Virus genome (UHGV): UHGV-0128348
Reading direction: 5' to 3' (one strand)
DNA: 42,240 bases
Source of the DNA: a virus
In this document: piece by piece, positions 1 through 42,240 of the stretch
How positions within the stretch are numbered: position 1 is the first letter of the stretch
Layout of the letters: each line of letters starts with the position of its first letter
Position numbers and translations under genes: made by a program
Notes under the pieces: model-generated
What the model was told of the DNA's origin: nothing
Database searches by the model: none
Seen by the model: the letters and a program-made list of their open reading frames with translations, nothing else

Positions 1-774
1 GTTAGTGACTTTTTGCATTGAGCCGGACACTGTCGGCGGCAACGAGGAAAACTCCCCCTGTAACACACCTAACTGGCTGATTAATGCTGGTACGACTTTA
101 TCAATCGTGAGTTGCCCCTGGTCAGCCATCGCTTTAAGATCTTTTCGGGCAACCCCCATACCAGCAGCCAGGGCACGGATGACACGATCCCCAGCTTCGT
201 TAACCGCGTTAAACTCTTCGCCACGCAAAACACCCTGAGCAAGCGCCTGGCTAAACTGGGTAATAACAGAACCGGCTTCTTCTGTGCTTGCACCAGATAG
301 CTTTAGTCCTGTTGATACCGCTTCGGTGATTTTGAGCACTTCATCTGAGCTGTAGCCAAATTCACGCATTGATGCTGCAGCGCGTGAAAATAAATTAGCG
401 TTATCAGTAAAAGCAGTGCCCGTACTCTGGCTGATCGCCATTAATCGGGTCTGAGATAAAGTAAAATCATTCGTAGACACTGAGGCTTGTTTAAGCCGTG
501 CATTTACTGAGTTCCATTGGTCTGCAATCTGAACCAGTTTTCCTGTTGCAAATGCTGCAGCTGCAGCTGTAGCAGCTCGACCCGCTGAAGCAAATCCATC
601 CGTTAAATCGGAAAGAGCTTTTTGGCTTTCTTTCGCAGCGGCAGCAGCCTGGCGCCCACCATTCTGCATGGTTTTATAATAGTCTTGCCCCATGCGTGAA
701 GCTCGGGCGATCTCAGTCTGGAATGATTGAGAGTTTGCTGAAACCTTTATGATAAGCTCACGTAGGGTTGCCAT
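1..774 (-). CDS. phage tail tape measure protein, N-terminal part (gene continues past window start)
   Basis: Minus-strand frame open from ATG 774..772 (GAGGA RBS) to window edge; translation MATLRELIIKVSANS...FTDNANLFSRAAASMREFGYS...EEFNAVNEAG; lies downstream of the G/T chaperone pair. Confidence 0.7.
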   Translation of the reverse strand, partial: MATLRELIIKVSANSQSFQTEIARASRMGQDYYKTMQNGGRQAAAAAKESQKALSDLTDGFASAGRAATAAAAAFATGKLVQIADQWNSVNARLKQASVSTNDFTLSQTRLMAISQSTGTAFTDNANLFSRAAASMREFGYSSDEVLKITEAVSTGLKLSGASTEEAGSVITQFSQALAQGVLRGEEFNAVNEAGDRVIRALAAGMGVARKDLKAMADQGQLTIDKVVPALISQLGVLQGEFSSLPPTVSGSMQKVTN

Positions 775-792
775 TTGTATCCTCACAGGTAT

Positions 793-819
793 AAAAAAAC
801 CGCCTAAGCGGTTTTCTTT
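793..819. terminator. bidirectional rho-independent terminator
   Basis: Hairpin AACCGCCTAAGCGGTT flanked by A-run upstream and T-run downstream. Confidence 0.55.
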
Positions 820-835
820 AATTAGCAAGAATGTA

Positions 836-1357
836 TCAACTACAAATCTCGCCCCATAGTTTAGAAAATTCAGTTCCACCATCATCAATAATGGTCATTC
901 CACTTTTACTTACATACCTTTTAAACCCAGCATATGCACCAAAGCTGTTTTTAGCATTTACTTGTCCGCATACATATCCGTCACGACCAACGATCTGATT
1001 TTTGAAGGTTGCAGATTCGGGGTCTTTTAATTCAGCCTTAACACTAGGGTTGCTTGCTGATATAACATTCATGTTGTTGTATCTTTTCTGCCTATCGTTC
1101 TCGCTAATTCTCATTAGCTCCTCATGGTTCTCATACCTCTCCCCCCACAAAGGGACCATTGAGTTAACAAAAAACAAGACAAATACAGAACCGAGAATTA
1201 TCAAAAGAGAAGCAATTTCCCCGCCAATCTTATCAATATATTTTAAAGGAATAACCAAAACAGCAAAAAGAAACACAATTGATATTGGTTGCCTTAACGC
1301 AATAATAAATGCTATAGCAAAAACTACTAAAGATAAAACGCCCAATATTTTTTTCAT
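836..1357 (-). CDS. AT-rich membrane protein of unknown function (moron between tail chaperone and tape measure genes)
   Basis: 173-aa ORF; N-terminal hydrophobic segments then a soluble C-terminal domain; low GC versus flanking tail genes; own downstream terminator. Confidence 0.55.
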   Translation of the reverse strand: MKKILGVLSLVVFAIAFIIALRQPISIVFLFAVLVIPLKYIDKIGGEIASLLIILGSVFVLFFVNSMVPLWGERYENHEELMRISENDRQKRYNNMNVISASNPSVKAELKDPESATFKNQIVGRDGYVCGQVNAKNSFGAYAGFKRYVSKSGMTIIDDGGTEFSKLWGEICS

Positions 1358-1431
1358 TTTTTATCCCAATAGGTAGAAAAGAACTAAAATCCTACCATTG
1401 GTTATGTAAAACTTCAGCTATCATTGTTTGT

Positions 1432-1737
1432 TCAAACTGATGCCGCGAGCAAAGCGGCCTCCAAGCCTGCAAAAGGATCGCCGCTGTCGCTTGCCTCGCC
1501 CTCTTCTGCGCTCCACTGAATCTGTGCGTCTTCAATGGTGACTTTACCGCCCTGTGCCCCGTACATCGCTGAAACCAGCTGAGCATTGAGAATATCGCCG
1601 CGAATATCGCCGATTGGGCTGATACGGTCGTATTCAGCCCACATCCGGAATTCGCCGACTGTCATGGTTTGTCGCAGTTCGCCCAGCGTGCGGCCCATCC
1701 GGAGCGCCAGCGCCATCAGGAACTGCATGCCAGGCAA
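1432..1737 (-). CDS. tail assembly chaperone frameshift extension (gpT-like), probably made as a G-T fusion by -1 frameshift
   Basis: ORF in the -1 frame relative to the upstream chaperone, overlapping its last codons (GCA AAG TAA); no ATG of its own (first codon TTG). Confidence 0.5.
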   Translation of the reverse strand: MPGMQFLMALALRMGRTLGELRQTMTVGEFRMWAEYDRISPIGDIRGDILNAQLVSAMYGAQGGKVTIEDAQIQWSAEEGEASDSGDPFAGLEAALLAASV

Positions 1738-1739
1738 TT

Positions 1740-2144
1740 TTACTTTGCTTTGGCATCATCCGCATCACGAATGAGATCAAGTGCCTGTTTCAACAACCGG
1801 GAATGGACAGGGCCATAAATTGCTTCAACCTGTTCGGTATCTTCGACGGTGAAAACGTACTGCAGGTCGGTATCCAGCAGAATATCAATGAAGAGTGTGA
1901 CATCTGCCCGCATCGTGCGGAACGCGCGTTCTGAAGGGGTCAGTTCTGGCACCTCTGGCGCTTCCTGCCCTTCCGGTGGTTTTGGTTGTTCCGGGCTGGC
2001 AATCCCCTGCCAGCGAATCCAGGCTTCAGCCGATGGTTCACGAATGATAACTTTGGCGTTTTCCCACTCCGGAACGGTGACTTCTTTTTTACGGAAACCC
2101 GCCATCGGGGCCAGCGCCAGCGCTTTAAGATTCTGTTTTGACAT
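1740..2144 (-). CDS. phage tail assembly chaperone (gpG-like)
   Basis: 134-aa acidic ORF between major tail and tape measure genes; canonical G position. Confidence 0.65.
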   Translation of the reverse strand: MSKQNLKALALAPMAGFRKKEVTVPEWENAKVIIREPSAEAWIRWQGIASPEQPKPPEGQEAPEVPELTPSERAFRTMRADVTLFIDILLDTDLQYVFTVEDTEQVEAIYGPVHSRLLKQALDLIRDADDAKAK

Positions 2145-2174
2145 TAAGTTTATCGCCGGTTTCCCGGCGCTCCA

Positions 2175-2879
2175 TTAACTGATGGTGACGGTGTGGTCAG
2201 CAGAGGTGATAACGGTGCCATCGGCATCTGTAACCACGCAGGAATAAACCCCGGCGTCACCTGATACTGCGCTGGACTTATTAAACGTTGCGCTGGTCTG
2301 CCCGCTGACTGTAGAAGAGCCTTTTTTCCAGACGTAGGTATAAGGCGCCGTGCCGCCCTGAACCACCACACCCATTGTCAGGGCGCTTCCGGCTGCTACC
2401 GTCTGCGATGCAGGAAGGTCTGTGGCAAAAGACAGTGCCGCAGCAGCATCAATATTTCCTGGCTTGCCTTTCAGGCGCAGGGAGAACGTTGCGGCCACTA
2501 CGCCATTGGTTTGAGAATCCCAGGTGTGCTGACGTACCTCAGCGCGCCACATGAACCCATTTCCAGACGGGAAAATAACCTTAAATCCATAAATGCCGTC
2601 GTTATCGTACGCTTTGCGAAGCGCATCCTGCGCCGGGTTGCGGTAGAAGTTACCAGAGAGGGACACTTCCGACGGGGCAGGAAGGCCGTTGATATTCTCC
2701 GTTTCTTCCGAGCATAGAGTGGTCACGTCAATATCGTTTTTGTGACCAGCGGTAAAGCTGGCCTGTTTAATGGTGCAACTCAGGTTGAGCCAGGTCGCTG
2801 TTTCAAGTTCATCCGCAGTGACCGGCACTGACGTAATCATTACTTTCGTTTTTTGGGCGCGTTCGTACAATGCTGACAT
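2175..2879 (-). CDS. major tail protein with C-terminal Ig-like domain
   Basis: ORF 2175..2891; probable start at second ATG (2879) preceded by GGAGG; C-terminal Ser/Thr/Gly-rich segment ...TAPYTYVWKKGSSTVSGQTSATF...GVYSCVVTDADGTV resembles Big_2/Ig-like. Confidence 0.65.
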   Translation of the reverse strand: MSALYERAQKTKVMITSVPVTADELETATWLNLSCTIKQASFTAGHKNDIDVTTLCSEETENINGLPAPSEVSLSGNFYRNPAQDALRKAYDNDGIYGFKVIFPSGNGFMWRAEVRQHTWDSQTNGVVAATFSLRLKGKPGNIDAAAALSFATDLPASQTVAAGSALTMGVVVQGGTAPYTYVWKKGSSTVSGQTSATFNKSSAVSGDAGVYSCVVTDADGTVITSADHTVTIS

Positions 2880-2895
2880 TGCAGCCTCCATAAAT

Positions 2896-2926
2896 GAAAA
2901 AACCGCCAGCGGCGGTCAGATTGGAT
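2896..2926 (-). terminator. rho-independent terminator/attenuator upstream of major tail gene
   Basis: Minus-strand hairpin ACCGCCGCTGGCGGT followed by TTTTTT. Confidence 0.45.
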
Positions 2927-2935
2927 TGGTTCCTG

Positions 2936-3283
2936 TCAGGCAATGACCGTTATTTCAAGCGTTGCCCGATGCAAGTGGGTTGTGGTGTCGTAGCCGGGGA
3001 TTTTGGTCACTTCGGTAGGTGAAAGCACTTCCAGCCGGGAAAGGGCCTCAAGCCGCAACGCCCTGGCCTCATCGTTAGTTTCTGCCCACACGTCTATCTG
3101 AATGTGCAGCGTCGATTCGGCCTGCCCACAGAAAACATCCCCGGCAACATCAGTCGGTATCGAGAAAATAATGTAAGGAGCGGCCACTGCGGGTAAATCG
3201 TCGCTGCCAAGCGGCACGACATACGGATAAACCCGCCCATCTGCCAGCGACGACAGCAGGGTATATATATCATCCTCTGTCAT
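2936..3283 (-). CDS. tail completion / tail terminator-like protein (DUF3168-like position)
   Basis: 115-aa ORF between HK97 gp10-like and major tail genes; call rests on gene order. Confidence 0.45.
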   Translation of the reverse strand: MTEDDIYTLLSSLADGRVYPYVVPLGSDDLPAVAAPYIIFSIPTDVAGDVFCGQAESTLHIQIDVWAETNDEARALRLEALSRLEVLSPTEVTKIPGYDTTTHLHRATLEITVIA

Positions 3284-3729
3284 TTCGCCAGCACCTCATC
3301 GATCGCCTTGTTCATTCTCTCCATCGCTACCTTTGCAGCCTCTTCCTGTCGGGTATCAAAAGCGGGGCGAACAAAAGGATGTGCCGGGGCCGTAGATGTT
3401 CCCAGCTCCACGAAGCGCCAGTAGAAAGCATTCCGCTTGTTGCTGGCCTTCATGGTGTTGTCGCTGTTCCCCGTTCGCGGATTAACGCCACGAATATGCA
3501 CCCCCGACGCGATTTCCCCACGGCGACGGCTTTTCTGGGTAACGACAACAACGTTTTTCTTCAGTTTTCCACTTTGCTCAGGAGCCCGATCAATCACTTC
3601 CTGCCGGAGGACTTCAGCCCCGGCCCGAGTAGAGTCCCGGAGGACTTTGTTGTTTTCGGCTTTGCTGAGGATTTGCAGGTCTCGGGCGATATCCTCTAAG
3701 CCGGAAAAATCCAGATTCACATCAATCAT
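3280..3729 (-). CDS. HK97 gp10 family tail component
   Basis: 149-aa ORF with ...FVRPAFD... motif and canonical position; 4-nt overlap with neighbours. Confidence 0.6.
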   Translation of the reverse strand: MIDVNLDFSGLEDIARDLQILSKAENNKVLRDSTRAGAEVLRQEVIDRAPEQSGKLKKNVVVVTQKSRRRGEIASGVHIRGVNPRTGNSDNTMKASNKRNAFYWRFVELGTSTAPAHPFVRPAFDTRQEEAAKVAMERMNKAIDEVLAK

Positions 3730-4067
3730 TTTTCGGTCCCCTGTTTGCAGAGAATTTCCAGCCGGGTACCTTTGCTATCTGGCACCGGAGGCCCGGTGAC
3801 ATTCAATGTCACTCCTTTGTAGGGACCGTTCAGGACAAGAAGCCGCGATGATGCCGAAATATCTTTGCGATATCGAACCCAGACACGAATTGTAGCATCT
3901 GCCCTTTCTGCTCCTGCTGTCAGGTTCTCTCGTCCACTGATTCCCTTTACCTCTGCCCAGATAGTGGCGCCGTCAGACCACTCTTCTGTTGGCTGACCAC
4001 TCGGTGTTCGCGTAGTAATAAAATTTCGGATGGTGATCCGATGCCGCATTGGTCCAATTTTCATCAT
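3726..4067 (-). CDS. head-tail adaptor / head closure protein (SPP1 gp16-like)
   Basis: 113-aa ORF with ...IRVWVRYR...LEILCKQ... pattern typical of head-tail joining proteins. Confidence 0.6.
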   Translation of the reverse strand: MMKIGPMRHRITIRNFITTRTPSGQPTEEWSDGATIWAEVKGISGRENLTAGAERADATIRVWVRYRKDISASSRLLVLNGPYKGVTLNVTGPPVPDSKGTRLEILCKQGTEK

Positions 4068-4076
4068 CCCCTCCGG

Positions 4077-4415
4077 CTAAACACCCATTTGAATTCGCCA
4101 GGGATTCAGCAACCAGCGTGCGGGTCCTGGGATATCAGGACTCAGATCATCCCCGCGGTTTTCATACAACCAGCCCACTATAAGAAGAACCGCGCTCTGA
4201 ATGGAGGGCGTGATGATAAGAGGACGATCGCCGGCACTTTCATTCTCAACAGCACTATCCAGAGCAGCCTGGTCAGCAAAAAAGCGTCGGTTAAGAAACT
4301 GCATAGCAGCATCCTCCGCAGCGGCAAGATACCCCTCCACCATTGTTTTATCAATTTCATCATCCAGCCTGAGATGTTCCATGGCTGTTTCAGTGTTGAT
4401 TACCGTCATAACCAT
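4077..4415 (-). CDS. gp6-like head-tail connector protein
   Basis: 112-aa ORF ...HLRLDDEIDKTMVEGYLAAAEDAAMQFLNR...; first gene after capsid module. Confidence 0.6.
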   Translation of the reverse strand: MVMTVINTETAMEHLRLDDEIDKTMVEGYLAAAEDAAMQFLNRRFFADQAALDSAVENESAGDRPLIITPSIQSAVLLIVGWLYENRGDDLSPDIPGPARWLLNPWRIQMGV

Positions 4416-4672
4416 TACCCTTTGGTTTCGGGGGCGCGGTTCATTTTGTTATCAGGGACTTCACCAACTATCGTCACCAGCCCGTTACCTTTGAGCTCGG
4501 CAGCACGTAAGCGAGAGACATGAAAAGGATCATCGGCGGGCGTCCTGAAAATATCGCCATCCATAAAACGCCGGACAGGCTGAACCTGAATAGTCCCGGC
4601 TTCAGTGGGTTCTGGCGCCACATTTTTACCGTCGGATACAGACGGTTCAGCCACATTTTTTCTGGCCATCAC
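4415..4672 (-). CDS. hypothetical small protein
   Basis: 85-aa ORF between major capsid and connector genes; no recognisable motif. Confidence 0.35.
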   Translation of the reverse strand: MMARKNVAEPSVSDGKNVAPEPTEAGTIQVQPVRRFMDGDIFRTPADDPFHVSRLRAAELKGNGLVTIVGEVPDNKMNRAPETKG

Positions 4673-4685
4673 AATCTCCTCAGAA

Positions 4686-4712
4686 AGAGAGGGCCGCTAA
4701 GCGGCCCTGAAT
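4686..4712 (-). terminator. terminator downstream of major capsid gene
   Basis: Hairpin GGGCCGCTAAGCGGCCC followed on the minus strand by a T-rich run. Confidence 0.45.
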
Positions 4713-4714
4713 TG

Positions 4715-5935
4715 TCAGCCGCCAGAAGCGGTTACATTACCGGTGACAAATGCTTCCGGACGATAAACTGCTAATGCCAGACGCTCTTCCGCACGAATGG
4801 TGACCATATTTTTAATAAAGTCATCTTCGTTCTCAGTGGAGAGCAGCACTTCGATATCCATGCGATCGAAGATTTGCGCAGCCATGTTGAAGGCTCCAGT
4901 CAGGAAGTTGTTCTGCGCCATAGCCTGAGTTTCCACAACAGGAAGACCCCAGATACGTGGAACACCACCATTGACCGGCTGCGCAATGATGTAGCGGCCT
5001 TCGTTATCTTTGGTCAACTCGATGCCGGCCCAGTCAATCGGGTTCAGTACAAAACCAGACGCCGGATATTCTGCAAGAACGGCCTGCAGAACAGCCAGGC
5101 GAAGACGGTCGATCGGCGTGGCGTTGGACAGGGTAAGCGCTGGAGCAAATTCTGTTGCCTGCGGCAGAATACCGAGGATATTCGCGCCGGTGCCATCGCC
5201 GCTCAACAATTGCTGCTCCTCTTTAAAGCGAAGACCATACTGAGCACGGCCATCGATATAACTGGCCAGACCGGGCGCATCGTCCAGGATCTGACGGGAC
5301 GCTTTAAAATAATGCGCAATGGTACGTACCGGCGCACTTTTCAGCTCAAACTTAATGTCTGATTTTGGCTTCAGGACACCTTCCGCCACAGCTGCAGCAT
5401 TATTGGTAAACCCCGTTTCCTGAACGAATTCAATACCGTTGGATGCAGTATTACCGGGGATCAGCAGGTTACGGATGGTCAGAGTGCGTTCCGGTGGTGC
5501 GATAATGCCCTGAACACGATCGGATACAACCAGACTGTTTGTTGCGCTCACGCCAGTGCCCGTAGTCGCCGGCACGTTCATAATATCTTTCTGTTCCAGC
5601 TTGACGCGGATGCTCTTACGGGCCGAACTGTCCATGCCTTTGAACTCTTCACTTTCGACCACCAGCTCACCGAGCGATTTTCGCTGTGCAGGTGCATCGT
5701 TCGGGCGGCGTGCACCTTTTTGCTCCAGCTCAGTGAGGCGTTCTTTCAGCTCGTTCATCTGATTAAGGCTTTCGTCCGTTCTTTGTTTCAGTTCCAGCGA
5801 AACGGTTTCTCCTGCCTCCATTTTTCTCTTCACGTCTTCACCGAAGTTTTTGACCTGATCAATCACCATGGTGAGCTGGGAGGAGATTTCGCCAATACTT
5901 TGTGGCTGATCGTCAGCCGATTTTTTCTGGTACAT
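4715..5935 (-). CDS. HK97-family major capsid protein
   Basis: 406-aa ORF; N-terminal coiled-coil scaffold-like delta region then capsid-like body; immediately downstream of prohead protease. Confidence 0.85.
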   Translation of the reverse strand: MYQKKSADDQPQSIGEISSQLTMVIDQVKNFGEDVKRKMEAGETVSLELKQRTDESLNQMNELKERLTELEQKGARRPNDAPAQRKSLGELVVESEEFKGMDSSARKSIRVKLEQKDIMNVPATTGTGVSATNSLVVSDRVQGIIAPPERTLTIRNLLIPGNTASNGIEFVQETGFTNNAAAVAEGVLKPKSDIKFELKSAPVRTIAHYFKASRQILDDAPGLASYIDGRAQYGLRFKEEQQLLSGDGTGANILGILPQATEFAPALTLSNATPIDRLRLAVLQAVLAEYPASGFVLNPIDWAGIELTKDNEGRYIIAQPVNGGVPRIWGLPVVETQAMAQNNFLTGAFNMAAQIFDRMDIEVLLSTENEDDFIKNMVTIRAEERLALAVYRPEAFVTGNVTASGG

Positions 5936-5944
5936 ATAAATCCC

Positions 5945-6631
5945 TTAGAGAATTTTTGGGAGAGAAAACTGGCTCAGTTGCTGGCGCATCGCCGCAATAG
6001 CCGCTTTGGTTTCGCCGTCTTCGCCCCCGGACTCACTCCGGTCAAGCAGATAGGACAGTCCGCGGGAGGCGACCGCGGCGGACTGACTTTTCGAGAAACC
6101 TGCCTCTCGCAGGAACTTCTCAAATTCAGGTAAGGAAGGAAGATCACCGTGTGACAGCTTCGACTTAATGACGTCAATACGCGCATCATCATTGGCCGGC
6201 ACGGTAACAATGGAGATTTCAACCAGGTCGAGCTTCGTTAAGGTGCGGATCCGGGTTTTCTCATCGTAATTTGACTCACGGACGTAATAGCCAATGGAAA
6301 GGCCGGTAATGGCACGGGTTTTCATGCCCCGCCAGGCGGTTTTCGCGTAGGCCGCGTCTTCAAGCCACAGGGCCCCTTCACCAAAAAGCCCATGTTTATC
6401 TTCTTTCAGGGTCGAGATGTCCCAGTTCCCGATGGGTTCGCCGGTGCGATGCTGCCAGAGAACCGGAAACGTTCTCCCCTTCGCCCGTGTTTCCTCAATA
6501 CTTTCGAGGAAAGCACCCGGCGCCACGACTTCGTTGTAACTATCCACCACATCGAAGACAGAACCGTACCCAGAAAAAAGGCCGTCATCATTGACGGCCT
6601 TAATGTCGAAGTCGAATGCCTTTACTTTCAT
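5945..6631 (-). CDS. HK97-family prohead protease
   Basis: ORF 5945..6652; likely start ATG 6631 overlapping portal stop (ATGA); lies between portal and capsid. Confidence 0.8.
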   Translation of the reverse strand: MKVKAFDFDIKAVNDDGLFSGYGSVFDVVDSYNEVVAPGAFLESIEETRAKGRTFPVLWQHRTGEPIGNWDISTLKEDKHGLFGEGALWLEDAAYAKTAWRGMKTRAITGLSIGYYVRESNYDEKTRIRTLTKLDLVEISIVTVPANDDARIDVIKSKLSHGDLPSLPEFEKFLREAGFSKSQSAAVASRGLSYLLDRSESGGEDGETKAAIAAMRQQLSQFSLPKIL

Positions 6632-7947
6632 GGCTGCGTTTTTCCGGTACATTCCGGCGTCTCCTCTGATTTAATGCCAAGCCATTCCCGCAATGCGTTT
6701 TTGGCCGATTCACTGTCGCCGGACTTGCCAAGCTGATCTATCGGCAGCAGGTTGGATTGAACGGTAAGTTGATCAGCGCCGGGTTTTGGCTGAAGGTTTT
6801 CTTTTTGCCGTGCTTCATTGCGAGTCATCAGACCATTCTGGGTCATCGTTGAGTAAAAAGCGGCACGGGCGGCGCTGTCGGCACGTAAGAGACCTTCGAT
6901 GGAAAACTCTGCGAAGTACTTATTTCTTTCTCCCGGAGCCAGGAGGCTTTTACGAATCGCCTGCTCAATACGGGTCAGCCATGGACGAAGTGAAAACGTT
7001 AAAAAGCCAATCAGCATCTGTTCGACGCCACTTCCCCACATTGTCTGCCCCTGGGCGCTGTGTCCAATCAACCCCGGCCATACTCTGAACCACCGACAAA
7101 TCTCTTCGATATTGAATGCCCTGGACTGCAGCATCTGGGCGTCTTCCGGGTTGAGGTCAACTGGCTGAAACTTCATTCCCGCTTCAAGAACCATCATTTT
7201 CCCGGTATTCATGGATCCAGAAAATTGTTCAACCATGCTTTCACGTACTTCATTGCGCTGCTCTTTTTTCAGGATCTGATCCATTGAGAGAACGCCGCTG
7301 GGCCGCATACCGTTTTTAAAAACTTTGGCGCTGGCTTCATCTGTTGCCATTGCCAGACCAAGTGTCTGTCGGGCATAACTGACAGGTGACAGGCCCATGA
7401 CACCATTGGTGCTGAACGCACGGATGTGCATGATGTCCCGTTCATCAATGTTTCGGGATGTACCTGAAGGCCAGTCACGGTAGGTATAAATTGGATCTCC
7501 GCTCTTGCTTAAATCAACCTTCATCCTTTCTGGCCTGAGCGGTACAAGCGAGGTAATACGCTTCCCGGTACGGTCGATTTCCGCGTAAGCATTCCCCCAT
7601 AAAAGAAGGCTGGCCATGATCATTTCCCAGAACTCCACAGCGGTCATGTCAGCATTCGGTTGATTATGTAGGAGCTCATAAAGCGGGTGATCATTTGCAC
7701 TCTGGCGACCATCAGCTGTTTTTTCGTAAAAACCAACAGGCAACGTCGCGATGGTTTCGGATAACAGCCTTACGCATGACCACACTGCCGATAACTGCAG
7801 GGCTTTATCAACCGTAACGGATTTGCCTGCTGCGGACTGCCCACCAGCATAAGCAACCCAGAATTCACCGTCTGTAAGTGAGATGGGTACGCCGAGCCAC
7901 CGGCGAACGGCGCTTTTTATCCGGCCTGGCTTCTTATCTTTATTCAT
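6628..7947 (-). CDS. HK97-family portal protein
   Basis: 439-aa ORF with portal-like sequence; follows terminase large subunit. Confidence 0.85.
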   Translation of the reverse strand: MNKDKKPGRIKSAVRRWLGVPISLTDGEFWVAYAGGQSAAGKSVTVDKALQLSAVWSCVRLLSETIATLPVGFYEKTADGRQSANDHPLYELLHNQPNADMTAVEFWEMIMASLLLWGNAYAEIDRTGKRITSLVPLRPERMKVDLSKSGDPIYTYRDWPSGTSRNIDERDIMHIRAFSTNGVMGLSPVSYARQTLGLAMATDEASAKVFKNGMRPSGVLSMDQILKKEQRNEVRESMVEQFSGSMNTGKMMVLEAGMKFQPVDLNPEDAQMLQSRAFNIEEICRWFRVWPGLIGHSAQGQTMWGSGVEQMLIGFLTFSLRPWLTRIEQAIRKSLLAPGERNKYFAEFSIEGLLRADSAARAAFYSTMTQNGLMTRNEARQKENLQPKPGADQLTVQSNLLPIDQLGKSGDSESAKNALREWLGIKSEETPECTGKTQP

Positions 7948-7953
7948 GGTGAC

Positions 7954-9690
7954 TCACACAATGATGGGATTACTGAAAAAGTCGTCGATATCGCCAGAAT
8001 CATCCTCATAGCCTTCGGAGGCACCGATTGCCATAGCGCCCGCTACAATGCCGTCGATACGCCCGGTACTTTTTTTCTTGGCAAAAATTCGGTTTTCTTT
8101 CTGATCAGCCTCCGTCACTGCTGAAGCCGCATTCCAGCGAAGACAAGGGTTCGTCCTGATGATAATGACGCTGTCATCAAGCAACTCTTCAAACAATTCG
8201 ATGGAGTGAGGCATCCACAGCCCGGAGTCTTTCGCTTTGTAATACCCTTGCCCATGAGGGATTAAGGGAACAGAAACAGATGCTTCCTCAAGCTCCGGCT
8301 CAAGATATTTAATGCGATACTGGTCGAAGGCGATGGCCTTGATATCAAACTTTTGAGTCAGATCTGCAATGCGCTGGGCAACAAAGCCGTATTTCACTGC
8401 TTTGCCAGGTGTGGTGTGTATGTGACCATCGCGCTCCCAGGCGTCATAAGGTACCCGGTCCGTTTTGGCCCGTTCCAGTAACGTATCTTTCGGGGTCCAG
8501 AACTCCACCAGCAACTTACGTTGTTTTGGAAAAAACAACGCCAGTGCCGTCAAATCACGCGATCCGGACAGGTCCAGACCGCCATAGCATTCCTCACCTT
8601 CCAGTTCATCTGGATCAAAGCTCTCCTCACAACCCATCCAGACATCACTGCTCATCCACGGATTAGCCGCGTCAACCCACTGACAGAAGTTAAGACGTCT
8701 GACGATGCTCTCTTTCGATGGCATCCCGCGGGCCTGAGTCACCTGCTCACGAAGATAGCTTTCTTCAAAGGTGTGACCCAGCGAAGGGTTAGCTTTCTTC
8801 CAGCAGGACTCATCCTTGAAAGGATCGTCTCCTTCATCCAGAGAACAAATGAAGGCAAAAAAGCTGTCATCTTCTATCGAACCGCCAGACACCTTTCGGC
8901 CGTATTCGTGATAGTCATAGCAGACGCTGGTTTTATCGTGCCCACTGTTGGTGATCATGAAAATCAGCGCCTGCCGACGACCTTTGGTACCGGCACGCAT
9001 CATTTCAACGACCTGATTGCTTTTATGCTCGTGAACTTCATCAATAAGAGCACAATGCGGTCGCGGGCCGGACTGCCCGTCATCTGAACTGATTGGACGA
9101 AAGAAGGAACCAGACTGAAGAAAAGCCAGGTTCCATTCCTTACCGGCACCACCTGATTTCTGAATACGTGCGGAAAGAGCTGGAGATTGATCCACCATCG
9201 CAACCGCATCACGGAAAAGGACCATTGCCTGGTCTTTCTTCGTGGCAGCGGCATAAACTTCAGCGCGTGCTTCTTTATCCGCAGTGAGACAGTAAAGTCC
9301 TATACCCGCAGACAGAGGGGATTTACCGGATCCCTTCCCGGACTCCACATAGACCATTCGGAACCGGCGAAAACCTCTGGCGTTTTTCCAGCCAAAAATC
9401 GAACCGACGATGAAGCACTGCCATGGCAGCAACACGAAAGGCTCGCCTTCGAAATCACCACCATTGAGCTTCAGAACTTTCGCAAAATAGTCAATCGAGC
9501 GTTGCGCCGCCTCAACATCCCAGTGCAGACCACGGGCATGGCATGACTTCAGGTCATTGAGATGGCGCTGGCATGAGTTACGGATGTCAGGACCAGCCAG
9601 TTCTTTGCCCGAGGTTACATCCATCGCATATTGGGTTGCAGGATCAACCGAAGAACTTGTCGAGCGTGTCCTCTTCGGGGTCTTCGCCAT
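7954..9690 (-). CDS. terminase large subunit
   Basis: 578-aa ORF; ATPase region (...VESGKGSGKS...) and C-terminal nuclease region; start could alternatively be the internal ATG at 9627. Confidence 0.85.
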   Translation of the reverse strand: MAKTPKRTRSTSSSVDPATQYAMDVTSGKELAGPDIRNSCQRHLNDLKSCHARGLHWDVEAAQRSIDYFAKVLKLNGGDFEGEPFVLLPWQCFIVGSIFGWKNARGFRRFRMVYVESGKGSGKSPLSAGIGLYCLTADKEARAEVYAAATKKDQAMVLFRDAVAMVDQSPALSARIQKSGGAGKEWNLAFLQSGSFFRPISSDDGQSGPRPHCALIDEVHEHKSNQVVEMMRAGTKGRRQALIFMITNSGHDKTSVCYDYHEYGRKVSGGSIEDDSFFAFICSLDEGDDPFKDESCWKKANPSLGHTFEESYLREQVTQARGMPSKESIVRRLNFCQWVDAANPWMSSDVWMGCEESFDPDELEGEECYGGLDLSGSRDLTALALFFPKQRKLLVEFWTPKDTLLERAKTDRVPYDAWERDGHIHTTPGKAVKYGFVAQRIADLTQKFDIKAIAFDQYRIKYLEPELEEASVSVPLIPHGQGYYKAKDSGLWMPHSIELFEELLDDSVIIIRTNPCLRWNAASAVTEADQKENRIFAKKKSTGRIDGIVAGAMAIGASEGYEDDSGDIDDFFSNPIIV

Positions 9691-10108
9691 TCACTTTCAC
9701 CTTCGTCCTTGCCGCTGGCGTCAGACCGAATTCAACCAGGTAACTTTTAAAACGGCGGTCGGCATCGGCCAGCATCGAAACGGCCGGGTTAGCTTTGATA
9801 AGAAAACCACCCTCGGTCTGGACGGTATAGGTTCTTCCCTCTACTGCGATGGTGTCGCGCAACTGAAGAATATCAGCGTAAATATCGCATAGCCGTTCAA
9901 GGGCTAAGGTGTCGGCAACTGTCAACACCCCCATCCCGTCAAGGAGAACAGTCAACCTTCCCCAGGCAACCTTTCCCCAGTCGGTCAGGTGCGCCGGCGG
10001 GCTTGGAATTTCTCGCGCCGGACTCGGTTCTTTATCGTTGAGTTTACGTTTGCCCGGGTTGCCGGAGACCACTTTGAGGTGGGTCGGTTTCGGGCGTCGT
10101 CCTGCCAT
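9644..10108 (-). CDS. terminase small subunit (P27 family)
   Basis: 154-aa ORF MAGRRPKPTHLKVVSGNPGKR...; GGGAGG RBS; overlaps large subunit start. Confidence 0.75.
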   Translation of the reverse strand: MAGRRPKPTHLKVVSGNPGKRKLNDKEPSPAREIPSPPAHLTDWGKVAWGRLTVLLDGMGVLTVADTLALERLCDIYADILQLRDTIAVEGRTYTVQTEGGFLIKANPAVSMLADADRRFKSYLVEFGLTPAARTKVKVNGEDPEEDTLDKFFG

Positions 10109-10289
10109 CGGAACCTCCCGGAAAAAAACTTTTCATTTCGCGGTTGTGCACAAAAAGGATGGGCGGCGGTCATTCAGGTTAGAGGTTCTGAACTTTTGAC
10201 CCGCCCCTCCCCTCAGATGAGAATTAATATCATTTGAATGCTAATTATTTCAATTAGCAATCACTTTTGAGGTGTATTGATAATGGTTA

Positions 10290-10631
10290 TCACTTAAACC
10301 AATGAGAAGCCGGGTCCAGTGGCATCCCGTTTTCATCGCAGCCGATCACGGTGCCACGCTTCTCCATTCGCTGCTTCGTTGAATCGTGGTGCTGCTTACA
10401 CAACCCTTGCCAGTTCTTCCGGCTCCAGAAAAGCTTTTGCGCCTTCGCTATTGCCTGGCTGTCACCAGAGCGCAGAGCCTCTTTCAGTTTGTGCGGGGTG
10501 ATGTGATCAACCACTGTTGCCGCTGTCACCCTGCCTTGCTCCTGGCACATGACGCACAAGGGGTGCGTACGAAGGAAGATAAGACGCTCACGATCCCACT
10601 TGCTGCCGTAAATGCGGGGCTCTTTGTTCAT
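10290..10631 (-). CDS. HNH endonuclease
   Basis: 113-aa ORF with Cys pairs and ...VDHITPH...CKQHHDSTKQ... HNH motif; typical partner of HK97/P27-type terminases. Confidence 0.8.
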   Translation of the reverse strand: MNKEPRIYGSKWDRERLIFLRTHPLCVMCQEQGRVTAATVVDHITPHKLKEALRSGDSQAIAKAQKLFWSRKNWQGLCKQHHDSTKQRMEKRGTVIGCDENGMPLDPASHWFK

Positions 10632-10640
10632 GCTCTGGTC

Positions 10641-10877
10641 CTATTGCTTGGATGGGCGTACGATCCTCATTTGACCGAACAGCGTCTGCCGCTTAACCTC
10701 GCCGTTCTCGACAGTGAAATGACCACAACTATCGTGCACAGCGGCAATCACCACACCTCTATCATCGTCAGCAGAGAAAACGTGCTTTACCTCAACGCCA
10801 TTGAGATAAACCGTGATACGTTCGCGACCAGGTTCGATGCGTTCGCCCGTATCGTCGTCGAGAACTGTCAGGCGCAT
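10641..10877 (-). CDS. hypothetical small phage protein
   Basis: 78-aa ORF upstream of HNH gene. Confidence 0.45.
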   Translation of the reverse strand: MRLTVLDDDTGERIEPGRERITVYLNGVEVKHVFSADDDRGVVIAAVHDSCGHFTVENGEVKRQTLFGQMRIVRPSKQ

Positions 10878-10884
10878 ATTGCCC

Positions 10885-10915
10885 CCAATAAAAAAGCCCC
10901 ACGTAAGCGGGGCTG
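10885..10915 (-). terminator. rho-independent terminator
   Basis: Hairpin GCCCCGCTTACGTGGGGC followed by TTTTTTATT on the minus strand. Confidence 0.5.
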
Positions 10916-11009
10916 ATAATTCGGGTGTGAATGTACTGAAATACTATTTTGGAAAACTGGCTACTTTTTCTATTTCAGTACAGGCTAGTGTCACATAAGG
11001 ATGCTTCAG

Positions 11010-11273
11010 CTATGTATCGTCTCTTTCTGTAGCCTTCATCACATCATCAAAGGCAGCTTCCTCGTTGTCCTCTGGGTCATCATAGCCATACAACTCATTG
11101 ATGCTATCCGGACCGTCTTCGTCGTCTTCGTCTTCGTCGTCTTCTTCTTCTACTTGGGAATCGTCATCTTCTTGAAAATCATCATCTTCTTGAGAATCAT
11201 CATCTTCTTGAAAATCATCATCTTCTTGAAAATCATCATCTTCTTGAAAATCGTCATCGTAAACATTAGACAT
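11010..11273 (-). CDS. highly acidic hexapeptide-repeat protein (candidate DNA mimic)
   Basis: 87-aa ORF MSNVYDDDFQEDDDFQ... with six EDDD(F/S)Q units then an Asp/Glu-rich tail; encoded by 18-bp tandem DNA repeats. Confidence 0.55.
   Translation of the reverse strand: MSNVYDDDFQEDDDFQEDDDFQEDDDSQEDDDFQEDDDSQVEEEDDEDEDDEDGPDSINELYGYDDPEDNEEAAFDDVMKATERDDT
11146..11259. repeat. 18-bp tandem repeat (about six units, TCATCTTCTTGAAAATCA) inside the acidic protein gene
   Basis: Five near-perfect consecutive 18-mers 11164..11253 plus partial flanking copies. Confidence 0.8.
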
Positions 11274-11391
11274 AAATCGCCCTCAATGATCTTCCTCCAC
11301 AATTTTGTGGAACGAAAATCTTAAACCAGAATTGATTAAATAACTATCGCAGCTTAACCAACAGGTGTGTTTGCAATCATCATTTAGCACT

Positions 11392-11598
11392 TTATGGACA
11401 GTTGGCCTTTACTGCTTTGTTAAGCGCCAGAATGTCGCGCTTGGTCTGCTTATCCAGCACATCGATATCGTGGTCAGTCAGGTAGATGATCCGCACCCAG
11501 TTGCAGGCCGTATCAACGACTACTGGGGCGGGTAAATCTTTCGCGCAGCTCGCGATCAACATAGTCATCGCCCATACGCTTAACGTCTTCCTGTACAT
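11392..11598 (-). CDS. candidate o-spanin (outer-membrane lipoprotein, Rz1-like) overlapping the i-spanin 3' end
   Basis: ATG at 11598 inside ORF 11392..11757; MYRKTLSVWAMTMLIASC... has signal peptide and lipobox-like IASC; runs past i-spanin stop in another frame. Confidence 0.45.
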   Translation of the reverse strand: MYRKTLSVWAMTMLIASCAKDLPAPVVVDTACNWVRIIYLTDHDIDVLDKQTKRDILALNKAVKANCP

Positions 11599-11794
11599 CA
11601 CTGGCCCCTTTCGTGACTTCAGCACGGCGTTCTGCCGCGGCGACAGTAGCAGCGGCGTTTTCTTCGGTACGCAGCTGTTCGGCTTTGGCTTCCGCCTTAC
11701 TTGTTCCGCGAGCATGACCGATGCCAAACGCGCCAGCGATAGCGCCCAGAATGACAACCACCAGCCCCGCGATAGCTTCTATTCCCATGATCAT
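11513..11794 (-). CDS. candidate i-spanin (Rz-like)
   Basis: 93-aa ORF with N-terminal TM helix then charged Ala/Glu-rich helical region; directly downstream of endolysin. Confidence 0.5.
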   Translation of the reverse strand: MIMGIEAIAGLVVVILGAIAGAFGIGHARGTSKAEAKAEQLRTEENAAATVAAAERRAEVTKGASDVQEDVKRMGDDYVDRELRERFTRPSSR

Positions 11795-12420
11795 CCCACC
11801 AGTACCGATTTTGCTTTCAGGAAGCGGGCGCGTCGGTCATCAATGCCGTTTTGCCCGCCGTTGATAATCTGGGTCACCCGCAATAAATCTCCGGGGTATT
11901 TCAAACACCCATTTGATGTGTAAAACCATGCTGCGCTGCGTGCCGCATTAATATCTTTCTCCAACAACTCAGGGTTGCTGACTAAATCCAGTTTCAGTGC
12001 ATTACCGCACTTCATATAATTTTCGAGGAAGGTGATCCCGATAATTCCACGCCCTCGGTATTTCCAGCCATCGCCCGCAGCCTTATTGCCAAAACGATTG
12101 TTGTAGACGAGATTAGCGATCGCTCGTTGACGTTCGATCGGTAAAACCTTTTCGTAAGTTTTACGCCCTAAGGTGTTCGCCTGGTCTTGCGTGATGCGCT
12201 TCACCTTCACAAAACCAGCCAGGCCGGCAACGCTATAGTTAAAACTTTCGACCATCTGGGTAAATGATGTGCTTTCGTGTCCACACTGCGCTATGAACAT
12301 CGCCTGATCGAGTGGAGCTGTAATGCCGAATTCTTTCATCGCAGCATCAATATGCGGAAACCAGCGCGCAGCTAACCCGGCGCTGATACCAGCCGCCCTT
12401 TGAAATTGTGATTGGTTCAT
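11791..12420 (-). CDS. endolysin, glycoside hydrolase family 19 (chitinase-like lysozyme)
   Basis: 209-aa ORF with ...CGHES... and ...YRGRGIIGITFLENY... GH19-type motifs; lies in the lysis cassette. Confidence 0.75.
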   Translation of the reverse strand: MNQSQFQRAAGISAGLAARWFPHIDAAMKEFGITAPLDQAMFIAQCGHESTSFTQMVESFNYSVAGLAGFVKVKRITQDQANTLGRKTYEKVLPIERQRAIANLVYNNRFGNKAAGDGWKYRGRGIIGITFLENYMKCGNALKLDLVSNPELLEKDINAARSAAWFYTSNGCLKYPGDLLRVTQIINGGQNGIDDRRARFLKAKSVLVG

Positions 12421-12698
12421 CAGTGCCTCAGTGCATCAACCAGTCGCGCCACATTCCCCCTGAACCAGAGAACCGCGCCGCAGATAAGAATGTTAGCCAG
12501 CACCACCAGCCAGTGGGATGACTCGTACAGACCAAACAGGAAACGGAAAGGGATGCTGGCATAAACCAGCACCATGAGATAAGCCAGAACGGATATGCCA
12601 GGACGGTGTCTCGCACTACCTCGTTGGTAGAACATCAATGCCAGCACAATGACGGCGCAAATGACTGCATTAGCCAGCGCTGAAGGATCATTTACCAC
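12420..12698 (-). CDS. small membrane protein (holin/antiholin-like)
   Basis: 92-aa hydrophobic ORF between holin and endolysin with overlapping start/stop. Confidence 0.5.
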   Translation of the reverse strand: MVNDPSALANAVICAVIVLALMFYQRGSARHRPGISVLAYLMVLVYASIPFRFLFGLYESSHWLVVLANILICGAVLWFRGNVARLVDALRH

Positions 12699-13077
12699 TT
12701 GAACCTCCTCCCCGGAACCGGGTCAGCATATTGAACAAGCTATTTAGATCCTGGCTGTTGAGAAACGTCAGAACTTTGATGATAAGCGCTGATATTAATA
12801 CGGCTCCCAACGCATCAAGCGGACGGTCGCTGTAGCCAGTCCAGCTTGAAAGCTTGGAACCCACCAGACCGGCGCCCAGAACACCAACAATGAATGACGT
12901 CATAAAGTATGCCACCAGCTTACCGCGCGATATGTTAGCTGCCGTGGCCACGTAAAAAACCGCCCCGGCGAACGCACCAAATACCACGCCGTAATCTATT
13001 CCGGTAGCCAGACCGAACATGCTAGCCCCCATCAGGCCGCCGGCCGCAACTGAAGTACCAGAGACAGGATCGGACAT
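12688..13077 (-). CDS. holin
   Basis: 129-aa ORF with about three predicted TM segments and charged C-terminus; first gene of lysis cassette. Confidence 0.55.
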   Translation of the reverse strand: MSDPVSGTSVAAGGLMGASMFGLATGIDYGVVFGAFAGAVFYVATAANISRGKLVAYFMTSFIVGVLGAGLVGSKLSSWTGYSDRPLDALGAVLISALIIKVLTFLNSQDLNSLFNMLTRFRGGGSSGK

Positions 13078-13122
13078 TTAGCCCCCTCTATTGCTGTGGA
13101 TCCTCTCAGAACGAGGGGAAAA

Positions 13123-13137
13123 TAGGATGGCCGCCAG
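13123..13137. repeat. 15-bp direct repeat TAGGATGGCCGCCAG, left copy
   Basis: Identical 15-mer at 13736..13750; the pair brackets ORF 13320..13730. Confidence 0.7.
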
Positions 13138-13319
13138 GTGACAGCCACCAAAAATCACTGTAAAAATATCAGGATTCACCACCCTCTCAGACGGATTTAT
13201 TCTTCTTGTTCAGTCTCGTCCGCGTACGAAGCCAAGGATGTATCCAAGACCAAAACAAGAAAAACCGAATCCCACCAAGGGTAATACTGAATAAATAAAA
13301 TCAGGCATAGGGAAATCTC

Positions 13320-13730
13320 ATGGAAATTATTTCAGTAATCGGAGTGATACTGACACTGCTAGGGCTCTTTATTCCGTCACTAATCAGTAACCATTCGTCA
13401 CGTAAGGCAGAGTTCAGGAAGCATTCCGCACCACTGCGGGGAAAGTTGCTAAGCGAAATTGAGGCTATTGAAGGAGGCTCTTATCCATTCAGGCTTATCA
13501 GCGATGCTGATTTCAATCAGTTGCTACCTTACGCCCCGAGGCGCAGGAAAAACGCTCTCCTTGATGCTTACACCAGTTATCTCGACGCTCATACGATGGC
13601 CACCACGAAGCACTGGCACGATGAACATCCATCCGATGGAATGCTATTTTTCCCGACGGGTTTCTCAGTCACTAATTCAGATGAGGTACTGAAGAAAATG
13701 CAACCTCTGAAAAAAGAACTCAGCAGATAG
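13320..13730 (+). CDS. hypothetical membrane-anchored protein (plus-strand cassette between lysis genes and late cargo)
   Basis: 136-aa ORF with N-terminal TM helix; opposite strand to the late operon; plus-strand terminator at 13929..13957. Confidence 0.5.
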   Translation: MEIISVIGVILTLLGLFIPSLISNHSSRKAEFRKHSAPLRGKLLSEIEAIEGGSYPFRLISDADFNQLLPYAPRRRKNALLDAYTSYLDAHTMATTKHWHDEHPSDGMLFFPTGFSVTNSDEVLKKMQPLKKELSR

Positions 13731-13735
13731 TCCTT

Positions 13736-13750
13736 TAGGATGGCCGCCAG
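13736..13750. repeat. 15-bp direct repeat TAGGATGGCCGCCAG, right copy
   Basis: Perfect match to 13123..13137. Confidence 0.7.
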
Positions 13751-13928
13751 ATGGATTAACGACAAAGCACAGAGTGAATGATGCTCTGGTGGCACAAATA
13801 AAAAAGCCACGCAAATGCATGGCCTTGTGATTTGAATCCGTTATTTACAAAATGTATTCGAGACAGTATCTTTCGACTTCCGGACAAAAAAACATATACC
13901 GGGACAAAATCTAAATGTAACTGCCTTG

Positions 13929-13957
13929 CCTGCATGAAACCATGCGGGCTTTTTTTT
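13929..13957 (+). terminator. rho-independent terminator (plus strand)
   Basis: Hairpin CTGCATG-AAAC-CATGCGG followed by a T8 run. Confidence 0.5.
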
Positions 13958-13961
13958 GCCC

Positions 13962-13986
13962 AAAGAAAAAGCCCACCGAAGTGGGC
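13962..13986 (-). terminator. rho-independent terminator (minus strand), convergent with previous
   Basis: Hairpin GCCCACTTCGGTGGGC followed on the minus strand by TTTTTCTTT. Confidence 0.5.
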
Positions 13987-14363
13987 CTTACAGCTATCAT
14001 CATTTTTTATTAGGTGTGGTGCCGGGTGCCTCCCGGTGAGCATGCCCCAACAGACATCACTCGCGTGGTATTCACAGGGCTTTCGCTCTATTAGTTGGAC
14101 GCCCCTCCGCATAGGGGGATTCACCACACGGATAATTTAGGATGTAGTCATGGGCGGCGTCAATAACTGACACTCTGTCAAAGGCACCATTACGATGCCT
14201 TTTGCACAGTGCTAATCACTGGCTCTAATAAGGGGCCAGAGCAAAGCGATTACCCCGGCTACCAGCACGCCATCAGCCAGGATTGACATCATTTTGCTGG
14301 TGAAGTCGATAGCAACCACCAGAAACAAAAGCACCCCAGCTGCGGCCCAGCGAAGTTTACCGA

Positions 14364-14789
14364 TCACAGGTACTGGTCCAGTGGAAGTTGCAGAGCCTGG
14401 GCGATTTTCTTCAGCTGTTTCTCTTCTTCTTCCCCGATGCCGTCGTTATCAGCTACATCAAGACACAGGCAAAGAACATCGACAGCGTCATCCGTCCCGG
14501 CAACGTCAGCCAGTTCGCGCAGCGCCTGAGCGTTGGCTGAACGCGGTGATTCTTCATAGCGAGCGCGAATATTCGAGCTCATCTGGGCAATTTCACCAGC
14601 AAATGGCGCAAATGCCGGGAGGGCCGAAATAGTCTTCTCCAGCACTGCAATCTCTTTTGCATCGCAGGTACCATCAGCGTATGCAATCGAGTACGCTCCC
14701 CAGACCGTGGCTTCTACGGCATCGCGGTTTTCCATTTTTTTCACCTCAACAACGGCTTTACGGGCTTTCTTTTTAAAAATACCAAACAT
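14364..14789 (-). CDS. TerB-like (tellurite-resistance TerB family) protein
   Basis: 141-aa acidic ORF with ...YADGTCDAKE... and ...DVADNDGIGEEEEKQL... segments resembling TerB repeats; recalled similarity only. Confidence 0.45.
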   Translation of the reverse strand: MFGIFKKKARKAVVEVKKMENRDAVEATVWGAYSIAYADGTCDAKEIAVLEKTISALPAFAPFAGEIAQMSSNIRARYEESPRSANAQALRELADVAGTDDAVDVLCLCLDVADNDGIGEEEEKQLKKIAQALQLPLDQYL

Positions 14790-14920
14790 AGTGACTTTCC
14801 TTTTAGCGGGTGAGCCAGCGCTCAGGAATGATCAGCCCACAGAGACAGTCACACTGACTACTCCCTATGGCTCACCCCTGAAAGGCTCTGTGGTTTAATA
14901 GCGCCGAGCGTGGCGCGGAT

Positions 14921-14948
14921 ATGAAAAAGGCCCGCGAATGCGAGCCCT
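14921..14948 (-). terminator. terminator downstream of the two-gene AT-rich cassette
   Basis: Hairpin GGGCTCGCATTCGCGGGCC followed on the minus strand by TTTTTCAT. Confidence 0.45.
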
Positions 14949-15012
14949 AACAGCATGAAAATAATATGAATAAAAACCAGAACAAAGCAGATCTACTAAA
15001 CCATGTTGTAAT

Positions 15013-16302
15013 TTACAACTCTCGGTAAGCTGGTTGCAAAGCTTCACACCATTGTCTTAAAGTCGAAGCTCTTCGTTTCTTAGTTTTATCGCTAAGCGAT
15101 AAGCACATATCAAACAAAAAAGGCTCCGCCGTTGTGGGATCTAGCTCTGAAAGATTTTTTGCCTGGCTCCATTGTATCCAAGCCCAACCACAATGACTGG
15201 CCTCAAAACCACGAGCCGCAATTCTTAATCTCTTTTCATGATCAGATTCAGCTAATTGTTGTCCCATTGCAGAGATTGAACCATTTTCATTAAGTAAACC
15301 TAGTATTTTACCTGCGTGTATATAGTACAGTATATGGCGAGTATCCAACCCTGTACTAATTAGATCGAGATATATCCCCTTCCATTTTAACTCTACAACT
15401 TTAAAAACTTGATCAATTAAATTTGCTTGGGGCACCTGATAACCGCCAACAACCTGGGCAGACATCTTAGCCAAAGCTGTTGAGTAAAACTCAGCATCCG
15501 TTTTTCGAACCGTTAATACAATCTCATCTGTATAGTTATTTTTCAATTCAAAACTTGAACTTGTATTAACAACAGAGTCAAATAAAGCCGAAAGCATTTG
15601 AACATCAATCTTATTATTTTTAATAAAACTAACTATATCACCCTTAAGACGAATCAGATCATTTAGCTCTTTTAATAACGGCTCTACTGTCTGCATTTTC
15701 TCTGCCTGAAAAGAAAGCACAAAAGATCCAGGGCGACCCGCCACTGGTCGCATCAAGTCCTTTTCATCAAAAGAGTTAATTATAGATGAATATAAGTTAT
15801 TGAAACATTCGAATAATTTAGAAACACCACTTAGTACTAATGGGTCCGTAGATGACTTAGTTTTCTCCACATGTATTTCATGCGTTGAAAACTCAATTGC
15901 CTTGCCTATTTTACCATTAGCTAAAACAGGCAGTACAGAGCTTATAAACAATCCACTTTGTGGCAAAGTCATGTTGTTAGATACTTCAGACGAATCTAAA
16001 GCCAATGCTACAACACGCTCATCCTCATAAAAAATATCTAACTGATAGTATTTCTTTTGTTCTTGGTGCATTAGAACGCTACGAATATCTATTCTTTTTC
16101 TTTCCAAAGATTCTAAGCGTTCAGCAGATATAGGAATGATGATCCACTTTTCGAAGTCATCAAAGTCCCCTAACCAATAAACAACAAAGAGACTATTTAT
16201 CTCATTAGTCACTGAGAAAAATTTTGGACCTTCGAAAAACTCATAGACATTTTCGTATTTTAGTTCACCAAACACGCTGTCTTTAAGGAAGATGTTACTC
16301 AT
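15013..16302 (-). CDS. hypothetical protein, 429 aa, second gene of AT-rich two-gene cassette
   Basis: Long ORF with low GC; 4-nt overlap with upstream gene; no Walker A or other motif I recognise. Confidence 0.65.
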   Translation of the reverse strand: MSNIFLKDSVFGELKYENVYEFFEGPKFFSVTNEINSLFVVYWLGDFDDFEKWIIIPISAERLESLERKRIDIRSVLMHQEQKKYYQLDIFYEDERVVALALDSSEVSNNMTLPQSGLFISSVLPVLANGKIGKAIEFSTHEIHVEKTKSSTDPLVLSGVSKLFECFNNLYSSIINSFDEKDLMRPVAGRPGSFVLSFQAEKMQTVEPLLKELNDLIRLKGDIVSFIKNNKIDVQMLSALFDSVVNTSSSFELKNNYTDEIVLTVRKTDAEFYSTALAKMSAQVVGGYQVPQANLIDQVFKVVELKWKGIYLDLISTGLDTRHILYYIHAGKILGLLNENGSISAMGQQLAESDHEKRLRIAARGFEASHCGWAWIQWSQAKNLSELDPTTAEPFLFDMCLSLSDKTKKRRASTLRQWCEALQPAYREL

Positions 16303-16745
16303 TTATCCAACCTCCTTATACAAACGAATTTGGCATGAACCTGAGATTCGTTGTAAAGCCATATTGTGTAGTGAGTTGAATCAGGAGCTCCAGTTTTTAG
16401 AATAACACCGTCATTAGCTGCAAACTCACCCTGAGCAACAAATCGCTCTCCAATACCATCAGGAAACTTATTAAAGGCATTAATAATTGAATTTTCATCA
16501 GTATAAACTGATACGCCATAACAACATTTTAGCTTATGCCCTTTAAATTTTTTTAATCGTTTAGGATTTTCATCTTTCATATTCAAAAAGCACTGATCCC
16601 CTGGAGGATTTGCCTTTGTAAGACGAAAGAATACACCTGAAGCATCTTGCGCTTCCTTAGGTGGAGTGCCCGCAGGGAAGTCCGCGGGAAACGTTAACGA
16701 TTTTTTATTTTTTGTCGTTTGCTGTGAGATTTGAGTCATGTCCAT
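16299..16745 (-). CDS. hypothetical protein, 148 aa, first gene of AT-rich two-gene cassette
   Basis: ORF preceded by about 300 bp of very AT-rich sequence; no signal peptide; no recognisable domain. Confidence 0.6.
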   Translation of the reverse strand: MDMTQISQQTTKNKKSLTFPADFPAGTPPKEAQDASGVFFRLTKANPPGDQCFLNMKDENPKRLKKFKGHKLKCCYGVSVYTDENSIINAFNKFPDGIGERFVAQGEFAANDGVILKTGAPDSTHYTIWLYNESQVHAKFVCIRRLDK

Positions 16746-17058
16746 AATCCAAGACGATTAACAGAAAAACTGCCAATCACTTTGGTAAATCAGGACAATC
16801 CGTTGGCATTAGATGCAATATAGCAACAAGTAAACACTTCATAAATGCCATTTGGTTATATAAAGAATGACTTAACAACTCCATTTGTTATAAATGCTAT
16901 ATATTGATAGTTGAGCATATTTAGGCACTAAATATGTCCAATTACTGTTAATTGGCTATGTATATATTGAACCTATTCCCCGAGCTCCACATAAGTTCCG
17001 TTTCGTGGAGCCGATACCGACGGTTTTGCACCGGAAGAATCTTCGCGGGAGTATGTAG

Positions 17059-17131
17059 TGCTGGTTGACGGAACTGAACCGCCTACATCCTGCTTACAAG
17101 GCAGGCGCTCTCCCAACTGAGCTAACCCAGC
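17059..17131 (-). tRNA. tRNA-like gene, anticodon UGU (Thr), with non-canonical features
   Basis: Minus-strand cloverleaf: acceptor GCTGGGT, D-arm GCTCAGTTGGGAGAGC, anticodon stem CCTGC/GCAGG with loop CTTGTAA, T-arm GGCGG-TTCAGTT-CCGTC; G6-A67 mismatch; G at position 58; no encoded CCA. Confidence 0.5.
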
Positions 17132-18171
17132 AAATTACGCATTTCCATGACCGTTTGATCAAATCGCTCGGTTTCCAGTTCAACACCGATTCCACTCCGC
17201 CCGAGCAGAGCAGCTTGCTTTAGTGTGGAACCCGAACCAGCAAAGAAATCAGCTACGACATCCCCTGGCCAACTGCTTGCAGTAATGATCTGCTGAAGCA
17301 TATCGGCAGGTTTTTCGCATGGGTGCTTACCTGGATAAAACTGAACCGGCTTATGTGTCCAGACGTCGGTATATGGCACCGTGACCGACACGCTAAATGG
17401 GCGCCGTAACCGGTAATACTCCTGCTGAAGTTCAGAATACTTCCGGTTAAGTGATTGCCAGGTAGCGACAAGCTGGTGGTGAGGTTTTCCCAGTTCGTTG
17501 CGTGAGTGCTTATCCATGGCGATTTTTTGAAACAAAGCCTGCAACTTCAAATAATCGGCTTCATTCGGCAGTTGCCACTGGCTAAGGCCAAACCAGTGGG
17601 AAACCATATTTTTTTTACCCGTGGCTTCTGCAATCTGGGCCGACGTCACGCCAAGAGATTCCCGGGCATCCCGGAAGTAAGAAATTAAAGGCGTCATGAC
17701 GTGTTGCTTTAACTCATTACACTTTGCGGCATATCCATCGTCTTTGGGCCTGTATGGCCCCTGATAATGGTCGGCAAAAATGATACGCTCAGTTGCGGGG
17801 AAATAAGCGCGTAAGCTCTCCTTATTGCAGCCGTTCCATCGCCCTGATGGCTTAGCCCAGATGATATGGTTGAGCAAGTTAAACCGCTCTCTCACCAACA
17901 GCTCAATATCCGCTGCCAGGCGTTGCCCACAGAAGAGATACATGCTGCCGGCAGGTTTTAACACTCGCCAGAACTGTGCCAGACAGCTATCCAGCCAACG
18001 TAAATAGTCCTCGTCCCCCTTCCATTGGTTATCCCAGCCGTTTGGCTTCACCTTAAAATAAGGCGGATCGGTAACAATAAGATCAATGGAGTTATCGGGT
18101 ATCGATGGGAGGTATTGCAGGCAATCAGCATTGATTAATTCAATACTGGATATTTTTACAGTATTTTTCAT
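17122..18171 (-). CDS. DNA N6-adenine methyltransferase (DPPY motif, Dam-like phage methylase)
   Basis: 349-aa ORF with N-terminal ...LIVTDPPYF... and C-terminal ...FFAGSGSTL... AdoMet motif; last 10 nt overlap the tRNA-like gene. Confidence 0.8.
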   Translation of the reverse strand: MKNTVKISSIELINADCLQYLPSIPDNSIDLIVTDPPYFKVKPNGWDNQWKGDEDYLRWLDSCLAQFWRVLKPAGSMYLFCGQRLAADIELLVRERFNLLNHIIWAKPSGRWNGCNKESLRAYFPATERIIFADHYQGPYRPKDDGYAAKCNELKQHVMTPLISYFRDARESLGVTSAQIAEATGKKNMVSHWFGLSQWQLPNEADYLKLQALFQKIAMDKHSRNELGKPHHQLVATWQSLNRKYSELQQEYYRLRRPFSVSVTVPYTDVWTHKPVQFYPGKHPCEKPADMLQQIITASSWPGDVVADFFAGSGSTLKQAALLGRSGIGVELETERFDQTVMEMRNLLG

Positions 18172-18320
18172 AGATCAGTAAGCTTAACTCTGATAGGCTC
18201 ACTTTGCTTTTGCGCTAAAGCAGTGGGCCGTGGTTAGCTTGTGACCTGAAAGCATGAGCTGATGGCTGGTCGGGTGCTACAACACCCACCAGCCGCCCAT
18301 TTTCACAGCAAAAACCCCCA

Positions 18321-18512
18321 TTACTGAAGGCGCTTATAACATCCGAACTGATAATCAGATAACCCCGCCATTACCAGCTGCGTAAGTATGAGCTGGCAGC
18401 GTTCGCGGCTCAGGTGAGTATTCTGAGCAATCTCCCCAGCCGTAGCCGGTTTGTCACTTAACTCATCAAAAACAGCCTTGGCTGTTTCCGTCATATCTTG
18501 CTGATTTAGCAT
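18321..18512 (-). CDS. hypothetical small protein (possible HTH)
   Basis: ORF 18321..18572; likely start ATG 18512 with GAGGT RBS; first ORF after the late terminator. Confidence 0.4.
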   Translation of the reverse strand: MLNQQDMTETAKAVFDELSDKPATAGEIAQNTHLSRERCQLILTQLVMAGLSDYQFGCYKRLQ

Positions 18513-18611
18513 GTCTTTTACCTCAAATAAGTGGTGTGACATACAGATAACTCTGGTGACGGTATCCAGCAAGAACTAATTGAAAGAGAAGAAGATTTTA
18601 TCGATTTTAGC

Positions 18612-18640
18612 CCATAAAAAAACCCGCTCGCTGGCGGGTT
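18612..18640 (-). terminator. late terminator (tR'-like) downstream of Q
   Basis: Strong hairpin AACCCGCCAGCGAGCGGGTT followed on the minus strand by T7. Confidence 0.6.
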
Positions 18641-18722
18641 AATCAACGTTGAACATACAAAGCCCATCGTTATAGATAAAATTACACAAAAGCGGCAACT
18701 TTGCAAGTAACGTGTCGCTAAA
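18641..18722 (-). promoter_or_regulatory. putative late promoter (pR'-like) with Q-utilisation region
   Basis: Minus-strand TTGCAA -N16- TAATTT between Q stop and the terminator; assigned by lambdoid analogy. Confidence 0.4.
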
Positions 18723-19553
18723 TTATGCGATATTTATCAAATCAGAAACCTTTGTCACACATTTAAGTTGTGAGTCGGTATAACTCTCTTCCTCAAAGCA
18801 TTTTGTAACCAGACTTTCATAGAAAGGTTTCCAGCTGTATCGCCAGGTTCGTTCTGGCAGACCAGGCAGCTCAGAGAGCATACCCCTGTAAGCATTTGAA
18901 GACTTAGGACGACTATAACCGCGGCCTTCACAACGTTTACATACTTTGTAGACAGGCACTCCCTGCATCTCTGACTCTTTACGGTCCAGGGTTTTTCCCG
19001 TACCGCCACACTGGCATCGCTTGCTGATTTTCCCGGTGCCGCCGCATTTGAAGCAGAGAACATGGTCAACCTCTTCCACCTGACGTTTTACTTCAAAATC
19101 CGAAGGTGACTGCCCGAGGTCTTTTGCCCATTGCGGTAATCTCATTTTGTAGTGGCTTTTTTCCACCATTGAGGTTTTTTTTATGAAGCCTGAACCAGAA
19201 CACTTCCTGCAATCTACGCTGTCAGCTGCAGACGAGGCATAGTCGTTATAAGCGAACCGAGCTATTATCAGCATACACAGCGGGAACTTCTTCCCTGCTG
19301 CTTTTCTTATCGATCGAGGCGCTTTTGATTTTGCATATTCAGCCAACCAACTGACGGATGCCTTTCTGTCGTGTTCGCTGATTCCAGCTTTACCCAAAAA
19401 CATTGACAGGCCTATTCCTGCCTCTGCCTGTGTCATCCCCAGAGCGGCCATTACATCTGTCACAGTGAGTTGCTCGCTGGCGGTTGCACGACCGCTATCG
19501 GAAATATGCATTCCTTTGGGCGCGAAAAATTTGGGAATTGATTCAATATTCAT
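18723..19553 (-). CDS. late antitermination protein Q-like
   Basis: ORF 18723..19571 begins with GTG; likely ATG start at 19553; paired CxxC motifs (CRKCSGSG, CFKCGGTG, CQCGGTG, CKRCEGRG); upstream of late terminator. Confidence 0.65.
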   Translation of the reverse strand: MNIESIPKFFAPKGMHISDSGRATASEQLTVTDVMAALGMTQAEAGIGLSMFLGKAGISEHDRKASVSWLAEYAKSKAPRSIRKAAGKKFPLCMLIIARFAYNDYASSAADSVDCRKCSGSGFIKKTSMVEKSHYKMRLPQWAKDLGQSPSDFEVKRQVEEVDHVLCFKCGGTGKISKRCQCGGTGKTLDRKESEMQGVPVYKVCKRCEGRGYSRPKSSNAYRGMLSELPGLPERTWRYSWKPFYESLVTKCFEEESYTDSQLKCVTKVSDLINIA

Positions 19554-19571
19554 GCTCAGTACTCCATACAC

Positions 19572-20627
19572 TCAAGCTTTTACAATGACGCCGACACCCA
19601 TTACCCGATCCAGAAAACGAGCCCACAGCTCTAACTGAGTGCCATATTTCTTTTCGAACTCTGATGTATTGGCGTGTAATTCATCGTGATGCACTCTGCA
19701 CAGTGGTATCACGAAGAGATCATGGGCCTTTGTTGCGGTACCTCCCAGACCATTCCCTATTATATGGTGTGGATCGTCTGATGGTTGCCTACAGCATTCA
19801 CATGGCTGAGTTTTAACCCAACGTGTGTAAACTTCGCAGGTCCAGCGCCGGCGCTTTGGGCGGCGCATAAATGATTCGGGGCTGTTCGGATCGACACTAA
19901 GCCTCAGAATGGGTTTACTTTCAATCTGAGGTTGCTCAATGAGTACGCTGGCGTCCGCCAGGTCTATGCCCTCAACAAGATCCTGAAGGATTTCACCTGC
20001 AGCAAATGACGGGACAATATCGCTATCCTTATAAACGGACAGGAAAGGTTCCTCAGGCAGTCTTAAGGCCTGTTGCGCCATCGTCTCGGTTATTGCGTCA
20101 GCAATGCCGGATTTCACAGCCCACCAGCAGAGCTCCGCCATAGATAATTCGCGCTCCTTATTGTATCCAAGGCTGATCAACACCCTTTCAATCACCCACT
20201 GAACCAGATTCTGATAAGCCAGCTCTGACAACATTTCGGTGGTCTGCTCACGTAATTCATTATCACAATGCCAGCAGACAACCATGGCGCCAGGCGGATG
20301 CCGCATAGTCACTAATTCATGGTGGTGATAGTGGGAATGCGGGTACTGGCACTCTCTGACATGTCGTAGAAGCCAGGCCTCAAGAGCGTTAATTCCACCC
20401 GCTGCGTTAATAACCCTCTCATCCCTCATAAAAAAACGCAGAATGTCCATTTCTGCAAGCGGCTGACGTGCATCGGCGATCCGCCCAGTGGGCAGTGTTT
20501 TCATCTTCTCTGGCTGACGCTCTATCAGGACACGACCGCCGGTAAAGAGAGACATCAATTCGCGGCCTGGTTTGAAAAGAACAACGCCCAGGCGCGGCAC
20601 AATTTCCGGAGTAAGCAATGCTCGCAC
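19572..20627 (-). CDS. DUF968-like phage protein (nin-region)
   Basis: 351-aa ORF with C-terminal ...PHHIIGNGLGGTATKAHDLFVIPLCRVHHDELH... motif. Confidence 0.6.
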   Translation of the reverse strand: MRALLTPEIVPRLGVVLFKPGRELMSLFTGGRVLIERQPEKMKTLPTGRIADARQPLAEMDILRFFMRDERVINAAGGINALEAWLLRHVRECQYPHSHYHHHELVTMRHPPGAMVVCWHCDNELREQTTEMLSELAYQNLVQWVIERVLISLGYNKERELSMAELCWWAVKSGIADAITETMAQQALRLPEEPFLSVYKDSDIVPSFAAGEILQDLVEGIDLADASVLIEQPQIESKPILRLSVDPNSPESFMRRPKRRRWTCEVYTRWVKTQPCECCRQPSDDPHHIIGNGLGGTATKAHDLFVIPLCRVHHDELHANTSEFEKKYGTQLELWARFLDRVMGVGVIVKA

Positions 20628-20635
20628 AATCCCCC

Positions 20636-21166
20636 CTAAACAGTCAGATCTTTAAGCTTCTGCACGGCTTTACCAACTTCAGCCATAGCATCTACGAACT
20701 CGTCAAACTTCCTGCTGGCCATTCCATATGCCTGGAGAATCTCCAACTTCAAGGGATCGAGCTGTTTCTTAATTTCTGCACGATCTCCGGCTTTTTTCTC
20801 CGCTTCCTCTGCCGCTTTGATCAAGGCGTCAGCCTGTTTACGTAATGCTTCCGGAGTTACTTCGAGCTGTTTATTCATTTTGCATTCCATCGTCGGCTGA
20901 GGAGGTGTCATTACAGGCGCCACAGATTTGTGACCATATTTAGGGTGGTGCAAGGTAGTAGACCTTCCATCATCTATCACGAAGAGCAGCCCGCTTTCCC
21001 GGATAATATCAATCAGAGTCTCTTTGTCTTTTCGATTGAGCCCGCTATATGCCGCCACTTTGTGCGTCAGGTGGGTTAGCGTTGCGCCTTCTGGTTGCTT
21101 CTCTACAAAACGCTTTACCCTGGAGAGAACTGGTTGCAGGTGTGGAGGTATCATTCTCATGTTCAC
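20636..21166 (-). CDS. hypothetical protein
   Basis: 176-aa ORF with coiled-coil-like C-terminus. Confidence 0.5.
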   Translation of the reverse strand: MNMRMIPPHLQPVLSRVKRFVEKQPEGATLTHLTHKVAAYSGLNRKDKETLIDIIRESGLLFVIDDGRSTTLHHPKYGHKSVAPVMTPPQPTMECKMNKQLEVTPEALRKQADALIKAAEEAEKKAGDRAEIKKQLDPLKLEILQAYGMASRKFDEFVDAMAEVGKAVQKLKDLTV

Positions 21167-21169
21167 CCC

Positions 21170-22012
21170 TTACTGCGTGACAACGCCAATGAGCTTTAAA
21201 AGCTCAGGAAATTTCGATTCGAAGAAGTGCGGTTGCGTCTCACGTGGATTTGCCGGGCTGGTGATGTTTTTACCGTACAGACAACCTTTTGCCGTAACAG
21301 ACCAGAATCTTTTCACGCCATTGATACCCGTTCGGCTGCGACGCTCCTTCTGCTCGACTACGCCGTGACCAGCCATAAGGTGATAAGCCTGGTTCGCGGT
21401 CATTCTGATGTTGTTAGCTTTAAGCAAAGCGCTAAGAGACAGCGTTGGTCTGCTGGAACCATCCTGCGCGCCAGCTGGTGCATCAATGGCATATGAAGGC
21501 ATTAAATCAGGCAGCCCTGCTACCTGCTGAAGCTTCTGATATGCCCCGAGCTTTGACGAATTAGAGAGATTGAGCATTTTGGCTGCAGATTCCAGGAGGA
21601 TTATGCCAGCCTGAATGCGATCGGTATTGACGGTTGCAGCCCCAGCAGTGTGGAGCGCGTCAAACGTTCTGATGACCTTCAGATTAAAAACAGCGCTGAT
21701 CCACATCGCGTAGGCATACACCAACTCACGGCAAACATAGGTACCTTGCTCATTTCCGCCGCGGATGACACTTACAGGTTCTGAAATATCCGAGTTGCTA
21801 TTTTGCAACTCGCCTATCAATTGCGCAGTTTGTTCGTTACGGAGCCAGAATGCAGGCTTATGGCGGTCAAGGGAGCCGGAAGCACGATGGAGATCGTTTA
21901 GGCAATAACGACCAAGGACATCACGACGAACAGAAATACCATCAATAACAAAAAAAGTGTGATTATTGGATGCAGCAGCACCCATGACGTGGTTAGTCAT
22001 AGCTTTCTCCAT
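21170..22012 (-). CDS. KilA-N domain protein (antirepressor-like)
   Basis: 280-aa ORF with N-terminal ...FFVIDGISVRRDVLGRYCLNDLHRASG... KilA-N-like region. Confidence 0.65.
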   Translation of the reverse strand: MEKAMTNHVMGAAASNNHTFFVIDGISVRRDVLGRYCLNDLHRASGSLDRHKPAFWLRNEQTAQLIGELQNSNSDISEPVSVIRGGNEQGTYVCRELVYAYAMWISAVFNLKVIRTFDALHTAGAATVNTDRIQAGIILLESAAKMLNLSNSSKLGAYQKLQQVAGLPDLMPSYAIDAPAGAQDGSSRPTLSLSALLKANNIRMTANQAYHLMAGHGVVEQKERRSRTGINGVKRFWSVTAKGCLYGKNITSPANPRETQPHFFESKFPELLKLIGVVTQ

Positions 22013-22085
22013 ACATTTTTATGTGACGAAGGGCCTGCACGCCCGAGTTGGCACTCTTTGACATTACTGCCATATCGGCGAACTT

Positions 22086-22484
22086 TCAACCCACAGCTGT
22101 ACATGTATCCACCACTTTTTGATAGCAGACTATGGTGATTTCTACCCTACCTCCTTCGACGATTTCACCCCATTCAATAGCCATACGCTTAACCTGGTTG
22201 TCGTCCTCCCAGATACCGGCATAAGTCAAAGCATCAAGAAGTGCCTTGTTGTAATTGTCCAGGTCACGCCGGCGATAGTCTGGCGGATAGAGAATAATTT
22301 CTACAGCTGCTGGCGCGGTAGATGGTTTTGGTATTGCACGCAGTTGCTCAATGATCGCTGACCGTACTGCATGTTTGAATTTACGGCCGGCTGCGCTGAC
22401 AAGGTGTTTACCTTTTGAGGGCCCCTTGTTTGGGGACCGCCAGTAGGTGTTCACGCTGGGTGGGAATGGAAGAATAAATTTCAT
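22086..22484 (-). CDS. rusA: Holliday junction resolvase RusA
   Basis: 132-aa ORF MKFILPFPPSVNTYWR...DLDNYNKALLDALT... matching RusA hallmarks. Confidence 0.8.
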   Translation of the reverse strand: MKFILPFPPSVNTYWRSPNKGPSKGKHLVSAAGRKFKHAVRSAIIEQLRAIPKPSTAPAAVEIILYPPDYRRRDLDNYNKALLDALTYAGIWEDDNQVKRMAIEWGEIVEGGRVEITIVCYQKVVDTCTAVG

Positions 22485-22957
22485 TCAGCCTCCAGCACTA
22501 TCTTCAACTCAAACGGAACATCTCCTCCGCAATAGCAGAGCGGGCCAAGGTCAGACATAAGGCTCCACAGGGTCATTGACGTATAGCCATTTTCGTCTGT
22601 TACCGGGGGCGAAAAGTCCCCGAAGATCCTCGGGTGCTGGATTCGATTCTGCTCGTGTTGTTTTTCCAAATGTCTGAGGGAGACTTCATTAAGTTTCACT
22701 TTTACGATGCTGTTGAGATTGACCGATATTTCTCTGGCCAACAGCGAAGGGGTGATACTGATACCGCGAGAAACCCCGCGGGTAATCTTGATGGCCCCTT
22801 TTCTCTCCAGCGCCTTGAGGTGCGTTGCTGCTGCATTGGGGGACCGGCACCCCAGCATTCCGGTCAGTTCGTAAGTTGTAGGCGGAAAACCATGTTTACG
22901 CTGATATTCGATCAGGAGGTCCAGGACCTCCTGCTGCCTTAAGGTCAAGGAAGTCAT
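22481..22957 (-). CDS. LexA-like winged-helix DNA-binding protein with uncharacterised C-terminal domain
   Basis: ORF 22481..22984; likely ATG 22957 overlapping the C5-MTase stop (ATGA); ...LTLRQQEVLDLLIEYQRKHGFPPTTYELTGMLGCRSPNAAATHLKALERKGAIKI... resembles LexA N-terminal DBD. Confidence 0.55.
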   Translation of the reverse strand: MTSLTLRQQEVLDLLIEYQRKHGFPPTTYELTGMLGCRSPNAAATHLKALERKGAIKITRGVSRGISITPSLLAREISVNLNSIVKVKLNEVSLRHLEKQHEQNRIQHPRIFGDFSPPVTDENGYTSMTLWSLMSDLGPLCYCGGDVPFELKIVLEAE

Positions 22958-24936
22958 GCTGCCTGCTCCTCTCTGTTCACGCACATTTCGGGTAAGTTGG
23001 CGCGTACCAGCGCTTCGGCGAACGGCGGCGGGACGGCATTGCCACAGCGCGCGACCTGCTTATCTTTCGCGTATTTCACGCCGCGGTAATCCTGGTCAAT
23101 GATGTACCACTCCGGAAAGCCCTGCGCCCGGTAGAGCTCGTGCGGCTGCAGCATGCGCATGCCGATATCAACGATTCGGTAAGTCACCCCGCCAATTTCC
23201 ACCAGTCCGGTGCTATCCTTCCCGCAGTATTCCTGCAGGAACGCCAGCACCTGCTGCGCGCGCTCGTCGTCGTAGTCCTCGACCGCCAGGGTCGTTTTAA
23301 CCTCCCCCACGTGCTGGCCGCCAGCAGTGATAGTCGGCATCGGCTCGTCAGTAGTCTGGCCGTCACGGCAAGTACCGCGCAGTTTAACCAGATGAGAAGC
23401 GACTAATGCGTGGTGATCGACAGTCGTTACTGAATGCGCTGGCTCATCCAGCCCCACGCCGGCGCCCTGATAATTCCCACCGTAGTGTTTTGCCAGGAAC
23501 GCACCAACTACGGCATGTTTCCCACCACCAGCCACAACAGTTCCTAGCGGCTTATCCAGTCCTGGCACGCGAGGAGCCTGGCCGGGCCGTTCTCCGTATC
23601 CCATTTGAATGAGCGTCGGCACAACCAGCTGCGATTTACCGCCGCCGCCCGCGGTGATTGTTGCGCTTGGTTCATCGGCACGGTGTCCGACGCTGGCGCC
23701 AAACTGACGAGCGATGACCGGCGCAACAACACAAGCTCGTGACTCTTTCAGGATGGTGTGAGCGGGTTTATCGAGCGGGCGTGGTTTAGCCTGGTACTCG
23801 CTGCCGCCATTGCCAGCCAGGAACGGAGCCAGCTCTGCTTCAACAATACCCATAGCGTGACCATTCCCGCCCGGGCGTTTTGCGGTACCGGCCGTCACCG
23901 TCGGCAACGGATCGGTGACTTCCTGCCCGGTAGCTCCGGTTCGGAATTTTGTCAGATGAGGTACCGCAATTGCGTAGCCGTGGGTTTTCGTAATCGTCTG
24001 TAGCGGATCGTCCAGCGCCTGTCCCCGGAAACAGTCATATTTGCCACGTGTCGTTGTGTGATTGCACTTCACGATGAATGGCGAAGCACTTTCGATAACA
24101 AAGCGCTGAATGCCGCGGGCAATCCGTTTTAGCGTATTCTCTGCCAGTGACTTTTTGCGACCGAAGATGCTCGGCGCGGGGATTGACCAGTCTATGCATT
24201 CCGCAGCTGTACGCCACGGCTCAAGCTGGCCCGCCAGCACGGCGGCAGACTTCGGATCCCCGTGCGTGGCTTCCGGCCAGACTATCGGTTTCCCGTCCCG
24301 GCGCATCACCATGAAGAACCGCTTACGGATGGTCGGCGCGCCATAATCGCAGGCGCGCAGCTCGCGAAAATCGACGACATAACCCAGCCCGGCAATTAAG
24401 CGCTTGGCCTGCTCGCTATCCGGTGAAAACTCCAGAAACTCGCAACACTCCACCAGTGCAGGATGATCTGCTGGAATACCGGTGGTAAGCATCCCGACAA
24501 ATGCATTGAAAGTTTCACCGATGCGTGCCGGATCCGGTCGCATTTCTGCCGCGAGTAACGGACCCCACGTCTTAAACTCTTCGACGTTTTCCAGCATCAT
24601 GACTCGCGGGCCAACATCCAGCGCCCAACGAATGACGATCCATGCCAGCCCTCGAATATCTTTCTCTACTGGTTTAGCACCTTTCGCTTTAGAAAAGTGA
24701 CGACAGTCAGGCGAGAACCATGCCAGGCCGACAGGCTTACCACTGGTAGCGGCTAATGGGGATACATCAAACACACTTTCGCAATAGTGAAGCGTGTCGG
24801 GATGGTTAGTGCGGTGCATAGCAACGGCGTTAACATCGTGGTTAATCGCGATATCAACGCTACGCCCTATCGCCAGCTCAATACCTGTACTGGCGCCACC
24901 GCCACCAGCAAAATTATCGACAATAATCTCACGCAT
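22954..24936 (-). CDS. DNA (cytosine-5)-methyltransferase with long repeat-containing variable region
   Basis: 660-aa ORF; motif I FAGGGG, PC-type FSPDCRHFS, ENV (MLENVEEF), motif X RCGNAV; seven D(E/K)P..T(I/V)TAGG-like repeats between them. Confidence 0.8.
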   Translation of the reverse strand: MREIIVDNFAGGGGASTGIELAIGRSVDIAINHDVNAVAMHRTNHPDTLHYCESVFDVSPLAATSGKPVGLAWFSPDCRHFSKAKGAKPVEKDIRGLAWIVIRWALDVGPRVMMLENVEEFKTWGPLLAAEMRPDPARIGETFNAFVGMLTTGIPADHPALVECCEFLEFSPDSEQAKRLIAGLGYVVDFRELRACDYGAPTIRKRFFMVMRRDGKPIVWPEATHGDPKSAAVLAGQLEPWRTAAECIDWSIPAPSIFGRKKSLAENTLKRIARGIQRFVIESASPFIVKCNHTTTRGKYDCFRGQALDDPLQTITKTHGYAIAVPHLTKFRTGATGQEVTDPLPTVTAGTAKRPGGNGHAMGIVEAELAPFLAGNGGSEYQAKPRPLDKPAHTILKESRACVVAPVIARQFGASVGHRADEPSATITAGGGGKSQLVVPTLIQMGYGERPGQAPRVPGLDKPLGTVVAGGGKHAVVGAFLAKHYGGNYQGAGVGLDEPAHSVTTVDHHALVASHLVKLRGTCRDGQTTDEPMPTITAGGQHVGEVKTTLAVEDYDDERAQQVLAFLQEYCGKDSTGLVEIGGVTYRIVDIGMRMLQPHELYRAQGFPEWYIIDQDYRGVKYAKDKQVARCGNAVPPPFAEALVRANLPEMCVNREEQAA

Positions 24937-25882
24937 GAGCGGTCCCCCTCATGCTGCCGACCAGCCCACCAGCAACGGTGATGATTTCGCTGGTGGGCAC
25001 GCGCTCCAGCCACAACTGGTTAATGTGGGCCTTCAGCTTGTTCTGCTGGGAGAACTCCAGATCCTCTGCGCCTTGTACCTGTCCAAAGACGAGTCCAACT
25101 TCCAGTGGCCAGATCCGGGATTCAGGCTCAGCCAATGATGCAACAGCATCGGGGATGATCACTTCAGGAGACTGAACTGGCGAAACTGGTGACAGGAATT
25201 TTCCTGCAGCAAACTCAGCCAGCGCCATACTTGCGCGCCCTTTTGCTTCCAGCTCAACGCGATCGATATAGCTAAAATGTTCACCGCGCCAGGTCTTATC
25301 AAATACCGCAATGGCCCCGGCAAAGAATGCGCTGGTGGGCTTCTGCTTTTCGTCGGCCGGCACAAACCACGTTGGGAGATCGAATCCAATACGACCACGA
25401 ATAAACATGATGTGATCGGCATATTCCGGCCACCATGTTTCACTTGTTGCTGACTTCACGAGGTAAATGTAACGACCACCCTTTTCACGCTGCTCGGCGG
25501 TATAGTTCATAATATGAGTCATGCCAGTGATGGCTTGTTTTTCATGGTACTGCGAACGGCTGTACGGCGGATTAGCAAAGGCCGCTCCTCCGAGTTCTAC
25601 CAAACGACCAGACCAGTCCTGCGTCAGCGCATTATCTTCAGCGGTATACCATGCCGGACATTTTGTATTGCTGTCGTCTGCAAACAGGTCCAGTACCAGC
25701 GGGCCAAACATAGCGTTAACGCCCCAGAACAGCAGATCAGGGGTACGCCATTGATCCCCGACTTCTTTTAAATAATGCGCACTACGCTGGCGCTGTTCCT
25801 CAAGTGCCAGGCAATAAGGGCTGACGGTTTTAGTTAAAGTTTGCTCTTCTGCGGTCATAGCTTCTTGTACTTCCTGACTCAT
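24929..25882 (-). CDS. phage N6-adenine DNA methyltransferase (NPPY motif)
   Basis: 317-aa ORF with ...AFANPPYS... motif; overlaps C5-MTase start by 8 nt. Confidence 0.65.
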   Translation of the reverse strand: MSQEVQEAMTAEEQTLTKTVSPYCLALEEQRQRSAHYLKEVGDQWRTPDLLFWGVNAMFGPLVLDLFADDSNTKCPAWYTAEDNALTQDWSGRLVELGGAAFANPPYSRSQYHEKQAITGMTHIMNYTAEQREKGGRYIYLVKSATSETWWPEYADHIMFIRGRIGFDLPTWFVPADEKQKPTSAFFAGAIAVFDKTWRGEHFSYIDRVELEAKGRASMALAEFAAGKFLSPVSPVQSPEVIIPDAVASLAEPESRIWPLEVGLVFGQVQGAEDLEFSQQNKLKAHINQLWLERVPTSEIITVAGGLVGSMRGTAHA

Positions 25883-26073
25883 AGTTTTCCCCTGCGCTGA
25901 TCAGCATCAACAAGTGCTCTCAGTAACCAGTAACGGCGATCAAAGCTGAAAAGGTCATCTCTGAGGAGTGCGTATTTTCTGCGAAAAATAACGTCGTGCT
26001 GCCACCAGTAACGCCAGTGATGCAAACGCACAAGGCGCCGGAGACTTATCAAAATCTTCTTCAATCGGAGCAC
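25879..26073 (-). CDS. hypothetical small basic protein
   Basis: 64-aa Arg/Trp-rich ORF in overlapping operon context; weak. Confidence 0.3.
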   Translation of the reverse strand: MLRLKKILISLRRLVRLHHWRYWWQHDVIFRRKYALLRDDLFSFDRRYWLLRALVDADQRRGKL

Positions 26074-26519
26074 AAGTCACCTCCGCAGTAATTTCCTGCC
26101 AGATAGCATGACCCGGCGGAATCATTCATGTTTCTGGCGTTTCGAACAGAAGCATTCTTAAGACGCAGGTACCGCTCTCTTGCTTTAGCCGTACAGTTGC
26201 TGTCACAAAGTTGCTGCCATACCGTCGCCGCACGGCGGTAATAGCGTTTCTCTTCCAGCTTTTTGGCTGTCGCTTCAAGGGCAAGAATCTCCCCCGAAAG
26301 CCCACCAGGCAGGTACTCTTCAATATCGATGGATCCCGCTACGAAGTAGATAAACCCACCAGTAACTTCAACGCTGGCAAGTTCCCCGTCGTAGTACAGG
26401 CGATGAACAGCGCTCTTCACTGTTACCGGTTTGGTTTCAGGAAATGCCGCAGTGATATCGCGCAGCATTTTGCCTGGATTCTTCTCAATAAATTCAAAGA
26501 TCGACTTGGCTATGTTCAT
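26061..26519 (-). CDS. hypothetical protein (possible PerC-like C-terminal region)
   Basis: 152-aa ORF directly downstream of replication initiator gene. Confidence 0.45.
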   Translation of the reverse strand: MNIAKSIFEFIEKNPGKMLRDITAAFPETKPVTVKSAVHRLYYDGELASVEVTGGFIYFVAGSIDIEEYLPGGLSGEILALEATAKKLEEKRYYRRAATVWQQLCDSNCTAKARERYLRLKNASVRNARNMNDSAGSCYLAGNYCGGDLCSD

Positions 26520-27427
26520 CCCCGGAACCCCCGTGGAATAGTGGTTTGTACTGGACTAATTGAATTAACATCCCGCGGTCTGGTTTTGTCCCACAACTCC
26601 CTTGGCGGGCGGCCTTTGGCATCCCAACGGATAGCGCTTTGCAGATATCCCTCGAATTTTTTAGGGCCGAAAAGTGTCTCGGGTCGCATGTACTGGTATT
26701 GCTCGTCGTTGCCATGCCAGTGCTCATGCTTAACGTCGATTACCAGTTTCAAGTCGCTAACGGTATGACCTTCGCGGAGGCGGGCGCGAATGTTCTCCAG
26801 TGAGGTCTTAGATTTCTGGTAACGGGAACCGCTGACCAGATTCAGGTGTGCCAGAACTTCGATCGCGTTATCGGTAATAACAACTTCAGGATCCGGCTTA
26901 TCGTCGGGTTCCGCAGGAGCCCGACAAGAAGGTTTTTTAGATGACGGATCTAATGACGGATCTAATGACGGATCGCCTTCAACCATTGAGGGGTCCTCCC
27001 GCAATATTTGAGGGGGTACAGACCCATTATTTGAGGCATCAGAATTTGACCCCTCAAATTTTGAACCCTCAAATTCTGAGGCATCAAATTTTGATTGTTC
27101 ACGTGGCGTTGCGTAGAAGATTTTTGCTTCAGCTGCTGCACGTTCCAGCATGTCAACATTGAGTTTATAAACGTTCGAATTATTCTTTCCGCCCACGCGC
27201 CGTTCCTGCTTCTTCAGCCAGCCTTTAGCCTGAAGCTTTTTGATAGCGCTGCGGACAGTATTCTCGCTCTTTGCGCCGATCTGTCGCTGAATAGTGGTTA
27301 CCGCTGGCCATGACACCCCTTCGTCATTACTGAAGTCTGCCAGGCGAGCCATGACCGCTATTTCAGAGATTATCAGCCCTTTGAAAGCGCATGCTTCCCA
27401 TACGAGGCCGTGTAATTTACTGCTCAT
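26516..27427 (-). CDS. replication initiator (lambda O-like; N-terminal HTH, conserved phage C-terminus)
   Basis: 303-aa ORF; N-terminal ...WPAVTTIQRQIGAKSENTVRSAIKKLQAKGWL...; central low-complexity linker encoded by iteron-like repeats. Confidence 0.7.
   Translation of the reverse strand: MSSKLHGLVWEACAFKGLIISEIAVMARLADFSNDEGVSWPAVTTIQRQIGAKSENTVRSAIKKLQAKGWLKKQERRVGGKNNSNVYKLNVDMLERAAAEAKIFYATPREQSKFDASEFEGSKFEGSNSDASNNGSVPPQILREDPSMVEGDPSLDPSLDPSSKKPSCRAPAEPDDKPDPEVVITDNAIEVLAHLNLVSGSRYQKSKTSLENIRARLREGHTVSDLKLVIDVKHEHWHGNDEQYQYMRPETLFGPKKFEGYLQSAIRWDAKGRPPRELWDKTRPRDVNSISPVQTTIPRGFRG
26941..27094. repeat. putative origin of replication: tandem 12-bp repeats plus iteron-like inverted/direct repeats inside the O-like gene
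   Basis: ATGACGGATCTA x3 (26941..26976); ATTTGAGGGGG / CCCCTCAAATT inverted copies and TGAGGCATCA(G)AATTTGA direct copies (27005..27094). Confidence 0.55.
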
Positions 27428-27596
27428 GGCTGCCCTCTACTTCCCTGAACTTGCGTTGAAACTGATCGAGTGGGCTAAAGCACTCGTGGGAATAGCCTTC
27501 CCGCAGGTAGATGACGCGACGTGTCTCAGGCTCCCAGCGGATAACTCTGACTGGATTGCCATAGTGGTCTTTGAACTTCCGGTTAACTTCTCGCAT
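27417..27596 (-). CDS. hypothetical small basic protein
   Basis: 59-aa ORF (MREVNRKFKDHYGNPVRVIRW...) with GGAGG RBS; overlaps O-like start by 11 nt; below ORF-track size cutoff. Confidence 0.35.
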   Translation of the reverse strand: MREVNRKFKDHYGNPVRVIRWEPETRRVIYLREGYSHECFSPLDQFQRKFREVEGSHEQ

Positions 27597-27768
27597 AGCG
27601 CTTTAGCCCTCCGGTTAAAGACCCCCACAACTCCGCGTGCCCGACTGTGGTTACACTCGACCCATTTACCGCATACCATGCGCTCATACCGAAACGACGA
27701 AACACCCGGGATCGGGTACATCCGTAGTTGCGGTAATTGAAGATTTACGATTAAATTGCTCATGCGGA

Positions 27769-28320
27769 TTATTTCTCCATACACAAAGATTTATTCGCCA
27801 CGACGCCCGGAGCTGCACACTCGCGGGCGTCACTCTTTTCTGGCTGGCAAAAGACACGGAAAAGCAATGTCAAATGTTCCTGCCATTTCGCCATCACCTG
27901 ATAACTGTTCTCCTCGATCTGCTCGCGTTCTTCCTGGTCAATAACACCGTCAGCTGTAGCTTTACGGAGATACTGTGAGTGCTTTCCGATCCACTCGATA
28001 GACTCCATCAGGCGCTGGTTAATATCGGCGTTGTCCACATCCTCAATGTCTGCCAGCGGCACAAAGACCCCGTTCGAGTGGCGCGCTATCGCATTGGCGA
28101 TATGATTCGTCCCACCAGCACGCTGTAGAACCATTGCCCAGCCGAGAGGGAAAATTTGATCACCATCGGCACGTAAGCGGTTAAACAATGCGTTTTCAGT
28201 AACGCCAAGCCATTCAGCTGCTTCTGCATACCCCCCGTCCAAATCAGTGATCGTTTTTTTAATCGCAGCTACCAGCCAAGCTGGCTGCTTATCAACTTTC
28301 CATTCTGGTTCTATACCCAC
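27769..28320 (-). CDS. early regulatory protein at the cII position (CII/YdaT-like)
   Basis: 183-aa ORF downstream of cro-like gene with ...YAEAAEWLGVTENALFNRL... HTH-like segment. Confidence 0.45.
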   Translation of the reverse strand: MGIEPEWKVDKQPAWLVAAIKKTITDLDGGYAEAAEWLGVTENALFNRLRADGDQIFPLGWAMVLQRAGGTNHIANAIARHSNGVFVPLADIEDVDNADINQRLMESIEWIGKHSQYLRKATADGVIDQEEREQIEENSYQVMAKWQEHLTLLFRVFCQPEKSDARECAAPGVVANKSLCMEK

Positions 28321-28349
28321 GGCTTACCCCCCTACCTCTGTGGTTTCTG

Positions 28350-28580
28350 TTACACCCCTGAAGCGCTATCGTTCTGATTAGCACCCTCGCCATAGAGCAA
28401 CCAATGAGGATCGCAATGCAGGGCTGAAGACAATTCAATGATGTAACGGGGTCTCTTTGTTAAACCCGCCTCGATCGCTTGTAATGACTGCTGGGTCATT
28501 CCGACCAATTCAGCCAATTGCGCTTGTGAGAGATTCATCTCTTCACGTTTATTCTTTAATCTTTGAGAAATTGATTCCAT
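28350..28580 (-). CDS. Cro-like HTH repressor (XRE family)
   Basis: 76-aa ORF ...LSQAQLAELVGMTQQSLQAIEAG...; divergent from cI-like gene. Confidence 0.7.
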   Translation of the reverse strand: MESISQRLKNKREEMNLSQAQLAELVGMTQQSLQAIEAGLTKRPRYIIELSSALHCDPHWLLYGEGANQNDSASGV

Positions 28581-28584
28581 AACA

Positions 28585-28650
28585 CCTCCACAGTTTTATC
28601 TGTATTTTTGAACAGATACTACTGTTTGTCAATCACAGTTTAAACTGTGA
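28585..28650. promoter_or_regulatory. OR-like operator/promoter region between cro and cI
   Basis: Clustered palindromes ACAGTTTTATCTGT, ATCTGT-N8-ACAGAT, perfect CACAGTTTAAACTGTG. Confidence 0.6.
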
Positions 28651-28677
28651 CCATGAGGCCATGGGAATGGAGGAGCT

Positions 28678-29310
28678 ATGAGCCTTGCAGAACGCGTAAA
28701 ACAAAAAAGAATCGAACTTGGTCTTACTCAAGAGCAAGCAGCTGAAAAGGCAGGAATAAGGCAACAATCATGGGCCAGCATTGAGGATGGAAAAACTAAA
28801 AAGCCTCGCAACATAGTAGGAATAAGCAAAGCACTTAAGTGCGACCCAACATGGTTGATGAACGGTGGGCCTTTCATGGCTCTGGACGATGTGAATTCAA
28901 GGAAAGTACCTTTGATCAGTTACGTCCAGGCTGGAGCGTTAGCAGAAAAACACCCTATTGATGCATTTGATGGTAGCTTCGAATACATCATGACTGACCT
29001 TGATATTTCTGAGTTTACTTTTGCACTAAGGATAGAAGGTGATTCAATGGAGCCTGACTTTAAAGAAGGCGACATTATCATTGTTGATCCAGAGTTAGAG
29101 CCCGTTCCGGGCGAATTTGTTGTTGCTAAAAATGGTGAAAATGAGGCTACTTTTAAAAAGTACCGTCCTACATTTACCGATATTTCAGGCCGCCAGCAAT
29201 ATGAACTGGTCCCCCTTAATGACGACTACCCCACCATTAATAGCTCTGAACGCCCGTTGAAAATTATCGGCGTAATGGTCGAACATAGAATTTACAGGCG
29301 AAAAAGGTAA
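28678..29310 (+). CDS. CI-like repressor (HTH plus S24 LexA-type autopeptidase domain)
   Basis: 210-aa ORF; N-terminal HTH ...LGLTQEQAAEKAGIRQQSWASIEDG...; C-terminal ...GDSMEP... Ser and downstream Lys; GGAGG RBS. Confidence 0.8.
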   Translation: MSLAERVKQKRIELGLTQEQAAEKAGIRQQSWASIEDGKTKKPRNIVGISKALKCDPTWLMNGGPFMALDDVNSRKVPLISYVQAGALAEKHPIDAFDGSFEYIMTDLDISEFTFALRIEGDSMEPDFKEGDIIIVDPELEPVPGEFVVAKNGENEATFKKYRPTFTDISGRQQYELVPLNDDYPTINSSERPLKIIGVMVEHRIYRRKR

Positions 29311-29326
29311 ATCCTTCCTCACATGA

Positions 29327-29351
29327 ACCGGCCGGCGCCGGTTTTTTTACG
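29327..29351 (+). terminator. rho-independent terminator after cI
   Basis: Hairpin AACCGGC-CGGC-GCCGGTT followed by T7. Confidence 0.55.
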
Positions 29352-29410
29352 TCTTTAGTTTCATAAAAAACAATAAATTACAGTTTTTTTAGTATAGATC
29401 ATCACTCAAT

Positions 29411-29455
29411 ACAGTTTTGACTGTTGACGCATTAACAGTTTTATCTGTATTATTA
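29411..29455 (+). promoter_or_regulatory. OL/pL-like promoter with overlapping operators
   Basis: TTGACG (29424..29429) and TATTAT (29448..29453) with operator half-site repeats ACAGTTTTGACTGT and AACAGTTTTATCTGT. Confidence 0.55.
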
Positions 29456-29556
29456 ATTCATCAACAGCGAACAGGCAGGACGCCCACGAAGTAGCCGCCC
29501 GGGGCATATGAAGACCAGGATGATTCGCTAACAGATAAACCAAATAGGAACAGAAC

Positions 29557-29790
29557 ATGGCGAGCAAAGGCATTGAAAACCTTATCAAGGACGCATTAGC
29601 AAACGGCTGTCATGTAGTCCGTAAAGCGCATCGCTTCGAAGTAAGCAAGAAAGGCAAAAAATCAATCACTCTTATTATTTGTGAAGATGGCACAGCTTAC
29701 CGCGGAGATATTGACCTAACGATCGCCATAGCCATTCGCACTCAAAAAGAAATGCGTAGCGTCCTCGGCCTGCCGGCTAAGGCAATTTAA
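29557..29790 (+). CDS. hypothetical small protein, first gene of early-left operon (N position, not N-like)
   Basis: 77-aa ORF with AGGAA RBS; no Arg-rich N-terminal motif. Confidence 0.5.
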   Translation: MASKGIENLIKDALANGCHVVRKAHRFEVSKKGKKSITLIICEDGTAYRGDIDLTIAIAIRTQKEMRSVLGLPAKAI

Positions 29791-29799
29791 TTACCTCAG

Positions 29800-30700
29800 G
29801 TGTCTTCGGGAGGGGTTGCGGAGCTGGATTGACCACCAGCAACAGAAACTCACCCGACATACAGCAGCCGTTTAACCCACGGCGTCGGGGGTCCAGTAGA
29901 CCTGGATTAATACTGTAGGGGTTGTGCCGGTTGGTCGCCGGCGCCCCGCCCGAAGATACCTGATCGAACATGGCGAAAGCCGACAGCGTTGAAGGCGATT
30001 TTCTCGGTTTGCGCGCTAAACAATAGCGGGGGTGAAATCGGGGCGGAGAAGCAGAATCCGCGATGTCGGGACTTGATACTTCCGGCCATACCAACAAGCC
30101 GAATGATCGCGTAACGATCCTTTGCATCTGCCCCGGCGAGGTGGCGCCGCCGGACCGGGGTAGATGAATCGTACACAACATGAAAGCGCATTCCATCTTC
30201 ATACGTCGTGGGGACTGGTTTGTAACTGAAGGAGTGCGCTTCCAGTTGTGAACGGCAATATTCACGACCGTTGTATGGCACATGCAGCGTTAGCAGCCCG
30301 GATGGTTCCCTTGAAGTTCCATGCGCTATCCGGACAACTGGAATGTGCAAGCTAAGTGTTTCAGGCACGACGTGCGCCCCACCAGCGCGGCGAAAAGGTG
30401 TGACGCCCGGGAAGAGTCCGGGACACAACGATGAGGGCATTGACGAGCAAGGCACAGAGTCTGGTTCGATTCCAGACGCCAGGATAGTTCTATATCTGGT
30501 GATGGGCAGGGAAAAGGTCCGTTCGATTCGGACACCGGCAGTGCTCTCTTCGTTGTGGTAATTGCGGCTATGCGCACGTGACGAGCCAAACCCGTTCATT
30601 GAATGCGTTTCCGGGCAGTGTACGTCGCCGGTTATGGCTTAACCCGGCAGGTGGAGGCACCACCGCCACAACCTAGTTAACTGTGCTGTGTGTAGTCTTG
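29800..30700 (+). other. GC-rich segment without convincing ORFs; candidate structured noncoding RNA or leader
   Basis: About 0.9 kb with only short or overlapping low-complexity ORFs; many local hairpins; two tRNA T-arm-like hairpins at 30460..30476 and 30517..30533. Confidence 0.4.
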
Positions 30701-30770
30701 GCGGTTATCCAGTTTTCCACTATCCAAAGGAGGAAGAGGATAACGTTCTGATGGATAACCGCCCTTTTTA
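30700..30770 (+). terminator. large terminator-like hairpin with T-run (tL-like)
   Basis: GGCGGTTATCCA ... TGGATAACCGCC 12-bp perfect stem then CTTTTT. Confidence 0.5.
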
Positions 30771-30908
30771 CACAATACACAAGAGCATCACCGGGCGACG
30801 GGCTCATAACCCAATCCACCCGGGCGGCGTCCTAACCGCAGGTGCTCTTCTGTGTTGTGTACGGAGAAATTCCCGGCGGTGGCAGCCGCCTTTCGAGAGG
30901 GTAAAACC

Positions 30909-31280
30909 ATGAGTAATGATCGCATGACAGTCGTGCCCGATTTCCTGGGCGAACTGGACGCCGGCGTATTCATGAACAAGATTGCGGCGGCTCTGAATAC
31001 CACCGCGCTCGGCGTTCTGAACAACGGCAACAAAGGCAAAGTAGTCCTGACCTTTGATTTTGAGCGTATGGGCAACTCTGTTGAAGAGAAGCGCGTCAAG
31101 ATTAAGCACAAGCTGAACTACAGCACCCCAACTCCCCGCGGCAAAGCGTCGGAAGAGGACACCACCGAAACACCAATGTGGGTCAATAAAGGCGGCAAGC
31201 TCACCATCCTGCAGGAGGATCAAGGGCAACTCTTCGGTATCACCGGCACGGTGGACGGAAAGCTTAAAGCGGCTCAGTGA
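30909..31280 (+). CDS. hypothetical early phage protein
   Basis: ATG 30909 with GAGAGGG RBS inside ORF 30852..31280; about 123 aa. Confidence 0.55.
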   Translation: MSNDRMTVVPDFLGELDAGVFMNKIAAALNTTALGVLNNGNKGKVVLTFDFERMGNSVEEKRVKIKHKLNYSTPTPRGKASEEDTTETPMWVNKGGKLTILQEDQGQLFGITGTVDGKLKAAQ

Positions 31281-31336
31281 TCCGCACGCACAAATTCACT
31301 GATACCACTTCGCTAATCAGTTAATAAGGAATTTTT

Positions 31337-32164
31337 ATGTCTCAGTTAGACAGCGGTACTTTTCAGCAGGTTAAAGACCTGGTGCTTTCCGGTTATCACC
31401 TGAACGATATCCACGGTCTGGCCTGCCCGACCGCCCTGTTACCACAAAATACAAGCGTTGAAAGCCTGGAGCGTTTTTCTTATGAGCGCTTCCGTTTCCG
31501 TGGAGCCATGGACACAACCAGTATTGATGATTTCGTTCGCTATTCTGTTGGTTATGCCCAGGAAGAAGAAAAAGCCCGCTGCTTTATCGATGCGGACAAC
31601 ATGCTGGCCCGTTCTATCTTCAACATCGGTACGCTGGATAATCCCGGGCACGCTGATAACGTCGCCTCGATCAAGCTGAAGAAAACAGCCCCATTCCGCG
31701 CGCTGCTGTCGATCAACGGGGATCACCTTAACCAGAAGCAAATCGCCGAATGGCTGGAAGACTGGAGTGATTACCTGATTGCATTCGATGCCGACGGTAA
31801 CACGATGAAAATCGCCCAGGCCGCGCAGGCAGTTCGCCGCGTCACCATCCAGCAAACTAATGCCTCCGATCATGAAGATGGTGATTTCAGTGGCAAAAAG
31901 TCGCTGATGCAGAGTATCGAAGCCAGCAGTAAAGACGTGATGCCGGTGGCGTTCGAGTTCAAATGTGTGCCGTATGAAGGACTCGGAGAACGTGCATTCA
32001 GCCTGCGCAACAGCCTGCTGAAAAGTAATGATCCGGTATTCGTCATGCGTATCGTCCAGTTGGAAGCCCAGGAAGAAGCGATCGCCAATGAGTTCCGCGA
32101 CCTGTTGATCGGTAAGTTCGACGGTAAGCCTGTCGAGGCCTTCATCGGTACTTTCAAAGCCTAA
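31337..32164 (+). CDS. hypothetical phage protein (possibly DUF2303/YfdQ-like)
   Basis: 275-aa ORF; family assignment from memory only. Confidence 0.5.
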   Translation: MSQLDSGTFQQVKDLVLSGYHLNDIHGLACPTALLPQNTSVESLERFSYERFRFRGAMDTTSIDDFVRYSVGYAQEEEKARCFIDADNMLARSIFNIGTLDNPGHADNVASIKLKKTAPFRALLSINGDHLNQKQIAEWLEDWSDYLIAFDADGNTMKIAQAAQAVRRVTIQQTNASDHEDGDFSGKKSLMQSIEASSKDVMPVAFEFKCVPYEGLGERAFSLRNSLLKSNDPVFVMRIVQLEAQEEAIANEFRDLLIGKFDGKPVEAFIGTFKA

Positions 32165-32287
32165 GCCTGATTGCTCAGCCTTAAATCTCCGCTGCTGCGG
32201 GGATTTATTGAAGCGTAATCCTGTAATTAATCGCCACCTGGCGAGGGATTCCTACACCCAAAAAACAGCGCTGTGCAGGCGTAAAGT

Positions 32288-32827
32288 ATGGAGAAAAAAA
32301 TGAGCTTTATTCAAACCTTTTCAGGCAAACATTTTAACTATCTCGACATCCAGCAAGACGCCATCGAGATCGAAGATATTGCTAATGCACTCTCGAACAT
32401 CTGCCGCTTTGCCGGTCACCTGCCTGAGTTCTATAGCGTCGGCCAGCACAGCGTTTTAACAAGCCAACTGGTACCTCAAGAATTTGCGCTTGAAGCGCTG
32501 CTGCATGACGCCGCCGAGGCATATTTGCAGGATATCCCTGCCCCATTGAAACGCCTTCTTCCTGACTACCGCGCCATTGAAGATCAGGTTGATGCAGCTA
32601 TTCGCCAAAAATTCGGCCTGCCGGCTGAGCAGCACCCAACCGTTAAATATGCCGACCTGGTGATGCTGGCCAGCGAACGTCGCGACTTTGAGATCGACGA
32701 CGGCACCCACTGGCCGATGCTCGACGGCGTCATTCCTACTGACCAGTTTGTGATTAACCCCGTCCGCCCGGGCCAGTCTTACGGCATGTTCATGAACCGC
32801 TTTAACCAACTGATGGAGCGGCGCTAA
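32288..32827 (+). CDS. HD-domain phosphohydrolase (YfdR-like)
   Basis: 179-aa ORF with ...GQHS... and ...LLHDAAEAY... HD motif elements. Confidence 0.6.
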   Translation: MEKKMSFIQTFSGKHFNYLDIQQDAIEIEDIANALSNICRFAGHLPEFYSVGQHSVLTSQLVPQEFALEALLHDAAEAYLQDIPAPLKRLLPDYRAIEDQVDAAIRQKFGLPAEQHPTVKYADLVMLASERRDFEIDDGTHWPMLDGVIPTDQFVINPVRPGQSYGMFMNRFNQLMERR

Positions 32828-33027
32828 TGGCACATGTGAAAGTGAAAGAATTGGTTGCTGCAGCATACGCTGCAGCACCTGACCTACCACCAGCAGCAGC
32901 ACAATTAATGCAAGACATAGCGTCAAGGCTGGATGTGACCTTTGTCGCCCTTACAGAGGCAATGGACCAGAACACCGCTATGGCCGCGATGATAGCGAAC
33001 CTGAGCGAGGAAAACAGAAATGGCTAA
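32827..33027 (+). CDS. hypothetical small protein
   Basis: 66-aa Ala-rich ORF with overlapping start/stop. Confidence 0.35.
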   Translation: MAHVKVKELVAAAYAAAPDLPPAAAQLMQDIASRLDVTFVALTEAMDQNTAMAAMIANLSEENRNG

Positions 33028-33805
33028 AAACTCGATCGATGCTTATGGCGCCAGCGGCAAGACAAACGTTCTGATGTTTGAGCCGGAAAATCTGCATATT
33101 GTCACTGACAAGGCACACCCGCTTTACGATGAGCGTATTCACTTACCTCTCAGTGAGGCAATGGTGCTGAACATCATAGACCAGGGTGTTCTGGAGCCGA
33201 TTATTGTGTGGAAAGACCCGGAAACGGGGATGTCCTGTGTGGTCGATGGCCGTCAGCGCGTCCGTCATACCCTGGAAGCTAACAGTCGTCTTGCAAAAGA
33301 GGGTAAAAACCCGCTGCTGGTTCCGGCGGTCACTAAACGCGGTTCTGCTGTTCGCATGGCGCAGGCAATGGTCAGCGCAAACGAAATCCGCCAGGCCGAC
33401 ACACCGCTGGGCCGAGCCAAAAAGATGGCTGATGCGCTGGAGCGCGGGCATGACGAGGAAGACCTCGCACTGATGTTCGGCGTCAGCGTCCCCACTGTAC
33501 GCGCAACACTATCACTGCTGGATGCCACTCAGGCAGTCAAAGACGCGGTAGAGTCCGGCACAGTGACCGTTACCCAGGCGCGTCAACTTGCATCACTGAA
33601 ACCGGAAGAACAGCGGGAAAAGGTAGCCGAAATCGAAGCGGCGACCGCTGGTACCAAAGGCCACGAAAAAGCCCGTCGGCAACGTCAGATACTCGGTGAA
33701 GCAAAGCCGCGTATCAAATCACGCAAGGAAATTGCAAAAGCCCTCGAAGATGCCAGCGGCGAATATGCCGAGGCTCTTCTCTGGGTACTTGGGGAGGCGA
33801 AATGA
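33020..33805 (+). CDS. ParB-like nuclease domain protein
   Basis: 261-aa ORF with N-terminal ...EPIIVWKDPETGMSCVVDGRQRVRH... ParB/Srx-like motif. Confidence 0.65.
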   Translation: MAKNSIDAYGASGKTNVLMFEPENLHIVTDKAHPLYDERIHLPLSEAMVLNIIDQGVLEPIIVWKDPETGMSCVVDGRQRVRHTLEANSRLAKEGKNPLLVPAVTKRGSAVRMAQAMVSANEIRQADTPLGRAKKMADALERGHDEEDLALMFGVSVPTVRATLSLLDATQAVKDAVESGTVTVTQARQLASLKPEEQREKVAEIEAATAGTKGHEKARRQRQILGEAKPRIKSRKEIAKALEDASGEYAEALLWVLGEAK

Positions 33806-33932
33806 ACTTTGAACCTGAAAATTACAGCCGGCGCGCCCTTCTCTGGTTTGCTGCACTGGCCAGTGTTGTCGGGTGGGTTGCAGTAGTCGCTGTAATCTGG
33901 GGCGTATGCATCATGATCGAATGGGTGACAGC

Positions 33933-34241
33933 ATGAAAGAACTGAAATTTTACGGTGCCAGTGATGACCTTTTCGAGTGCGAAGGTGCAATTCGTGAAGA
34001 GATCTGCATGTACAGCAACCCTGGAGTTTATCACCTCAAGTCATCTGAAGGTGAGATGCTCGTTACTGCCTGCTATACGGACGAGGGATGCTGGGCTATT
34101 GGCGTTGGCCAGGTCAATGAAGAAACCCAACTTCCAGCATGGCCGGCATCTTTCAGTCAGCATGACCGTGGTTATAGCGTGGTTCTAACATTACAGGTTC
34201 CTGACGACACTGAATTGGTGCTGGAGGATAGCGATGACTGA
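33933..34241 (+). CDS. hypothetical protein
   Basis: Probable start at internal ATG 33933 (MKELKFYGASDD...) within ORF 33873..34241. Confidence 0.45.
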   Translation: MKELKFYGASDDLFECEGAIREEICMYSNPGVYHLKSSEGEMLVTACYTDEGCWAIGVGQVNEETQLPAWPASFSQHDRGYSVVLTLQVPDDTELVLEDSDD

Positions 34242-34848
34242 TATCACCGTACTGGCGCAGAGCCTGAAAGTGGCAGCAGAGAATGCTATTGGGGCGCATG
34301 AACGGCTCGCAGCATATCCATATGGTGAGATTATCGATATCTCTCAGCATGAAGGTGAACTGATTGATATCGATATCACTGATCTGAATGAATTCAACAA
34401 AGAAGCCAACCCGGTAAACATCCTCGCGCTGGTAGAGGCGCTGGAGAAGTCAGAATTACGGCTTCATGAAGTCGCCGTGGCGTGCGCAACAGCAGAGCAG
34501 GCGCTGGAGAAGGCGCAGCAGAGAAACTCAGAACTTGAAGCGCAAAACGAATATATCCGTAAGCGCTATCAGCAGCTCGATCTGCTGATCGGGAAAGATA
34601 TCCTGGTTATGCAGGCCGCAATCATCGAATGGCAGGCCACTGGCGATGCTAAAAACGGGCTGGCGTGGATTTATAACACGCTCTTCGGGCCAGGCGAATT
34701 GCCTGATGAAGCGGAGAAAGACGCACAGGCATATTTCGACCGCAAATATGCTCCGCTCGATGAAGAGCTCATGGCGCTTCACAAGTGGTTTTGGGAACAA
34801 AGCGAGGCTGAACGTGCCGCCGCTGGCATCAAGGTGGAGGCTGAGTGA
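34234..34848 (+). CDS. Ead/Ea22-like protein
   Basis: 204-aa acidic coiled-coil ORF typical of lambdoid Ea22-like proteins. Confidence 0.55.
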   Translation: MTDITVLAQSLKVAAENAIGAHERLAAYPYGEIIDISQHEGELIDIDITDLNEFNKEANPVNILALVEALEKSELRLHEVAVACATAEQALEKAQQRNSELEAQNEYIRKRYQQLDLLIGKDILVMQAAIIEWQATGDAKNGLAWIYNTLFGPGELPDEAEKDAQAYFDRKYAPLDEELMALHKWFWEQSEAERAAAGIKVEAE

Positions 34849-35020
34849 TGCGTAAAACATCAATAGCAATCTCAATGGCGCTTGCCTCGATAGGTACAGT
34901 TTCTTTGGCGTCGGAAAGTACCATTTACACACTTCAGCCGCAATCATATCCGGTTTCAAATCGTCATACTGGGAAGGCGGCAGAGCGCCGAAACGCCAAG
35001 CGCCGCAGGAGAGCAAAGAA

Positions 35021-35863
35021 ATGACCAAATCAACCATAACCAGAGAAGAAAACATTCAGGCCGTATTCGATTTAAAGGCTGGTTATACATTGGGGCTCGC
35101 CGATGTAGAGATTCTCAAGCGAGTAGCTCGCATGGCGCTGGCCGCAATGGATAGCGAGCCGGTTGAGATGCCTCTCGACTACCTACAGGGGCACAAAGAT
35201 GGTCTGGAGTGGGTCGCTCAACTGGCAGAAGCCAATCACCCTGAAACCGGAGACTGGCTTTACGATGACCCTATCGAGCTGGCAAAGGCTATTCGCAAGG
35301 GTCCAGATATGCCGCCAGCGCCGGTAGTGCCGGAGAATCGCGTAACAGCAGAACACCGACGCGTTATTGAAATGCTGCTCAACGTATGCGGGGCCGCATT
35401 TGAACTCGCGGATGATAGTTGCCAGCAAGATGTTGACGGGGAAGATTGTCATGTTGTTCCAGACGGTGCATTTCAGAAACTAAGTGATGCGCTGGACGAA
35501 ATAGAAAACACTCTTCCGACCGAAGATATCGACAGACCAGATGTATTTCTTGCCTGGTCGGCAATGCCAAGGGCAGCACTAAAATCTATTCTCAATGCTG
35601 GCAACTCTCCGGTAATTCCAGAGGGTTACGTGATGGTGCCGATGAGGTTAACCGCTGAGAACGGCGCAAAGGGTGTGCTATCTGGCGAATTTTCAGAAAC
35701 ACAGTTTGTAAACTGCCCGGAGTGTTTTGGTGATGATGAGTGCGAAACATGCGACGGCAGCGGCAGAATTGAAATAAAAGTGCCAGTCAGTTGGACGACT
35801 ATAAAAGAAATTTGGATTAAAGGTGTCGAGCATTTTGCAGCCGCACCGCAGGAGAATAACTAA
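35021..35863 (+). CDS. hypothetical phage protein with C-terminal Cys cluster
   Basis: 280-aa ORF with ...CPECFGDDECETCDGSG... Confidence 0.55.
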   Translation: MTKSTITREENIQAVFDLKAGYTLGLADVEILKRVARMALAAMDSEPVEMPLDYLQGHKDGLEWVAQLAEANHPETGDWLYDDPIELAKAIRKGPDMPPAPVVPENRVTAEHRRVIEMLLNVCGAAFELADDSCQQDVDGEDCHVVPDGAFQKLSDALDEIENTLPTEDIDRPDVFLAWSAMPRAALKSILNAGNSPVIPEGYVMVPMRLTAENGAKGVLSGEFSETQFVNCPECFGDDECETCDGSGRIEIKVPVSWTTIKEIWIKGVEHFAAAPQENN

Positions 35864-35864
35864 C

Positions 35865-36431
35865 GTGAACCATTTAATGATCGACATCGAAACAATGGGT
35901 AACAAGCCTACTGCGCCAATTGTCGCGATCGGCGCTGTATTCTTCGACCCGCAAAGCAGTGAGTTGGGCGCAGAGTTCTATGTGGCCGTTAACCTCGCCA
36001 GCGCTATGGATCAGGGTGCGACACCTGACGGTGACACTATCCTGTGGTGGCTCAAACAATCATCAGAGGCCCGAGCAGCTATTTGTACCGACGATACCAG
36101 AAGCATTACATTTGCTCTCTCCGAGTTGAGTTCATTTATCAGCCGCCACTCTGACAACCCACGTTATATCAAAGTCTGGGGTAATGGTTCCAACTTCGAC
36201 AATGTGATTTTACGCTCAGCCTACGACCGCGCCGGCCAAACCTGCCCGTGGTTATTCTGGAACGACTGCGACGTGCGCACCATGGTGTTGCTCGGTAAAC
36301 AACTTGGTTTCGACCCCAAAAGCAATATGCCATTTGATGGTGTAGCCCACAACGCATTGGCCGATGCCCGCCACCAAGCAAAATATGTATCGGCAATCTG
36401 GCAGAAACTATTGCCTACAAGCGACGAATAA
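35865..36431 (+). CDS. 3'-5' exonuclease (DnaQ-like fold)
   Basis: Start GTG 35865 (GGAG RBS) or ATG 35877; ...MIDIETMGNKPTAPIVAIGAV... with D-x-E motif. Confidence 0.6.
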   Translation: MNHLMIDIETMGNKPTAPIVAIGAVFFDPQSSELGAEFYVAVNLASAMDQGATPDGDTILWWLKQSSEARAAICTDDTRSITFALSELSSFISRHSDNPRYIKVWGNGSNFDNVILRSAYDRAGQTCPWLFWNDCDVRTMVLLGKQLGFDPKSNMPFDGVAHNALADARHQAKYVSAIWQKLLPTSDE

Positions 36432-36473
36432 CAACCCTTATCGCCCGGGTGCAGCCGGGCAATGGAGAAATCT

Positions 36474-36680
36474 ATGCTGAGCCTCGATTGTGTTCCCATC
36501 TCAACTTATTGCAAAGAGACAGGCGAAACCCCTGATGCCATAAATAAGCGCATCCAGCGCGGCGTATGGCGTGAAGGGGTACAGGTGCTAAAGGTCGAAG
36601 GCGTTAAGGAAAGATGGATAGATCTTAGTGAGGTTGCAAAATGGGCTCGACAAAATCGCCTAAACTCCCGCGCGGCGTAA
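36474..36680 (+). CDS. xis: excisionase
   Basis: Small basic ORF directly upstream of and overlapping integrase; start at second ATG with GGAG RBS. Confidence 0.55.
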   Translation: MLSLDCVPISTYCKETGETPDAINKRIQRGVWREGVQVLKVEGVKERWIDLSEVAKWARQNRLNSRAA

Positions 36681-37831
36681 CGATCAGGAAACATAGTACT
36701 GGGGAAACTATCAATATTACCTTTACCTATAAGGGGGTGAAATGCCGGGAACCTTTATCAAACCTTGAAATTAATAGCAAAAACATTAAATACGCCGAGC
36801 GAACACTCGGCGAAATTCACAATAAAATTGAGCGGGGTACATTCAATTATGGTGAACACTTTCCCCGTTCGGCACGACTTAAAATATTTGGTAATTCTTC
36901 AACAGGAAAAACGGTAAAAAATTATCTCGATGAATATCTTGTAATTTGTGAAACGAGAAAATTATCTCCCTCAACAATCGGCGGATATAAGAAATGTTTA
37001 AATGCTCTGGCATCACTTCACGTTTTTCCTGCCAGCGAATTAACACCTGCTGCTTTAAAAACATGGATCCAGAGTCAGAAAACGACATTAAAGACGATTA
37101 GGAACCAACTTTCATTCCTACGCTCAGCACTGGATGAAGCTGTGACTGATGGTGTATTGCAGATTAACCCTGTTTCACTGGTGACAGCCTCGCGCTACCA
37201 GAGTAGTAAAACCGAGGATGAAAGTGATTATATTGTTGATCCGCTTTCGCCAGCCGAGGTTGAAGCGCTTTTGCATGCCGCAGGTAACAAGCAGTGGGAA
37301 AACATATTCCGCTTTGCAATTGAAACCGGGCTACGTAGTTCTGAACTCTGCGCCCTCCGTTGGCGCGATATCGACTTTATCGGCAAAACAGCGCATGTGC
37401 AAAATGCCAGCGTAGTGGGGGTAATTAAGGGCACGAAAACTAAAGCTGGAACACGTAAAGTTGAGTTAACCGAAGAAGCCTTGTATGCCCTGACTTCTCA
37501 GAAGCCTTTCACCTTTATGAAAGATGCAACGATCTTTGAGGATCCTAAGACAGAAAAACCATGGGCGGGTGCCGATGCGATAAGAAAGAAAGCCTGGGTG
37601 CCAACTTTACGTAAAGCTGGGATCAGGTACCGTAATCCATACCAGACCAGGCATACGTTCGCGACCCGACATATAAGTCGTGGCGCTAACCTGTTCTGGC
37701 TGGCATCACAGATGGGACATAAAGGGCCAGAAATGTTGTTCAGGCATTATGGACGCTATCTGAAGGAGTATGACGGCAACACTGAAAAACGACCCAAGCT
37801 GGTCAGCGGTGGAACCTCAAAGGAGCCGTAA
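36641..37831 (+). CDS. int: tyrosine integrase (lambda Int family)
   Basis: 396-aa ORF with C-terminal catalytic region ...RHTFATRHISRGANLFWLASQMGHKGPEMLFRHYGRY...; adjacent att core. Confidence 0.85.
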   Translation: MGSTKSPKLPRGVTIRKHSTGETINITFTYKGVKCREPLSNLEINSKNIKYAERTLGEIHNKIERGTFNYGEHFPRSARLKIFGNSSTGKTVKNYLDEYLVICETRKLSPSTIGGYKKCLNALASLHVFPASELTPAALKTWIQSQKTTLKTIRNQLSFLRSALDEAVTDGVLQINPVSLVTASRYQSSKTEDESDYIVDPLSPAEVEALLHAAGNKQWENIFRFAIETGLRSSELCALRWRDIDFIGKTAHVQNASVVGVIKGTKTKAGTRKVELTEEALYALTSQKPFTFMKDATIFEDPKTEKPWAGADAIRKKAWVPTLRKAGIRYRNPYQTRHTFATRHISRGANLFWLASQMGHKGPEMLFRHYGRYLKEYDGNTEKRPKLVSGGTSKEP

Positions 37832-37889
37832 AGGATCCGCAGCAAAACGCTAAATTTTTTTATCATTGTTTATCATGATGTTATTAAGT

Positions 37890-37925
37890 TTCGGGCGCGG
37901 GTTCAACTCCCGCCAGCTCCACCAA
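37890..37925 (+). other. tmRNA (ssrA) 3'-end fragment = prophage att core
   Basis: TTTCGGGCGCGGGTTCAACTCCCGCCAGCTCCACCA matches the enterobacterial ssrA 3' end as I recall it; upstream sequence is not ssrA. Confidence 0.7.
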
Positions 37926-37955
37926 ACATTCATTCATGATGCATCATGAACCTTA

Positions 37956-37993
37956 AAAAAGCCTGCAACTTCAACGAGTTGCAGGCTTTTTTG
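37956..37993 (+). terminator. rho-independent terminator (probable native ssrA terminator)
   Basis: Hairpin GCCTGCAACT-TCAACG-AGTTGCAGGC flanked by A6 and T6. Confidence 0.65.
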
Positions 37994-38090
37994 TTGCATG
38001 TGTGGTCATGATCTCTGTATGAATCTTGAGCATTATGTATCTTGTTTTGCACCGCGTTGCCTGAACGCTAAAAAAACAAGGTGCAAAAAC

Positions 38091-39338
38091 ATGCCTAAGG
38101 TATTGAAATCCCTAACCAATACCGAGATCGCTGCCGCCAAGCCGCAGAAGACCGAGTATATGCTGCGCGATGGCGACGGACTGGCGTTGTTGATTAAGCC
38201 ATCCGGCAGAAAGATCTGGTACTTCGAATACACTCCCCCGGCGCTGAAAAAACGGACCAAAATCAGCATTGGCCCCTATCCGGTAGTCACCCTCGCCATG
38301 GCGCGAGATTTCAGGTTGCAATACCGGCGTTTACTCGTGCAGGGCATCGACCCGCAGGCCCATCTGGAGCAGGTTGCAGAGGAGCAACGACTCCAGAATG
38401 AATGCACGCTGGAAAAAGTGGCAGAACAGTGGCTCAAAGAGAAAAAACGGACCAGCGATCTTAGCGAAGATCACGCCAAAGATGTCTGGCGCTCGCTGGA
38501 GATGCACGTCTTCCCTTCTCTGGGTAATACACCCGTTACCGAGATCCGTCCCAAAATGCTCAAGGAACACCTTACACCGCTGGAAGAACAGGGCATCCTC
38601 GAAACGCTGCGGCGGGTTATCTCACGACTCAATGAAATCTTCCGCTTCGCCATCTCCGAAGAGCTTATCGAGTTTAACCCAGCAGACAACCTGGTCGCCC
38701 GCTTTAAGAAACCGAAAAAGCAGAATATGCCCGCCCTTCACCCCAGCGAGCTGGGCAGGCTGATGCTGGCGCTATAGAACGCCTCTATCCGCAAGGAAAC
38801 CCGCTGCCTTATCGAATGGGAGCTACTGACCTGGGTTCGCCCCGGCGAAGCCGTCAGCGCCCGCTGGTGCGACATCGATATGAAAAAAGCGGAATGGCGC
38901 ATCCCCGATACTTTTATGAAGATGAACCGTTCGCACACGGTGCCGCTCAGCAAACAGGCGCTGCGCGTTCTTCAGGTTATGGAGCCCGTCAGTCGCCATC
39001 GCCCGTGGGTTTTCCCCAGTATCCGCAAACCACTGGAGCATATGCACCAGCAGACCGCGAACGCCGCGCTTATCCGCATGGGGTTCGGCGGCGAACTGGT
39101 CGCCCACGGCATGCGCAGCATCGCCAGGACCGCAGGAGCAGGTCATTTTCCCCGTGAAGTCCTGGAATCTGCGCTAGCACACCAGAAAGAAGACGAGATC
39201 GAAGCGGCCTACAACCGCAGCGACTATCTGGAACAAAGGCGACCGCTGATGCAGTGGTGGGGAAACTACGTTGATGCTGCCAGACGGCAGGCATTGCTCG
39301 GTGAAGAAGAACCGCTGCGGATCGTGGAAGGAGAATAA
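38091..39338 (+). pseudogene. P4-type (IntA-like) integrase interrupted by one in-frame TAG
   Basis: ORFs 37998..38777 and 38880..39338 share a frame; the frame is open across 38778..38879; only stop is TAG 38775..38777; N-terminus MPKVLKSLTNTEIAAAKP..., C-terminus ...YNRSDYLEQRRPLMQWW... Confidence 0.7.
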
Positions 39339-39339
39339 T

Positions 39340-39984
39340 GTGACCAGTCCCATTCGTCAGAATCTGTTTGAACGGGAATGCGATATGCCGCTGCTGGAAG
39401 CGCGGCATCTCGCCCTTCTGCTTCTCGGCCTTGATGCTTCCCAACCTGCAAACGCCCTACCGGAAGAACATCAGGAGAATTACCGTATCCTGCACGACGC
39501 CATCAGCCGCACCATCAAAGCCACAGGCATGGTCAGCGCCCCTGCAAACAAACGTATGTTCTATGCCGATGAGATGTTCGCGCTGGCCTGGCGGCTTATT
39601 GATGACGAACTCACGCCGCCAGAAATTAAGGCCCGCAGCCTGAAGGCGGTGATGAAACTGTCGCGTAACGGTCGTGGTCGCAAGTGGCTGAAGACGCTCG
39701 GCGACGACGCGCTACCGGATCTCACTGCTTCCGCACAACCTTCCCAGCGTGGAATGTATAAGCGCGACAAAGCGCGGGAGAATACTGCCCGACTCTGCTG
39801 GCTACTGGTTCAGCTACTGGTTGAGGAGACTGACGGACGGTATGGGACGTATGATAAACCAGCTTCGGATCGGATACTTCGAAAGCTGAAAATGCTGGCG
39901 CAGGAGCGGGAATTGCCGTCGGATGGGCTTGGACGGGGGACGTTTTATGAGGTGTTGAAGATGGGGCGGGTGAAGAAAGTGTAG
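39340..39984 (+). CDS. hypothetical protein
   Basis: ORF 39271..39984; likely GTG start 39340 with GGAAGGAG RBS just after integrase stop. Confidence 0.45.
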   Translation: MTSPIRQNLFERECDMPLLEARHLALLLLGLDASQPANALPEEHQENYRILHDAISRTIKATGMVSAPANKRMFYADEMFALAWRLIDDELTPPEIKARSLKAVMKLSRNGRGRKWLKTLGDDALPDLTASAQPSQRGMYKRDKARENTARLCWLLVQLLVEETDGRYGTYDKPASDRILRKLKMLAQERELPSDGLGRGTFYEVLKMGRVKKV

Positions 39985-40256
39985 GTAGTTGCTGCATAGT
40001 GTCGGGATGTAACGAACCGATTAAACTCTGAAACCGCCTGATGTATAGTTGGCTTGGAGCCAATAGCAGATATGAATGAATCGATTGCAACAGAATCTCC
40101 GTCTGATCAAGACGTCTTCAAATTCTTGAGGTTATAGTGTGTGGTGCTCAATGAATCGTTGCGCAGGAAATTTGACCTGCGGACCATTTCAGCTGCAGCA
40201 AAAACAGGTAGCGTATCAAATACAGATGAAATCAGGCATTATGCAATGGAGACAAG

Positions 40257-41048
40257 ATGATAGATGAGAGCGCAAAAACGATAGCCGAAAAGCTCGCTGT
40301 TCCGGTTTATGAAGATGCCCTGAGCCCTTTTGCTAAAGAATTATCAAAGGGGTTAGTCTCTATTGCCAGAATGGTAAATTCGGGAATATTCCTAGTTGAA
40401 GACAGTGTGCATGCGGTGACAAGCGTCTTACGGATGACAGCTGAGAATCTGGCATTATTACCACCCAAGCAAATTTCATTCGATCGGCCAAGGGTTGCTC
40501 TTCAGGCTCTAAATGAGGCCAAATTTGCAATAAATGAAGATGAAATACAGCGCCTTTTTTCAAATCTAATATCGGCAAGCCTAGACAAGAAAACTTCGGG
40601 GATTGCTCATCCAGCGTACATCGAAATAATCAAACAGCTCCAGCCGGATGAAGCCAGGATCCTTCGGTTTATGTTTAATAAAGAAAAGAATAGAAAAGGT
40701 CATGCACCCACAATTGATATTGTCCAACAAGATTCAAAGGATAGTAACTTCAGAACCACATCAACTACACCGGAAGTAAACCTAATTTGTGAAGATGCTG
40801 GTTGCGATATCCCCGAAAACTCATTTATGTATTTCTCCAACTTAAAACGATTGGGCCTGCTAACTACAACATCAGGAACTTCTTTCCCAAAGGAAGAGCA
40901 TGAAAGAATTTTCTCATCAGAGAAGGTAAAAGAAATATGCAGTGTAAATTCGCATCTAGATAGAGTTTCTTATAAAAGCGGGCAATATAGTTTTACAGGT
41001 TTTGGTCAAGGCTTTGTAGATTCGTGTATCGGCAGACATAGTATTTAA
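40257..41048 (+). CDS. AT-rich hypothetical protein, possibly Abi-alpha-like
   Basis: 263-aa low-GC ORF beside an integrase; N-terminal ...AEKLAVPVYEDALSPFAKELSKG... recalls Abi_alpha/DUF4393 (memory only). Confidence 0.4.
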   Translation: MIDESAKTIAEKLAVPVYEDALSPFAKELSKGLVSIARMVNSGIFLVEDSVHAVTSVLRMTAENLALLPPKQISFDRPRVALQALNEAKFAINEDEIQRLFSNLISASLDKKTSGIAHPAYIEIIKQLQPDEARILRFMFNKEKNRKGHAPTIDIVQQDSKDSNFRTTSTTPEVNLICEDAGCDIPENSFMYFSNLKRLGLLTTTSGTSFPKEEHERIFSSEKVKEICSVNSHLDRVSYKSGQYSFTGFGQGFVDSCIGRHSI

Positions 41049-41424
41049 CAAGTCAATAAACTGTGTCGGTTATTGAGGCCTTAACGTTCGCAATTCGCTC
41101 AGGCTGTGTAAAAATGTTTTTGATTGCAGAAATGGCCTAAAATAGAACTGAAAATCGCTTCCCTATGTAAAATTCGACTCTGATAATCAGCCGTTTGATT
41201 CCAGATTTTGCATAACCTCATGCATTCCAGTATTCGATGAGAGTTTTCACACAGCCTGCGCTCATAGCAGACCAAGTACCACTTCAGTAGGTCCGCTTTG
41301 TGCAAGATATATAGGTATTAAGCTGTTCCATTGGCTAACACACTATGATGTTAGTAATGTCTTCATTATCAATATGAGGGCATCCCCATGAAGAAGCGTT
41401 TTTCCGACAAACAGATCATCAGTA

Positions 41425-42240
41425 TTACTCCACAAGCGGGATAAGCTTTTTACCCGTATCTTCGAAGAATGAAAATGAAGCCCAGCGATATGTATATACC
41501 AAAGCAATCTTGCCAGAATGTGCCTCAATAACTTCTTTTAAATATGACTTACGTTTGCTGCCATCTGGAAATTTAGCCGAAAAGGTCACTATTGCTCGTG
41601 ATGATAGTCCGCCACCATTTCGCATAAAGAGAATAAAATCACTCCCTCTAAACACATTAAACTCCGCGCAATTTGTCACATCATTATCAAACTTAGCAAC
41701 TACATTTTTTATTTTGTCATAGAGGCTAACCATATCCCCAAAAATATTTCCATCTGCTAACTGAATATTTCTTTTATTTAACTCGGCTATATACCCATCA
41801 TCATTAACTTTTCCAATCGGGTATCGTGCCTGAAGTACTATATCTTGTGACGCAATTTGCAATAGCTTCAATTCGTCAACGGTTAATGCCAACTCCAAAT
41901 CAATAGCCATCCTATCAATCTTATGACCATAATCGCGAAACTTAAGATCTATCGTGTCTTTTTGCGCACCAAGATTCATTAAAAGAATCGCAGACTTTAA
42001 CAGCATTTCGAAAGCATACCCCAACATAAGCCTGCTTGTTTTATCTGTTGCTGATGCGATATCGATATATTCATGCACAACGGGAGATTTCTTACTTGTA
42101 GCCAGAAACAAGCTCTTGTTTCGATCACCTTCACTTCTCAAAAGCTTTGCTGATAAATACAGCTTTTTGGACTCTGTTAACCAAGCCTTACGATCAAAGA
42201 TACCTTTTCCATTTTTCTGCGTAATTATTTCGCTCTGCAT
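41425..42240 (-). CDS. AT-rich hypothetical protein (start at or beyond window end)
   Basis: 271-aa low-GC minus-strand ORF whose first ATG is at the window edge. Confidence 0.5.
   Translation of the reverse strand: MQSEIITQKNGKGIFDRKAWLTESKKLYLSAKLLRSEGDRNKSLFLATSKKSPVVHEYIDIASATDKTSRLMLGYAFEMLLKSAILLMNLGAQKDTIDLKFRDYGHKIDRMAIDLELALTVDELKLLQIASQDIVLQARYPIGKVNDDGYIAELNKRNIQLADGNIFGDMVSLYDKIKNVVAKFDNDVTNCAEFNVFRGSDFILFMRNGGGLSSRAIVTFSAKFPDGSKRKSYLKEVIEAHSGKIALVYTYRWASFSFFEDTGKKLIPLVE

Follow-up and report, generated by a model that had tools for sequence, protein, structure and literature searches.

Seven tandem TL-type motif units in the variable region of a prophage-borne C5 DNA methyltransferase, a candidate multispecific enzyme

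The window analyzed here is the whole stretch of 42,240 nucleotides of the UHGV virus genome UHGV-0128348. On its minus strand, at positions 22954..24936, the ORF list contains an orphan phage gene for a C5 DNA methyltransferase of 660 amino acids (stop codon at 22954-22956), with the same boundaries as in the first-pass annotation. The enzyme class proposed there was confirmed by profile, sequence and structure comparisons. The Pfam model PF00145 (C-5 cytosine DNA methylase) matched the protein in three stretches with 70.1 bits (cut-off 22, E=3e-19), and the narrower NCBIfam model TIGR00675 'dcm' scored below its threshold (46.7 vs a cut-off of 100.65). Among PDB sequences, the solved C5 methyltransferases 3g7u and DNMT1/MET1 were matched. 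A Foldseek search, performed with the AF2 model, whose catalytic part has a pLDDT >90, retrieved the C5 methyltransferase folds of DNMT1, 3g7u, M.HhaI and M.HaeIII (E 1e-7 to 1e-9, probability 1.00).

The upstream partner of the gene is a phage Dam-type N6-adenine methyltransferase gene located at 24929..25882 on the same strand (PF05869, E=1e-42; TIGR01712, 187 bits vs a cut-off of 97). Its TGA stop codon overlaps the ATG of the C5 gene (ATGCGTGA), and therefore the two genes are probably co-translated. The neighborhood further encodes a LexA-like DNA-binding protein, RusA, KilA-N, DUF968/HNH, Q, an O-like replication protein, CII and CI, and the phage genome carries three methylases in total. 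The DUF968/HNH gene is a common lambdoid nin-region gene, and no restriction partner is evident. The enzyme is an orphan C5 methylase of a temperate Klebsiella phage, encoded in an early (replication/nin-like) operon.

The catalytic large-domain part comprises aa 1-214 (24295..24936, minus strand), as delimited by the alignment with 3g7u, by invariant family columns and by an AF2 pLDDT mostly >90. It contains motif I (F9-AGGGG14), motif IV (S75-P-D-C78), motif VI (E116-N-V118) and motif VIII (R204-K-R206). Motif IX (R594-MLQPHELYRAQGFP) and motif X (G632-NAVPP) are located at aa 593-660 (22957..23160, minus strand; AF2 pLDDT 81-96). Motifs I, VI, VIII, IX (R594-ML...QGFP) and X follow each other in the canonical order, as observed in the alignments and verified residue by residue. 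In motif IV, Cys78 aligns with the catalytic cysteine of 3g7u and is preceded by an Asp, so that S75-P76-D77-C78 stands in place of G-P-P-C; all four residues are invariant across 121 family members, which have the cysteine and lack the canonical PC dipeptide. Such a 'PDC' in motif IV is unusual. The variable region begins with a conserved pre-array segment at aa 215-304 (24025..24294, minus strand; dN/dS 0.065, AF2 pLDDT 50-95), with the near-invariant columns W220-P, T224-H-G, W250-S, R271-I and P286-F-I-V. The catalytic core is ordinary, and what is out of the ordinary is the insert in the small domain.

This insert was previously described as a region of roughly 330 aa with seven copies of a short motif. 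All seven copies were found (aa 309-536), and the size had to be corrected: motifs VIII (R204-K-R206) and IX (R594-M-L) lie ~390 aa apart, and the repeat array itself spans 258 aa. The copies start with D/T-x-P at aa 309, 341, 389, 421, 461, 497 and 530, that is, with spacings of 32, 48, 32, 40, 36 and 33 aa. The pattern [DT].P..[ST][IVL][TVL] occurs seven times vs 0.02 expected, with a maximum of two occurrences in 20,000 shuffles of the protein; the chance expectation for the seven copies lies at 0.02-0.05. The similarity exceeds the short motif and extends over a unit of ~36 aa with the consensus GQSVDEPLPTVTAGGDHHALVAAFLVKYYGGERDGQ. Seven matches to an HMM of this unit tile aa 305-562, and the individual units are 32-48 aa long.

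All units are encoded on the minus strand. Unit 1 (aa 305-336, 23929..24024) has the core DDPLQTIT, and unit 2 (aa 337-384, 23785..23928) the core TDPLPTVT followed by a long Gly-rich loop. Unit 3 (aa 385-416, 23689..23784) has the core DKPAHTIL. Unit 4 (aa 417-456, 23569..23688; core DEPSATITAGGGG) belongs to a type named 'F', which is usually found directly before type 'C', the type of unit 5 (aa 457-492, 23461..23568; core DKPLGTVVAGGG). Unit 6 (aa 493-525, 23362..23460) carries the core DEPAHSVTTVDHH, and unit 7 (aa 526-562, 23251..23361; core DEPMPTITAGGQH) corresponds to the penultimate, 'B'-type unit of the family. Comparison of the family consensus with the window sequence showed that aa 563-592 (23161..23250, minus strand) are what is left of the last ('A') unit of the family, in a degenerate form that has lost the TL motif (AFLQEYCGKDSTGLVEI); this segment overlaps a helix predicted at aa 557-571 in the AF2 models. 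The segments between the units are Gly/Pro-rich and linker-like. Because searches for direct and tandem repeats in the DNA of the gene found none, the units must be old and diverged, and because of the same lack of DNA-level repeats we rejected recent duplication, slippage and phase variation.

The TL motif is a marker of the target-recognition domains (TRDs) of C5 methyltransferases (PMC2413257). Its core consensus is P(STCA)PT(ILV)(TASV), with base-reading loops arranged as NNN-x10-TL-x3-CCC (Vilkaitis et al. 2000, as cited in PMC2413257). The strict form P[STCA]PT[ILV][TASV] is found in none of the seven units, P..T[ILV][TASV] in five, and P..[ST][ILV] in all of them; in the more than 2000 units of the family, the P and the T of the core are (nearly) invariant. 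Judged by these residues, the repeated motif matches the TL motif as defined in PMC2413257, with one copy per unit. The unit types are defined by the residue preceding the invariant T and by columns 13-19 downstream of it. The most type-specific of these positions (columns 14-18) include the published position of the C-TL trimer (columns 15-17), and the entropy of column 17 is 0.66 within a type vs 2.98 overall. The C-TL trimers of the seven units are HGY, TAK, SRA, GGG, GGK, DHH and GQH; none matched the few published diagnostic trimers closely enough for target prediction. Outside the seven units, no TL motif or TRD-like segment was found in the 660-aa protein, owing to the degeneration of the canonical last unit in this enzyme.

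The array is under strong purifying selection, on a par with the catalytic core: its dN/dS of 0.05-0.07 equals that of the core, at a dS of ~0.9-2. Every unit is constrained. The dN/dS per unit is 0.02-0.14 where dS could be measured (0.056 for unit 1, 0.107 for unit 2, 0.024 for unit 3 and 0.074 for unit 7), and unit 4, whose dS is saturated, has an amino acid identity of 0.95. The constraint on the remnant at aa 563-592 is more relaxed than that on the units (dN/dS 0.25).

The protein belongs to a very large family, with 2572 clusters at 50% identity (E<1e-30), 3-12 units per protein and lengths of up to ~840 aa. Members were found in 117 phage records, and the family occurs in temperate phages of Klebsiella, Pseudomonas, Vibrio, Aeromonas, rhizobia and other bacteria; every family context sampled was prophage-borne. 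For three distant members, the gene was located in a prophage-like region that has no recognizable partner endonuclease; in two of these cases a second methylase is nearby. The unit types are discrete and are kept across distant proteins, differing mainly in the loop right after the TL motif. Units of the same type share 60-90% identity across proteins that are ~50% identical overall, whereas units inside one protein share 20-47%. Unit 5 is 81-90% identical to units of proteins whose overall identity is only ~50-60%.

Duplicates of the same type within one protein are strongly depleted (32 vs 223±10 expected), also when the two terminal types are left out (26 vs 102±8 expected). Certain types travel as pairs (FC, SY and BA), 'BA' is terminal, and of the 222 proteins with a type A unit, 218 carry it in last position. 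The order of the types is mostly fixed, both orders being seen for only 7 of 108 co-occurring type pairs, and because of this mostly collinear order we rejected free shuffling of modules as a general rule. Turnover of whole units can be observed among 121 close relatives (at least 84% identity), most of which have one additional unit right after unit 6: the slot between units 6 and 7 is occupied by a 36-aa cassette in ~105 proteins and by an unrelated 33-aa cassette in eight, and it is empty in five, the window protein among them. The form with the 36-aa cassette is 695 aa long and that with the 33-aa cassette 692 aa; a 653-aa form also occurs. An in-register deletion was found in another relative. 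Near-identical Klebsiella relatives differ by whole in-register units, which demonstrates modular evolution of the array and does not by itself imply that the units are functionally autonomous.

As a means of anti-restriction, multispecific cytosine methylases have entered the textbooks. To our knowledge, essentially all documented cases come from a small number of Bacillus phages, and the recognition domains per enzyme number from two to a few. The initial reading of the window had likened the array to the tandem modules of these enzymes. The likeness holds for the anatomy, with one TL motif per module and differences by whole modules among relatives, and fails for homology, as neither sequence nor profile comparisons detected any similarity with the TRDs of the Bacillus enzymes. 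M.SPRI, M.Phi3TI/M.SPBetaI, M.Rho11sI and M.H2I are likewise orphan, phage-borne C5 methylases, whose region between motifs VIII and IX consists of consecutive modules of 35-55 aa, in each of which a Gly-rich stretch follows a single TL-type motif; the layout and the length scale are the same here. The enzymes of SPR, phi3T/SPbeta, rho11s and H2 differ from each other by whole modules of this kind, which are present or absent in a fixed order, like the cassettes described above. They also have a conserved TL-bearing element just before motif IX (GEPAFTVNTIDRHGVAI), which resembles the terminal 'A' unit of this family (DEPLHTVTTKDRFGLVTV). In the Bacillus-phage enzymes, the multiple tandem TRDs confer multiple targets (PMC8936443; PMC12707154).

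In the 439-503 aa of the Bacillus enzymes there are 2-4 variable modules with a TL motif (3-5 if the invariant element preceding motif IX is counted), compared to seven in the window protein and 3-12 in its family. The units here are recognizably homologous to one another, whereas those of the Bacillus enzymes have hardly anything but the TL core in common; motif IV reads SPDC here and PC there; and the hosts of this family are Gram-negative bacteria and members of other phyla, unlike those of the Bacillus phages. In the two TL regions of SPbeta MtbP, the unit HMM reached no more than 1.8 and -0.6 bits, that is, without significant similarity, and it gave nothing useful on an approximate M.HhaI sequence. 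In hhalign, the comparison of the units with the Bacillus TRD modules reached a probability of 0.9%, and a profile alignment between the two families covered motifs IV-VIII only. On these comparisons, the enzyme lies outside the Bacillus multispecific lineage, and its likeness to those enzymes is one of architecture.

The monospecific enzymes M.HhaI, M.HaeIII and M.BsaHI have the same catalytic fold and motif order. Their single TL threonine with its hydrophobic pair, flanked by the N-TL and C-TL loops, is the element that is repeated here (PMC2413257); in these enzymes, the only TL motif precedes motif IX by 10-50 aa, whereas the window protein has seven, the nearest of them at a distance of 59 aa from motif IX. 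Of the solved sequence relatives, the best is the enterobacterial prophage C5 methyltransferase of PDB 3g7u (prophage CP-933R putative DNA modification methyltransferase, E=6e-9), which shares motifs I, IV, VI, VIII, IX and X; it has 376 aa and a short variable region, and it is not matched by the unit profile. Against all PDB sequences, a profile built from 122 units gave one chance match (E=2.8) and retrieved no solved C5 methyltransferase. A full-text literature search returned no description of the repeats, specificity or methylation of this family.

The reading best supported by these data, a hypothesis that could as easily hold as fail, is that the enzyme is multispecific. We infer that the units may act as separate TRDs, each with its own target, to the benefit of the phage against restriction. 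The usual single TRD would be replaced by a chain of seven mini-modules of ~36 aa, each made up of a TL-motif recognition loop (D-x-P-x-x-T-[IV]-T), a type-specific Gly-rich loop and a hydrophobic strand, and joined to the next by Gly/Pro-rich linkers. The modules would serve as alternative recognition elements that dock singly with the one catalytic domain on DNA, so that one polypeptide could methylate several unrelated sequences. The DNA of progeny phages would then be pre-protected against several host restriction systems, as happens with the multispecific enzymes of Bacillus phages. In lysogens, a published bisulfite methylome of Klebsiella contained only CCWGG and MTCGAK, a result that is uninformative on this point if the prophage gene is silent.

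The structure predictions can be accommodated in this reading. With AF2 runs on the full protein, using an alignment of 121 sequences and another of 38 collinear homologues, aa ~280-586 had a pLDDT <50 and almost no secondary structure. So low a confidence in a strongly conserved region is weakly suggestive of beads on a string that may fold only in the complex with the core and DNA. Against multispecificity stand the failure of AF2 to dock any unit on the core, the missing similarity to the Bacillus TRD modules, the strict TL consensus found in none of the units, the largely fixed order and pairing of the unit types, and the number of 7-12 alternative TRDs per catalytic core, which exceeds those of the characterized multispecific enzymes that we know of. 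A wider proposal, which is tentative and against which we lean somewhat, is that the family constitutes a very large prophage-borne group of "hyper-multispecific" C5 enzymes, in which 3-12 interchangeable mini-TRDs with a target each would share one core, cassettes would be gained, lost and swapped in pursuit of host restriction, and folding of the array would await the docking of a unit on the core and DNA. Such a lineage would be unrelated to the classical Bacillus-phage enzymes, and its module number would be higher than that of any characterized multispecific enzyme that we know of.

The most serious competitor is that one site, or very few, is recognized, with the seven units forming one composite DNA-binding or TRD domain, for example a stacked beta-hairpin platform or clamp, in which one TL loop reads the bases and the others are structural or position the DNA. 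We regard this as rather unlikely, and it keeps its weight because the order of the unit types is mostly fixed throughout the family, with a conserved terminal 'BA' and conserved adjacent pairs 'FC' and 'SY', a pattern that also fits a composite domain. Strong purifying selection on all units is equally expected of a structural domain, and the proven TRD arrays have no homology to these units. A regular stacked repeat should, however, have been modeled better by AF2 than the array was, and a composite domain does not readily explain a copy number of 3 to 12, the deletion, insertion and replacement of whole units by unrelated cassettes in relatives that are 84-98% identical, or the linker-like character of the segments between units. 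Moreover, type specificity is highest at those loop positions that are known from monospecific enzymes to read bases.

It is also conceivable, though improbable, that the enzyme is relaxed or nearly non-specific, and that the TL hairpins are generic weak grips on DNA for the processive methylation of short or degenerate contexts, which would make it a cytosine counterpart of M.EcoGII and other non-specific adenine methylases of phages. An established way for phages to counter restriction is to encode orphan methylases that act on highly degenerate sites and stay silent in lysogens (PMC12707154); the presence of three methylases in the phage would fit, and many repeated DNA-contact loops could increase non-specific affinity. 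Discrete types with loops conserved across distant proteins point instead to a specific readout, and the depletion of same-type duplicates is not expected for generic grips. Finally, the region could be an inert flexible spacer or low-complexity linker with no role in recognition, the canonical TRD lying elsewhere. Its richness in Gly, Ala and Pro and its unstructured appearance in AF2 are what such a linker would show, but it is hardly credible for a region as constrained as the core, with a dN/dS not above 0.14 in any measurable unit, and we rejected it on this ground; the near-invariance of P and T and the failure to find a TRD-like segment elsewhere in the protein speak against it as well.

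If the multispecific reading is true, the device would be widespread among temperate phages, with more modules per enzyme than in Bacillus phages. A ready dictionary would then exist in the natural cassette variants, one that relates modules of ~36 aa to DNA targets, useful for the prediction of 5mC motifs from sequence and for methylase engineering. It would also change how the 5mC signals of induced prophages are read in methylome studies, and it would help to explain phage host range and the barriers to plasmid and phage transfer in clinical Klebsiella.

The open reading frame at 22954..24936 on the minus strand encodes a protein of 660 aa, which we analyzed by profile, sequence and structure comparison. 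Its Pfam PF00145 score is 70 bits (cut-off 22), and the best solved relative in the sequence comparison is the prophage CP-933R methylase 3g7u (E=6e-9). DNMT1 and MET1 match it at motifs IX and X, and a Foldseek search with the confident part of the AlphaFold2 model retrieved DNMT1, 3g7u, M.HhaI and M.HaeIII. Motifs I (F9-AGGGG), VI (E116-N-V), VIII (R204-K-R), IX (R594-ML..QGFP) and X (G632-NAVPP) were all found, and the first-pass assignment of the gene as a cytosine-5 methyltransferase is supported by all these lines. Motif IV (24703-24714, aa 75-78) reads S-P-D-C, with an Asp immediately preceding the catalytic Cys, whereas the canonical motif is a P-C dipeptide; S75, P76, D77 and C78 are invariant in 121 diverse family members. 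Additionally, eight long relatives of 930-1110 aa (P0137, P0173, P0174, P0228, P0264, P0251, P0178 and P0254) carry a Hint/intein domain at about aa 78-98, at or beside the motif IV catalytic cysteine, and in several of them the intein contains a LAGLIDADG homing endonuclease domain.

The same annotation had listed seven copies of a repeated motif in the variable region, and all seven peptides were located, at aa 309, 341, 389, 421, 461, 497 and 530, which confirms that listing. The motif pattern occurs seven times in the protein against 0.02 expected by chance, and the maximum reached in 20,000 shuffles was two. The likeness between the repeats spans whole units of 32-48 aa, and seven matches to a unit HMM tile aa 305-562. 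Each unit consists of a Gly/Pro-rich lead-in, the core D-x-P-x-x-T-[IV]-T, a Gly-rich loop and a hydrophobic strand. No repeat was found at the DNA level within the gene, and the unit duplications are therefore old.

The unit core, P-x-x-T-[ILV]-[TASV], matches in relaxed form the TL motif of C5 methyltransferase target-recognition domains (TRDs), for which the consensus (YFW)X(RK)X5P(STCA)PT(ILV)(TASV)X5-16H(PFYWL) was published and which Trautner used to delimit the TRDs of multispecific enzymes (PMC2413257). None of the seven window units fits the strict consensus; the relaxed core is present in five, and in all seven once S may replace T and L may occupy the final position.

About 2000 units were clustered, which yielded discrete types. 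Identity among the units of the window protein is only 20-47%, and each has 60-90% identical counterparts in proteins whose overall identity is about 50-60%. The Pro and Thr are invariant, and the variation that distinguishes the types is concentrated in two places, the residue preceding this Thr and columns 13-19 following it. Within a type, the entropy at these columns is low (0.66 at column 17, versus 2.98 overall), and columns 15-17 correspond exactly to the published position of the C-TL trimer, in the base-reading loop. Two units of one type seldom occur in the same protein: such duplicates are strongly depleted, with 32 observed versus 223±10 expected for all types and 26 versus 102±8 when types A and B are left out; in neither comparison did any of 2000 shuffles reach the observed value.

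Most members have arrays ending in the terminal types B and then A, and type A is last in 218 of the 222 proteins that possess it. The window array reads h-x-.-F-C-X-t and has no type A. The canonical last TL unit of the family, type A (DEPLHTVTTKDRFGLVTV), is immediately N-terminal to motif IX. Members of the Klebsiella clade have this unit in degenerate form, its P..T core lost; in the window, the corresponding segment (23161-23250, aa 563-592) reads AFLQEYCGKDSTGLVEI. A predicted helix (aa 557-571) reaches into this segment, where constraint is lower than anywhere else in the protein (dN/dS 0.25), and 59 aa separate motif IX from the nearest intact TL.

The order of the types is mostly fixed, both orders being seen for only seven of 108 co-occurring type pairs, and the adjacent pairs FC, SY and BA travel together. 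The arrays therefore change mainly through units being gained, lost or replaced in register, and not through free shuffling. Among 121 cluster representatives with at least 84% identity, the slot between window units 6 and 7 was found in three states: a 36-aa unit (...GRAGQSRPRDVSEPLQTMTTKADAA...) in about 105, an unrelated 33-aa unit (...NNTGHPGGSVESPAHTVTTGNHHAVV...) in eight, and no sequence in five, including the window; one empty-slot cluster holds 1123 member sequences. In the 653-aa relative P0108, an in-register deletion runs across parts of units 4 and 5.

The Bacillus-phage methylases of SPbeta/phi3T, SPR, rho11s and H2 were aligned for comparison. They differ from one another by whole modules of 35-55 aa, each with one TL-type motif (GIATTLTS, SPTLTTMGGG, SPT(L/I)TTNKGEG or VSHTLSAS), and immediately ahead of motif IX all of them have the same invariant element with a TL motif, GEPAFTVNTIDRHGVAI, which resembles the type A unit of the window family. 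Because of this module size and the single TL-type motif per module, the architecture and length scale are the same as in the window enzyme. In the Bacillus phage enzymes, several tandem TRDs confer several targets (PMC8936443, PMC12707154). No homology was detectable between the window-family units and the Bacillus modules, and profiles of the two families align over motifs IV-VIII only. The window enzyme lies outside the Bacillus-phage lineage, and the likeness is architectural. In one shared module (alignment columns ~370-380), rho11s has SPTLTTMGEGH where H2 and phi3T have SPTLTTMGGGH. The rho11s enzyme carries an inactive "pseudo" TRD, which would agree with the lone Gly-to-Glu difference in the C-TL loop.

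Relatives are very numerous, with 8380 representatives of 50%-identity clusters at E<1e-3 and 2572 at E<1e-30. The close ones (84-98% identity) are annotated "DNA cytosine methyltransferase" in Klebsiella and Raoultella, with some in E. coli, and distant ones come from Planctomycetes, alpha- and beta-proteobacteria and Sporomusaceae. The family also occurs in 117 phage records, including phages of Pseudomonas (33), Vibrio (20), Aeromonas, Burkholderia and Rhizobium, as well as Citrobacter phiNP and Pectobacterium ZF40. Across 268 diverse members, the number of units that the unit HMM detected in a protein ranged from 3 to 12, with 7-8 the most common. No description of the array or of the family's specificity was found in the searchable literature, a scope outside which REBASE and most older papers fall.

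The window represents a temperate, lambdoid Klebsiella phage or prophage that also encodes CI, CII and an integrase, and its C5 gene is 95% identical to that of phage Kp4866-6. Upstream lies a Dam-type N6-adenine methylase gene (24929-25882, minus strand), whose stop codon overlaps the C5 ATG (ATGCGTGA), so that the two genes share 8 nt; it is preceded by genes for a PerC-like activator and an O-like replication protein. Downstream are genes for a LexA-domain protein, RusA, KilA-N, DUF968/HNH and the Q antiterminator. A third methylase gene of this phage, N6_N4 (PF01555; 17122-18171, minus strand), lies just downstream of Q and adjoins a tRNA-Thr(TGT) (17058-17131, minus strand). Of the 273 positions of the PHROG family phrog_29443, the first half matches aa 1-155 of the C5 enzyme (24472-24936, minus strand) and the second half aa 39-167 of the LexA-domain protein (22481-22984, minus strand); a deletion may therefore have fused the two genes in some phages, removing most of the methylase. 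A low-GC island (15013-16745, minus strand; 0.36-0.37 versus about 0.50 elsewhere), encoding a 429-aa DUF6575/DUF7226 protein and a 148-aa ORF product without a Pfam match, looks like an acquired moron or defence cassette. Beyond a tyrosine integrase with an Arm DNA-binding domain (36641-37831, plus strand) lies, in low-GC DNA (0.38-0.41), an Abi_alpha abortive-infection gene (40257-41048, plus strand), and this region may represent the edge of the prophage, flanked by a defence gene.

No restriction endonuclease partner of the C5 gene is evident among its window neighbours, and none was recognisable for three distant family members, whose surroundings are prophage-like. Two of these three have a second methylase nearby, and one of the two additionally a Mom-like gene. 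In the prophage-like regions of Methylosinus and Sporomusaceae and in Citrobacter phage phiNP, the family member adjoins or is close to an adenine/amino methylase, of the MT-A70, N6_N4 and N6A kind respectively (6378-8818 and 13174-13845 in locus L012, 4333-5223 and 7001-8872 in L011, and 2127-4728 in L009); the Mom-like gene belongs to the Methylosinus locus. Such pairing with a second modification enzyme appears recurrent.

An array of this kind might be no more than an inert linker, a reading that selection essentially excludes. Between the window gene and three phage homologues (dS about 0.8-2), dN/dS is 0.05-0.07 for the unit array, 0.06-0.07 for the N-terminal catalytic region and 0.07-0.11 for the C-terminal region. 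Single units gave 0.02-0.14 wherever dS could be estimated. Unit 4, with saturated dS, has an amino-acid identity of 0.95, and the per-unit values gave no sign of a decayed pseudo-module among the units for which dS could be estimated. A regular stacked repeat is mildly disfavoured by the AlphaFold2 models, built with a 121-sequence alignment and a 38-sequence collinear one: both place the catalytic domain at pLDDT >90, and for roughly aa 280-560 (to 586 in the 38-sequence model) both stay under 50 and show hardly any secondary structure. Noise in the repeat register of the alignments may also explain this. The low predicted confidence would also be compatible with modules that fold only once docked on the core/DNA complex.

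The main rival, a serious but less likely candidate, is that the units together build one composite recognition domain, giving the enzyme only one specificity or a very small number; a variant with relaxed specificity seems improbable. The reading we favour, at roughly even odds, is an orphan anti-restriction C5 methylase, probably multispecific, in which the recognition region would be an array of seven alternative TL-motif modules and the enzyme, acting without an endonuclease partner, would work against restriction.

Follow-up and report, generated by a model that had tools for sequence, protein, structure and literature searches.

Positions 29791-30775 of the UHGV virus genome UHGV-0128348 are best explained as the untranslated portion of the early-left (pL-type) RNA of a lambdoid prophage. 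The segment is a chain of independent, recombining folded non-coding RNA modules rather than one large fold, and the grammar of its module boundaries is homologous with that of dicF and STnc1310. We consider it probable that the pL-driven RNA is polycistronic and is cut into several stable small RNAs. Positions are given in the window, that is, the whole stretch of 42,240 nucleotides that was analysed.

Results

The segment is non-coding and structured on the plus strand

No credible open reading frame was found in 29791-30775, as the original prediction had claimed. The region holds ORFs of 168 and 230 aa on the minus strand and of 96 aa on the plus strand and no others; none of them had a match in Pfam or PHROGs, and the flanking genes matched strongly. 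A conserved reading frame is absent among the homologues of the region.

Folding of the whole segment gave -406.7 kcal/mol on the plus strand vs. -357.1 +/- 7.1 in shuffled sequences (z -7.0), and z was -3.0 on the minus strand. Compensatory base-pair changes were found in four separately tested domains, part of this support being judged by eye. The idea of a long structured RNA was supported by the lack of a conserved reading frame, the covariation, the strand preference of a covariance model and the known transcripts of homologous loci, but the RNA consists of separate recombining modules and not of a single fold. The structured element also exceeds the predicted limits, with a conserved leader upstream of a 77-aa gene and a long hairpin downstream of the terminator (Table 1). 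No Rfam family accounts for the region, either at the gathering threshold or at E <= 10; the mir-1246, osmY and SNORD65 matches were rejected as noise. The Rfam scan found a true STnc100 elsewhere in the window (13958-14152, 96 bits).

Table 1. Features of the early-left region, with positions in the window
Feature	Start	End	Strand	Description
pL-like promoter	29424	29453	+	TTGACG-18-TATTAT; consensus scan, 10/12 matches
5' leader of early-left transcript	29463	29529	+	AACAGCGAACAGGCAGGACGCCCACGAAGUAGCCGCC...GAUGAUUCGCU; conserved
77-aa protein gene	29557	29790	+	Between leader and RNA array; phrog_12911, E 2e-37
M1, multi-hairpin domain	29798	29961	+	Closing helix of 18-19 bp, 29798-29816 with 29943-29961
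M1b, GC-rich structured segment	29962	30173	+	Includes hairpin CAUCUGCCCCGG...CCGGGGUAGAUG; paired in MFE fold
M2, long near-perfect hairpin	30174	30250	+	CACAACAUGAAAGCGCAUUCC...GGAGUGCGCUUCCAGUUGUG; z -4.3
5' pseudoknot domain	30278	30422	+	Outer helix GCACAU/AUGUGC, 30278-83 with 30343-48; S1 30374-77 with 30385-88; S2 30380-83 with 30397-400; hairpin CCCGG-GAAGAGU-CCGGG, 30406-22
Double T-arm core, about 135 nt	30424	30557	+	P1 closing helix of 18 bp, 30424-42 with 30539-57; T-arm 1 30459-77; variable hairpin 30478-500; T-arm 2 30517-33
Cassette	30552	30672	+	Cloverleaf-like five-way junction closed by GUUGUGGU/GCCACAAC; MFE fold
Single-stranded tail	30673	30699	+	Seed-like 15-mer GCUGUGUGUAGUCUU, 30685-30699
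Intrinsic terminator	30700	30769	+	12-bp stem GGCGGTTATCCA/TGGATAACCGCC, 30700-30711 with 30752-30763, then U-run (CTTTTT); fold z -5.0
Post-terminator long hairpin	30770	30860	+	ACACAAUACACAAGAGCAUC...GGUGCUCUUCUGUGUUGUGU; z -6.6

From the promoter to M2

The promoter near cI and the 77-aa gene named in the original prediction are both present. An S24/HTH cI-like repressor gene (28678-29310), followed by its terminator, lies upstream of the pL-like promoter, and ST64B, phiNP and Stx2a_1447 have a promoter region at the equivalent position. The leader is common to ST64B, phiNP and many IMG/VR relatives, whatever comes next, and by itself has no stable fold (z -0.15). In some relatives this leader is closely followed, within one transcript, by a perfect rrn-type boxA, GCUCUUUAACAAU. 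The 77-aa gene is missing from ST64B, phiNP and Stx2a_1447, in which RNA modules directly follow the leader or promoter.

RNAalifold of M1 (12 sequences of three sequence types) gave 41 pairs, 9 of them with compensatory changes. The ST64B homologue of M1 gives rise to the non-coding RNA STnc1310, whose approximately mapped 5' end falls inside the 3' strand of the closing helix. M1b is homologous to phiNP (76% identity, query 187-394) as well as to the relatives L004 and L078. The M2 helix is kept by compensatory changes in L013, L046, Bas81 and Qin (GCGC/GCGC vs. GGGC/GCCC), and by analogy we regard it as a putative RNase III site. Its counterpart in Qin lies where the 190-nt DicF has its RNase III-dependent 5' end: a distance of 190 nt measured upstream from the 3' end of dicF leads to the 3' strand of the long Qin helix, a mapping that is approximate.

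The pseudoknot domain and the double T-arm core

The 5' domain contains an H-type pseudoknot. Its 22 pairs are 99.4% paired in the homologues, and 6 show compensatory changes, including pairs of both pseudoknot stems; the covariation score was 0.241 vs. 0.097 in shuffles (reached by 0 of 500), and slid controls did not exceed 0.053. The core, with 36 pairs (92% paired, 10 with compensatory changes), scored 0.225 vs. 0.105 in shuffles, again reached by 0 of 500, with slid controls at or below 0.072. A covariance model of the core, R1, scored 148.8 bits on the plus strand vs. 24.1 on the minus strand. The compensatory changes in the core, the pseudoknot domain and M1 answer the question of covariation among homologues that the original prediction had raised. 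T-arm 1 is not recovered in the single-sequence MFE fold of the core. The purine-rich junctions ACGAGCAAGG, UGGGCA and ACC are invariant across diverged phages.

Both hairpins with T-arm architecture lie exactly where they had been predicted, TCTGG-TTCGATT-CCAGA at 30460-30476 and GTCCG-TTCGATT-CGGAC at 30517-30533. Each has the 5-bp stem and 7-nt loop (UUCRANY) of a tRNA T-arm, with covarying stems and loops that hardly vary. In first-order Markov simulations of the window, T-arm-shaped hairpins arose 1.8 times per 42 kb on both strands, and a single one is unremarkable. Two with the same loop, 57 nt apart and inside a covarying domain of 82 viral contigs, are not due to chance. They are real T-arm hairpins, yet they are not part of any tRNA: ARAGORN detected no tRNA or tmRNA in the region, its sole find in the window being a tRNA-Thr at 17058-17131, and the Rfam tRNA model had no match in 29300-31000 even at E <= 10. 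The core matched no Rfam family. An RNase P-like reading, prompted by GGAAGAGUCCGGG and GAGCAAGGC, was rejected; there was no RNase P match, and the first motif is a covarying hairpin. Literature searches on the conserved sequences, on tRNA-like prophage RNAs and on DicF together with tRNA-like RNAs returned no description of the element; the dicF-related prophage sequences of Faubladier and Bouche (1994) may anticipate part of it.

Cassette, tail and terminator

The cassette starts with GUGGUAAUU and a hairpin; at its other end the hairpin GGUGG-AGGCA-CCACC (30650-64) lies directly against the closing stem. Compensatory changes in the cassette were found in L040 and Bas81. The tail sits where the 5' part of DicF would be, and its motif is retained as GCUGUGUG(U/A)AGUCUU in 36 of 64 arrays. 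A search of the window for complementarity to the seed returned the seed itself as the sole match. The terminal 12-bp stem with its T-run is present as predicted, and the terminator weakly resembles that of DicF (16.5 bits). The post-terminator hairpin is conserved in ST64B, Stx2a_1447 and L013 and is directly followed by a yfdP-like gene (30909-31280).

Modules are shuffled among relatives and share a boundary sequence

The domains are closed by helices of about 20 bp whose ends read CACAAC/GUUGUGG. Around the core, 10 unrelated upstream and 14 unrelated downstream neighbours occur in 24 combinations. The sequence C[AC]CAAC closes a cassette 58-162 nt past the GUUGUGG pivot in 58 of 64 arrays, compared to 11% in shuffles, and in three of the six arrays without this closure a real tRNA-Arg occupies the cassette slot. 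The GUUGUGG is shared by two structures, the closing helix and the cassette stem, which compete for it. This competition could equally mean that just one of the two helices forms in vivo.

The modules are also found in other settings. In SPC32H they stand alone as a gene that has its own promoter and terminator and lies between the head and terminase genes, and in the siphovirus Bas81 they lead a tRNA operon. The core occurs in 15 of 50,697 phage records and 78 of 5,426 E. coli genomes, and is spread over lambdoid, epsilon15-like and other phages. A species-wide genome scan with the core motif gave four exact matches only (one in Citrobacter, two in Buttiauxella, one in Izhakiella), so the core is confined to Enterobacterales and is not common. 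In some phage records "hypothetical protein" annotations overlie the homologous DNA.

Discussion

A probable processed polycistronic RNA

The reading as a polycistronic non-coding RNA draws on the transcripts documented for homologous loci, namely STnc1310 in ST64B and, in Qin, the 190-nt precursor of DicF. If the dicBF transcript of Qin is taken as a guide, the helices with a CACAAC/GUUGUG(G) base would be RNase III sites. At its 3' foot each such helix carries a GUUGUGG that also forms the 5' side of the stem closing the following cassette, with the downstream CCACAAC as its partner; therefore cutting of the helix would free the pivot and allow the cassette to fold. The 190-nt DicF precursor has its counterpart in the final unit, which spans 30552-30769 and comprises cassette, tail and terminator. 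Trimming by RNase E may then yield a terminator-bearing small RNA, in which the exposed GCUGUGUGUAGUCUU would act in trans on host mRNAs. The terminator would also restrict how far transcription runs on into the yfdP-like early genes. A separate RNA would be released from the 135-nt double T-arm domain, in which the pair of T-loops and the junctions with GG suggest modules resembling the tRNA elbow that engage tRNA-handling factors.

A stronger form of this last point, compatible with the processed RNA, holds that elbow mimicry is the main purpose of the locus: the double T-arm would be a decoy or recruiter, with RNase P, TruB, TrmA, tRNA-targeting defence nucleases or the ribosome as candidate partners, and the remainder of the array a scaffold for expression and processing. 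The canonical T-loops (UUCRAUY) on covarying stems of 5-6 bp, the GG dinucleotides of the invariant junctions, which could play the role of the D-loop, and the spread of the domain over different phages speak for it, as do the real tRNAs or tRNA-like cassettes (40-45 bits with the Rfam tRNA model) in adjacent slots. We nevertheless think it unlikely as the main purpose, since the domain has no acceptor end, anticodon arm or CCA, ARAGORN and Rfam models of the tRNA, tmRNA and Y-RNA type were negative, no partner protein is consistently encoded nearby, and the core is rather rare in the counts given above. The same T-arms and tRNA-bearing slots could be remnants of a decayed tRNA cluster, or the segment a recombination scar without RNA function, in which CACAAC/GTTGTGG are merely DNA crossover points; the mosaic junctions do fall on these short repeats. 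This reading is very improbable. Compensatory substitutions keep the helices across sequence types in four domains, G-U pairs and the strand preference of the model point to RNA and not DNA, the junctions do not change even between diverged phages, expression and processing are documented for homologues, and 6-7 bp alone are too short for homologous recombination.

Antitermination, the function raised in the original prediction, would make the region a cis-acting put-like or boxA/Nus element, by which the polymerase from pL passes the 30700-30769 terminator, escapes Rho and reaches the early-left genes although the phage lacks N. Its position fits, after pL and ahead of the terminator and the yfdP, DUF2303 and HD genes; a perfect rrn-type boxA, GCUCUUUAACAA(U), occurs on the same strand after the same leader or M1 in 12 of 148 related loci; and judging from the biology of rrn operons, a long untranslated transcript would need protection from Rho. 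The window itself has no boxA (GCTCTTTAACAA) within three mismatches in 29400-30900 and no GCTCTTWA in the region, while the UGCUCU in the 3' strand of P1 is base-paired. The HK022 genome carries put sites, but blastn (word size 7) against the whole of it, a comparison by sequence only with the put coordinates unannotated in the HK022 record, returned chance matches (E >= 0.6). The self-contained gene of SPC32H and the tRNA-operon leader of Bas81 place the modules outside early operons, boundaries and module content vary freely, as fits products and not one cis-acting fold, and the unit itself ends in a terminator. An antitermination role is thus not supported by the sequence, and we hold it to be distinctly unlikely. 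For a frameshifted or unrecognised protein gene one could cite the minus-strand ORFs and the "hypothetical protein" annotations. This reading is effectively refuted and has next to no chance of being right: besides the lack of Pfam or PHROG matches, indels among homologues are not multiples of three (hairpin lengths of 17, 21 and 24 nt), modules are swapped wholesale, and substitutions preserve base pairs and not codons.

Wider meaning

DicF has long passed for an isolated oddity of a single cryptic prophage, and STnc100, PasD and STnc1310 for orphan small RNAs with no relation to each other. The locus suggests a single modular family of processed phage RNAs with a common boundary grammar, to which all of them belong. 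If true, this would account for the way in which prophages make and trade new small RNAs, and explain why "tRNA-like" matches cluster around prophage small RNAs. Four alignable RNA domains with covariation had no Rfam match here, namely M1, the pseudoknot domain, the core and the cassette scaffold. The locus also yields a model of processing that can be tested directly, in which the RNase III sites are predicted, and a candidate seed for action in trans that matches part of RprA exactly. Several "hypothetical protein" annotations in phage records are probably spurious.

More tentatively, and as a speculation that may well fail, enterobacterial phages could share a so far unrecognised "non-coding RNA operon" system shuffled by recombination, in which interchangeable structured RNA cassettes, tRNAs and tRNA-like RNAs are joined by a universal pivot, CACAAC/GUUGUGG/CCACAAC. 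The pivot would have three roles, forming the foot of an RNase III helix, closing the cassette that follows and marking the mosaic junction. Its organisation would resemble that of rrn operons, some members even having a genuine boxA. The system would include, as fragments, DicF, STnc100/PasD, STnc1310 and the 3' third of RprA. In the 135-nt double T-loop domain we would then have RNAs of a new class, which mimic the tRNA elbow and have a function of their own during infection.

Comparison with known systems

A close parallel in layout is the dicBF operon of Qin in E. coli K-12, likewise a repressor-controlled early operon adjoining the immunity region. At the dicF locus a helix of about 20 bp ending in GGUUGUGG is followed by a cassette and then by DicF and its terminator, all untranslated; the cassette is closed by GUUGUGG/CUGCAAC, then come a single-stranded seed and a GGCGG...CCGCC terminator. 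The 190-nt DicF requires RNase III and the 53-nt form RNase E, both being derived from a repressor-controlled polycistronic transcript. The window has the same layout, with a 3'-terminal RNA of a repressor-controlled early transcript after a long helix and a structured cassette. In the relative L077 the segment right after the core is 74.7% identical over 194 nt (E 9e-29) to Qin 2252-2441, which is the 190-nt precursor. The tail of the window is not DicF, however: 30687-30764 scored 16.5 bits (E 2) with the DicF model (RF00039, threshold 48), compared to 76.7 bits for the Qin control, and its seed differs from that of DicF and is identical to one in RprA. The link to DicF rests on shared architecture and intermediate arrays and not on direct homology, because the cassette and tail of the window fall below the Rfam thresholds. 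The array is also about three times as long as that of Qin, which lacks M1, M1b, the pseudoknot domain and the core (no R1 match in the Qin locus L087), and in the window the array is followed by a yfdP-like gene, with no dicB-like gene seen right behind it.

In ST64B of Salmonella, STnc1310 occupies the equivalent slot between the cI-like sb38 and the yfdP-like sb37. It derives from M1, and the M1 of ST64B is 81.5% identical to that of the window. STnc1310 is induced together with lytic genes and reaches about 2,300 TPM under peroxide and NO shock; it was described by its authors as functionally uncharacterised. In ST64B a terminator directly follows M1, giving a 74-nt RNA, whereas in the window M1 is followed by more modules and no terminator until 30769. 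The double T-arm core is absent from ST64B (no R1 match in L002).

The cassette resembles STnc100/PasD (RF02076), which starts with GUGGU(G/A)AAU and a hairpin and ends with NNNGG-AGGCA-CCNNN abutting the closing stem CACCAC. This layout (stem GUGGUG/CACCAC, 5' AAU with hairpin, AGGCA hairpin) is found in the window as GUUGUGGUAAUU-GCGGCUAUGCGC ... GGUGG-AGGCA-CCACC-GCCACAAC, and the stem of the AGGCA hairpin covaries (GGUGG/CCACC, UCUGG/CCAGA and CCGGG/CCCGG). Sister cassettes scored 44.9, 35.1 and 34.4 bits with the STnc100 model (threshold 47); the window cassette had no match to it even at E <= 10. STnc100 is a stand-alone gene with a poorly defined function, whereas the window cassette is embedded in a longer transcript.

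RprA, a core-genome, Hfq-dependent small RNA, has in E. coli K-12 the identical 15-mer GCUGUGUGUAGUCUU directly 5' of its terminator. The tails of L052 and L046 are 82-85% identical to rprA nt 60-110 (E about 1e-7; 35.7 bits with the RprA model). The window had no match to the Rfam RprA model (RF00034, threshold 70 bits), its identity being limited to the 15-mer, which is seed-like by sequence. The 5' two-thirds of RprA, which include the part that pairs with rpoS, have no similarity to the array.

The remaining likenesses are of organisation or of local form. Like rrn operons, and by analogy of organisation only, the array is a long untranslated polycistronic RNA with long-range helices bracketing structured domains, and some relatives have tRNAs in the slots and a perfect rrn boxA; unlike them, the window has no rRNA homology and no boxA, and its products would be small phage RNAs. 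Like the nut/N system of lambda and put of HK022, the region lies on the early-left transcript, and no N-like gene was noted in the phage. The M3 RNA of phi80, an RNase P-processed phage RNA, was considered as a candidate relative. Canonical T-arm hairpins are shared with tRNAs and with the tRNA-like processing signals of MALAT1 mascRNA and the TMERs of gammaherpesviruses. Unlike these tRNA systems, the segment has no complete tRNA, and a role of RNase P is a conjecture. The cassette, for its part, has an acceptor-like stem stacked on a T-arm-like hairpin as tRNA-like RNAs do, and tRNA-like cassettes of relatives exceed the Rfam tRNA threshold with 44.5 and 39.9 bits.

RESULTS

The stretch of about 1 kb between the 77-aa gene and the yfdP-like gene has no credible ORF. 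Salmonella phage ST64B, Citrobacter phage phiNP and Stx2a_1447 have the same gap between a cI-like and a yfdP-like gene, and their records carry no annotation there. Every feature of the original prediction was found, and its coordinates held. Both T-arm-shaped hairpins are present (30460-30476 and 30517-30533), and in the terminator stem 30700-30711 pairs with 30752-30763, with a T-run after it. The absence of a convincing ORF was borne out as well; the three mechanical ORFs in the gap had zero matches in Pfam or PHROGs. The Rfam scan of the segment returned no family at threshold and none close even at E <= 10, and ARAGORN detected neither tRNA nor tmRNA in it. A tRNA-Thr (UGU) gene is present within the window at 17058-17131 (minus strand). 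The leader just 3' of the pL-like promoter (29463-29529) has no stable fold alone (z -0.15); it is common to ST64B, phiNP and many IMG/VR relatives, irrespective of the downstream sequence. A 396-aa ORF (36641-37831) stands directly before a sequence at 37870-37935 (...GGGCGCGGGTTCAACTCCCGCCAGCTCCACCA) which we take to be the 3' end of E. coli ssrA (tmRNA). This suggests that the ORF is an integrase and that the prophage attachment site is at ssrA, which would mark the prophage end.

Features of the array and its surroundings
Feature	Position	Description
cI-like S24/HTH repressor gene	28678-29310	Own terminator after gene, then promoter-like site
Promoter-like site (pL-like)	29424-29453	TTGACG-18-TATTAT
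77-aa gene	29557-29790	phrog_12911, E 2e-37
M1	29798-29961	41 pairs kept across three sequence types, 9 with compensatory changes; 18-19 bp closing helix
M1b	29962-30173	Homologues found
M2	30174-30250	~21-bp hairpin, z -4.3; helix kept via compensatory changes in Bas81 and Qin
5' domain	30278-30422	22 pairs, 99.4% paired, 6 with compensatory changes
Core	30424-30557	Invariant 135-nt domain around both T-arms
Cassette	30552-30672	Cloverleaf-like five-way junction (predicted fold); closing stem GUUGUGGU/GCCACAAC
Post-terminator hairpin	30770-30860	~22 bp, z -6.6; directly 3' of terminator, 5' of yfdP-like gene
yfdP-like gene	30909-31280	First gene beyond the ~1-kb gap; then DUF2303 gene and HD-domain gene
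boxA sites in relatives	L006 4826-4864; L013 100-150; L019 7180-7230; L093 860-900; L142 (minus strand)

It had been suggested that the segment may be a long structured RNA. It is indeed structured, with a plus-strand fold at z -7.0 against shuffles compared with a much weaker z of -3.0 for the minus strand, and with covariation in the core, the 5' domain and M1. It is not, however, a single unit; the array RNA consists of modules strung together. The core is closed by an 18-bp helix in which CACAACGAUGAGGGCAUUG pairs with CAGUGCUCUCUUCGUUGUG, and inside it follow T-arm 1, a hairpin whose stem is kept and whose sequence is free, and T-arm 2, with purine-rich, invariant junctions. In the alignment of 32 distinct core sequences, 92% of the cells are paired, and compensatory changes occur at 10 of the 36 pairs. 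Covariation scored 0.225 vs. 0.105 for shuffles (0 of 500 reached it), and slid controls gave at most 0.072. The covariance model from this alignment scored 148.8 bits on the plus strand vs. 24.1 bits on the minus strand; therefore, the functional molecule is the plus-strand RNA. The canonical T-loops and GG-bearing junctions suggest, as a secondary and non-exclusive hypothesis, that the double T-arm domain is a tRNA-elbow mimic.

In the 5' domain, GCGC/GCGC and CACC/GGUG interleave as an H-type pseudoknot. Both of its stems show compensatory changes, as does a hairpin whose GAAGAGU loop is invariant. The hairpin GGUGG-AGGCA-CCACC, with a covarying stem and an invariant loop, adjoins the closing stem of the cassette, and a single-stranded tail connects the cassette to the terminator. 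The post-terminator hairpin is conserved in ST64B, Stx2a_1447 and one further locus (L013), and it may be a processing site or a translational control element of the downstream mRNA.

The segment is a mosaic by BLAST, separate pieces matching separate phages; 118 records match part of it and none covers 80%. Searching IMG/VR with a conserved motif of the T-arm region gave 82 contigs, and the organisation was read from 38 representatives set side by side. The core has unrelated neighbours, with 10 upstream and 14 downstream modules in 24 combinations. In SPC32H the module chain is a free-standing gene that has a promoter and a terminator of its own and is flanked by head and terminase genes, and in siphovirus Bas81 it is the leader of a tRNA-Ser/tRNA-Arg operon.

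All closing helices start with CACAAC and end with GUUGUG(G), and all cassettes start with the same GUUGUGG (the pivot) and end with CCACAAC. In 58 of 64 arrays the slot is closed by C[AC]CAAC at 58-162 nt past the pivot; shuffles give 11%. Of the six exceptions, three hold a real tRNA-Arg(UCU), whose acceptor stem starts within the pivot. Other slots hold tRNA-like RNAs that exceed the Rfam tRNA threshold (44.5 and 39.9 bits) despite a 57-nt insertion and the lack of an anticodon loop. In these cassettes (L046 7975-8099 and L013 1116-1241) the D- and T-arms are perfect, the insertion lies in the variable region, and a tetraloop or hexaloop replaces the anticodon loop; ARAGORN misses them.

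DISCUSSION

The structures, strand, modularity and architectural homology of the array are shown here. The suggestion that the segment may be an RNA-based antitermination element was not supported: no similarity to HK022 and no boxA were found in it, and that the same modules occur beyond early operons also speaks against a dedicated cis-acting antiterminator. Among the relatives, a perfect rrn-type boxA (GCUCUUUAACAAU) is found on the array strand of 12 of 148 loci, where it directly follows either the shared pL leader or M1; this makes Nus-dependent antitermination of those boxA-bearing arrays plausible. Their boxA is preceded by A6 and a hairpin that, on the opposite strand, serves as terminator for an inserted, convergently oriented gene (in L006, a 156-aa ORF); the arrangement looks like a bidirectional terminator or nut-like module, which is absent from the window. 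The overall layout also resembles that of rrn operons, as an analogy rather than a finding for the window.

A known parallel to the putatively processed, modular RNA that we favour is the Qin dicF locus, where the boundary motifs are arranged alike: first a long helix with GGUUGUGG at its end, then a cassette that has GUUGUGG/CUGCAAC as its closing stem, then DicF and its terminator. In a related locus, L077, the segment immediately 3' of the core aligns with the 190 nt of Qin that end at the dicF terminator (74.7% over 194 nt, E 9e-29). Both published DicF species derive from a DicA-repressed polycistronic transcript, the 190-nt species requiring RNase III and the 53-nt form RNase E. Counting back 190 nt from the dicF 3' end leads into the long helix, within its 3' strand. 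The homologous gap of ST64B contains the annotated ncRNA STnc1310, which rises to ~2,300 TPM under peroxide and NO shock alongside lytic genes; converted coordinates put the 5' end of this RNA in the M1 helix, within the 3' strand, and its 3' end at a terminator. Thus, two independent experimental 5' ends lie where the model expects RNase III cuts.

We propose that, upon derepression, pL would transcribe the leader, the 77-aa gene and the array, whose domains would fold one by one during synthesis. RNase III would cut the ~20-bp helices and release the domains, and each cut would free the pivot to close the next cassette. The final ~220-nt unit, made up of cassette, tail and terminator, is a putative counterpart of the 190-nt DicF precursor; RNase E would trim it to an sRNA that keeps the terminator and exposes its seed, and the terminator would attenuate transcription into the downstream genes. 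The nucleases, the action in trans and the targets are what we infer for the array RNAs.

The tail holds a seed-like 15-mer (GCUGUGUGUAGUCUU, 30685-30699), kept in 36 of 64 arrays. E. coli RprA has the identical sequence at nt 62-76, and in both RNAs it is just 5' of the terminator. The tails of two relatives (L052 and L046) align with the 3' half of rprA. The 3' third of this core-genome sRNA, seed-like 15-mer and terminator, is homologous to the tails of these phage arrays, which hints at phage origin or mimicry for that part of RprA.

Sister cassettes score 44.9, 35.1 and 34.4 bits for STnc100 (threshold 47), and the window cassette has only the 5' and 3' signatures in common with it. A bona fide STnc100 sRNA gene with its own terminator is located elsewhere in the prophage (13958-14152, minus strand; Rfam 96 bits) and shares the scaffold GUGGUGAAU...CCGGGAGGCACCCGGCACCAC with the array cassette. 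[quoted passage not shown]

The core is uncommon. It occurs in 15 of 50,697 phage records and in 78 of 5,426 complete E. coli genomes; IMG/VR has 82 contigs with it, and the four species representatives that carry it are all Enterobacterales. In every case, either it has no annotation or a "hypothetical protein" call overlaps it. Such CDSs overlap homologous modules in Bas81 (Bas81_0062, L089 1865-2206) and in the F1055 and 118970_sal3 records, one of them on the opposite strand; these calls are probably spurious. The literature search, which did not cover the 1994 paper on dicF-related prophage sequences, found no paper on the element, its sequences or a DicF/tRNA-like link. A 2026 preprint describes STnc100-PasD homology and reads tRNA-like hits near prophage sRNAs as integration remnants. 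The array contains at least one RNA domain without an Rfam family, and we regard it as probable kin of the processed dicF-type prophage sRNA precursors.

Follow-up and report, generated by a model that had tools for sequence, protein, structure and literature searches.

A single amber codon in the integrase gene of an ssrA island of Klebsiella michiganensis, very probably a recent loss-of-function allele

Two adjacent open reading frames behind a remnant of the tmRNA gene ssrA each resemble part of one tyrosine integrase, and a TAG codon separates them. Is the integrase of this genomic island a gene that was disabled recently, or is the stop decoded so that the full-length enzyme is still made? 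We analyzed the locus in a window of 42,240 nt, meaning the whole stretch of DNA under study, and compared it with related loci (numbered with the prefix L) from public sequence collections.

One integrase gene with one internal stop

Translation of 38091-39338 on the plus strand gave 416 codons with a lone internal stop, TAG at 38775-38777 (codon 229), and a terminal TAA at 39336-39338. An earlier note, made from the sequence alone, had described two ORF pieces in the same frame, with the frame open across the gap between them and this TAG as the only interruption. Both the translation and the ORF list, in which the N-terminal piece starts further upstream (ATG at 37998), agree with that description. 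Pfam searches of the read-through translation identified Arm-DNA-bind_3 at residues 8-93 (E 1e-22), Phage_int_M at residues 108-201 (E 8e-24), and the Phage_integrase catalytic domain at residues 216-379 (E 5e-20), which make up a three-domain architecture of arm-binding, central (core-binding), and catalytic domains. The catalytic domain spans the amber codon, which falls 13 residues into it. Searches by sequence in the PDB matched CP4-like integrases in their arm-binding and central domains.

We considered whether the pieces could be two separate genes or otherwise not collinear with a single integrase, as the earlier note had allowed. This was ruled out by the Pfam domains and by the intact 415-aa orthologues, which align with the window integrase from end to end with zero gaps. 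A random frame of 415 codons would contain many stops and homology is found on both sides of the TAG, which places a single interrupted gene far beyond chance.

The family was assigned with the NCBIfam model NF007246 (PRK09692, an IntA-type model), which matched residues 3-403 of the version of the protein with Gln at position 229 (P0031) at 457.2 bits against a cut-off of 434. IntA of CP4-57 from K-12 shares 49% identity with the window integrase over 405 residues. The description of the gene as IntA-like is thus correct at the family level; because the identity is only 49%, the integrase represents a distinct lineage within the IntA family and not the CP4-57 gene itself. The catalytic set (R250, K277, H339, R342, H364, and Y374) was named by motif, not by structure, from the R-K-HxxR-H-Y pattern of tyrosine recombinases. 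All six residues are kept in the alignment with K-12 IntA. Because the frame, uninterrupted in functional integrases of the IntA/CP4-57 type, here contains a TAG at codon 229, we filed the gene under this family as a pseudogene and not among its functional members.

The integrase gene marks the edge of the island and follows ssrA directly on its 3' side. In prophage-free strains the order is smpB, full ssrA, and the integrase, which starts ~166 nt past the ssrA end, and from this order we conclude that the lambdoid prophage of the window entered ssrA in front of an older island. The ssrA remnant forms the right side of the inserted prophage and the left junction of the older island, and no complete tmRNA gene is found in the 42,240-nt window. 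At position 37895 the remnant has G, as do prophage-bearing loci, versus A in the ssrA of prophage-free strains; this G is probably phage-derived, with the crossover to its right. The hairpin between the remnant and the integrase is probably the ssrA terminator, in which case transcription of the integrase would have to start from a separate promoter beyond the hairpin. The consensus terminator scan omits this hairpin because its loop is above the allowed size. A consensus scan of 37800-39400 for sigma-70-like promoters gave none and was uninformative.

Two further features were observed within the prophage. A low-GC block (36-37%) at 15000-17131, adjoining the tRNA-Thr(UGU) gene, contains a gene for a 429-aa DUF6575 protein (15013-16302, minus strand) and a 148-aa ORF without a family match; the block resembles a moron or an accessory insertion. 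At 13958-14152 on the minus strand, the sequence matches the Rfam model of STnc100, a gammaproteobacterial sRNA (96 bits against a gathering score of 47).

Table 1 Features of the window, in order of position
Feature	Position	Strand	Basis or remark
Lambdoid prophage	~1-37831		Best match Klebsiella phage Kp4866-6, 95% identity over 68% of the query
tRNA-Thr(UGU), in prophage	17058-17131	-	
Prophage integrase, intact, of another family (Arm-DNA-bind_2)	36641-37831	+	Pfam
ssrA (tmRNA) 3' remnant, last 36 nt (positions 328-363 of E. coli ssrA)	37889-37924	+	blastn against K-12 ssrA, 35/36
GC-rich hairpin, GCCTGCAAC ... GTTGCAGGC, then a T-run	37961-37993	+	Read from the sequence
IntA/CP4-57-type tyrosine integrase gene, filed as pseudogene, 415 codons with one amber codon inside	38091-39338	+	Translation, Pfam, NCBIfam, orthologues
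N-terminal ORF, 228 aa, ending at the amber codon	38091-38777	+	Pfam domains
Amber codon TAG, codon 229, next base A	38775-38777	+	From CAG (Gln) by one C>T at 38775
Arg250 codon (motif WVRPGE), first catalytic arginine	38838-38840	+	Motif
C-terminal ORF, 152 aa, from Met264	38880-39338	+	ORF list, motif positions
orf214, GTG start 1 nt past the integrase TAA	39340-39984	+	Gene calls in related loci; phrog_30524 match (unknown function)
Abi_alpha-family protein, candidate anti-phage defence	40257-41048	+	PADLOC PDC-S47
orf271, cargo of unknown function	41425-42240	-	

Origin, spread, and age of the stop

Codon 229 is TAG in ten loci, which come from isolate genomes, metagenomes, and Logan assemblies. 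The 1248-nt gene is identical to that of the window in nine independent loci from NCBI, ENA, and Logan, and the tenth (L004, an NCTC assembly) differs by one extra T. Public assemblies contain the exact 228-aa product in 84 index blocks; it was seen on 37 contigs and bears the depositor names Klebsiella michiganensis and Klebsiella sp. OBRC7. The exact 152-aa C-terminal product was found on 42 contigs. The earlier note had asked whether the TAG at 38775-38777 could be a sequencing or assembly error. Beyond the single-base nature of the difference, nothing speaks for such an error. The identical TAG in independent isolate, metagenome, and Logan assemblies, with no sense codon among them at this position, and the wide occurrence of both products leave it next to no probability, and we consider it ruled out.

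The amber allele is present both with the upstream prophage (five loci) and without it (four loci), and is therefore independent of the prophage. Judged from representative places, it accounts for about half of the 24 island-carrying contigs that were read. The extra T of the NCTC assembly (L004/L079, GCA_900452635.1, contig UGNA01000004.1) lies in the T-run at 39010-39013 and shifts the C-terminal frame on top of the amber codon; it could be a real second lesion or a homopolymer error. A 98-aa C-terminal fragment (P0020) was considered as a marker of a second lesion in the amber clade and rejected, being common to unrelated frameshifted alleles. The alleles sharing it sit in other islands, and the amber codon and the extra T are combined only in the NCTC assembly. 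In the homopolymer at ~39007-39017 (GGGTTTTCCCC; integrase nt ~917-927), single nucleotides were independently gained or lost in three alleles that are unrelated, namely L079/L004 (+T), L083 (-1), and L012 (-1); the run is either a slippage hotspot or a recurrent site of assembly error.

The earlier note attributed a sense codon at the position of the TAG to the homologous integrase, and every orthologue that we examined outside the amber clade has one, which is Gln (CAG or CAA) wherever the frame is unshifted. CAG was found in eleven loci, CAA in three, and CAC in two (L081/L082), both of which are themselves frameshifted. CAG is the codon in Citrobacter sedlakii (99% protein identity), C. 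youngae, Kluyvera sp., Raoultella ornithinolytica, and others, and CAA that in E. coli. Three loci (L072, L076, and L077) contain the exact Abi_alpha cargo of the amber strains, yet have CAG and an intact 415-aa gene at the same locus, and their protein equals the read-through translation of the window with Gln at position 229. The core flank of L072 is ~99.5% identical to that of an amber strain, and the CAG carriers with the same island cargo apparently include strains of the same species. The intact Q229 protein (P0031) was found on 20 contigs of the public collection. Versions of this protein with one of the six further residues that a single-nucleotide change of TAG can encode (K, E, L, S, W, or Y) at position 229 were absent from the collection.

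By outgroup comparison the stop is derived. We searched for its direct ancestor, the window haplotype with CAG, using a 51-nt pattern with Y at the mutated base, and found none in scans of JGI metagenome and viral contigs. The JGI metagenomes gave one match, an allele of the E. coli type that is more divergent and combines CAG with a separate amber codon at codon 210; the viral contigs gave zero.

The pattern of substitutions points to a recent origin of the stop. The intact and amber alleles differ at 50 nt, of which 49 are synonymous and one is the C>T (dS = 0.195, dN = 0). With six further sequences as outgroups, 16 changes were assigned to the window allele alone, among them the amber C>T at gene position 685. 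They comprise 15 synonymous, 0 missense, and 1 nonsense change, a 15:0 ratio that predates the stop or is inseparable from it. Under neutrality ~77% of changes would be expected to alter the protein, and the probability of 0 missense in 15 is ~3e-10. This ratio on the window branch places the origin of the stop at the very tip of the branch. The amber carriers are 0-3 SNPs apart in 13 kb, which fits a young clade. Within the integrase gene they show 0 differences, the NCTC extra T aside, an invariance that carries no power on selection after the stop. We also observed a strongly AT-biased spectrum on this branch, with 12 of the 16 window-specific substitutions, the amber C>T included, being GC>AT transitions.

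Consequences for the integrase and competing readings

After the TAG there is no in-frame ATG, GTG, or TTG in 38778-38879, and the first restart is Met264 at 38880, before which we saw no Shine-Dalgarno-like sequence on reading the sequence. R250 falls in the gap between the amber codon and Met264. The N-terminal 228 aa contain the arm-binding and core-binding domains and the first 13 residues of the catalytic domain, without the active site. The C-terminal 152 aa keep K277, H339, R342, H364, and Y374 and lack R250. With R250 located between the stop and the first restart, neither fragment is a complete recombinase. A derived premature stop thus removes essential residues, and no restart restores them. 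We infer, strongly, that recombinase activity is lost and, as a reasonable extension, that the island is immobilised.

Very probably, the integrase gene of a small CP4-57-like ssrA island in Klebsiella michiganensis has recently lost its function through a nonsense mutation and become a pseudogene. One C>T would have converted Gln229 (CAG) to an amber codon. Translation would then end past the arm-binding and core-binding domains, and the catalytic domain would not be made as a unit. Its own integrase would then neither excise nor integrate the island, which would be inherited as a fixed chromosomal block comprising orf214, Abi_alpha, orf271, the Mrr-like nuclease, AlpA, and the primase/helicase. 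Counting against a pseudogene, the AlpA and primase genes are still full length and the rest of the island is without visible decay. Of the two possibilities raised in the earlier note, that of a very recent nonsense pseudogene is borne out by the derived C>T, zero missense changes relative to the intact allele, and carriers that are invariant in the gene. The other, dependence on amber suppression, gained no support from a stop found in one clade, a window without a suppressor tRNA, and varied lesions in relatives.

These lesions are diverse and arose independently. L078 has an independent amber codon at codon 210, L012 has two stops and two deletions (frameshifts), L051 has a 13-nt deletion, and L080-L085 have 1-, 7-, and 64-nt indels. 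Truncated forms of the integrase were found on hundreds of Salmonella and K. pneumoniae contigs.

If the amber codon were decoded, by a suppressor tRNA or efficient programmed read-through, a full-length integrase would be produced at a low, regulated level. In favour of this, preservation of the downstream part is perfect (zero missense changes versus the intact allele), the amber allele is common in carriers of the island, and the TAG is followed by A, a context that does not give the strongest termination. However, recency fully explains this preservation in carriers so closely related, and the stop is limited to one near-clonal clade; it is not conserved outside the amber clade, and no other examined locus, orthologous or paralogous, has a stop at codon 229. 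No suppressor tRNA (CUA anticodon) was found in the 42,240-nt window, where the sole tRNA is tRNA-Thr(UGU). Relatives are disabled by frameshifts and deletions, which are beyond repair by a suppressor, and one amber carrier, the NCTC assembly, also has the frame-shifting extra T. A decoded stop is thus very unlikely.

Rare read-through would have a particular outcome here. When E. coli without a suppressor reads through UAG spontaneously, the residue inserted is Gln, according to the part of PMC8954436 that cites Nilsson & Ryden-Aulin 2003. As Gln is the ancestral residue, which also fits a decoded amber codon, the rare read-through product would be the wild-type protein. The amber allele may therefore be slightly leaky and not a strict null, as a result of ordinary translational error and not of a decoding mechanism. 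A stronger version is an attenuated allele, in which near-cognate read-through by tRNA-Gln yields trace integrase and very low excision while the abundant 228-aa fragment competes at att sites; we consider this very doubtful. If it were true, the high frequency of the allele would reflect selection for a defence island that is stabilised, not irreversibly fixed, at an ssrA gene that excision can damage.

The 228-aa product could also have been retained for a new role, as an occupier of att or arm sites that blocks recombination at ssrA or as a regulator. It consists of two complete DNA-binding domains with its own start and presumably its own promoter, the allele is frequent, and Salmonella has many truncated integrases of about this size (229-254 aa). 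There is, however, no evidence of fragment-specific selection, and the scattered truncation points in relatives (codons 93-104, 210, ~247, and ~307) fit random decay better, so that a retained function is most improbable.

Island cargo and related systems

A nonsense pseudogene in the leading gene of the island could also affect the gene behind it. orf214 is a conserved partner of the integrase and comes behind it in all the island variants seen (L080-L088), regardless of their cargo. It had no Pfam, NCBIfam, or PADLOC match. It is probably co-transcribed with the integrase, and its expression may be lowered through polarity of the upstream stop. In related loci the region past orf271, which lies beyond the window, encodes an Mrr_cat nuclease, AlpA, and a 689-aa DUF927 primase/helicase. 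The island order in these loci is integrase, orf214, Abi_alpha, orf271, Mrr_cat, AlpA, and DUF927 primase, followed by a sorbitol-type PTS operon. In the 13 kb that follow ssrA, neither an amber locus (L074) nor a locus with an intact integrase (L072) showed a convincing second copy of the ssrA 3' end that would mark a distal att site and with it the right end of the island. The island resembles CP4-57 and P4-like integrative elements carrying defence cargo.

We observed mosaicism at several levels when comparing these two loci. At locus positions 9000-13000, orf214, Abi_alpha, orf271, and the Mrr-like nuclease are 100% identical between the amber and intact lineages, whereas in the island backbone the integrase differs by 4% and AlpA and the DUF927 primase by ~6%. 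This suggests that the defence cassette was lately exchanged between diverged island backbones by homologous recombination. The core flank is ~99.5% identical save for a 5-9% divergent patch over recN (locus positions 3500-5500), and past the island (beyond 16000, the sorbitol-type PTS operon included) the identity is only ~89%. The ssrA neighbourhood is a recombination mosaic. Within the integrase gene, the arm-binding domain (38091-38390, codons 1-100) occurs in two versions that differ at ~100 of 300 nt, one in the window and C. sedlakii and the other in E. coli, Kluyvera, and C. youngae, while the rest of the gene is highly conserved. This pattern indicates domain-level mosaicism in the integrase family.

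Among known systems, IntA (SlpA) of the cryptic prophage CP4-57 in E. coli K-12 is located at the same site as the window integrase, directly 3' of ssrA, with its start ~170-200 nt past the tmRNA end. The two proteins (413 vs 415 aa) share the same three domains and the same NF007246 model, and in both islands an AlpA gene is found a few kb downstream. Unlike CP4-57, the window island carries Abi_alpha, an Mrr-like nuclease, and a DUF927 primase as cargo, and its integrase is interrupted by the amber codon. The closest comparisons are two orthologues at the same locus. WP_001125947.1 from E. coli 118UI, annotated as 'integrase domain-containing protein', is intact in the same arrangement (smpB-ssrA-int-orf214) with DNA 89% identical, and P0031 (MULTISPECIES Enterobacteriaceae) is the window protein with Q229. 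Both differ from the window in having CAG or CAA at codon 229 and an uninterrupted frame.

Decayed integrases are typical of cryptic prophages and islands at tRNA and tmRNA genes, tandem arrays at ssrA included. K. Williams has reportedly worked on traffic at the tmRNA gene. As in tandem ssrA arrays, the window has a newer prophage before an older island, a short ssrA remnant between them, and an inactivated older integrase. Nothing essential sets the window apart from other decayed island integrases, except that it is a very young case with one lesion only. The locus thus appears to be a standard case of an island integrase decaying at a tRNA/tmRNA site, with a newer prophage in front of it and only the first lesion acquired. 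Gene inactivation of this kind is known, and both fragments are already in public databases, annotated as integrase pieces. Our literature search on the ssrA island in K. michiganensis found nothing specific.

In K-12, overproduction of AlpA induces excision of CP4-57, which leaves ssrA defective (PMC10107115). Since excision can damage ssrA in this way, a host that loses the integrase of an ssrA island could be unaffected or could even benefit, which for the window island is speculation. The two ORF pieces are best annotated as one integrase pseudogene. The CAG/TAG polymorphism at codon 229 can be used as a lineage marker, and strains with the amber and CAG codons form a natural pair for asking whether the integrase drives excision at ssrA. 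In the amber clade of Klebsiella michiganensis the island should be treated as probably non-excising. With one lesion only, the locus would offer a clean, datable case of the first step in the fixing of a genomic island.

Follow-up and report, generated by a model that had tools for sequence, protein, structure and literature searches.

Separate Abi_alpha and Mrr_cat/HEPN-fold cassettes as candidate phage defences in the cargo slot of an ssrA island

The abortive infection protein Abi-alpha (EF2833, 272 aa) of Enterococcus faecalis V583 prophage 6 causes premature lysis, and within its family an abortive infection phenotype is known only for EF2833, where adsorption is normal, infected cells die or lyse early and few infective centres are formed (PMC6356687). 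Among the solo HEPN proteins that act in abortive infection, which include Tha (PMC11087260) and AbiV, HepS of the Gifsy-1 prophage is both the phage sensor and the executor (PMC13043305). Defence genes are found in hotspots of P4-like satellites and prophages, where a variable slot close to the integrase gene lies between conserved flanks (Rousset et al. 2022, PMC9122126). The locus examined here lies at the end of a 42,240 nt viral sequence (UHGV-0128348; the whole stretch is referred to as the window). The relevant features are as follows.

37889–37925, + strand: ssrA 3' end (tmRNA acceptor/T-arm), the attachment-site copy beside the island
38091–39338, + strand: P4-like tyrosine integrase gene, inactivated by an in-frame stop at 38775–38777 (codon 229)
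39340–39984, + strand: conserved 214-aa backbone gene, bordering the variable cargo slot on its left
40051–41101, + strand: gene 1 cassette, ~1.05 kb, with 90–92% identity to unrelated Pectobacterium and Citrobacter loci (blastn)
40257–41048, + strand: gene 1, 263-aa Abi_alpha/DUF4393 protein, PADLOC candidate PDC-S47
41095–41272, no strand assigned: orphan fragment of an IS110-family (ISEsa2-like) element, 5' non-coding end, with 25-nt imperfect inverted repeats at its bounds
41259–42240, − strand: part of the Mrr_cat-gene 2 cassette that lies in the window; the whole two-gene cassette is ~2.0–2.1 kb
41307–41439, + strand: piece of the left end of an IS3-family element (IR and first orfA codons), abutting the gene 2 stop codon
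41425–42240, − strand: gene 2, coding for a complete 271-aa protein whose family is unannotated

The location in an ssrA island, proposed in an earlier sequence-only reading, was confirmed by the order smpB-ssrA-int in Klebsiella contigs, though ssrA itself lies outside the window apart from its 3' end. Only this end is left because a prophage has inserted into ssrA. From position 37889 onwards the window resembles the ssrA loci of E. coli and Klebsiella, and the remnant (...GGGTTCAACTCCCGCCAGCTCCACCA) is visible; it gave a partial Rfam tmRNA match in a permissive local search (E=9.5e-12) and is followed by the ssrA terminator at 37955–37992. No full tmRNA was detected anywhere in the window by ARAGORN or by Rfam at gathering thresholds. 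The integrase gene is disrupted, as had been noted, by a single in-frame stop with no frameshift; the stop is evident in the translation, a single tblastn alignment gave 99.8% identity to an intact 415-aa allele, and the two pieces match Pfam Arm-DNA-bind_3, Phage_int_M and Phage_integrase. The 214-aa gene that stands between the integrase gene and the cargo matches phrog_30524 (E=6e-36) and is 93–97% identical in 13 IMG/VR loci and E. coli 118UI, always straight after the integrase gene. PHROGs matches of the cargo and backbone proteins were to families of 'unknown function' only, and gene 1, gene 2 and the 214-aa protein had no match in NCBIfam.

The backbone order is P4-like integrase, 214-aa gene, slot, alpA, DUF927 primase. 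As in the hotspots of Rousset et al., the variable slot is integrase-proximal and has conserved flanks; here, however, it falls between the 214-aa gene and alpA. Among the called genes of eight Klebsiella contigs only int, alpA and the DUF927 primase-like gene were found and the P4 core genes psu, delta and sid were not, so the island is not a complete P4-like satellite. Homology of the backbone to E. coli 118UI breaks at window position 39987 and resumes past the Mrr_cat cassette, the other break being at position 8890 of the Klebsiella contig (window position = 52241 − contig position). The variable slot is 3.4 kb long, and its first part takes up the final 2.25 kb of the window. In seven of nine related slots, a small sample, strong PADLOC matches were detected, namely to PD-T7-5, Lamassu (twice), retron RT I-A, PD-T4-7, Gabija and PDC-M48/E1-E2-JAB. 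The slot is thus a defence hotspot in the generic sense, its flanks being conserved and the known defence systems that they enclose interchangeable, and, as described in PMC9122126, the systems are swapped between otherwise ~90% identical elements. This agrees with the suggestion that AT-rich cargo next to the integrase gene in such islands is a home for defence genes. Since related strains carry known anti-phage systems in this slot, genes 1 and 2 are likely to be phage defence genes of a familiar kind, though as candidates.

Both open reading frames are real genes, convergent and of low GC content (~0.40 and ~0.38, against 0.56 in the backbone) as the sequence-only reading had described them. 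Each belongs to clusters of homologues of equal length (41 for gene 1 and 31 for gene 2) and is under purifying selection, with pairwise dN/dS of 0.16–0.22 and 0.09–0.20, respectively (0.09–0.22 overall). Gene 1 and the spacer that separates it from gene 2 both have a GC content of 0.402, and gene 2 one of 0.376 (GC3 0.35 in both genes), while that of the 214-aa gene is 0.562, of the integrase gene 0.553 and of the whole window 0.496. Homologues of both genes are AT-rich in every host (0.31–0.42).

Gene 1 is, by profile match, a clear member of the Abi-alpha abortive infection family. A search with the Abi_alpha/DUF4393 model, which had been put forward as a check, gave a strong match (PF14337, E=1.8e-40, 139.5 bits against a gathering cut-off of 29). 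The assignment to this family was therefore correct, but the resemblance is not limited to an N-terminal segment as had been thought: the match spans most of the protein, residues 62–257 aligning with profile positions 14–196 of 196. PF14337 was also found in all 41 homologue clusters. N195, L196 and R198 of gene 1 are conserved residues. Three PADLOC profiles for PDC-S47, which is a computational candidate system only, were matched full-length, the best at E=5.6e-36 (residues 9–258, profile positions 14–261 of 263). A literature search found no experimental paper on PDC-S47 or on PDC-S19.

Gene 1 is like EF2833 in belonging to the same Pfam family with near-full coverage, in size (263 and 272 aa) and in being a single gene on a mobile element, and the two share the same structural relative, PDB 3H35. 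It differs in belonging to a Gram-negative branch and in being carried by an ssrA island, where EF2833 is carried by a prophage, the comparison being made through the family. Relatives in phages of Gram-positive hosts are 22–42% identical to gene 1, a range that does not refer to EF2833 itself. The resemblance to 3H35 (DUF2806/ABO_0056) is not matched at the sequence level, and a profile search with the gene 1 family against PDB chains gave nothing meaningful. The integron-cassette defence protein 'Belisama' (bioRxiv 10.1101/2024.07.02.601686) is grouped here with 3H35 among the known systems that may come closest to gene 1. The gene 1 protein is predicted to have long helices at the N-terminus and a winged-helix-like domain at the C-terminus. 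If it acts like Abi-alpha of E. faecalis prophage 6, a single and distant Gram-positive family member, gene 1 would most likely be idle until a phage infects and then kill the cell or trigger lysis too early, leaving few progeny. The winged-helix-like half would probably be the sensing or binding part and the long helices the effector.

No conserved neighbour was shared by gene 1 in four differing genomic contexts, and no conserved open reading frame was found upstream, consistent with a single-gene organisation. A 42-aa open reading frame (40139–40267) that overlaps the start of gene 1 was considered as a partner and rejected, since Pectobacterium has an altered form of it and Citrobacter an interrupted one. 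A promoter scan upstream of gene 1 gave no convincing site, and the scan found fewer promoter-like sites than in shuffled sequence. No terminator was detected between the convergent genes in a scan, and the cargo region contained no Rfam RNA families.

The slot holds two independently acquired AT-rich cassettes with insertion sequence debris between them. The IS110-family fragment, whose inverted repeat lies at 41090–41114 and 41244–41268, is ~76% identical to Klebsiella plasmid DNA that precedes an ISEsa2 transposase gene by 229 bp. The IS3-family fragment is 82–84% identical to the 5' ends of plasmid IS3-family transposase genes (top matches of ~2,900 plasmid records) and is located inside the DNA common to the Mrr_cat-gene 2 cassettes of other genera. 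In this cassette, which in full spans positions 8893–10982 of the Klebsiella contig, the Mrr_cat nuclease gene comes first and gene 2 is distal, with 40 bp between them. Both the Mrr_cat gene (302 aa; Pfam match E=1.3e-10) and its promoter region are outside the window, past base 42240; Klebsiella contigs that are 98.7% identical to the window run on into the gene. The same cassette is present in Lonsdalea, Yersinia and Enterobacter (87–89.5% nucleotide identity), and the 40-bp spacing is identical there and in Klebsiella, all being copies of one ~89% identical cassette. Gene 2 occurs without Mrr_cat in E. coli, Pectobacterium, K. pneumoniae, Pantoea and one metagenome contig. In E. coli prophages 55 bp of the DNA upstream of gene 2 is retained. 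The Mrr_cat protein would be an optional second effector, aimed at DNA, and may cooperate with gene 2.

The two cassettes are independent of each other. No gene 2 lies close to the homologues of gene 1 (84–94% identical) in Pectobacterium, Citrobacter and Proteus, and no gene 1 lies close to those of gene 2 in E. coli, Yersinia, Lonsdalea, Enterobacter, Pectobacterium, K. pneumoniae and Pantoea. A scan of genome contigs for gene 2 recovered two Enterobacter loci only, and the other contexts were gathered protein by protein. The contexts of the homologues are also defence-like. Gene 1 homologues adjoin HEPN_LA2681 or Abi_C genes, while gene 2 homologues were found adjoining PD-T4-1, beside DUF4238/SRA/NUDIX genes, in the Q-to-lysis moron site of a Yersinia prophage and straight after the prophage integrase gene in E. 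coli. Genes 1 and 2 are thus separate, horizontally moving cargo genes.

Gene 2 had been described as encoding at least 271 aa. That length is correct but not open-ended: the ATG is formed by the final three bases of the window and the protein is complete at exactly 271 aa, as all close full-length homologues are 269–272 aa. The family has ~180 representatives at 50% identity clustering, mostly ~270–290 aa, and is nowhere annotated. A further homology search with a wide alignment added just three new proteins, with no names, and there were no matches in 50,697 phage genomes. The N-terminal domain (~17–186), a helical up-down bundle, has the HEPN fold and includes R102-x3-H106 and R139-Y-P; it is followed by an alpha/beta domain (~196–268) with R207-x-G-G. 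A check for HEPN had been proposed, and it was positive by fold while no Pfam HEPN sequence model matched gene 2; PF05168 gave a weak match (E=0.0028) in one of 58 family members. No PDB sequence was matched at E<=10 in a profile search, including the HepS structures deposited according to PMC13043305, which the PDB copy used may lack, and a Foldseek comparison of the modelled gene 2 protein with PDB returned nothing below E=0.06. H106 is invariant (58/58), and a K or R, more commonly K, precedes it by 4–5 residues in 56/58, an R at the canonical Rx4-6H spacing (−5 to −7) being found in just 12/58. Gene 2 of the window has R102-x3-H106 and K100-x5-H106, and no strict Rx4-6H. A polymerase-beta-type nucleotidyltransferase was considered for the R-x-G-G-G segment and rejected on inspection of the alignment, which has no D-x-D motif after it.

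Gene 2 shares with HepS, Tha and AbiV the HEPN fold and, in E. coli and Yersinia, a solo occurrence at prophage accessory positions; its basic residue and histidine (R102/H106) are at nearly the same position as R100/H105 of HepS. It differs in having [KR]-x3-4-H instead of Rx4-6H and in often being preceded by Mrr_cat. Nor is it of the HepS type, comprising homologous proteins of <250 aa with a single HEPN domain, as it has 271 aa and a second conserved domain. In HEPN-MNT toxin-antitoxin pairs (7ae2, 5yep) the neighbour is a minimal nucleotidyltransferase, which gene 2 does not have; no nucleotidyltransferase-family Pfam match was found among its neighbours in any context examined. By analogy with HepS and Tha, gene 2 would most likely act as a phage-activated RNase, in which the conserved C-terminal domain would serve as a regulator or sensor. 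The active sites of HEPN RNases require dimers, and many classical HEPN domains are non-catalytic. We tentatively suggest, as something that may well prove otherwise, that gene 2 is the founding member of a new anti-phage effector family whose HEPN-fold domain has an atypical [KR]-x3-4-H/R-Y-P site and is fused to a conserved R-x-G-G sensor domain, working alone, as in E. coli prophages, or second in a mobile Mrr_cat-nuclease/HEPN pair attacking the DNA and RNA of an invader.

The sequence-only reading had treated the two genes as one abortive infection module, and this did not hold, as each gene travels alone elsewhere and the recurrent partner of gene 2 is Mrr_cat, outside the window. The genes are adjacent, both AT-rich and together in 8/8 Klebsiella island contigs. 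However, these contigs are 99–100% identical and represent the same island, hence a single observation; the other genera sampled all have the two genes apart, the genes are convergently transcribed, and they lie in separate cassettes with their own boundaries and the IS110 and IS3 fragments between them. A single two-gene module is thus very unlikely.

Rather unlikely is that the genes are selfish toxin or addiction genes, or serve some other conflict between mobile elements (satellite-versus-helper interference or plasmid exclusion), and so stabilise or favour the island. HEPN and PD-(D/E)xK nucleases are often toxins, a small RHH/HicB-like gene precedes one gene 2 homologue by 82 bp and another homologue is near a gene with the SocA_Panacea antitoxin domain, and int, alpA and the DUF927 primase make up a satellite-like backbone. 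Against this, a conserved antitoxin-like partner is absent, gene 1 having no conserved upstream open reading frame and gene 2 being wholly alone in E. coli prophages, and classical anti-phage systems fill the slot in relatives. It is conceivable, though unlikely, that one or both proteins are non-enzymatic, gene 1 as a winged-helix DNA-binding regulator and gene 2 as a catalytically dead HEPN-like helical scaffold or nucleotide-binding protein with a housekeeping role for the mobile element. The explanation we prefer, with a probability of roughly 60%, is that this slot of the ssrA island carries a stand-alone Abi_alpha gene and a Mrr_cat and HEPN-fold cassette, both anti-phage. Defence is well supported by the context, and both cassettes would probably act by abortive infection.

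These findings leave the understanding of defence islands unchanged and are an ordinary result with one modestly novel candidate. Gene 2 points to an unannotated family with the HEPN fold, which current defence predictors miss and for which Mrr_cat is an optional partner. Gene 1 provides a testable candidate from the little-studied Abi-alpha family, in a branch that is Gram-negative and borne on an island. The arrangement of int, the 214-aa gene, the slot and alpA is a compact defence hotspot that Klebsiella and E. coli have at ssrA; the slot could be mined for further systems and is relevant to phage therapy against Klebsiella.

Two AT-rich convergent genes occupy the right-hand end of the window, and the ORF listing and GC values bear out this part of the sequence-only reading: gene 1 (40257–41048, plus strand, 263 aa) and gene 2 (41425–42240, minus strand, 271 aa). 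The GC content is 0.402 in both gene 1 and the inter-gene spacer and 0.376 in gene 2, compared with 0.562 in the adjacent backbone gene, 0.553 in the integrase gene and 0.496 for the entire window; GC3 is 0.35 in both genes. Their homologues have kept the AT-richness in every host (GC 0.31–0.42). Compared pairwise with their homologues in other genera, gene 1 gave dN/dS values of 0.16–0.22 and gene 2 values of 0.09–0.20; both genes are genuine and evolve under purifying selection. The start ATG of gene 2 forms the final three bases of the window. Its length had been put at 'at least 271 aa'; that length is correct but the gene is not open-ended, because close full-length homologues are 269–272 aa and align from end to end.

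The features of the surrounding island are as follows.

~1–37888, region with a prophage integrated at the 3' end of ssrA; the ssrA body lies on one side of the prophage, beyond the window, and the older island on the other
35823–36431, exonuclease gene of the prophage region
36462–36680, Xis-like gene of the prophage region
36641–37831, prophage integrase gene
~37889–37925, 3' end of ssrA, a remnant only
37955–37992, ssrA terminator hairpin, after the ssrA 3' end
38091–39338, island integrase gene, with one in-frame stop at 38775–38777
39340–39984, conserved 214-aa gene (phrog_30524), separating the integrase gene from the cargo
40051–41101, gene 1 cassette (~1.05 kb)
41095–41272, IS110-family (ISEsa2-like) 5' end, orphan, ~180 bp, non-coding
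41307–41439, IS3-family left end, abutting and slightly overlapping the 3' end of gene 2

No tmRNA was detected in the window using ARAGORN or Rfam at gathering thresholds; the ssrA body lies outside it because the prophage, with its own integrase, inserted into ssrA. A tRNA-Thr gene (17058–17131) and an STnc100 sRNA match (13958–14152) were found in the stretch upstream of the prophage at ssrA. A protein identical to that of gene 2 is encoded on eight Klebsiella contigs (L004–L011), and the only one aligned directly, L004, was 98.7% identical to window 37889–42240. Taken together, the eight give the order smpB, ssrA, an optional prophage, the P4-like integrase gene (415 aa) and the 214-aa gene, followed by the Abi_alpha gene (gene 1), then gene 2 and an Mrr_cat gene (302 aa) both facing it, alpA, the DUF927 primase gene, small HTH genes and the gut operon. 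The prophage is present in L006, L007 and L010 and absent from L004, L005, L008, L009 and L011.

A frameshift was ruled out as the cause of the integrase break, which is due to the single in-frame stop. This stop apart, the protein is 99.8% identical to the intact 415-aa allele, and the two genes are 96% identical, with 50 differences in 1248 nucleotides, almost all of them silent. L008 and L011 share the break, and integrases of this island family seem to decay repeatedly, since several related islands (L033, L037–L041) have ones broken in other ways. The in-frame stop and the Klebsiella synteny thus bear out a disrupted integrase in an ssrA island, but between this integrase and the cargo, which had been placed beside it, the 214-aa gene intervenes. 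That gene always directly follows the P4-like integrase gene in this family, with 93–97% identity in E. coli and Klebsiella. On the left the defence slot is always bounded by this gene, which might be an excisionase or a regulator or play a part in slot recombination.

The slot, the variable stretch ending at alpA and the DUF927 primase gene, is 3.36 kb in Klebsiella, with the first 2.25 kb inside the window. The ssrA island of E. coli 118UI has a backbone in common with the window island at 90–92% identity, with homology ending at window 39987 and restarting past the Mrr_cat cassette. PADLOC was used to examine the slots of 118UI and eight IMG/VR loci with the same integrase and 214-aa gene.

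PADLOC matches in the nine sampled slots (best E)
E. coli 118UI: PD-T7-5 (2.4e-137)
L042: Lamassu LmuA/LmuC/LmuB (7.9e-118, LmuB)
L032: Lamassu LmuB (5.4e-38)
L033: retron RT type I-A (2.2e-135)
L035: PD-T4-7 (9.2e-35)
L037: Gabija GajA/GajB (0, GajB)
L038: PDC-M48B with an E1-E2/JAB protein and a WYL protein (3.3e-100, PDC-M48B)
L036, L039: weak matches only

Strong matches in seven of the nine uphold the defence context, and the slot contents in relatives are the strongest contextual argument for a defensive Klebsiella cargo. The 7 kb slot of L038 (L038:9943–16104) encodes the PDC-M48B metallo-beta-lactamase-like protein and a 743-aa E1-E2/JAB fusion, as well as a WYL regulator and a second protein resembling LmuA/MBL. 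The whole is a candidate defence cluster of the ubiquitin-like conjugation type, and may merit separate study.

Gene 1 scored 139.5 bits with PF14337 (Abi_alpha, formerly DUF4393), for which the cut-off is 29 (E=1.8e-40); the match spans residues 62–257 and profile positions 14–196 of 196. The Abi-alpha likeness noted from sequence holds, but is not restricted to an N-terminal segment. The whole of gene 1 is also covered by three PADLOC PDC-S47 profiles (best E=5.6e-36), and close homologues with names are DUF4393 or plain hypothetical proteins, all containing PF14337. The AF2 model (pLDDT 83.4) has two long low-confidence N-terminal helices and a well-predicted C-terminal alpha/beta half, and its structural relative 3H35 is the one given by Lossouarn et al. 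for Abi-alpha (EF2833), a 272-aa product of prophage 6 of E. faecalis V583 (PMC6356687). EF2833 leaves adsorption of phage Idefix unaffected, and infected cells are killed, lysing ~10 minutes early (PMC6356687). Phage-borne relatives of gene 1 are distant, with 22–42% identity in partial alignments, and their hosts are almost all Gram-positive. The family is known but poorly understood and already listed as a PADLOC candidate; gene 1 adds a new member to it.

Gene 2 had no family match in Pfam, NCBIfam or PHROG, and its sole PADLOC signal was marginal (PDC-S19, E=0.015). An exhaustive profile search recovered 184 representatives at E<=1e-3, mostly ~270–290 aa and covering both domains; each member with a source name is a 'hypothetical protein'. 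The AF2 model (pLDDT 84.4, pTM 0.82) comprises a helical domain (~17–186) and an alpha/beta domain (~196–268). Foldseek against PDB returned nothing significant, and profile searches against PDB sequences gave no match. The fold relatives include 1wol, 1ufb, 4nqf, sacsin (3o10) and 2hsb and the HEPN toxins 7ae2, 8xdj and 5yep, with Csm6, AbiA and AbiV ranking lower. Among 58 diverse members, W20, K82, H106, Y140 and P141 are invariant and E23, R35, S69, Y75, E78, R139, R207, G209, G210 and W253 nearly so. K or R lies 4–5 residues ahead of H106 in 56 of them, and only 12 have an arginine spaced as in the canonical Rx4-6H motif. On this evidence the fold is HEPN, with a conserved His-centred site that is near-canonical rather than canonical, and RNase activity is plausible. 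The suggested HEPN-like domain was thus recovered at the level of predicted fold but not by the Pfam HMM, which matched weakly in only one of the 58. This unannotated HEPN-fold family is more novel than gene 1.

The two genes had been taken for one abortive-infection module. The contexts of their homologues contradict this.

Gene 1, Pectobacterium (94%): alone
Gene 1, Citrobacter (90%): directly 3' of a P4-like integrase gene, before an HEPN_LA2681 gene
Gene 1, Proteus-type island (84%): before an Abi_C gene
Gene 2, E. coli: alone, directly after a lambdoid prophage integrase gene
Gene 2, Pectobacterium: beside PD-T4-1 on an island
Gene 2, K. pneumoniae: after an integrase gene and a 232-aa unknown gene
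Gene 2, Pantoea: no recognisable partner
Gene 2, metagenome element: with Prim-Pol, NUDIX, SRA and DUF4238 genes

In the contexts tabulated, neither gene was found near a homologue of the other, and they are not one module. The recurrent neighbour of gene 2 is the Mrr_cat gene (Pfam E=1.3e-10), outside the window, 40 bp upstream and on the same strand. This arrangement is found in Klebsiella, Lonsdalea, Enterobacter and a Yersinia proxima prophage, there between the Q antiterminator and lysis genes, and forms one ~2.0–2.1 kb cassette (87–89.5% identity) with its gene 2-side limit at window 41259 (blastn). The E. coli copy retains gene 2 and 55 bp from upstream of Mrr_cat without Mrr_cat itself, so selection can maintain gene 2 on its own. 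In K. pneumoniae (L020:5301–5999) the 232-aa protein, of no family, ends 1 bp ahead of the gene 2 homologue, and in Pectobacterium (L018:5724–5918) a 64-aa RHH/HicB-like protein lies upstream. From these differing upstream neighbours of more distant homologues, the HEPN-fold gene may pair with alternative partners.

The two cassettes are separated by a stretch of IS debris. IS110 elements encode a guide ('bridge') RNA in their 5' non-coding end; the IS110-family fragment here contains 25-nt imperfect inverted repeats, and in Lonsdalea an IS110 transposase gene follows the Mrr_cat–gene 2 cassette. The IS3-family fragment includes 'MKKRFSDKQIISI', the start of orfA. Because it belongs to cassette DNA common to Yersinia and Lonsdalea, it suggests that movement between hotspots was IS-assisted.

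The mechanism as a whole, for gene 1, gene 2 and Mrr_cat, is one that we infer. By extension from EF2833, the Abi_alpha protein would most likely be a constitutively present sensor-effector causing early lysis or death upon infection, with the winged-helix-like half as the putative sensing part. Gene 2 would most likely act like solo HEPN Abi proteins. One of them, the single HEPN protein HepS of Gifsy-1, cuts the anticodon loops of tRNAs once a phage tail-tip protein has activated it (PMC13043305), and Tha follows a similar theme (PMC11087260). Unlike these proteins, gene 2 has an extra conserved C-terminal domain, a natural candidate for the part that senses the trigger or autoinhibits the protein. 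The Mrr_cat protein, in which a D50...D67-x-K69 pattern was seen by inspection, may add a DNA-directed activity where present. Overall, the assignment of gene 1 to Abi-alpha survives, as does the defence context, and the module does not; this is typical defence-hotspot cargo, of moderate interest, and its main value is in providing two clean candidates for experiment, genes 1 and 2.
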